A stretch of DNA of 63,694 nucleotides, filler included, from Octopus bimaculoides (taxonomy: Eukaryota): the NCBI RefSeq assembly GCF_001194135.2. It is 6 parts of 4 records of this genome, joined end to end, with 100 filler letters (N's around TTAATTAATTAA, not from the genome) between each part and the next. Parts side by side here need not be neighbours in the genome. Positions count along the whole stretch, not along the records: positions 1 to 15,574 come from NC_068995.1; 5 more parts are not named here. One strand, written 5' to 3'. The position numbers were made by a program, and so were the translations under genes. The notes under the pieces were generated by a model that saw nothing but the letters and a program-made list of their open reading frames with translations, searched no databases and had not been told where the DNA came from. Of this stretch, positions 1 to 63,694 are shown in pieces (position 1 is the first letter of the stretch; each line of letters opens with the position of its first letter).

Positions 1-338
1 AAGAGGTGCAGCAACATCAAAGGCAGGTTAACTAGGAAGTTAGCTTTTGTTTGTGGCAGATGTTCAGGTGCAATAAAGACTGTAAACAAACAGGAAACAA
101 CTTCTATCTCATTCCAGGGTGAAAAACTAGAGGTAGTCGATAGCTTCCGCTATCTAGACGACCAAGTTAGTAGTGGGGGTGGGTGCGCTGAAAGTGTAGC
201 TGCTAGAATAAGAATAGCCTGGGCAAAGTTTAGAGAGCTCTTACCCCTCTGGCGACAAAGGGACTCTCACTCAGAGTAAAAGGCAGACTGTATGACGCAT
301 GCGTACGAACAGCCATGCTACATGGCAGTGAAACATGG
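1..338 (+). mobile_element. RTE-clade LINE fragment (end of RT and post-RT region), frameshifted
   Basis: Translates QGEKLEVVDSFRYLDDQVSSGGGCAESVAARIRIAWAKFRELLP / KGLSLRVKGRLYDACVRTAMLHGSETW. Confidence 0.85.
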
Positions 339-769
339 CAAAGTTGAATATATACTTTCATTAAAGATACATATGTAAATTGATTTACATAACGAGTAAT
401 ATAGCTTGGATGAAGTGCTTGATAAAAAGATATTCTTCCGACCGTTGACGCCTTTGAAATACATCCAGAAAGATGAAATGGTCACAGGAATATGGGAGAC
501 TACATTTAAGACAGCAAGTTGTGATCTGAGGAAATTTAGCTGCTATTTCTACCAGCTGCTGTGAGGAAAATAAAAAAGCTGCAATAAGAAGAGTTATGTA
601 CCTTGTTTAAAAGAGAGAACACAAAACATTTGATCTCATAACCTTGGAGATAGTAACAAATATATTTTAAACTTCACAGCCAAAGACTTTTAATTATTTT
701 GGAATAAATGAATAGAATTTTGTGAGTAACACAATAACAATGGTATCAAATTTTGGCACAAGGCCAGCA

Positions 770-1070
770 AGATTTAGAAAGAAGGATTTGGTCAAATACA
801 TCAACCCCCCCCCCCTCCAGTACTTGACTGGTACTTATTCTATCAACCCTGAAAAGCAAATAGTTTTTAAATAAGGCACAAGGCCTGAAATTTTGGGGAG
901 GGGTTAAGTTGATTACATCGACCCCAGTACTCAACTGGTACTTAATTTATCAACCACAAAATGATGAAAGGCTAAGTCGTCCTCAGTGGAGTTTGAACTC
1001 AGAATGTAAAGACATGAAATGCCACTGAGCGTTTCGCCTGATGTGCTAACCATTCTGCCAGTTTACCACC
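770..1070 (-). mobile_element. SINE family A (gcctttcatcctttcggggtcgataaa core), CpG-decayed, partly duplicated
   Basis: Similar to copies at 25512, 26620, 52862, 62575 and 63295 but with many CG to TG/CA changes. Confidence 0.75.
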
Positions 1071-1362
1071 ATAATAATAATAATGATTATAATGATTTCT
1101 AAGAGGCACAAAATCCCATATTGGTGGGAGATAATCAGTCGATTTATATTGGTTCCCTCAGCAAATGACTGGTACGTGGCATTTCGCCAATCCAGGGTTG
1201 ATAAAATTAAGTTTCCATCGGTGGGATTTTAAAACACACACAAAAAAAAAAGTCACTAAATGATTCACAAGGCATTTGTTCGATGCTCTACTGGTCTGTT
1301 GCCAGCAACGATGAAGGGAATACGAAGCCTGTTGCAATGAAGTGGGTCCTGCCGTGGTCACT

Positions 1363-1488
1363 TTACTGAATGTCTACTTCAAAAGGCTCAACTGGACAAC
1401 ACTGACCAGTCTTCAGACATTTCCTCAGCCATTTTACGCTCACCACAAATGCAGCAGACGAGGCATAGCGCATAGTCGAGGCAAGATC
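1363..1488 (-). CDS. CHD1L: CHD1L terminal exon, BRCT C-terminal part: [41 protein letters not shown]
   Basis: tatttcag acceptor, TAA stop at 1365-1363, 126 nt; V-x-x-x-W-L-x-x-C BRCT signature. Confidence 0.85.
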   Translation of the reverse strand, partial: DLASTMRYASSAAFVVSVKWLRKCLKTGQCCPVEPFEVDIQ

Positions 1489-4400
1489 CTGAAATATTAA
1501 GGAGGAACTATCACAGTAAATTATAGAGAGACAGAATAATGTAGGTATCTTTTGCTGGGGTGGAATAGAGAGAAAGAGTGTGTACATTGATTGAATCCAG
1601 GGCCGACTGTAGTGAGTGTGTGTGGGAGGGGGGAATGCCTAGTTCTGCTGTTATGTGGTTGATTATAGAGAATGATGACAAGTATTTCAAGGAGTGTAGA
1701 GTTAAACCAACGAGGACCAGTGGGAAGAGAAGTGGAACTCATTGTGATACTAACCTGTTTGAAACTACCCCTGGTTATTTAACAGAAATGCTCGCAAACT
1801 TCATATTTTAATTAAAATCTTTAAAAGCTTAGGCAAGAAACTTGTCATACATATGCAAACTGTTTGTCACAATTAACTTCTGGTAGGGACACTATTTCAT
1901 TATGCAACTATATTACCAAGAATATTAAAGGCTTACGAGTCAATACTCTGTCCTGCCTGTGTTAGCAGTGCAATTCAATCACTTTTAAAGTTTTCTCTAG
2001 AAATTAGAGCGAGCACTGAAAGTTAAGTTTCATATATGAATACATCTGTGTAAACAGTGCCGGCTCTGACTTGTATAGAAAATTTTCTATACAAGTCAGA
2101 GTAGACTTTAAAAAGTGAAATTCTGAGTTGAGAAAGTTATAAATAATAGCATTTGGGTTAAAAAAAGACCCCTTTAAATGGAAAAGTCGGAGGCTGCTCA
2201 AGGGACTCAAACTCACATTTTCTGTAACCATGACAGATGTTCTACCATTGAACCAAAACAATCTTTTGAATTTCTTTTTCCATTTTAGAAGTTTTGTCCT
2301 TATCAGAGTTTGACCATTAAATAGAATTTCTTTCATGTTTTCTTGAAGTTTTGAAAGTCTTACAACGTAAACAAGAGAATTCTTATTGGTAAGAACAAGG
2401 CTTCTAAACTGGATAAGTTTGAAGAATTGCTTTCGTACAATGGTAGAGAATGTCTGTCATCTACAGAAGGTGTAGGCTTGAATCCCAGAGACAGCTTTTG
2501 ACTTTGTCCACCCAAGGGTAATTTTTAACCCCCTTATTTACATGTTATTTGTAGATCTACCTACTTTGAGTTCCACCATTCTAACGGTTCTGCCAGTTTG
2601 CCACCATGGATGGATGGATGGATAAAAATATGGCTGTCAGATAAAGTTAATGCATTTACACAAGCAAATGTAAAGACGACTGAGCAAATTTATTGTGGAA
2701 CGCATGCAAGCCTTTCCACTTCATGCCACAAATGTGTATCCATGGGGAAGGTCACTAACTTGGGTTGATACAGCTTAGCACCAGTGTTGTCACAGACAAT
2801 GCTGTCAGAACTAGAACAGATGATGCAAAGCATTTTTCCACATCAAAGAATTCTGTTAATCCACAACCCTGGGTTGGTTCTTTCTATGGAACCCCGAAAG
2901 GACAGAAAAATGGAATTGACTTTGACAGGAATTGAACTCAGACTGCAGACAATTGTATTGAAGAACCCAAAAACCTTGTACTCACCTCTATGTCACTGTT
3001 GATGCAGACAACAACATGGGTTGTACTTTCTGTTATTTCTGAATGAAACTCTCCATCGTAAGTGAACGGAGTTAAGGACTGGAACCATGGAACCAAAAAG
3101 AAGACAGCAAAAATAAATATCATCATCGCCAGCGCCATTATTTTGGCATCAACTTTTCCATGTTTGCATGGAAAAGGATAGTGACATGTAGAAGCACCCA
3201 GCACATTCTGTTAATTGGTTGGCATTAGGAAGGCATCCAGCCACAACAGACAGTCGGAGTCTGGACAGCTAGCCAGCTCCACGTCAAACTGTCCAACCCA
3301 TGCCAGCATGGAAAGCAGACGTTAAATGAAGATGATGATGATGCATGGGTCACACAAATGGAATTCATTGAAACAGATTTTCTACAGTTGGATGCCTTTC
3401 TTGTGATCGACCCTTACCCGTTTCCAAGATAATCTTTCCCTGAGGTCAAACATGTTTTCATAGAAGAATGACTGAGCGTTACTTGGAAATGAGCATCATC
3501 CTCATACAAGGAGACACAAACACACAGACAAATATATGATGGGCTTCTTATAGTTTCCATCAATCAAATTCACTCACAAAGCATTGGTAGGCCCAAAGCT
3601 AAATAGATGTGAAGACTATGTTTAGCCCTTCAGCATTTAAACTGGCCAGACCAAGCCAAAGACTGTTTTATGTTGAAATTGACCAGATCAAGCCTCTTAC
3701 ACCTATCCTACATCATCAAAGTCTCAAAACTACAAGATAATGCATGATTTATTTATAAAATGTCAATAAATAAGTATTACAACTGAATGTGGAAAGGTTA
3801 ACACTGCTCTGTCCACAAAGCCTCTGCCATACGACAAACAAAAAATCAAAAGGATATGCAATAATATAGCGTTTGTACATTTTGCTGTCTTCCGGGTTGC
3901 AGTTCCAGAGATGAAGAGAAAGTCCTTGGAATGTTTCCAGCAATCCATTTTGCTTTTTGGTATCTCCTTGAGACGTAGAGCAAACAGGTGATGCAGGGCC
4001 CGGCAATGCAGTGCCAGGCGATGCAACAGAGGATGGTTCATCATCTGTACGTGAGAAAAATTGAAGAATTAATGAGAGAGGTTAACTAGAGGGAGTTAAC
4101 TTATGGTCGTCGTTGTTTAGCCCAAGGGTGGCATTGAGATGGCAAATCTATGAAGAAAGACATGTTAACCATTAATTTCTTGTCTTTTGTTCAGACAGTC
4201 TATCTAGGATTACATCAGCCAATGTATCTTTTTTTTTCCATATTTTAAAACTGTGAGATTTGACTGCTATCTTTAGCAAGGCGAGCAGTCACTTACAGGC
4301 TTGGTTAAATATGATGTTGGTAGTGGTGATGGTTGGACTTTGGAATGGTATTGGTATAGGTGGTGGTTGAACTGTGGAGGCTGGACAATGTGAAGGTAAC

Positions 4401-7400
4401 AACACATCAGCAAACACTACCACCACCACCACCATACTATCAGGCACATACATAATGACCACCACTGTCAAACTATGACAATCTCTACAACCACTACTAC
4501 TACAGTTGTCAACAAAACGGTGTGACGCTGACCACCACCACCAGACAACTGACCTCTGGTTGATGGTCCAGCTTCCTGGGATGACCTTCTCCGCTTTAAA
4601 TGTCCACGTCGAGGGTAATAATATCTGGAGTGAGAGTTAAGTTAAACTTGAGTGGAGGTTTGTGAACGCGAGACATAATGTTTGTTTAGGTGAGTGTGTC
4701 ATAACAAGGAGTTTTAACATCATCTTAAAACCACCTCAGAAAAAGTGTCACAGCACAATACCACCACAATGGCATTAACTATGCCTATGCTACCACAATG
4801 GCATTAACTATGCCTATACTGCCACAGTTGTGCCGTTAGGATGTCATCATATACAACAGTGTGATAGCTTTCCATGCTAGCACCATCATAAAGTTACAAT
4901 TGTCATAATATTAGTAACCATCATAACTCAAGGACTACCATAACATTAGAAGTGTTCAGACATTATTCCGATAATATAAGATGAGTTCTAATATTGTCAT
5001 AACATTAGTACTGTCATAAGAATGTCATCAATCAATCCAAATTCCAAATAATTGAATACAAAACAAGATTTTGGCAAAGGATACATGTAGGTTGGAATTC
5101 CTTTCACTGCCAGATGTTTTCGGATGAGTCTCTCAGTTCCGTACCAGTTAAAGGAAGGTGTATCATGTCCTATTCTGGGTAAGTGAACACTGGCTGCAGA
5201 GACAAGAAGTGAGAGAGATTAATTACATAAGGCACCATACAGCAGAGGATCGCATTTTCTTTCAGAATATACACAAGTGTGTGTGTGTGATAAGAAATCA
5301 CAAAAACAAATGAATTCTTGGAGTTTTCCTCAACATGTTGATTTCTTGTCATTTTGGCAAGTGGTGTACAGCTGAGAGGTTGGGTGTTGGACTCATAATT
5401 GTGGGTTCAATTCTTGGACTGGACACTGAGTTGTGTCCTTGAACAAGGTACTTCACTTCACATTGCTCAGGTTTACTCAGCTGAAAAGCAGTACCAGTGA
5501 TAACTCTTGAGAGTTAATCCTGCAATGTATCCTTTGTAGTGGGGAAACCTTGTACTTTTCTTTGCCCTAGATACACTTCAGTTTATAAACCTGTAGATTC
5601 AAAAAGGCTTAGTTTGATTACACTCATGCTAATGATGTTCAATAAGGTAGAAACACTTAACAGTTGTCTCCCATATTTACTGGAAAAATATTAATAACCA
5701 CCGACTAAAATTTTGTTTTGTTTGTTTATTCCTTTCACTTCATATTTGATTCAGTTTTAAATGTTCAAAGGTCCAAATATCAGACATACCCCTACCCACT
5801 TAACTAGTGATCATAATGTCACTGCTACTGTTTAGCCCTGGGTCAGTGCTGGTTAGTAAACTTATGTCCAAAGACTCATAAATGTTCCAGTCATGACGCT
5901 CCAGTCTTGATCCATAAAACATTATCCAAACTTTAATGGATGGGATCTCACAATTGGTTGATATCAGTCAACAGCTATGGTGCTGCCCTCTAGTGGACAC
6001 ATACAAAAAAGGAAGATAATGCTAATTTACCATTTCTTTGTCTTGCCTCAACCGAAACCTTCCTCAGTCCTTCTTGTAAAGCCTCCATCTTGATCCCAGA
6101 TAAATTATTACTTTTAGTTCGATGTTGGGCTACGATAAGGGCCAGCTGGAAAGGAAACGGTGAAGAATGTCAGGTTTTGTTAGCAGGAGACTATATAGAT
6201 GGTGGCACAATAGGGACTACATAGGTTTGGCACAGTGGCACAATAGAAACTATAGAAATAAAGCAACAGAGAATATCAGAATATAGAGAAATAAATTAGT
6301 GAGGGTGAGTGAAGGCAACAGTGAGTGGGAGGTTTTACTTACCCAACACTTTTCATCTTCATTCAGAGTAATTAAGTGGCAGTCACCGAGGTTTATATCT
6401 GAAAGTGGACGATGGAGAGGTGGGCAGGGTTAGGGTTAGCAGCAGCAGGCAGTTGTGTCTACATGACAAACAGGCACACAATTATGTTTACATGACAGCT
6501 GATGGAGGGGGAGGCACAGCTGTGTCAAGATAGGGCGACACACAATCGGGGCTACATCAGAACAGCCAGGAGCCTATATAACAAGGGTACAAACTGCATG
6601 TCTGCAGAACATTAAGCCTTTCTCTCCTCCTACTCTTATCGTTCATCTTCACACTACTCCTCCCTCTCCATAAACTGGTGATCAGTATTTCTAATACACA
6701 ACTATGATGAGAGAAGTGAATCAAATGTTAAATTTGATTGGTTGTTTCAGTGTCATGTGACAGCATATCAGGGCTGAATAAACATGTAATGCACACATGG
6801 AAGTGGTACATATAACTGCACACATGGCAGCACCAAACCTGCACATACACATGACAGCACTAAACACATGCACATACATACACACAGCAGTGCCAAAACC
6901 CTTATTTCCTCCACAAAAGATAACCACTAACCAGCCCCCTCCACTTACCTTTCATCTCTTTGGCCAATTCATACTGTGTCTTTGGAATTGTTGATCTTGT
7001 TGTGATGGCAGTAAATACCCCTCCTACACCCCATTGGCCGGAATTGTCTGATGAAAAAAAACAAGAATTATTATTGCAGATACACCATATCAATACATCA
7101 TCGTTGCATGAAAAAGTCTTGCATGGATCAGACAGAATTCATTGAGGCAGATTTTCTACGGCTGGAGGCTCTTCCTGTTGTCAACCATCACCTGTTTCCA
7201 AGGAAGGGAAATATTTTCTCTTAGTCTAGACATGTTTGCATGAAAGATTGCAAAACAAACATCTCTGGTTGTAAGATGGTGATGTGTTTTCAATATTTCT
7301 TTTAAAGCCCAAACATTCACCAACAACAGAGACCTAACCCTGGATATGAACTACAGATGTGGTCTGGCTGTCATGGTCATGTATTCCCTATAGAAATCCC

Positions 7401-8945
7401 ATTTTTCGCCATTGATTTATCTCTCAGAAGAAGAAGCTCTGCATCTACCACAACTCGGTCTTCTGTTCTCCTTTATGGAGAAGAAACATGGCCTCTCACA
7501 AAGACCCTGGCAAAAAGGATCAATGGCTTTGATAGCAGAGCCCTGAGAACCATCGAGAACATCAGATGGTAACATCATGTTTCCAACAAAGAACTGTGAA
7601 TGCATATCCGGCTTCCCACCTCATAGCCCTCCATTTGCAATACACTGGCATGAACATGTCCTCCGTCTCCTGTTAGATTGTCCTAACAGAGCTTTACTTA
7701 CTCTCATTTGACACAGCAGGGGTCAAAAGTGATTAAGCAGGATCTCCAGAGGCTCAATGTCATCCTGGAGGATGCAGAGTGGCTGGCACAAAATTGCCAG
7801 CAATAGAGAGCCCTGGTGGACCAGGGTACCTTTGGGACCATTAACCTGGCATGACCACAGCACCATCAAGCAAGCAAACATGAAATAAGGAAGCATGTAT
7901 TATTTCTCCAGTGAAGGAATCTGGAGGAGGCAATCAAGGTAAGATTTGAACTCACAACCACGAGAACATCATGACAGCCAAAACCTCTTTTATAAGCCAC
8001 CTCCCCCCATCTTTCCTCACAGGGTCACAAAAAATCAGATAGAGATCAATAGTTTACCAATACAATGGATGACAAAGCTTTGGTCAGTCTGTGGCACGGA
8101 CACAGGGTGTGTCACATCTCCTCTCACATAGGAAATGTCCACAGGGTCTACAGAGTTTTCTTCCTCATCACTGTCTTCTTCGGAGCCATCTGATGTCAGT
8201 TTACATGAAACGTAACCATTTTCTTTCCACAGAGCAGCCCTGGAAACAAAGTAGAAATCGCATTGAGAAACTACCCAGAGGTGCCATGCTCATGAAAAAC
8301 AATAGTTAAGTCGTTCATTTTGAAGTTTTTCACACAGAACTCATTAGAAATGTAATTAGAAATAATTATCTAGTACGGAAAAGTCAATATTAGTCAATAA
8401 ATATAATTATTTTAATGAGCATTTAAGGTCCATACACACATTATAACTATTAATTATGTATTGCACATAAATGTTGTCTACTCAAAGTGGTGGTCAGCAG
8501 TGAGTTTCCAAAAAAGAAAGAAACATGATAAATTGCTTATAAAATGCTGATGTAATATTGTATTATTTGTTTACAAAATAAATATAAAATTAAAAAAAAT
8601 TGTCAACTTTTATTTTATTCATTATTTATATTGTTTCCAGTATGAATTAATATTACTAAGAAATATTACTGGTCCCTGGCACATTGGAAAAAAAACAAAA
8701 AAACTGCTGGAAGGCCACCTCAGAGAGTTTGAGAAGCATTGGTCTAAGTGACGCTAAAACTGCCCTGAAGATGGAAATGACACTGTATACATATAGGCAC
8801 AGGTGTGACTGTGTAGTAAAGAAGCTTGCTTTCTAATCATGTGGTCTTGGGATCAATCCCACTGTATGGAGCTTTGGGCAAGAGTCTTCTACAAAGCATT
8901 TTGAATGGATTTGGTAGATGGGAACTGAAAGAAGCCTGTCATGTG

Positions 8946-8976
<31 letters not shown>

Positions 8977-11900
8977 CTTTGTCTAGACATCTGGTGATGG
9001 TTGTAAACAAGAATCATCATCATACAAGCAAGGGTGTTCATTTTCATTCTTCCATGAAAAACACGTTTGTCCATGGAAGGGGTGGACATTACTTTGCTTG
9101 GAAACCGGTGAGGGTTGGGGACAGGAAGGGCATCCAGCAATAGAAAAATCTGCCCCATTAAACTCCGTCCAACCCATGCAAGCATGGAAAAGTGGATGTT
9201 AAATGGTGCATGCATGTATAGTATTCAAAGTCTCTAGATGTAAAAGTCACTCACTTCTTTTCTTCCTTCTCGGCAGCCCTTTTTCTGGCTAAGGCCTCTC
9301 GTTCCTTCAGTTTCTGTTCTAAAGTCTCCTTGCGCTATGTTGGAAGAACAACATGGAACCAACATTAGTTAGTGTGTAACAATAACATCTGAAACACATC
9401 AAGAGATGTGTAAGGAGGATTTGAACTGAAAACATTACAAGACACAACGTCATACTACAAGACAAGTCCATCCAGTTCTGCCATCTACATCGAAATATAA
9501 TTCAGAAAAATTCCAGAGTTCCTCACCTTATTTTCTCGTTCTTCAATTTGTTCTGGAGTCAGTTTGGTACTAGAAGTGGATGGCATCGCCACAGAGACAT
9601 TTCTTCTTTTACCAACCACAACTTCTGGTGCTTCTACACAACATAAACACAGGGAACAGAAACTTTTTAGTACCGAGTTAGGCTACAAAGCAACACATGC
9701 ACACACACGTACACATACACACATGTATGTGTGTGTGCAGACATACAAATATAGTAAAGACAGTGTGTGACATTAAACTGGTCTGGAAGGAAGTGCAAGG
9801 GTTACGTGCAAAGAATCGTTTCCACTGCAATATATTGTGCTCTGCACTCCCTCCATATGCACACTGTGCACCACCCTGTTTGCACAATGGCATTTCATTG
9901 CACACAAATGCTCTATCCTCCACAGAAGGGGAGGGGGCCATGCCTACATCATTTCTACCACTCCCCTATATGCAAGCCTATTCGAGACACTAAGGAGTTC
10001 CAGAGGGAGAAATTTTGAAGACAAAGGATTGGTAGAAAGAAAAGACAAAAATAATGAAAGACAAAGACAATCTGAGAATTGAAACCGTTTCGACTTACCT
10101 TCTCCAAGTGTGTCAAAGGCATCAAGATCAGCTGCAGACGGCGCTTTAGAATAGTCAAAACCGTCAAATTGGTAAATCGTGGATGGTTGATCTTCTGCGT
10201 CATCATTGGTTTTGAAACACTGACAGAGAAGAGCAACAACAGTATAGAAGGGAAGGTAGAGGTGTGTGTGTGTGTGTGTGTGTGAATTGTACCATATATG
10301 GGCATACTGACACAAGTATATATTGTCATATGATGTTGTAATACATCACAAGCAAATATGGTCATACAGTGAAATACTGTAATACAACATTACCAAATAT
10401 GGTCATATAGACAGTGTAATACGCTACCAAACATAGCCAGTGATGTAGTGTAATACAGCTTTACCAAATATGGTCATACAGTGATGTGCAATGCATCATA
10501 ACCATATATGGTCATACAGTGATATAATGCTTTATCTAATTATACATCACTGGCTATGGCCATACATTGAGCAGATGGTAAGGCCATTGGTCTGTGATAT
10601 AACTGACCATACAACCACATTGTGAGTTGAGGAAAAGTAAAATTTGGTTGTACATGATGGATTGCTGGATAGACAAGGTTATACATGTGTTACCTGCTGT
10701 CATACAGGTGTCTTTCACGATTACACAAAGTCATACAAAGGTTCAGTGCCAGTTATGGTCACCCACTGATGCCCAGGAGTATGCCAGATTGGACATGGCA
10801 ACCCACGGGTCAGACAGGTTAACCCCTGTATTCAAACATCATGATCATTTCATGTCCGCTTTGGAAAGCGGCAAATTTCAGGGCGGTGTTGAGGTTCTAA
10901 AATCATCTTTGGTGAAATATGCAAATATGGAAGGCAAAAATTCAGACAGAGTGACCCAGTACCAAACAATACCCATCATCATCATCATCAACTAAGACTA
11001 CAGTAACACATTGGTCACTTACCTGTTGTCCCACCAAATCTGTTGCTTCTTCTTGGTCACTTATTGTCCACTGATTGTTGTCTGAGCTGCCCAATACAGC
11101 AGGGAAGTCAATGGACAGAGGAGTGTCCCCAGAAGGGTTCTGCAGCAGTTTGTCAACCCCAAACTTCAGAATATCTTGCAGCTGCACATGAAACACAAAC
11201 ATCATCACCACTATCATCATCATCAACATTATCACCATCATCATCATCATCACTCCCACCACCAAAGCCCAGACTACTGCCACCCCTTTATCAGAACAAA
11301 TTCACTCAGAAGGCATTAGCCAACCCCAGGCTGGTTAGCAGAAGAGACAAGCCCAATGTGCCATGTGATGAGAAAAGGATCCTCTTAACCACACAGCCAT
11401 TCCTGCACCTGAAGAATTTAGTAAAATAACTTAGTCATAATTATGCTGGGGTTTGGAACATTAAATTTAGATAGAATATGGATGGAAGGCTTAATTTTGA
11501 TCCTTTTAAAACAAGGTTTGAATCATAGAAGCGAGGGAAGGGGTCTTAAGGGGGTTAGCATCAAAAAGGGTTAACCAAGGAAGGGTCCTTTTAATAATGT
11601 ATGTTAAAATACAGACCTTTTGACCAGTGACTCTTACCTTGACTTTGTCATCAGTGATGGAGGAAATCTGTGAAGCTTTCTGAGTTTTCAATGAAAAGTT
11701 TCCCTCCTCGATGACACGCTTGGTTAACTTCAGTTTCACTGCACTCCGTTGGAAGATGATGTCTTCAACTGTGTCAGCACCGATGAGGCGTATAATTTTC
11801 ACTGGGCTGGTTAACAGGTGAAAAACAGAGAGAGTCAACCAGATAGGTACATAAGTATATGGTTGAGAGGGGGAACTGGGAGAGAGAAAGAGATAGGGAG

Positions 11901-12437
11901 ATATATATAGTGGTGGTGAGAGTAGAGGTGAGAGAGAGAGATGAAGATGTGGGAGCAAGTAGATATGGAAGAGAGAGAGAGAGATAGGGAGATATATATA
12001 GTGGTGGTGAGTAGAGTATATACCAGTATCACGCAAATGGCTCCTGTACCAGTGGCATGTAAAAGCACCCATTACACTCGAGTGGTTGGCATTAGGAAGG
12101 GCATCCAACCTTAGAAACCATGCCAAAACAGTCCATGGGTAGGGCCCTACAAAGGCACTCAACACATTTAGTAGGAGTCACATATGTTATTATTTAAAAT
12201 AGTTAGATTCAGCTCAATGTGACTTCAAGTTTCACCGGCTTCTAACAGAAATCTGGCTCTTTCAATACCACGTGACCCACTGTGACCCAATAGCAGCCCA
12301 TTTGCCAGTAGCCATCTTGGACTTGCTGTGTTTCTTCATTCAGTAATCTGATAGTGAATGAGCTGGGTTTCTGTCAGAAACCTGCAAAACATTAAATTGC
12401 ATTGAGCCAAATCAAACGGTTTCAAATAATTATAATT

Positions 12438-12507
<70 letters not shown>

Positions 12508-23911: not shown

Positions 23912-24512
23912 TTCTTCTTCTTCTTCTTCTTCTTCTGCTTCTGCTTCTTCTTCTTCTTCTTCTGCTTCTTCTGCTTCTTCTTCTGCTTCTTCTTCTTCTT
24001 CTTCTTCTTCTTCTTCTTCTTCTTCTTCTTCTTCTTCTTCTTCTTCGTCTTCTCCCTCTTCTCCTTCTTCTCCTTCTCCTCCTCCTCCTTCTCCTCCTTC
24101 TCCTCCTCCTCCTTCTCCTCCCTTTTCTCCTCCTTTTCTTTCTCCTCCTTCTCCTTCTTCACTTACTCCTTCTTCATCATGAAGGCAATGATGATGCTTA
24201 AGATGGTGATGAATGTGAGATGATGATGGGAATAATGATGACAATGATGACCATCATTGTTATAATCACATCCCTATCATCATCACCACCACAGACACAG
24301 ATATCATTATGATCATCATCATCATCACCATCATCATCATTATGATCATCGTTGCCACTTTCGTCACCACCAAATTCATCATTTTCACCAGGACTACAGC
24401 CACCACAAGCACCACACGACGACGACGACGACGACGACGACCGCCACCACCACCATCACCACAATTATCATCATGAACATGATCATCGTCATCATCATCA
24501 TCATCATCATCG

Positions 24513-24548
<36 letters not shown>

Positions 24549-24550
24549 AC
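23912..24550. repeat. Trinucleotide arrays (TTC)n/(CTC)n, then (CAT)n/(GAC)n
   Basis: Seen directly; they generate the poly-E, poly-L, poly-K and poly-H pseudo-ORFs. Confidence 0.95.
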
Positions 24551-24709
24551 AACACTATCTCATGTAACATTTATCCTAAGTTACATAAATGTGTTTTATT
24601 CTGTTTTATTGAAATCAGAATAAACAGATTTCTTTATTATGTTTGTTTTTAGTCACTGTTTATTTTCAAACGTATCTACTTATGTCTTTCTTTCTTTTTT
24701 CCTTCCTTC

Positions 24710-24740
<31 letters not shown>

Positions 24741-25511
24741 TCATTTTTACTTTCATTCTTTCTTTCTTTCTTTTTTACTTTCTTTCTTTCTGTTTTTCTT
24801 ATTTATTTATTTAATTATATTTACAAGTAATTTATTATGTTTGTTTTTAGTCACTGTTTATTTTCATATGTATCCACTTATGTCTTTCTTTCTTTCTTCC
24901 TTCCTTCCTTCCTTTCTTTCTTTCTTTCTTTCTTTCTTTCATTTTTACTTTCATTCTTTCTTTCTTTCTTTTTTACTTTCTTTCTTTCTGTTTTTCTTAT
25001 TNNNNNNNNNNNNNNNNNNNNNNNNNNNNNNNNNNNNNNNNNNNNNNNNNNNNNNNNNNNNNNNNNNNNNNNNNNNNNNNNNNNNNNNNNNNNNNNNNNN
25101 NNNNNNNNNNNNNNNNNNNNNNNNNNNNNNNNNNNNNNNNNNNNNNNNNNNNNNNNNNNNNNNNNNNNNNNNNNNNNNNNNNNNNNNNNNNNNNNNNNNN
25201 NNNNNNNNNNNNNNNNNNNNNNNNNNNNNNNNNNNNNNNNNNNNNNNNNNNNNNNNNNNNNNNNNNNNNNNNNNNNNNNNNNNNNNNNNNNNNNNNNNNN
25301 NNNNNNNNNNNNNNNNNNNNNNNNNNNNNNNNNNNNNNNNNNNNNNNNNNNNNNNNNNNNNNNNNNNNNNNNNNNNNNNNNNNNNNNNNNNNNNNNNNNN
25401 NNNNNNNNNNNNNNNNNNNNNNNNNNNNNNNNNNNNNNNNNNNNNNNNNNNNNNNNNNNNNNNNNNNNNNNNNNNNNNNNNNNNNNNNNNNNNNNNNNNN
25501 NNNNNNNNNNN

Positions 25512-25695
25512 NGGGGGGGTTGGGGGCGGTCGATTAGATTGACCCCAGTACATAACTGGTACTTAATTTATCGACTCCTAAAGCATGAAAGGCAAAGTCG
25601 ACCTCGGTGGAATTTGAACTCAGAACGTAACGGCAGACGAAATACCGCTAAGCATTTTGCCCGGCGTGCTAACGTTTCTGCCAGTTCGCCGCTTT
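25512..25695 (-). mobile_element. SINE family A; further copies at 26620-26805 (-), 32620-32820 (-), 44490-44660 (+, partial), 52862-53065 (+), 62575-62812 (-), 63295-63590 (+), 63595-63694 (+)
   Basis: ggcg..gagctggcagaa.cgttagcacgccgggc.aaatgcttagcggtatttcg...gagttcaaattcc.ccgaggtcgactttgcctttcat consensus recurs; several copies end in (ATT)n tails. Confidence 0.85.
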
Positions 25696-28600
25696 AGTCA
25701 AATAGAAAATATCAAAAATAAAGAGGGTGTTTATTAGTAGCATCAGTGGAGGTGGTTGCAGCGGCGACAGTGGTGGTGGTGGTAGTTGTGGTGGTGGTAG
25801 TTGTGGTGGTGGTAGTTGTGGTGGTGGTAGTTGTGGTGGTGATATCGGTGGTGGTGGTGGTGGTGGTGGTGGTGGTNNNNNNNNNNNNNNNNNNNNNNNN
25901 NNNNNNNNNNNNNNNNNNNNNNNNNNNNNNNNNNNNNNNNNNNNNNNNNNNNNNNNNNNNNNNNNNNNNNNNNNNNNNNNNNNNNNNNNNNNNNNNNNNN
26001 NNNNNNNNNNNNNNNNNNNNNNNNNNNNNNNNNNNNNNNNNNNNNNNNNNNNNNNNNNNNNNNNNNNNNNNNNNNNNNNNNNNNNNNNNNNNNNNNNNNN
26101 NNNNNNNNNNNNNNNNNNNNNNNNNNNNNNNNNNNNNNNNNNNNNNNNNNNNNNNNNNNNNNNNNNNNGGTGGTGGTGGTAGTTGTGGTGGTGGTAGTTG
26201 TGGTGGTGGTAGTTGTGGTGGTGATAGCGGCGGCGGTGGTGGTGGTGGTGGTCGTCGTCGTCGTCGTCGTCGTTGTCGTCGTGGTAGTGGTTGTGAGGGT
26301 ACCGTTACGTGAAAAAAAGTAGAAGTGGAATTAGATAAAAGAATTTTAAGTTGTAAAGGAAGTCGAAAATCTAGATGCGGCAGCAGCTGCTGCAACTACT
26401 ATTGCTACTGTCACGGCTGCTGCTAATGATGATGATGATGATGATGGCGATGGTGATGACCATGATAATGATGATAATGATGAAGATTGAAATAAAAAGA
26501 AATTAATCTTGAAAACAGAAAAAAAAAATTCTTTAAATAAGATTTAAATAAATAGATGAAGGTATAGAAGAGTTAGAAGAATTTGAAAGACCAGGAGTTG
26601 ATAGTGAGGAAAAAGTTTGGGGGAGTGGGCCAGTCGATTAGATCGACCCTAACACGCAACTGGCTGGTACTTAATTCATCGACCCCAAAAGGATGACAGG
26701 CAAAGTCGACTTCGGAGTAATTTGAACTCAGAACGTTAAGACAAACGAAATACTGTTAGGAATTTCGCCCGGCGTGCTAACGTTTCTGCCAGCTCGCTGC
26801 CTTTTCCCTGTCGCACATTGATAATGAAATGTTGTTAGTTGTGACTCTGGATGGAGACAGTTATCAAATTTTGGTCTTTAGAATGAGGCAAGATTCACCG
26901 TTTGTAGTTCTGCTACTTTAGACGTCATTGGATCAACCTCACGACTGATTGACGACTAATATTTAATGTTGGTCTAGATACATTATGATTGAAAATAAAT
27001 GAGCTGCTGGACATATTTAGAAGGGGTTCATCGTAGGTGCGCATCATAAAAGTTAGTTAGGGTAAAATAATAAAAAAGAACCCTTGATCTACATTTAGCG
27101 GTGAAATGCAAATAAATCGTAAAACCTTTGTAAAAGCTAGAGTGGTGGGACCATGGATAATTAATCTTTTGATTACACACTGAGAGTGCTTTCGTCGATG
27201 GTAAAAAATAATCTACGGTAAATTATTTTATTTATCATATTCGTTATATATATACACGTACATACATACATACTGATATATGTAACAAAATACTTGTATT
27301 TATGTATTTCATTTTATTACATATATTTATTATAACACACACAAACACTGACTCAAGCAAAAAAATAAATGCTATAAGATGCATTTTGACTGCGTTATAA
27401 ATTTCATCTGGCGGTTTCTTCTGCTACTAGTTGAATAAGTCGTCGGACGAAACTTATCGTAAAACAAATCTTCTTACAAATTTGTCACTACTTTCACTAC
27501 TAAGTCTCCCTATCAGTAAATGTTTCGTTGTTATGATTACATTTGCTTCAAAATAATAATCATAATCTAAGACCCCCCACCNNNNNNNNNNNNNNNNNNN
27601 NNNNNNNNNNNNNNNNNNNNNNNNNNNNNNNNNNNNNNNNNNNNNNNNNNNNNNNNNNNNNNNNNNNNNNNNNNNNNNNNNTATGATGCAATTTTCTGCA
27701 ATAAAACTACTCTTCAACGGCCTGTCAGTGGAGGCTGTAAAATCAGTTAAGAAATGATATCTCTAGTTCCTGTGATGAAATTTCTGATATGAATTACTTT
27801 TGAATAAATCAATAGCATTTTAGAGAGTGTATAGCTCAATAGACAGTAATGATAACAGCAATTTACATTGTAAGAAATCTTTATGGTCTCTTATACTAAT
27901 ATAGTGGATTAATATGAATAAAATAAAATAAAGAAAGAAGAAAAAATTACTCGTTCGATCATCATTACGTTGCATTAATATATTTTTTTCTTCTAACTTC
28001 CATAATATCCAAATATCTGTCTGACATGTCAACACAAAATTCCTCATTTCACCCTATTGCTTCCTGATTGTTTTCTACAGCGTAAGTCAACTTTATATTG
28101 TTTATCTTATCTTTCTGAATATTTTTTTTCTTCCAATCCAATTTTCCTTATCTTTCATATTGCTTCTTCTTGTTCATTCTTACTTCAATATTTCCATCAT
28201 GTCTCCATAAAATATGAAACATTATTCATTAAACTCAATCTAGAATATCAACGAGGGATAATGTACCGTTATGTTGCCATTAAAGTAAAAAGTAGAAATA
28301 AAAATAATAGATAAAAACTACTGCTTTCTACTTTCCATTTGGACCAAATATGTTTCTATTGACTCTAGATAATTGGTTAAGAAAGTTCTGAAAATGGATA
28401 ATTTTTTGATTTCTTCATTTTCACTCAAACAACCAAATTATTTAGTATTGTTCATAAAACTAAGTATTGTACAAGACTTGTATATATCTAGTCGTTATAA
28501 TTATGTGGTCGGAAGAAGGCAAGTTCTCGTAACTATCACCGTAGGCTCTTTTCAATGGGAAACAGAGTTAGGTGATGTTTTTCCGGTTAAATTACTGTTT

Positions 28601-30431
28601 GAAAATTTGAAATCAATAGCTGATAAAAATCAAATATTAAGTGAGTAAAAGTTTTATATAGAATCCATTCCGGAGATAATGGATTTAGAAAGTGTTTCTT
28701 GATGAATCTAAGGAATAAAACAGAACAAATCGAGAAGATGAAGAGCGGAGATAAGGTAGTTAAGTTTAAGTGAGCAAAAATATCTTCTTTTAGCCTTAAT
28801 ACCTACCACTTCGCCAGGAACATTGGGCTACATCACTTCTGTAACAGAGATGATAGCATTGCATTATATCGCTCCACCTTGCTTGGCACAGGTTCGTTAC
28901 AAACTATGTTATATATCAAACATTCGAGGTCGGGCAGGATACAAGCCTAGAATGACGAAGATGACAAGGTTATCTTTAACTTTGGATAGGGGTCCATTCC
29001 CAAAATATTCAGAGCCTTGTTCGGGGCTTGTTTAAAGCAGACTAGTCACGCCCTATAGTAATGACGGAGGGAATAACTACTCTGTGGCTAATTCTAATTC
29101 ATTACCTATTGCAGGTTTACTGAAACAAGAACCCCAATGTTATCAGATAGATAGATAGATAGATAAAGAGAGAGTGTATATTTATTTTTTTGTATATACA
29201 TGTGTATGTATAAATGAATGTTTATACACATGTGTATATGTTTGTGTGTGTGTGTATGTTTTGTGTTTGTCTTCCACCGCTTGACAACTGGTGTTAGTTT
29301 GTTTACGTCTTTGTCACTTAACGGTTCTCTGTTATTTAACGGTTTGGCAAAAGAGAACGACAAATATCCGACTAAAGAAAATTAAGTACTGAAGTTCGTT
29401 TGTCCGGTTAAACACGTTAAGTCGGTACCAAAGCATGACTGAAGTTCAATGACTGGCACGAAAAAAAAAAAAGAAAGAAAGAACAGATAAAATTAGAGCT
29501 AACCCATTACCAGTTTCTTTCCTGACTCCAGCCACTGCATTGCGGTTTCCTCATAAAACACCTATTTGTGATTTAGAGAAAATATTAGACATATTGAAGA
29601 CATTTCTGGCTATTGGGACGGAAACTGTTTTGCGGAAACAATGCAACATTTTAAAAGCTGAACGGAATTGAAAGATTACGCAGCAAGATCTTTGACATAG
29701 ATATGACAAAGTAAACATTGGACACCTATTACAGGCCAAATGTATGAAAAGAAATAGTTATTGGCAATCACATATCGATACACACTCTTACCCAAATATA
29801 CATACGCACACATATACGCAGACATATGAACACACTGAGTTTGGAAATATTCAAGAACTGCAGTGCACAAAGGTGTTCCTGCTCTGAAATCTTGCTAGGC
29901 TCGGTGATGAAATCAGACTTTCGGCCTCATATCACTCGTTATGTTTATAACCAATTGACCTCCGGTCTTTACACACACTTTATTGTTTTGTTCTTCATAT
30001 TGACTTTAAGTGAGAAGAACAAATTTCAGTTCCGGTATTGGCCCCAGTTGTTTTATTTTTGCGCAAAATGAATAATATTGAGTTAATTTTTATATGATTC
30101 ATATCTCTAACCTTCTGTCGATTGAATTGGAAAGCTATTTCAAATCCAATAAAACGATAAGTGTAAAAGGTATGAAAGCCTCTAATGTCGATATTTTGTC
30201 TTAAAACTTTGTGGCATTTCAGTGTATATAAAGAACATTCTAATCGACTAGCTTACAGGAGAAATGTTCTGAACTTATTCTTAAAAAGTCTTGAATGATT
30301 TAGACTTACATTCAGTTAGATTAAATGTATATACTTTGACATATTTGATATTATTCTGGCTATCCATTCTTCCTTCATTAGACCATTAACACCTGATAAA
30401 GAGGACAAGAAAGAGCGAGTGGGAGAGAGTG

Positions 30432-30487
30432 AGAAGAAGAAGAAGAAGAAGAAGAAGAAGAAGAAGAAGAAGAAGAAGAAGAAGAAG

Positions 30488-30517
<30 letters not shown>
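30432..30517. repeat. (AAG)n microsatellite
   Basis: Seen directly. Confidence 0.97.
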
Positions 30518-30519
<2 letters not shown>

Positions 30520-33500
30520 GTAGTGGGGTGTTACCTTACCAACTTCAAAAGAATGAAAATTAGTCTTCATCCGCGAGATTTGATTTGAGATGTACATTGA
30601 CGAGGTGAATATGACGGGGTGTCTTATCCGGCGCTCTGACAACTCGCAATCAATGCATAGCAGACTACGTTTTATTTCTCTGTTATTAAAATACTGATGA
30701 ACCTCAATTATTAAGAAATTACTATTTAACAGCTGCACGGCGTTGTGCAGAGGCATATTCAAAGCAAATAGTGGGTGGGGATTGTTACTACTGGTCTAAA
30801 AGTCTTTACCAAATGAACTGAGGGAACGGAACCTCCAACAATCAATTTTCCTCTTCTTGTTTGTAACACTGATTCTTCATGCGTAATTGAGAAATCAATT
30901 TTGATTTTAAATTATTGAACAGCTAGGAAATATGTGAATAATCGATTGAGAAGCAAAACATTAACAACAACAGAAAACATCACGAATGAAAAGCAACAGT
31001 CAATACGACAACATCATTAAGTGCAAAAAACAAAAACAAAACAATAACAATGAAATCAACAGCGTCAACGCCAAACAACAAATACAAAAATAACATTCCA
31101 TACAGATTCTGCTAGAATTAAAAACTAATTTTAAAAAATAGCATAATTATATTAAGAGATCAAATTGCCTTACTGAACTGTATTCTGAATTATGATTAGT
31201 TCAATAAAAATTCCAAGTTGTATCAATAACTGTTTGATACATGCAACCAACATTTACTCGTTTAAAAGAAATATAACAAAAAATGTTTTATTAAATGATT
31301 ATATTCTTTACAGTTCAACACAAATATGAGATAACGAAGGCGCTTCTGCGTGGCTGTTTCACCGGCGAAGAATAACAGTAAAATCTTTCTCAAATTGCAT
31401 TTAACCCCATTGACGGCTAATTTTTTTATTCATATATTTTGGCTTTGCCAGGTGTCTTAGGAGCTAAAATAATATACAGGATTTAAATTTTCTTCATATG
31501 TTAATTATTTTGGAAATTATGATAAATGTTTCGAAAAGTCTCAAATGGGGATCGCTGAAAAAGAACATATTTATCCTTCTCTATTCAATTGCAATAGCAA
31601 ACATTTTAGTTTGTTTGAAACTATAGTATCAAATGCGAATGTATATGAAACATCAATGAACGATATAGATGGGAAATGCAAAAAAAAAATACAAAAAAAA
31701 CCCCCTTTTCAAAACAGTCAATATTTTCGTAGTTCAAAATTTGTAATTTATGACATAAAATGTCCTCTTGAATTAGTCAGGGCTAATATTGACAAACTTC
31801 AACTACTTAATATTGTTAAACACACCTCTGCAAATGCAATGTACATAAATAATTCACATTAAATACAAGGAACAACCGGCAGTGGGACTGTTTTTAGCAA
31901 ATCCCCAAATGGGGTTCATGGCAGGCAATGGTTTGGTACTAGATAAGTTGTTTCTAAAATATAGAATGGGTATAGTTGGGACACCTTTTGTCATAGGTGT
32001 GCTTGTTTGGAACTATCTCTGAAACAAAGAAACGTTGACTGAATACAGGTTTTTGTCGGTCTTAAGAAATCTGAGTTTAGTTTCGTAGATTGTAGTGTCA
32101 GTAATTGACTATGGGTATGATACGAGTTTAGTAAGAAGTATTACTGGATTGAAACATACAAGTGTATCTTTGAACTTTTATCTTTAAATTGTTTCAGAAA
32201 TCAGACTGCGGCCATGCTGGGGCACAATCTCGAAGAAATTTTACTCGATAGGATCGACCACAGTACTTAATTTTGTACTTATTCTATCAGTCTCTTTTGC
32301 ATAACTGTTAAGTTATGGGGATGTAAACAGTGTAATACAGGTTGTCAAGCGGTGTTGAGAGATAAACAGACACAAGCGCGCGCACACACACACACACACA
32401 CGCGCGCGCGCGTACGCACGCACGCACACACACAACGGGCTTCTTTCAGTTTCCACCTTCCAAATCCACTCACAGGGCTATAGGAAGACACACGCCCAAG
32501 GTACCACGCAGTGGGACTGAACCCGGAACTATGAGGCTGGGAAGTAAACTTCTTACCCAGTTGGTTTGGTACAGACATATTAAAGACAAATTGAAAGAAA
32601 TAATGATTTCAAATTCTGTCACACAGCCAAAAATTTTCGGAGGATGGTAACTGTCAGTTACATCGTCCCTAGTATTTAACTGGTACTTTATCTTATCGAC
32701 ACCAAATGGATGAAAGGCAAAGTTGAGATAGCGGTATTTAAACTCAGAATATTAAGAACTCGAAGAAATGTCGATGAACATTTCCCCCATGCGCTAACGA
32801 TTCTGCTGGCTCTTCACCATAAAACAACTAAATGTGACCTCAGTGGAAACTGCTCTGACTTCACATTTTGCTTGTAAAATTATGGCTTATCGCATTATTA
32901 TTTTCTTTAGACCTTAAGCTATTGCTATTAATAAGACAAGCCCAGACTTCAAATCCCCTATTTCTAACACCGTTTGCAACCTACTGAGCCTATATATCTA
33001 CACAAAATTATACACACACACACAAACACAAAAAGAGAAATGTATGTGTATATGTGTGTATAACTTTATAAACTGTTTACCTTTTTCTCTACAGCAAAAA
33101 GTAGTGGCTAAAATGTTTATAGATATATTCTGAAATACTGTTTAGTATTGAAATACAATAAGTTTAGGACATATGTAGTTTATTAACTGAGCTATCTCTT
33201 AAGATTTGGTTAAAAATTAGTTGATCTGATATGTAGTAAATTAGTTTATCTCATTTACTAAAGTCCGTAGTAATAGTGTGTTTATAAGTAGTATTTCCGT
33301 GTGCGGTTAAAAAGATAAAACTTAACCATTGAATGATGAAATCCCACTCAAAAGATTGAAAATAGTCGGACTGCTTCCACTTTTCTGCCCTTGAATATAT
33401 TGTACATAAAGACAAAAATTATACCCCTGTCTATACATGTACCGTTGGCTAATAATCAGCAAATCTATTCTTTTGAACAGCATAAGTGAAAAAACGCACC

Positions 33501-34082
33501 AGGAAAAACACTATCGATCGAATTATTTTTAATTATGTGTTATATATGCAAATTGGCCTGTCCAGTTTAATTAAGGCTTTATTAACTGTGGCTTTATAAG
33601 AAGTATGCCCACGGACAGTTAATGATCATACGCAGTCGCTAATGAAATACCAACGGACCATTAAAAAATACATCGATTAATTCTTTCTTATCTGTTCAGT
33701 AAGATCTAGCTAGAGATGAAGTACATGTGGCTATATATAAGGGCAGTAACATTATATATATATACATTATTATAATGTAGTACTCTTAATTTCTGATAGT
33801 GTCACAGAGGTGATATCATATATAGTGAATTTTGGTCATTTTGAACTTGGCAGAGTCCACCTCTACTATGTTAAAAATGTAAATAACTGGATTCTTCAAG
33901 TGAGAGAGAGAGAGAAAGAAAATACATGATGGATGGATATGGAGAGAAAATAAAGAAGTACTTTGCACTGTATCAAATCTACCATCCGACCGTCACACAT
34001 ACATACATATAAATATGCGTGTGCGTATGAGTGGGTGCGTACGTGTATGCAAATTTATATACAGTTATACATACACACACAC

Positions 34083-34116
<34 letters not shown>

Positions 34117-34216
34117 NNNNNNNNNNNNNNNNNNNNNNNNNNNNNNNNNNNNNNNNNNNNTTAATTAATTAANNNNNNNNNNNNNNNNNNNNNNNNNNNN
34201 NNNNNNNNNNNNNNNN
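34117..34216. other. Artificial contig-join spacer
   Basis: Linker at 34161-34172. Confidence 0.95.
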
Positions 34217-34875
34217 TCCGTGGACTGTGCATCTGCTCTCTCCCCTGAACCCGCCCTGCCATCTCCCACCTCCCGTTTCCCCCTCACCTACCACCCCACC
34301 ACCCTACCTCTCCAATGCACCATTCTCTGAGCCTTCTGGTGACTCCAGTCCGACCCATCCACTTCACACATTTTCCCTAACTGACCCCTCCCCTCCTTCA
34401 AACGGGCCCATAACCTATGAGACCTCTTGGTCAAGAGCTGCTTCCCTAACCCAACCTCCCAACCCGGCTCGTTCCCCTGCTCCCGCCCACATTGCCGCAC
34501 TTGCTCTTACCTCTCCAACACCACCCTCTTCACCAGCACCCATCATCAACCCTATCACATCACCAACTCCTTCACCTGCACTTCTACCAATGTCATATGC
34601 TGTATCTCCTACTCTCTCTACCCTTCTCTATACATCGGAATGCCGATTGGCTGACTGGTTCGTGGAATACTTGCGAGACATCTGACTCAGCAATGACACC
34701 CCGGTCTTGCGCCATTTCCGCTCTATTGATCACTCTTTGCAACACCTGTCTGTGTTCAGATTATCTTTGCACAGGAGCTATCCAGACTCCTGTTTGCGCT
34801 GTGAACAGGGATTAATCTTCTCTCTTCGCTCCTTTGTGTCACATGAGCTCAACTCTCCTCCCCTCTTCATCTAAC
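34217..34875 (+). mobile_element. Penelope-like element, C-terminal GIY-YIG endonuclease region, degenerate
   Basis: GSFPCSRPHCRTCSYL..HITNSFTCTSTNVICCISYSLYPSLYIG / RLADWFVEYLRDI is typical of the PLE CxxC-GIY-YIG region. Confidence 0.85.
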
Positions 34876-35924
34876 CTCCTCCCCTCGCCTCTCTCCCCTT
34901 CATACCTATTTCCTCCCGCCAACTTCTCCTCTCGCTCTGACTCCTACTTCTCTTAACTCCTACTTTCTTTTCTTCACTCTTACCCACCTTCTCCTTCCCC
35001 CTTCATCGTCACCCCTCCCTTGTAAACCCAACCCACCCTTNNNNNNNNNNNNNNNNNNNNNNNNNNNNNNNNNNNNNNNNNNNNNNNNNNNNNNNNNNNN
35101 NNNNNNNNNNNNNNNNNNNNNNNNNNNNNNNNNNNNNNNNNNNNNNNNNNNNNNNNNNNNNNNNNNNNNNNNNNNNNNNNNNNNNNNNNNNNNNNNNNNN
35201 NNNNNNNNNNNNNNNNNNNNNNNNNNNNNNNNNNNNNNNNNNNNNNNNNNNNNNNNNNNNNNNNNNNNNNNNNNNNNNNNNNNNNNNNNNNNNNNNNNNN
35301 NNNNNNNNNNNNNNNNNNNNNNNNNNNNNNNNNNNNNNNNNNNNNNNNNNNNNNNNNNNNNNNNNNNNNNNNNNNNNNNNNNNNNNNNNNNNNNNNNNNN
35401 NNNNNNNNNNNNNNNNNNNNNNNNNNNNNNNNNNNNNNNNNNNNNNNNNNNNNNNNNNNNNNNNNNNNNNNNNNNNNNNNNNNNNNNNNNNNNNNNNNNN
35501 NNNNNNNNNNNNNNNNNNNNNNNNNNNNNNNNNNNNNNNNNNNNNNNNNNNNNNNNNNNNNNNNNNNNNNNNNNNNNNNNNNNNNNNNNNNNNNNNNNNN
35601 NNNNNNNNNNNNNNNNNNNNNNNNNNNNNNNNNNNNNNNNNNNNNNNNNNNNNNNNNNNNNNNNNNNNNNNNNNNNNNNNNNNNNNNNNNNNNNNNNNNN
35701 NNNNNNNNNNNNNNNNNNNNNNNNNNNNNNNNNNNNNNNNNNNNNNNNNNNNNNNNNNNNNNNNNNNNNNNNNNNNNNNNNNNNNNNNNNNNNNNNNNNN
35801 NNNNNNNNNNNNNNNNNNNNNNNNNNNNNNNNNNNNNNNNNNNNNNNNNNNNNNNNNNNNNNNNNNNNNNNNNNNNNNNNNNNNNNNNNNNNNNNNNNNN
35901 NNNNNNNNNNNNNNNNNNNNNNNN

Positions 35925-36705
35925 ATATGCAAATGTGGGTGCAGAACGTCACAAAACGTAAACAACAGGAAATACAAAAACAACATGAAATACGAAGACA
36001 AACTTGGGTATGCAAACAACGAGAAAAACAAATGGAAAACAAGACAAGTAACATACAGAACAACCCTTCATCAATTGTCAGCTGTCCATCTACTCCTCAT
36101 TTCAAGCAATTAACGACAATATGAGGCTTCAAAAGGCAGTTGCTCCTGCAAACCAAAATAAAATTTGGGATTTGCAGAAGGTAAAAGATGGTAACAAAAA
36201 CAGGACAGTGGAGACATGCAACAAACCAAATGAAAACAAACATGGAGGGCTGTTAAGCCAGATGAGATAAGGTAGCAAATGCTGGAGGAATATTGTCTTT
36301 GACAAGAGAAAAGATAGAAGAGGAGACAGATAAGAATGTGTCTGGTCTGTAAGACAGACTGAATGAAAAAAATAATGATCAAGTGAGGAAAAGAAAGATA
36401 GATGATGGTCATGTGTGAGCAACAAGAGAAAGACAGTAAAAGAGAAATAGGGAAAGAGACAGACATAGAAAACAGTGAAGGGGAGAAAAAAAGAATTAGA
36501 GAAAGGATGAGAGAAAAAAAATGAAAGTGGGAGAGAGAGAACAGTACAGAGTAGAGTCACATCAAANNNNNNNNNNNNNNNNNNNNNNNNNNNNNNNNNN
36601 NNNNNNNNNNNNNNNNNNNNNNNNNNNNNNNNNNNNNNNNNNNNNNNNNNNNNNNNNNNNNNNNNNNNNNNNNNNNNNNNNNNNNNNNNNNNNNNNNNNN
36701 NNNNN

Positions 36706-36740
<35 letters not shown>

Positions 36741-36756
36741 TATACATACATATATG

Positions 36757-36801
<45 letters not shown>

Positions 36802-37130
36802 TATACATACATATATGTACATACATACATATATATGTATTTTTATATGCATATATGGGTACAGGACATCACAAAACATAAACAACATGAAATACGAAAA
36901 TTTTCTTTTCTTTCAATCTGTCTCACAGACCAGCTGCATTCCTCTTCTGTCTTTACTCTTGTCAAAAATAATACCCCTACAGTGTTCGCTACCTTACCTT
37001 GTTTGGCCTAACAGCCCTCTGTATTTGTTTCCATTTGGCTTGTTGTCGTCCTGTTTTTGTTACCAACTTTTACCCTCCGCAAATCCCAAATTTTATTTTG
37101 GTTCGCGGGACCAACTGATAATCTTCCAAA
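35925..37130. repeat. Probable PLE-associated terminal repeats: direct copies at about 35930 and 36855; inverted copies at about 36120-36360 and 36930-37130
   Basis: Direct and reverse-complement similarity seen by eye; PLE assignment inferred from proximity and the cccttcatca motif. Confidence 0.5.
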
Positions 37131-37226
37131 ATAATAAAAGAAATAACAATACCATGTATGTATATATATGCACATGTATGTGTATGGGCTTATATACATG
37201 TGTGTAAATATATGTATATATATATA

Positions 37227-38153
37227 CAGGGGTTGGACAAAATAATGGAAACACCTTAAAATTTTAAACAAATTAATTTTAATATGGGGTAGGACCGCCT
37301 TTGGTAGTAATTACAATTTGAATTCTACAAGGTATGGACTTGTACAAAGTTTGAATTGTTTCCAAAGGAATTTTTATCCATCCTTCATCTAAAACAGTCT
37401 CCAGTTCTTGTAGTGATGATGGTGGAGGATATCGACTCCTAACTTGTTTTTCTAAAATGCACCATAAATGTTCAATAATATTGAGATTTGGGGACTGTGA
37501 TGGCCAGATAAGATGTTCAACTTCACTAGAATGTTCTTTGTGCCATTCAGTAACAACTTTAGCTGTGTGAATTGGTGCATTATCATCGTGAAAGATTGCG
37601 TTTCCTTCTGGAAACAGTTCCGCAACCATAGGATGAATTTGATCTGATAAAATGCTTGAATAGTCTTGACTATTAATTCTGCCATGAAGGGAAACCATTG
37701 GGCCGGCAGATTTCCAAGATATAGCCCACCAGATCATTACAGATCCTCCTCCATGTTTAACAGTTGGAAGAAGGCAGTCTGGGTCAAATGCCTCTTTTGA
37801 CTGTCTCTACACGTATACTTGGCCGGTGGTTGGAAATAAGGTAAAGGATGACTCGTCTAAGAAAATAATATTTTTCCACTGCTCTAGTGACCAATTCTGT
37901 AGGTTTTTACTCCACTCTAAATGCTTTGCCACATTTATTTTTGAAAGTAGGGGTTTTCTGATTGCAGCCCTCCCGTGAAATCCAGCTTTATGCAGCTCCC
38001 AGTGAACAGTTCTGTGGAAACTGGGTTCTCGAGGTGGTCATTAAGCAACATTTGTTTTTGAAAGTGGTTTTTATCATTGCAGCCCTCCCATGAAATCCAG
38101 CTTTGTACAGCTCCCGGCAAACAGTTTTTGTTGAAACTGGGTTCTCGAGGTGG
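37227..38153 (-). mobile_element. Tc1-family transposon, 5'-truncated and degenerate (DD34E region)
   Basis: TA-flanked TIR CAGGGGTTGGACAAAATAATGGAAACACC at 37227; ORF 37279-37737 HDDNAPIH..WPSQSPNLNIIEHLW; upstream DESSF and PTVKHGGGSVMIW. Confidence 0.92.
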
Positions 38154-38209
38154 TATATATAGCTGTATGTATTTGTATGTGTGCATATATATATATATAT
38201 GAGTGTATG

Positions 38210-38245
<36 letters not shown>

Positions 38246-38278
38246 CATCTTTATGTATATATGTATTCATGCATATGA

Positions 38279-38321
<43 letters not shown>

Positions 38322-38644
38322 AGCAAACATTTGCACATGAATTGTTTTATGCACAATGCACACACACATGCAGATAAACATGAAATATAACTTATAATTT
38401 AGAATTAATAATTTATCTCATCACTTTAAAAGTATGCCTATTGTTTTTTGTTTATTATATTGTCTTTGTTTTAACCTCTGTGTATTTGTGTGTGTATATG
38501 TATATATATATATATGTGTGTGTGTGTGCGTGTATATATATACATACACATTCATGTAAGTATATATATATACACACGCATATATATTCACACATTCATA
38601 TATACATATATACATATATATATATATGTGTATGGATGTATGTT

Positions 38645-38695
<51 letters not shown>

Positions 38696-39513
38696 GCACA
38701 CATGCACACACACATGCACAATACACACATGCATATGTATGTATGTATTGTTCCCTTTAAGAATGTAAAATGTTAACCCCTGTGGGAAAGCTTCTGATAT
38801 TCTTTGTTGTTATTATTATCAGTAGTAGCAGCAATATTAGTAGCATGTTGTAAATCAATATTACGAGATAATCATTTTTTAGTGTGTTTTTATGGTGGTG
38901 GTGGTGGTGGTGGCGTTGTTGTTGTTGTTGTTCACTTGCTGAATCAGTCAAGCATCAGGCAAATTTTTTGCTCTCATTTAGCTGTGTCTTCATGTTCTCT
39001 GTTTGAAATTACTCTGAGGTCCATATCATCATTCATTCTTTTTGGCTCAATAAAATGAAATGCCAGTCAAATAGTGGCATTGATTAAAGTAAGTATGATA
39101 GTTTGTCCATGAAAATTGTTGATGACCAAACAGCCAGAAAGATGCTAGACAAGTGCATAGTTTCATTATAGCGAGACAGAGAGGTGCACACATTAGAGTT
39201 CTCACTCTCTCTCTCTCTCTCTCTCTCTCTCAAACAATATGCTCAGTAGCAAGATAGAGTCAAGACAACTGAGCTTTTATAAAAATGCAAGATGTTGTTG
39301 AAATGGTTCTATAGAGCTCCTGTTCTCACAATGCCATCGAAGTTGGTTTTAGGCCAAGGTAACGAAACACCATACCAATTGTTTATCCTGCATTATGGTT
39401 TCTTACCCAACATGTCAATGTGTACCACCTGTGTCACACAATCCCGTTTGCCTGCAACCATGATGAAGATTACTTATTTTTTTCCCTGGGTTTTAGACCT
39501 TCTGGAACCTTCC

Positions 39514-39544
<31 letters not shown>

Positions 39545-39870
39545 AGACTTACTTGTAAAACAGGACGTGTGCGTTCAATAATGTAATAATACAAAGAATA
39601 TATATACATGTATACACACATATATGTACATACTTACATCTACATGTGTATATACATGCATATCAGGGTACAGGACGTTAGAACAATAAACTACAGACAA
39701 CGGAACGAACACATAGGAAAACGGAAAGCCCCTTGGAATATCCCTTCATCAGCTGTCTCTATTCTATCCAGACGTTTCTAACGTCCTGTACCCTGATATG
39801 CATGTATATACACATGTAGATGTAAGTATGTACATATATGTGTGTATACATGTATATATATTCTTTGTAT

Positions 39871-39970
39871 NNNNNNNNNNNNNNNNNNNNNNNNNNNNNN
39901 NNNNNNNNNNNNNNTTAATTAATTAANNNNNNNNNNNNNNNNNNNNNNNNNNNNNNNNNNNNNNNNNNNN
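39871..39970. other. Artificial contig-join spacer
   Basis: Linker at 39915-39926. Confidence 0.95.
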
Positions 39971-41064
39971 TATATATATAGGTATATACATATATGTGTA
40001 TATGTATATAAATATGTGTGTGCGTTTTTGTGTGTGTATATATATATATATATATATCTTATATGTATGCATACATACCTACTGATATGGGTGTGCATGT
40101 ATGTGTGTGTGTGTGTGTGTGGACGTGTGTGGTTGTGCGTGTGTTCAATTTCAATCTGGCAAGCTCTCCACCAGCTGGTCATTAGTCATATTACCATACA
40201 CGCGGAATGGCGCTTTCCCCGACACCATTCAACATTTTCTTTTAGCAGTATTCAGTGACCAGAATAATCAGATACTTATTAGAAAGTGGGAAATATTCGC
40301 AGATGCTGTGTTAGTTATTTCTTCTCAAAAATAACTGGAAGAAACAACGTCGTATCCCCAAATAGCCGTTCGACATGCTAGAAAAAGTAATCAAAATCCT
40401 CAGATCTTACATCACGACTTAACAGTCTTCAGGATTAAAAATCTTATGTGTAGCTACTTGGTTTGTAAGAAATAGGATTGACATCCCATTCAAATAAAGC
40501 ACAAGAATCGTAAAACACACTAGGTGACAATGGTTAATGTAGTTCTAGATAGTAATGGTCACAGTTGGTACGCCATAAGCTATAGTTTAGCCCGATCAGA
40601 GCTGATCTGGTAATAAACAACATGAACTTCAACTTAGATGTACTAAAGTTATTTAAAGCAGAAAGTGTAAACAAAATAGGATCTGATAAGTGAGCAAAGA
40701 AACTTTTGTATGATGATACTGCTTACTAGACATATAAGCTACATCTCCCTCAAATCATTCCGATTTGAAACGAAAGGACATTCCTTGATATTCAGTATGT
40801 CTGGGAAAATAGAAACGACAGAAAATTGTGATCTCTGCAAATTTTGAGATTCTACATTTCTTTGTCGAAAGTAACTAATGTCAAACGGTTGACAATAAAA
40901 ACAGTCATAGGTTACTCTCAGAGATGGTACCTATATACTAGCAGATCGACTGGGCCATTAAAATGTTAAATGTTTTTACAGAAATCAAATATCATCAAGA
41001 TGGAGAGAGCACAGTAAAATTTTGTTGGATACACGTTGCTGGTTACGTAACCGGTTGTCAATAA

Positions 41065-41095
<31 letters not shown>

Positions 41096-42697
41096 ATGCA
41101 ATAACACCCGGAACCTGTAGGTCGTAGGTTCACATAGGTTTCGATAAGATAAAAGGCTGTAATTTACAACTAGACCCGGACGTTTCATTCTATTCCAGGT
41201 AGACATTTAATTTTGAAGGGCTAGAAGCAATCGGGCCGTAAGCAGGTACCGACTGCAGCGAAATAGTTATACGAGATTCCAATATGTGCTTTAGTACAAC
41301 CACAAACAGATAATCACACATACACAAATTTACCTACACGAACACACACAAATCCGCATTTTTTCATGTTTATTTACATATGTTAATAAATATGTCTCAG
41401 TTTACATGTTAGATGAAAGAAATACAAAATACTAAAAGAGAAGTTTGCTATTTCAGATTTCAATTTGACGCTTCTCATATTGCATAGCAAAAGAAGTCTT
41501 AGAACATTAAATAGCAACGGAATGAAAACCCGGCTTAAAAATATGTGCATATTAGTCTCTATGAATAATTAAAACATGAGTATTTGAAGAATTGGATTTT
41601 GCTAAACAATGCTCTCACATTTCAAATAATGACCACATCATACTAAACACTAGCGTATCTCTTTTCTCAGTATTCACATCTGAATCAAGAAGACTAATAC
41701 TGGAATAACTGACAAGGAACATTTTCCTAAATCACTTTTTATTTTGTTGGCAGGGGTTTATACAGGGATGACGGCTTACTCATATATAAAATCCTTCAAC
41801 GGAAAGATAATGCGATTACAGTATTAAGCACCTGAATTCCAGCACTACACTAATCCAAAAGATTTTATGTTATATCAAATTTACTATAGAATCCCAACTG
41901 GCCCCTAAAATTATCACGTTTCTATTTCGCATTGGTCAGGAAAATATTCCTCATTCACATAGTTCATTGTGCGATACAACTATGACGTTGCCAAGTTTTT
42001 AGAGTCACCTCTATGACTACATTATAAATATAACAAAAATGCTTATTTAAAATGGTAAGATATAATTTCTTTGCTAACTACAAAAGGTTGAGTAGCTGTA
42101 CAGTGGCTCCCATCATTTGTTGGGAAGCTATTTATGTGTTTTCATTTTACTGGAGCGCAACACATCCGTCTGGCAGTGAGTTGACGCAGGAATATTGCCA
42201 GACATTTTCTTACTCCTACGGCTGCTGTTGGTGTTGGTATTATTGCGTTGCTGTTGTTGCTGCTTTTTTTGTGGCTGTTGTTGTTGCTGGTGGTGTTGGT
42301 GTCGGCTTGAATGTTGTTTAAATTTTTCTATACTGTGTTGAACGAAATTACACTCGCTCCAGTGGTTTCATTGAAAATATCACAAGACCTGGAGTTGTGA
42401 GGTTGACGATTTAACGATGCAAAATGTCTCAGTGCACAGGAAGAGGAGGAAGTGTAGAAAGAAAACAATGAAAAAAGTTAGAGAAGTTACAAAAAATGAC
42501 AGTAAATACTAAATATATAAACCAAACAAAAAAGAAAAAAAATTAAAAACTATAAAAGATATTAAAACGATAAAAGAATATAAATGTTTAAAAAACAGTA
42601 GTAAAATTTACTGAATAACAGAAACTAAAATAACGGTAAAACCCAAAATTAAATAATACAGAAAAAAACATATACATATACATATATNNNNNNNNNN

Positions 42698-42733
<36 letters not shown>

Positions 42734-43269
42734 TATGCATGTATGTATGTATGCACATATACACAGACAGATAGGTTATATACAAAAATATATACACGCA
42801 CATACACACAGTCACACACACTTACATACGCAAATATATATATGTAATAGTTGCATATATGCGTCTGTGTGTGTGTGTTGCGCGTATGATTATATACAAA
42901 ATTATATATGTTTTGTATTAGCACTTATATTCAAAAATACTTGTACATACATTTGGGTGTGTCTGTATGTTGACATGCATATATACTTGTGTATATATAT
43001 ATATATATGGTGTGAGTGTTAATATACGTAAAGTCTAGTTCTCTCTCTACATCTGGTATGAAATGAAACAGACTACATTTTTTTTCTGTAACACCCCCAC
43101 CCATTCTTGAAAAATGCAAATTAACAGACAGAAGAAAAGATTTGTAATTTACTGTAAGCATTTGGTGATGTTGCTAGCTGACTAACTTGCAATTACCTAC
43201 TCTATAATAACGACAACAATTCTTTCAATAACAAGAACAATAATAGTAATAATAATAATAATAATAATA

Positions 43270-43314
<45 letters not shown>

Positions 43315-44615
43315 TTGATGACGATAACAATAACTATTAATATTATTGTTGTTAATATTTCCTTTGTTCGTTGGTGGATTTGCTATTTATTTATTTCCCC
43401 AAAAATATTATCATCATCATCATCATCGTCGTCGTCGTCGTCGTTGTTGTTGATGCTGCTATTGTTGTTGTTGTTGTTGTTACTGTTTTTGCTGTTGTTG
43501 TTGTTATTGTTGCTGGTGTTATTATTATTATTTTTGACAAATTCTGTTTCTAGTATTTCAAAAGGGCTTTAATTGAAACACGGATCGATATTTAATCGAT
43601 AAAAAAAATATCATTAAAAAAAAAAGAAAAAGTAAAGCAATGAAAGCCAAGAACAGTAACAACAACACAACCTTTAAGAACATTAACCACGACATCAACA
43701 ATACCACCAACAACAAATACTACAACTAATACTATTACTACTATTACTACTATTGTTACCATTGTAACAATAACAATGCGAAAGGAAGCGGGTCCAACAA
43801 CAACAACTGCGACCACAACAAACACGGCGCTACAATCCACAATAGCACCGCCACAAGAAGAACAAGAGGAACAATAATAAAATAATAACACCAACAAACG
43901 TTGACAATAGCAACAAGAGATACAACGCTATAATAACAACATTAATACAACAGCAGCAACAACAAAAACAGCAGTGACACCATCATTATCATTATGGAGA
44001 ACAGTGAGAGCAAGAATAACAAAAGAAGATCCATTTAAAACAATGCCATTGTAGGATTCAATACAAGGCGTATTGTTTTTTTTTCTTCTTCATTTCCTTT
44101 TGCCAAGAATCACAAACTTGACGTGGATACTGTTGTTCTTGTTTGAAGTATTTTTCTCGAGTTGCTTGGTAGAAATTGTAGATTGACCCTTCTTCATCTT
44201 GCGGTATTCGATCCGCCTCCTTACGTACGGAGTTCAAATCTTACCCGGGCTAAAATTTCTCTCTTTTCTTTTCATCTTTCCCTAATCGATAAACTACAGA
44301 AACAGCCAAGCAAAGGGATATTGCTAAAAGCCATCATAGGCCTCCCCTACATTTCAAGGCCTACGTCTATGATAGAGGCAATTATTATCATTATTAGTAT
44401 AATGTAGTAGGAGTACTGTTGGATTTGCAAAATCGTTGGGCACCCGTAAAAAAACCGAGTTATTGTCCCTGCTCTCAGCATTGTGACTTCTAATTCCATC
44501 GATGTCGACGTTGCTTTTTATCTTTTTGTGGTCGATAAAATAAGTACCAGTTGAGTACTGGAGTCGATGTAATCAACTAGCCCTTTCCCCCTTGCGCCCA
44601 TAGTAGAAAGGATTA

Positions 44616-44663
<48 letters not shown>

Positions 44664-44799
44664 GGTCGATTTGTTATGAATGAATTTCGTGTCGGATCCC
44701 GTAAATAATTTGCAGAAATCCCTAAAGCCTTACGGTTGCATGCGTGAGTGTGTGTGTAGGTGTGTATGTGGGGTGGTTTGCTTGTTCGGGGTAAAATCT

Positions 44800-45345
44800 A
44801 TTGGCGCGGAGTGCCATGAGCTGTACCTGCCCGAGATGCGAGCATGGCGACGAAACAATTCTGCACACTCGTCCAGTGTCCAAGAATTGCTGACATGTAG
44901 AATTATGTCACACAACTGATCTCAGGTGTAGGATGCATCCGGCTAGTAACTGAGTACGTTGTAAAAATCGTCCATCAACCTTTTTTCTGGCTGGGTAGAA
45001 CAGGCTGTATTCCATCTGTTTGATGGTCTAAGCGAAAGTCCTTGTGTGGTGGACCAGATTGAAAGGTCTGAAAACAATTTTGTATTTGGACAAGCTCTCG
45101 TCCACTTTTCAAAGTTTCACTTTGAATGGGAAGCGCTGCGTCCTCCCGGAAAATATGTTGAAACGTGGATGTGAGTGGCAAGCATGATCCGAGTGAACGA
45201 ACTTACCATGAGCATGCGCCTGGAGAGTGAATGAGGGCAAGAAATAAGAATGCACGATCAGAATAGGTACGCTCTTACCTCTTCCAACTTTTCACTCCCC
45301 GATAAGAACTTCTCTACAAGAAAACAAAGGAAAAATAAAAGATAA
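44800..45345 (+). mobile_element. Tx1/L1-like LINE 3' end (CCHC zinc knuckle region), degenerate
   Basis: CTCPRCEHGDETILH / LVQCPRIADM, WWTRLKGLKT, VASMIRVNELTMSMRL. Confidence 0.65.
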
Positions 45346-45744
45346 ACTTAGAAGCGATTTCCTCCCATTAAAAAAACACGCTCTTTCTCCCCCTCCCTCT
45401 TCCCTCTCCTCTTCTCTCTTCCTCGCCTCTCTCTCTCATCCCCGCTCTCTCTCACCTCCTCTCTTTCTCCCTTTGCCATTACGTAGCAGCCTTCATCGAA
45501 TTGAACACGTGTATGAAAGAATGTTCTTGTCTTAATATTTAGGATGACTTCGGCGTTGCGAAATTTCCACGAGTAGCCATCGTTGAGAAGTTTCTCTCTT
45601 TTGAGGAATATTTCATTGTTTCGAAATTGATCGTTTCTTTGTTCCTTTCTAGTATTTTTCATTTTCTTTTTCACACGCGCTTTCATGTAATCCCACATTA
45701 TTCCATCGTTTTTCTAAATCCTCGATGGTTAATAAAGAAATAAT

Positions 45745-45790
<46 letters not shown>

Positions 45791-45888
45791 GCCGATATTG
45801 TAATTATTGATAAGATTCTATTGTCATTGTCATTATTTTTGATATAATTACACTTATTCATCGTTGTTATGATTAATAACCAATTCTA

Positions 45889-45928
<40 letters not shown>

Positions 45929-48209
45929 ATTGTTGAAGATTTAAATTAAAACCAAGCGACATCAAGAAGTTAGAAAAGACTAAAGAATGCGGTAGTAAAT
46001 ATTATGGCAGAATCAAGAGCAGCAGCAGCAGCAGCAGCAATAGCAACAACAACAGCAACAACTACTACTAGTCGCAGTAGCAGCAGTAGTAGTAGTAGTG
46101 GTGGTGGGGGTGGTGGGGGTGGTGGTGTTGGTAACTACAAAGAGGAACGACAACAATCGCAACTTCAAAGACGGCAATAAAACGGCGATGATAGAATTAT
46201 TTCAATGTCAGCAGGAAACTACATCCTTAGTTGATGGTTATGATGTTGATTGTGGTAATGATGATAATGACCATTCACGCGCACACGTATCTAGACATAC
46301 ATGTGTGTGTGTGTGTATATTCATATGTGTATATACATATGTAAATATATGTATTGTGTGTGTGTGTACCTGTATATATATATATATANNNNNNNNNNNN
46401 NNNNNNNNNNNNNNNNNNNNNNNNNNNNNNNNNNNNNNNNNNNNNNNNNNNNNNNNNNNNNNNNNNNNNNNNNNNNNNNNNNNNNNNNNNNNNNNNNNNN
46501 NNNNNNNNNNNNNNNNNNNNNNNNNNNNNNNNNNNNNNNNNNNNNNNNNNNNNNNNNNNNNNNNNNNNNNNNNNNNNNNNNNNNNNNNNNNNNNNNNNNN
46601 NNNNNNNNNNNNNNNNNNNNNNNNNNNNNNNNNNNNNNNNNNNNNNNNNNNNNNNNNNNNNNNNNNNNNNNNNNNNNNNNNNNNNNNNNNNNNNNNNNNN
46701 NNNNNNNNNNNNNNNNNNNNNNNNNNNNNNNNNNNNNNNNNNNNNNNNNNNNNNNNNNNNNNNNNNNNNNNNNNNNNNNNNNNNNNNNNNNNNNNNNNNN
46801 NNNNNNNNNNNNNNNNNNNNNNNNNNNNNNNNNNNNNNNNNNNNNNNNNNNNNNNNNNNNNNNNNNNNNNNNNNNNNNNNNNNNNNNNNNNNNNNNNNNN
46901 NNNNNNNNNNNNNNNNNNNNNNNNNNNNNNNNNNNNNNNNNNNNNNNNNNNNNNNNNNNNNNNATACAGTTATATATACATATGCATGTATTTATATGTA
47001 TATATGTGAGTTTATGTATTCGCGCATACACACCCACATATATGTATATACATGTATATACATATATGTTTGTGTGTGTGTCTGTGTGTATATGTATGTG
47101 TGTGTGTTATATATGTACACATACATATTTTATGTACATAAAATGTATGCGTACGTTTGTATAAACATATTAGTATCTAACTGTGTATATACATCTAGTC
47201 TAGATATATTACGCCAATGTATTTTCCTCGGACACACACACTCGCGCTGACATGCACATACATGCACACACGCACACACACATACGCAAACAGATGCACG
47301 CACACAGACGCAAACACACGCAAACACACGCACGCACACATATCTCTGTTTACATTTACGCACGCTGAGTAATTTGTGTCCCGCAGTCTATGATTCCTAA
47401 CACTTACCCATAATTTATCCACCCACCCCGATCGCATCTTACCCTACCCCAGGTCATGCGTAGACTAAGAATCTGTCACACAAATTTCTATCGAAAACAA
47501 AAAGTCAGTGAATTTCAAAGCAATGCAACAACGACCTTTGGTGACCCCTTTACTGTAAGGAATGTCTTTTCTACTAACTGGTCCTTAATAGTACTTTCAC
47601 CTCACCCCACTCTTGACCGCCAACGCCCCCACTGAGAATGATAGCTTTAAATTACGATGTACAATATAACTACGTTTGTGTCGAATATAACGATGTACTT
47701 ACCATCCATTATGTACGTTTGAAATATATAACCTTTTACCATTTTTGTGTAGCACTTAACCAAAGCAATAAAGTTCTGTGTAGGATTTTAATTTCAAACC
47801 AATGTCATCCTCCACCCGTGTTTCTCTCCTCCAACTCCTCGAATCATATTAAAATGTGATGCCACTGAATCTCTCGTGTTTGTTTGTTTGATGGCTTTGT
47901 TGCTCGATCGCTTGCTCTTTTGTTTCGGAAAGTTCAGAAAAGTAAGGCAAATTACCCATATTATTTAATCAATATATTAGATTGAAAAAAAGTCCTGTCG
48001 CATACTTGACACGATTACTTTGAGAGTTCTTTTTCGATACTCACGGTAAAATAAGCATTAAGTCTTGCATTCGAATGTTTTTTTTTTCTTTTTCTACATA
48101 GTATTTGATACCATTGCAGTTAAAATCCTATTGATTTCACCCATTTAAATTGAGTCTAGATCAGACCCATATCAGATCTTGCAAGCTATATGAATTCATG
48201 AAGGGTCTT

Positions 48210-49060
48210 CAGTAATGAAATTATGGGTAAATGTGAAGAACCATAGACGGCGCGACACAAATTACTTTCAATGCACAAACATTTGTGAGGAGAATAAATC
48301 TTTAAGTGCTCTGACGTACCAACAATTGCTTGGCTAGTTTCACTCGGGGAATGTTTTTCCGTAGATTGACCTAGGTCTCGACGTCCATGTTCTGTCAATA
48401 TTACGCTTCTGAAAAGGGTTTTTAAAGAAGATCCAAAGCAAATTTCAGAAGAATTATCAAAACAATTCAATTCAAGTCACACATTGATCATAAAACACCT
48501 CTATGAAGAAGAAAAAGTGTTTAAATTTGTTCAATGTTTCTCTTATTACCTGACTACTTCTCGGCTTAATCAGACGTTACTGATCAAAAGACTTGTTACC
48601 GGACCTCTTGTGAGTAGACTCAACACAGGCGATGAAATAGTGGCTTTTCTATTATCACATCCAACAAAAATGACAATAGTTAGTACCTGATGACAAAAGA
48701 GAATTCATCCCCAAATCATGATTCCCCACTAAAAAATTTGTTTGGCATTTGATGGATACAAAGAGTGTCATCTGTCACGTAGTGTTAAACCAAAACAAAG
48801 CTGTTAATACGGAATATCATCACCCAAAATTTGCACACAAAATCTCCATCAGTGGTCAATCGTAAAGTTGCGTCGCTTTTACACGAAAATGTTTATAGGA
48901 TTCAGTATGCAAGCCTTGCATCATCATTCTCACCCGCCCGACCTTTACTACATCTGACGATCATCTTTTCTAACTATTGCAACATTATTCAGAGGGGAAA
49001 AGAGCTTATTGTTTGTGAAGAGGTTAAAACGTTAGTGAGTTTCTTTAGATTGAAACTCGA
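48210..49060 (+). mobile_element. Highly degenerate mariner transposase remnant
   Basis: RSRRP..KEDPKQISEELSKQFNSSHTLIIKHL (HTH), TGDE, VNRKVASLLHENV, SPARP..TSDDHLF resemble mariner motifs. Confidence 0.6.
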
Positions 49061-49504
49061 TGTTTTACAGCCGAAGGATTAATAATTTGCCAAATTGATG
49101 GGATTTTGTTATTAATGATGAAGGGAAATATTATCTTGACAAAATATATCAATTAAGATCAAAGATGCATTTGTCGCTTTGCTATCTTGAAATGCGAGAG
49201 GATTTACTTGCCAACCATATACATTAATTAAAATAGGAAATTGATATTGTTTTGTTTACCAGAATTTATCATTCTAAATAAGTAATTTAGAAACAGTAAT
49301 ATGAAATGTGCCTGAAGATTCATTGGGACTATTTCTTATTACTGTGCCATGGTAATGCAGAAACATCCGCATCGTTTTCTAATCGGTTAGAAGTAGCAGA
49401 AAAGCCTTAAGTAACCCTATGCACAAGTAACTGATCGAATACTTTAGTTCTGGAGAAGATCACGTCCGAAAAAATAAGCGGAATTCATGGGTACATAAAT
49501 GCAT

Positions 49505-49536
<32 letters not shown>

Positions 49537-49961
49537 NNNNNNNNNNNNNNNNNNNNNNNNNNNNNNNNNNNNNNNNNNNNNNNNNNNNNNNNNNNNNNNN
49601 NNNNNNNNNNNNNNNNNNNNNNNNNNNNNNNNNNNNNNNNNNNNNNNNNNNNNNNNNNNNNNNNNNNNNNNNNNNNNNNNNNNNNNNNNNNNNNNNNNNN
49701 NNNNNNNNNNNNNNNNNNNNNNNNNNNNNNNNNNNNNNNNNNNNNNNNNNNNNNNNNNNNNNNNNNNNNNNNNNNNNNNNNNNNNNNNNNNNNNNNNNNN
49801 NNNNNNNNNNNNNNNNNNNNNNNNNNNNNNNNNNNNNNNNNNNNNNNNNNNNNNNNNNNNNNNNNNNNNNNNNNNNNNNNNNNNNNNNNNNNNNNNNNNN
49901 NNNNNNNNNNNNNNNNNNNNNNNNNNNNATATAGAGAGAGAGAGAGAGTTATTAATATTTC

Positions 49962-50003
<42 letters not shown>

Positions 50004-50853
50004 CATCTTGCTCAGCTTGTAAAATGAGTAATCTTGCGACACACCGTCGCAGAATCCTCCTGAGCCTACAATTCGGGAAGGACATTTCATTCTCTATTAA
50101 TCATTACTATTAATGTGTGATATTCAATGGTATCTGCTCATAAGGTGCTCATTATGTCTTGCAGCGATATAATTTGTAATTGTTCATCATTATATTTTTC
50201 ATTAATCTTCTGGGAAAAACAAATTGCTTTTATTTCCGTCCAGTTTTGTACTTGGAATCTGTATTTATTTTAATGTTGTTTTGCATGAGATATATTTTTG
50301 TTGCTATAGAATAGATATTTAATGATATTATTCCTGTTGAATAAAGCCTTATCTACCTTTCTCCGTATCGTTTCTAGTGACAAATTCTAAACACAATAAT
50401 TATTTGTTTAATCTTGCTAATTCGCTTAATATTATGGCTCTACCTTATTACTAGAAAAGCTAGTTATTCAGACCTAATAGCATATACGCATCGTTTCCTT
50501 TTGTTTCTAATATTAATATATATCTTCTATAACGTTCCTTCCTAGTTTTCTGATTTACTTCTGCGTATTCTCCCAATTTCAACATTAGCCTATTTAGAAG
50601 CAATCCTTGTTTTAATGCTAATCATTTTTAGTACATGGAACGTAACAGATTTGTTGTTTTTAAATTAATTTACCTCAGATTCACGGCGACTTAGGTATAC
50701 TACTTAAAAAATATAACTTCATATATATTGCTCTTTTAAATTTGCGAACTCTAACATTTTTTCTGTGTATCTTGTTTATAGAATACATACACACACTCTC
50801 TCACTCCTTTTCTCCCTCTCTCTCGTTCTCTTTCTCTCTCTCTCTCTTTCACG

Positions 50854-50895
<42 letters not shown>

Positions 50896-52126
50896 AGAAG
50901 TCGACTCAACTTCATCAGTTCCACTTTGAGCTTTTCTTCCACGCACAGATGTATTTCAATAAACTCTATTATTTCTTTCAGTCATTTAATTGCGGCCATG
51001 CTGGAACACCGCCTATAGTCGAACTAGTCGACCCCAAGACTTATTCTTTGTAAGCCTAGTACTTATTCTTTCGGGCTCTTTTGCCGAACCGCCAAGTTAC
51101 GGGAACTTAAACACACCAACATCAGTTGTCAAGCGATGGTAGGGAACAAACACAGACACACAAATACATACATACATACGACGGGCTTCTTTCAGTTTCT
51201 GTGTACCAAATCCACTAAGAAGTACCTGGTCGGCCAGAGGCTAAAGCAGAAGACACATGCCCAAGGTGCCACGCAGTGGGACTGAATCCGGAACGATGTG
51301 GTTGCGAAGCAAGCGTCTTACCACACAGCCACTCCTGCGCCCATAAACGCTTTAGAATTTTTTGAGACTACATCATTTTCTACATGTCAGATAAATCAGT
51401 TACACCATTTCTTGATGCCTTCCAAATGTTTGTATTATATAGTATTTCTGACAAGTAATAAATTTGTAAGTATCCCTGTCCATGGCCAGAAACCCCCTGC
51501 CCATTTTCTCCCTTGAAATTTTCTACTGCTTTGTCGCATTTGAAAATCGTTTTGAAAGAGAGAAAAAACTCTTCGTTTAGTACGAAGCTGTTTTACCATT
51601 TTTGATAACCACATATTCTTCATGATTTAGCAAAAGATCTCTTCTACTAAAAATTATCTGATTTTAAGTATTTCGTTTTATTTCATATTTTAATGATATT
51701 TGTCTGCCTTTTTTTTTGTGTTTTCGCTGTCGATGCCATTAAGGATCAGCTACATTTTATTTTATTTCTGTCTCTCCACGATCGTTTTCAATGTGGTTAT
51801 TTGTTTGTGACTGCTGCTGCTGCTGCTGCGCTATTCTACAAAACAGTTAATATTTCCCTGGTGCTATTGATGGCTACATCTGTTTGCAGTGCTTTGGCCT
51901 ACACCGACTGTGTGTGTTTTATTATTGTATTATCGATATGTTTTATCTTTGTGAGAATCTTTCGTTGGTCCATGGAGAGATCTCATATCGATTTTCATTC
52001 TTTAACTATTTCAACCTTTATTATTATTGTCCAACACTACAATTCTAAATTTAGATATTTCTCATTTTGTGTTCCCAAATTCCTTAGTTGCATTATCCTT
52101 CTGTTATTTTCTTGTCGATAATCCGT

Positions 52127-52211
52127 AGGTATATAGGGTGAGGTGTAGGCATTCAGGGTGAGATGTAGGTTAATAGGGTAGGATGTAGGTATACAGGGTG
52201 AGATGTAGGTT
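52127..52211. repeat. 20-bp minisatellite, about 4 copies (gtaggtatacagggtgagat)
   Basis: Seen directly. Confidence 0.85.
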
Positions 52212-53097
52212 TAATTCCATTTTCTTTCTTTCTTTTCTATTTCTTCTGCTGTGTCTATTTTTCTGGGGAACTGTGTCGAGATGTTTCTGGTGCATTGAAT
52301 ATTTGCTGCGTTCACTGTAGAATAGAATGTTTGTTTGTGTGTGCGTGTGTGTGTCCGTCTGTGTGTGTGTCTGTGTGTGTGTGTGTGTGTCCGTGTGTCC
52401 GTGTACGTATGTATGTATGTACGTGGGTGTTCGTGTGAGTGTGCGAGTGTGTGTGATGGATGCAGAATTTATTGAGTGAGCGGTGTGTAGAGCGCTTGTT
52501 TTGTGAAACGTGTGTAGATTATCTGTAGAGATTATCTGTAGATTATCTGTAGAATATTTCTTAAGGTGTCTCTAGAATATCTGTTGCATAAGCTGTGCCC
52601 TGAGACACTTTGAGAAACTTACTTATTTAGTTCAATGCCTGCCATGATTAAATAAACTAATAACTGAATGCATTCCAAACGTGACAATCCTGTCTTCAGG
52701 ATATGTCGACAGTCTTATTAATAAAGATTAGACAAATGACATCTGATTTGAAGAAAGAAAACTGTTATATCTTACACGTCTAGAGAACACAGGGAATATC
52801 GAATGTTGACACGTAATGGTATGTGGTGATTCTGTAGAATATAGACAGGAAATATATGGCACCGAGCTGGCAGAATCGTTGTCATGCCAGGAAAAATGCT
52901 TAGCGGCATTTCGCCCGTCTTTATGTTCTGAGTTAAAATTCCACTGAGTTTGACTTTGCCTTTCATCCTTTCGGGATCGATAAAATATGTGCTAATTGAT
53001 TACTGAGGTCGACGTACCTCTCCCCAGAAATTGCTGGCCGTGCGCTAAAGTTTGAAGGCAATATGACTAGGAAATATATTGTGTGTAGATTGTGGTA

Positions 53098-53181
53098 TGT
53101 GTTGTGTATATATACAATGTGTTGTGTATATATACAATGTGTTGTGTATATATACAATGTGTTGTGTATATATACAATGTG
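53098..53181. repeat. 20-bp perfect minisatellite, 4 copies (atgtgttgtgtatatataca)
   Basis: Seen directly. Confidence 0.9.
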
Positions 53182-53517
53182 AAGTGCAGAGTATAAAAAT
53201 TGTGTAGGGATTGTGCTGTTTTTAGACTATAAATTATGTAGGTTATATAGAGCGCATGTGAGGTGTGGGATAAATGTAGAACTTGTGTTGTGTATCTTTT
53301 GTATTGAATAATGTGCTGTATCAATTTTACGCAGAACGTGTACTTTTGAAGGCAGTATGGAGAACATATGTCGCGTAAGTTGTGTTTATACCATATTCTG
53401 CGTGGGTTATTTGTTTATTATTGGTTAGAAATTGTGTAAATTCCAGTTCTTGGTCTTATATGCCATGAATTATTGTATTGGATGTCGACTATTAATTATC
53501 ATTATCATTATTATTAC

Positions 53518-53563
<46 letters not shown>

Positions 53564-63694: not shown

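Follow-up and report, generated by a model that had tools for sequence, protein, structure and literature searches.

The searchable literature has CHD1L (ALC1), a poly(ADP-ribose)-activated SNF2 chromatin remodeler, ending at its macro domain, and in that literature we found no paper on a CHD1L BRCT domain. The window analyzed here, a stretch of 63,694 nucleotides from Octopus bimaculoides, raises the question of whether the protein can be longer: a first-pass annotation proposed that a CHD1L gene reads on, past the macro domain, into an extra C-terminal BRCT domain of the type found in XRCC1 (BRCT2) and DNA ligase III (LIG3).

A splice-junction search combined with translation joined 16 minus-strand exons into one open reading frame of 627 codons with zero internal stops; 11 further upstream exons were thereby added to the five macro and tail exons annotated at first, whose coordinates and peptide we recovered unchanged (Table 1). 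As claimed, the frame stays open past the macro domain, through the in-frame joins 5101..5085 / 4624..4554 / 4044..3858 / 3061..2986 / 1488..1363, and ends with EPFEVDIQ and a TAA stop (1365-1363). The product runs on for about 146 to 147 residues past YYYPR, a tail that human CHD1L lacks. The window covers the 3' two-thirds of the gene; its first exon corresponds to human residue 374, and SNF2 lobe 1 lies upstream of the window edge. In the octopus, the predicted exon joins are supported by reading frame, splice-site signals, and comparison with orthologues.

Human CHD1L residues 374-864 align in a single stretch to the assembled product (E value 2e-130), and the alignment breaks off at YYYPRR. 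In a comparison of SNF2 subfamilies, human CHD1L scored 439 bits, against at most 111 bits for CHD1, INO80, ISWI, and HELLS; Pfam Helicase_C scored 55.3 bits. The alignment extends across the entire human macro domain and places RGDVTHP opposite human SGDVTHP, so that its Asp is equivalent to D723 (chain index 709 + 14), an ADP-ribose-binding residue of the human protein (PMC5087659). We conclude, in agreement with the first-pass annotation, that the gene is the CHD1L/ALC1 orthologue. It is collinear with human CHD1L (PDB entries 7otq, 7epu, and 7enn) from the helicase C lobe through the linker to the macro domain, keeps the D723 equivalent, and likewise has a U12-type intron near its 3' end. 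Unlike the human protein, which ends 20 residues past the macro domain, in keeping with the "few residues" given in the first-pass annotation, the window protein goes on through a basic patch and a linker to a BRCT domain.

Table 1. Exons, introns, and associated elements of the CHD1L gene in the window
Feature	Position	Strand	Evidence or remarks
CHD1L exon, helicase C lobe (YTYERLDGS...STRAG)	13775..13888	-	tblastn vs full-length orthologues, junction search, ORF; earlier exons past window edge
Helicase exon, ending ...HRFGQSR	12602..12716	-	tblastn, junctions, ORF, Pfam Helicase_C
Exon, end of ATPase lobe 2	11638..11806	-	tblastn, junctions, ORF; donor uncertain +/-6 nt
Linker exon	11023..11181	-	tblastn, junctions, ORF, human CHD1L alignment
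Linker exon	10099..10219	-	tblastn, junctions, ORF, human CHD1L alignment
Linker exon, basic/coiled-coil	9527..9633	-	junctions, ORF, human CHD1L alignment
Linker exon, coiled-coil	9255..9334	-	junctions, ORF, human CHD1L alignment
Acidic linker and macro domain start, with RGDVTHP (Asp = human D723)	8058..8239	-	junctions, ORF, human CHD1L alignment
Macro domain exon	6949..7047	-	tblastn, junctions, ORF, human CHD1L alignment
Macro domain exon	6343..6398	-	transcript-contig comparison, junctions, ORF
Macro domain exon	6031..6145	-	transcript-contig comparison, tblastn, junctions, ORF
Last macro exon	5085..5193	-	translation, splice joins, transcript-contig comparison, ORF
U12-type GT-AG intron, macro domain to tail	4625..5084	-	donor GTATCCTTTG, branch-like ACTTAAC 11 nt before AG
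Tail exon 1: macro domain end (IYYYPR) and basic patch RGHLKRRR	4554..4624	-	translation, splice joins, transcript-contig comparison, tblastn
Intron splitting linker	4553..4045	-	additional vs BRCT-bearing orthologues
Tail exon 2: S/P-rich linker and N-terminal third of BRCT (from ~3946, ...KRYIIA)	3858..4044	-	translation, splice joins, Pfam, alignment
AT-AC U12-type intron within BRCT	3062..3857	-	donor ATATCCTTTT, 3' end ...CAC
U12 branch-point box TCCTTAAC	3071..3078	-	9 nt upstream of 3' splice site
Tail exon 3: BRCT middle	2986..3061	-	translation, splice joins, Pfam, alignment
Tail exon 4: C-terminal third of BRCT (DLAST...DIQ) and TAA stop 1365-1363	1363..1488	-	translation, splice joins, Pfam
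Possible poly(A) signal	689..694	-	sole AATAAA/ATTAAA downstream of stop; ~670 nt into 3' UTR; weak

Of the four introns in the tail, two are of the U12 type, as defined by the donor /RTATCCTT together with a TCCTTAAC-like branch box 9 to 12 nt from the 3' splice site and AT-AC or GT-AG termini. Intron 5084..4625 has the U12-type donor GTATCCTTT and a degenerate branch box, ACTTAAC followed by 11 nt to the AG; intron 3857..3062, inside the BRCT domain, is of the AT-AC kind, with donor ATATCCTTT and the branch box 9 nt before the 3' AC. The motif RTATCCTTT occurs three times in the window (0.45 expected), and both introns fall exactly on frame-preserving joins. Both are present at the same codons, and are of the same type, in the coral Porites (L002) and the teleost Trematomus bernacchii (L003), a conservation that is strong evidence for the joins between exons. 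In human CHD1L, a U12 intron near the 3' end has been validated (PMC4066798). The join between IIAY and DGEF would escape any gene model restricted to GT-AG introns. Isoforms without the BRCT domain may occur, for example by retention of a slowly spliced U12 intron.

The BRCT domain makes up the last ~95 residues of the tail. A chance match is excluded, because three Pfam BRCT profiles scored above cutoff: LIG3_BRCT (PF16759) at 47.7 bits (cutoff 27, E value 2e-12), BRCT_2 (PF16589) at 34.2 bits (cutoff 27.3), and BRCT (PF00533) at 27.3 bits (cutoff 21.3). The best single-sequence match in both PDB and Pfam was the BRCT domain of DNA ligase III-alpha (3pc7, 3qvg_A, and 1imo; PF16759), where LLDIF and RRYFVAFDGD of LIG3 correspond to LLETF and KRYIIAYDGE of the window. 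With a profile of the CHD1L-BRCT family, however, LIG3 BRCT (44 bits) fell below XRCC1 BRCT2, which matched end to end at 64 bits (E value 1e-16). An AF2 model of the domain, built with an alignment, had a pLDDT of 90 and a pTM of 0.82; strands at residues 14-18, 49-52, and 73-76 and helices at 22-34, 55-68, and 77-86 were predicted, in a beta-alpha-beta-beta-alpha-beta-alpha fold with a Trp in the last helix. W79 is invariant in the family alignment of 20 CHD1L BRCTs. A Foldseek search gave 132 PDB matches at E values of ≤0.001, the best 50 of which were all BRCT domains, and the top 7 were all XRCC1 BRCT2 chains, with TM scores of 0.74 to 0.79 and an rmsd of ∼2.1 Å. XRCC1 BRCT2 (structures 1cdz, 3pc6, 3pc8_A, and 3qvg_B) is the best fold match, at a TM score of ∼0.78. 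Identity to XRCC1 BRCT2 is only 18 to 20%, and that domain is carried by a scaffold protein rather than a remodeler. Membership of the XRCC1-BRCT2/LIG3 class, the type named at the outset, is thus supported at three levels: the individual sequence, the profile of the family, and the modeled fold.

It could be argued that the exons encoding the BRCT come from another gene or transcript lying downstream, the fusion being an artefact of in-frame joining here and of read-through models elsewhere; annotation pipelines do mis-model the locus, as the division of Porites CHD1L into two gene models and the Trematomus model that avoids the AT-AC intron illustrate. But tail exon 1 cannot be a first exon, since it begins mid-codon in the conserved C-terminal part of the macro domain (I-YYYPR), and the macro exon runs without a stop codon into a consensus U12 donor. 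In addition, intronless transcript-like contigs from other species span macro domain to BRCT in one ORF; one of these, Logan contig L001, encodes macro domain, linker, and BRCT across five window-intron positions. Contigs of 3 to 4 kb encode full-length proteins of 920 to 1,100 amino acids that hold SNF2-rel_dom, Helicase_C, and BRCT. We consider a separate gene very improbable. The Pfam scores, the 627-codon ORF, and the spliced contigs of other species show that the BRCT domain is genuine and lies on the CHD1L chain, as had been proposed.

Macro domain and BRCT were found on one chain in 41 of 87 homologues. The full-length architecture is present in lamprey (Lampetra CHD1L, XP_078713538.1), the nematode Pristionchus, and a chytrid fungus; fragments with macro domain and BRCT come from teleosts, sponge, corals, and rotifers, and an alignable CHD1L BRCT was also seen in an acoel. 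When C-termini were checked with Pfam BRCT, Irineochytrium scored 23.8 bits, above the cutoff, and Chytriomyces gave no BRCT match. Beyond Opisthokonta the signal is weak, with Diphylleia at 18 bits on BRCT, under the cutoff. BRCT-bearing orthologues, such as those from Lampetra fluviatilis, Trematomus bernacchii, Amphimedon queenslandica (isoform X2), and Porites lobata, have the same domain order as the window protein and share its conserved Arg, Gly, Thr-His, and Trp in the BRCT, although identity to BRCT-bearing orthologues is only 20 to 32% in the BRCT and 31 to 47% over macro domain plus tail; the window gene differs from them by one extra intron, in the linker. The human, cow, lynx, owl, and coral-snake proteins terminate 14 to 30 residues past the macro domain. 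The sampled mammals, birds, and squamates all lack the BRCT, and amphibians, lungfish, coelacanth, and sharks lay outside the sampling, so the loss is dated only as "before amniotes."

A BRCT domain newly fused onto CHD1L in one lineage would fit its lack in the amniote proteins, human CHD1L included, as well as a literature in which the protein ends at the macro domain. We find this scarcely credible, as the architecture, with alignable BRCTs, occurs in chytrid, sponge, corals, rotifers, nematode, acoel, lamprey, and teleosts, and the rare AT-AC intron sits at the identical BRCT codon in coral and teleost; phyletic distribution and common intron positions refute a lineage-specific fusion. The domain is extra in the sense that human CHD1L lacks it; it is not a new fusion, and BRCT-bearing CHD1L is already in public annotation. 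From its distribution, SNF2-macro-BRCT appears to be the ancestral architecture of the family, retained from at least a chytrid fungus to teleosts, and the BRCT was probably lost in amniotes and apparently also in some invertebrate lineages. An ancestral architecture lost in mammals, raised in the first-pass annotation as a caveat, is the reading that the survey bears out.

Interface residues of the XRCC1 BRCT2/LIG3 BRCT dimer have been assigned roles by Cuneo et al. 2011 (PMC3177190); they include the R-Y Arg, a [DN]-G-[DE] turn, and an acidic position in an N-terminal L-P/L-D-x-F motif. The window BRCT, with its N-terminal L-L-E-T-F and the Arg-Tyr...Asp-Gly-Glu of KRYIIAYDGE, has counterparts of XRCC1 R562/LIG3 R870, of N568-G569-E570/D876-G877-D878, and of D539. 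Among the 20 CHD1L BRCTs, the interface Arg is nearly invariant and G37 is invariant, both ranking among the most conserved columns. The domain might instead recognize a second ligand, either a phosphopeptide or poly(ADP-ribose), like XRCC1 BRCT1, which stands at rank 8 among the Foldseek PDB matches; many phospho-reader BRCTs also appeared in the profile search. The best profile and fold matches, however, are the non-phospho-binding XRCC1 BRCT2/LIG3 class. In phospho-BRCTs the phosphate-binding pocket is formed by Ser/Thr-Gly after strand 1 and a Lys in helix 2; the corresponding window loop, read by eye against BRCA1-type BRCTs, is W-N-C-N-P-E-D, with no Ser/Thr-Gly. Ligand reading seems unlikely to us. 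Because the phosphate-pocket motif is not obvious and the alpha1/N-terminal interface residues are kept from the XRCC1 BRCT2/LIG3 BRCT type, we propose that the domain most likely acts as a dimerization module through those residues.

Such a module would couple the remodeler either with XRCC1-LIG3, the complex that repairs single-strand breaks, or with another copy of ALC1, and the macro domain would still provide PAR-dependent recruitment and release from autoinhibition. Direct docking onto XRCC1 or LIG3, as suggested in the first-pass annotation, is a plausible hypothesis. XRCC1-specific N-terminal linker residues bias BRCT2 towards the LIG3 heterodimer, and XRCC1 BRCT2 and LIG3 BRCT each homodimerize via their heterodimer face (PMC3177190). 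The window BRCT keeps that face, and an ancestral BRCT could serve ALC1 itself, as a homodimer or an intramolecular contact tuning macro-ATPase autoinhibition. Zebrafish chd1l mutants are rescued by human CHD1L in a macrodomain-dependent manner (PMC12456972), which suggests that the BRCT is dispensable there, if zebrafish Chd1l has one. The S/P-rich linker, long and poorly conserved, nevertheless resembles a tether to an external partner more than a regulatory hinge, and we regard a role confined to ALC1 as possible but somewhat doubtful.

We are confident in the reading as a whole, namely, a CHD1L orthologue that carries, on the same chain and in its ancestral form, a BRCT of the XRCC1-BRCT2/LIG3 class that is likely a dimerization module. 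An ALC1-like macro domain followed by BRCT, in the same order, also occurs in a ligase-macro-BRCT protein (P0194), and the Dictyostelium DNA ligase III orthologue bears a macrodomain (PMC5087659); the ligase-macro-BRCT proteins differ from CHD1L in having two BRCTs and, where CHD1L has its SNF2 ATPase, an ATP-dependent DNA ligase as catalytic module. A broader idea, absent from the searchable literature and offered here as speculation that may well prove wrong, is that ancestral ALC1 was permanently coupled, via a BRCT-BRCT dimer, to the nick-sealing complex of XRCC1 and LIG3, that a PAR-reading, dimerizing macro-BRCT cassette moved between CHD1L and dictyostelid-type LIG3, and that amniotes later swapped the covalent link for PAR-only co-recruitment. 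Since slowly spliced U12 introns bracket and split the BRCT, its inclusion might, moreover, be regulated via the minor spliceosome.

The window DNA is eukaryotic, with approximately 40% G+C and many microsatellites. Its CHD1L gene was assembled by using full-length orthologues, together with a junction search that tracks the reading frame, to map the upstream exons. The gene comprises 16 exons, from 13888 down to 1363 on the minus strand, which join into one 627-codon frame whose sole stop is terminal. Minus-strand reading and location of the joins reproduced exactly the exon coordinates proposed by the first-pass annotation. The product gave one continuous alignment with human CHD1L residues 374-864 (E = 2e-130), with other SNF2 subfamilies scoring far lower, and its RGDVTHP motif retains the Asp equivalent to D723 of human ALC1, the ADP-ribose-binding residue (PMC5087659). 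Judged by sequence, these features identify the host gene as CHD1L/ALC1. The alignment with the human protein stops at ...GIPTYIYYYPRR; the window protein continues for 146 residues beyond this point, compared with only ∼20 in the human protein.

The first-pass annotation had placed a BRCT domain in this extension, on the same chain as the macro domain. Tail exon 1 starts mid-codon within the macro domain's conserved end, the preceding macro exon has no stop, and its end is followed by the splice donor /GTATCCTTTG. The IIA/YDGEF join inside the BRCT is an AT-AC intron, with donor /ATATCCTTTT and branch box TCCTTAAC, then 9 nt to the ...CAC/ boundary. The motif RTATCCTTT occurs three times in the whole window, against 0.45 expected, and both minus-strand copies lie exactly at the two frame-preserving exon ends. 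Splicing at IIAY/DGEF restricted to GT-AG was also considered and rejected: it adds 14 residues inside the BRCT, whereas the AT-AC join restores the conserved R-Y-x-x-A-Y-D-G. The two introns have counterparts, identical in codon position and in U12 type, in the coral Porites lobata (locus L002) and the teleost Trematomus bernacchii (locus L003); human CHD1L is itself a validated U12-intron gene, with the intron at its 3′ end (PMC4066798). Short intronless contigs of other species encode macro domain, linker, and BRCT in a single ORF; one, the 974-nt L001, encodes the homologous protein P0001 across five window intron positions. The mid-codon exon start, the rare splice signals, the conserved introns, and the intronless contigs together argue that the BRCT is on the same polypeptide as the CHD1L macro domain, as first proposed. 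Their common position and type in coral and teleost indicate that the two tail U12-type introns are of great age. The coral's intra-BRCT intron apparently ends in AA, not AC, in the frame-keeping register. Window transcripts ending within intron 5084..4625 would encode a BRCT-less isoform, predicted to finish in ...LML*.

Coordinates of the joined CHD1L macro and tail exons, the U12-type introns, and repeats
Feature	Sequence	Coordinates	Strand	Basis or remark
End of last macro exon	window	5101..5085	minus	strand reading and location of joins
Tail exon	window	4624..4554	minus	strand reading and location of joins
Tail exon	window	4044..3858	minus	strand reading and location of joins
Tail exon	window	3061..2986	minus	strand reading and location of joins
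Tail exon	window	1488..1363	minus	strand reading and location of joins
U12-type intron pair	window	4625-5084, 3062-3857	minus	
U12-type intron pair	L002 (P. lobata)	16869-17737, 18000-19230		
U12-type intron pair	L003 (T. bernacchii)	4764-6489, 6771-7726		
SINE-like repeat	window	3181-3480		
SINE-like repeat	window	7120-7202		
SINE-like repeat	window	9044-9205		inverted
SINE-like repeat	window	12052-12110		
Microsatellites (TC)n/(GA)n, (AC)n/(GT)n, (TA)n	window	about 12430-12560, 14510-14600, 8890-9010, 9680-9800, 10200-10320, 15525-15573		
Simple repeat	window	near 11170-11290		ATG/ATC-rich, codon-like

Pfam scored the tail at 47.7 bits for LIG3_BRCT (cutoff, 27; E = 2e-12), 34.2 for BRCT_2, and 27.3 for BRCT, and the best PDB match of the BRCT as a single sequence was the DNA ligase III BRCT. 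A family profile was built from 20 CHD1L BRCTs, with the window sequence first. It ranked XRCC1 BRCT2 top (64 bits, E = 1e-16, end to end), followed by TOPBP1/Rad4 BRCTs and then the LIG3 BRCT (44 bits). AlphaFold gave a pLDDT of 38 from the single sequence, and only the model made with the 20-sequence alignment was used; this had a pLDDT of 90, a pTM of 0.82, and the canonical BRCT order of strands and helices. A Foldseek search of the PDB with the alignment-based model returned XRCC1 BRCT2 chains as all of its top seven matches (TM scores of 0.74 to 0.79, rmsd of ∼2.1 Å). Pfam, the single-sequence PDB match, the family profile, and Foldseek thus agree on the XRCC1-BRCT2/LIG3 type originally assigned to the domain.

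The BRCTs of XRCC1 (BRCT2) and LIG3 homo- and heterodimerize through one face (Cuneo et al. 2011, PMC3177190), which comprises the Arg of an R-Y pair (XRCC1 R562, LIG3 R870), the [DN]-G-[DE] turn that follows, and the acidic residue of an N-terminal LPDFF or LLDIF motif (PMC3177190). The window BRCT, whose N-terminal motif reads L-L-E-T-F, has all of these residues, and the most conserved columns among CHD1L BRCTs include the interface Arg and Gly, T-H, and the helix-3 Trp. Inspection by eye shows no Ser/Thr-Gly motif of a phosphate pocket in the loop that follows strand 1. The retained dimer face and the apparent lack of this motif suggest that the CHD1L BRCT would act as a dimerization module, with XRCC1 BRCT2, the LIG3 BRCT, or a second ALC1 as its partner. 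We consider it very probable that CHD1L carries a real, ancestral BRCT of this dimerization type. Within that reading, docking onto the XRCC1-LIG3 complex, the role first envisaged, is put forward tentatively, and a role in ALC1 self-association or self-regulation appears rather unlikely. Outside the window, P0194 (1223 aa, from an ENA contig of 5162 nt) combines DNA_ligase_A_N/M/C, an ALC1-like macro domain, BRCT_2, and LIG3_BRCT; the last of its two BRCTs scores 86.9 bits on LIG3_BRCT. A macro domain on Dictyostelium's DNA ligase III orthologue was already known (PMC5087659). The domain order of P0194 indicates, at the level of sequence, that a macro-BRCT cassette is common to a remodeler (CHD1L) and an ATP-dependent DNA ligase, and an ALC1-like macro domain followed by a BRCT on a ligase supports a functional link of the CHD1L BRCT to ligation.

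The 158-aa tail alone, as a protein-database query, gave one match, and the macro domain was added to the query to obtain a homologue set. Of the 87 homologues, 41 combine the macro end with the BRCT; the nearest homologues of the window protein are only 45 to 47% identical over macro plus tail. Among the 41, records named CHD1L come from the sponge Amphimedon, the coral Pocillopora, and the teleosts Anarrhichthys, Liparis, and Trematomus, and proteins left unnamed or labelled hypothetical come from the coral Porites lobata, the teleost Chaenocephalus, and Rotaria rotifers. An exhaustive search of representative proteins, run with a profile made from the homologues already found, recovered full-length proteins (920 to 1100 aa) that match from macro domain to BRCT at the extreme C terminus. 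SNF2-rel_dom and Helicase_C occur together with LIG3_BRCT or BRCT_2 (Pfam) in six of the nine full-length proteins tested; named full-length examples are the lamprey CHD1L (Lampetra fluviatilis XP_078713538.1, 1104 aa) and a Pristionchus nematode protein. Zebrafish Chd1l has approximately 1026 aa. E values for distant BRCTs came from a 232-sequence database and are lenient, so candidates were rescored with Pfam. The C terminus of CHD1L from the chytrid Irineochytrium passed (BRCT, 23.8 bits), the Pristionchus BRCT was retained, Chytriomyces gave no BRCT match, and the protist Diphylleia, at 18 bits, is a probable case only. The human, cow, lynx, peccary, meerkat, owl, and coral-snake proteins stop 14 to 30 residues past the macro domain, and a priapulid protein and one further nematode protein also seem to stop after it. 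The simplest reading of this distribution is that macro-BRCT CHD1L is ancient, dating at least to the fungal-animal ancestor, with later losses, one of them before amniotes, as judged from lamprey, teleosts, mammals, an owl, and a coral snake. The claim of an extra C-terminal BRCT therefore stands as to the domain, its class, and its place on the chain, but not as an added fusion, since proteins from sponge to teleost, and from a chytrid, share it; the distribution favors what had been entered as a caveat, an ancestral form lost in mammals.

Because of the AT-AC intron within the BRCT and of the U12 intron that precedes the tail, gene models come out split or mis-spliced, so the domain is easily missed in annotation. 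In P. lobata (CALNXK010000087.1; L002 1-8888 and 10001-19795), the annotation gives CHD1L as two neighboring models on the same strand, an SNF2/Helicase_C protein of 467 aa and a linker-macro-BRCT protein of 517 aa that carries no name other than "BRCT domain-containing protein"; these are probably a single gene split by annotation. The deposited T. bernacchii protein reads YLITYDGD (L003 6760-7730), whereas AT-AC splicing gives YLVTYDGD, and the annotation thus appears to have imposed GT-AG-like splicing at this intron. Two Amphimedon queenslandica records, P0034 and P0043, may be alternative isoforms or include a truncated model: one lacks the BRCT and ends 45 residues past the macro domain, and the other, "CHD1L isoform X2," has the BRCT. 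Residues 293-332 at the C terminus of P0086, a Lytechinus pictus protein named guanidinobutyrase-like (350 aa), match the last CHD1L macro exon over 40 residues; P0086 probably comes from a chimeric gene model. In the window itself, a dispersed SINE-like repeat is present as four partial copies (71 to 85% identity), all in CHD1L introns, and explains several spurious ORFs whose peptides resemble one another (…LDALP…, …HASME…). The window's microsatellites and simple repeat are what a repeat-rich invertebrate genome typically shows.

Public BRCT-bearing CHD1L orthologues already have automatic BRCT annotation, and the window gene is a further member of this group, differing only by sequence (20 to 32% identity in the BRCT) and by one extra linker intron. 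A BRCT on CHD1L/ALC1 was not found described in the open-access literature searched; reviews and a 2025 zebrafish/mouse study give CHD1L as ATPase-linker-macro. As far as searched, the domain is thus visible in databases but undescribed and functionally unexplored. We regard this as a useful, mildly surprising evolutionary fact and not as a new kind of system. What is known of ALC1/CHD1L, its part in the response to PARP inhibitors included, comes almost entirely from mammals, whose protein stops at the macro domain. The default, ancient ALC1 carries a predicted dimerizing BRCT of the type that joins XRCC1 and DNA ligase III. This raises the idea that chromatin remodeling may once have been physically coupled to nick sealing; the tractable species that keep the BRCT include teleosts and Nematostella-like cnidarians.
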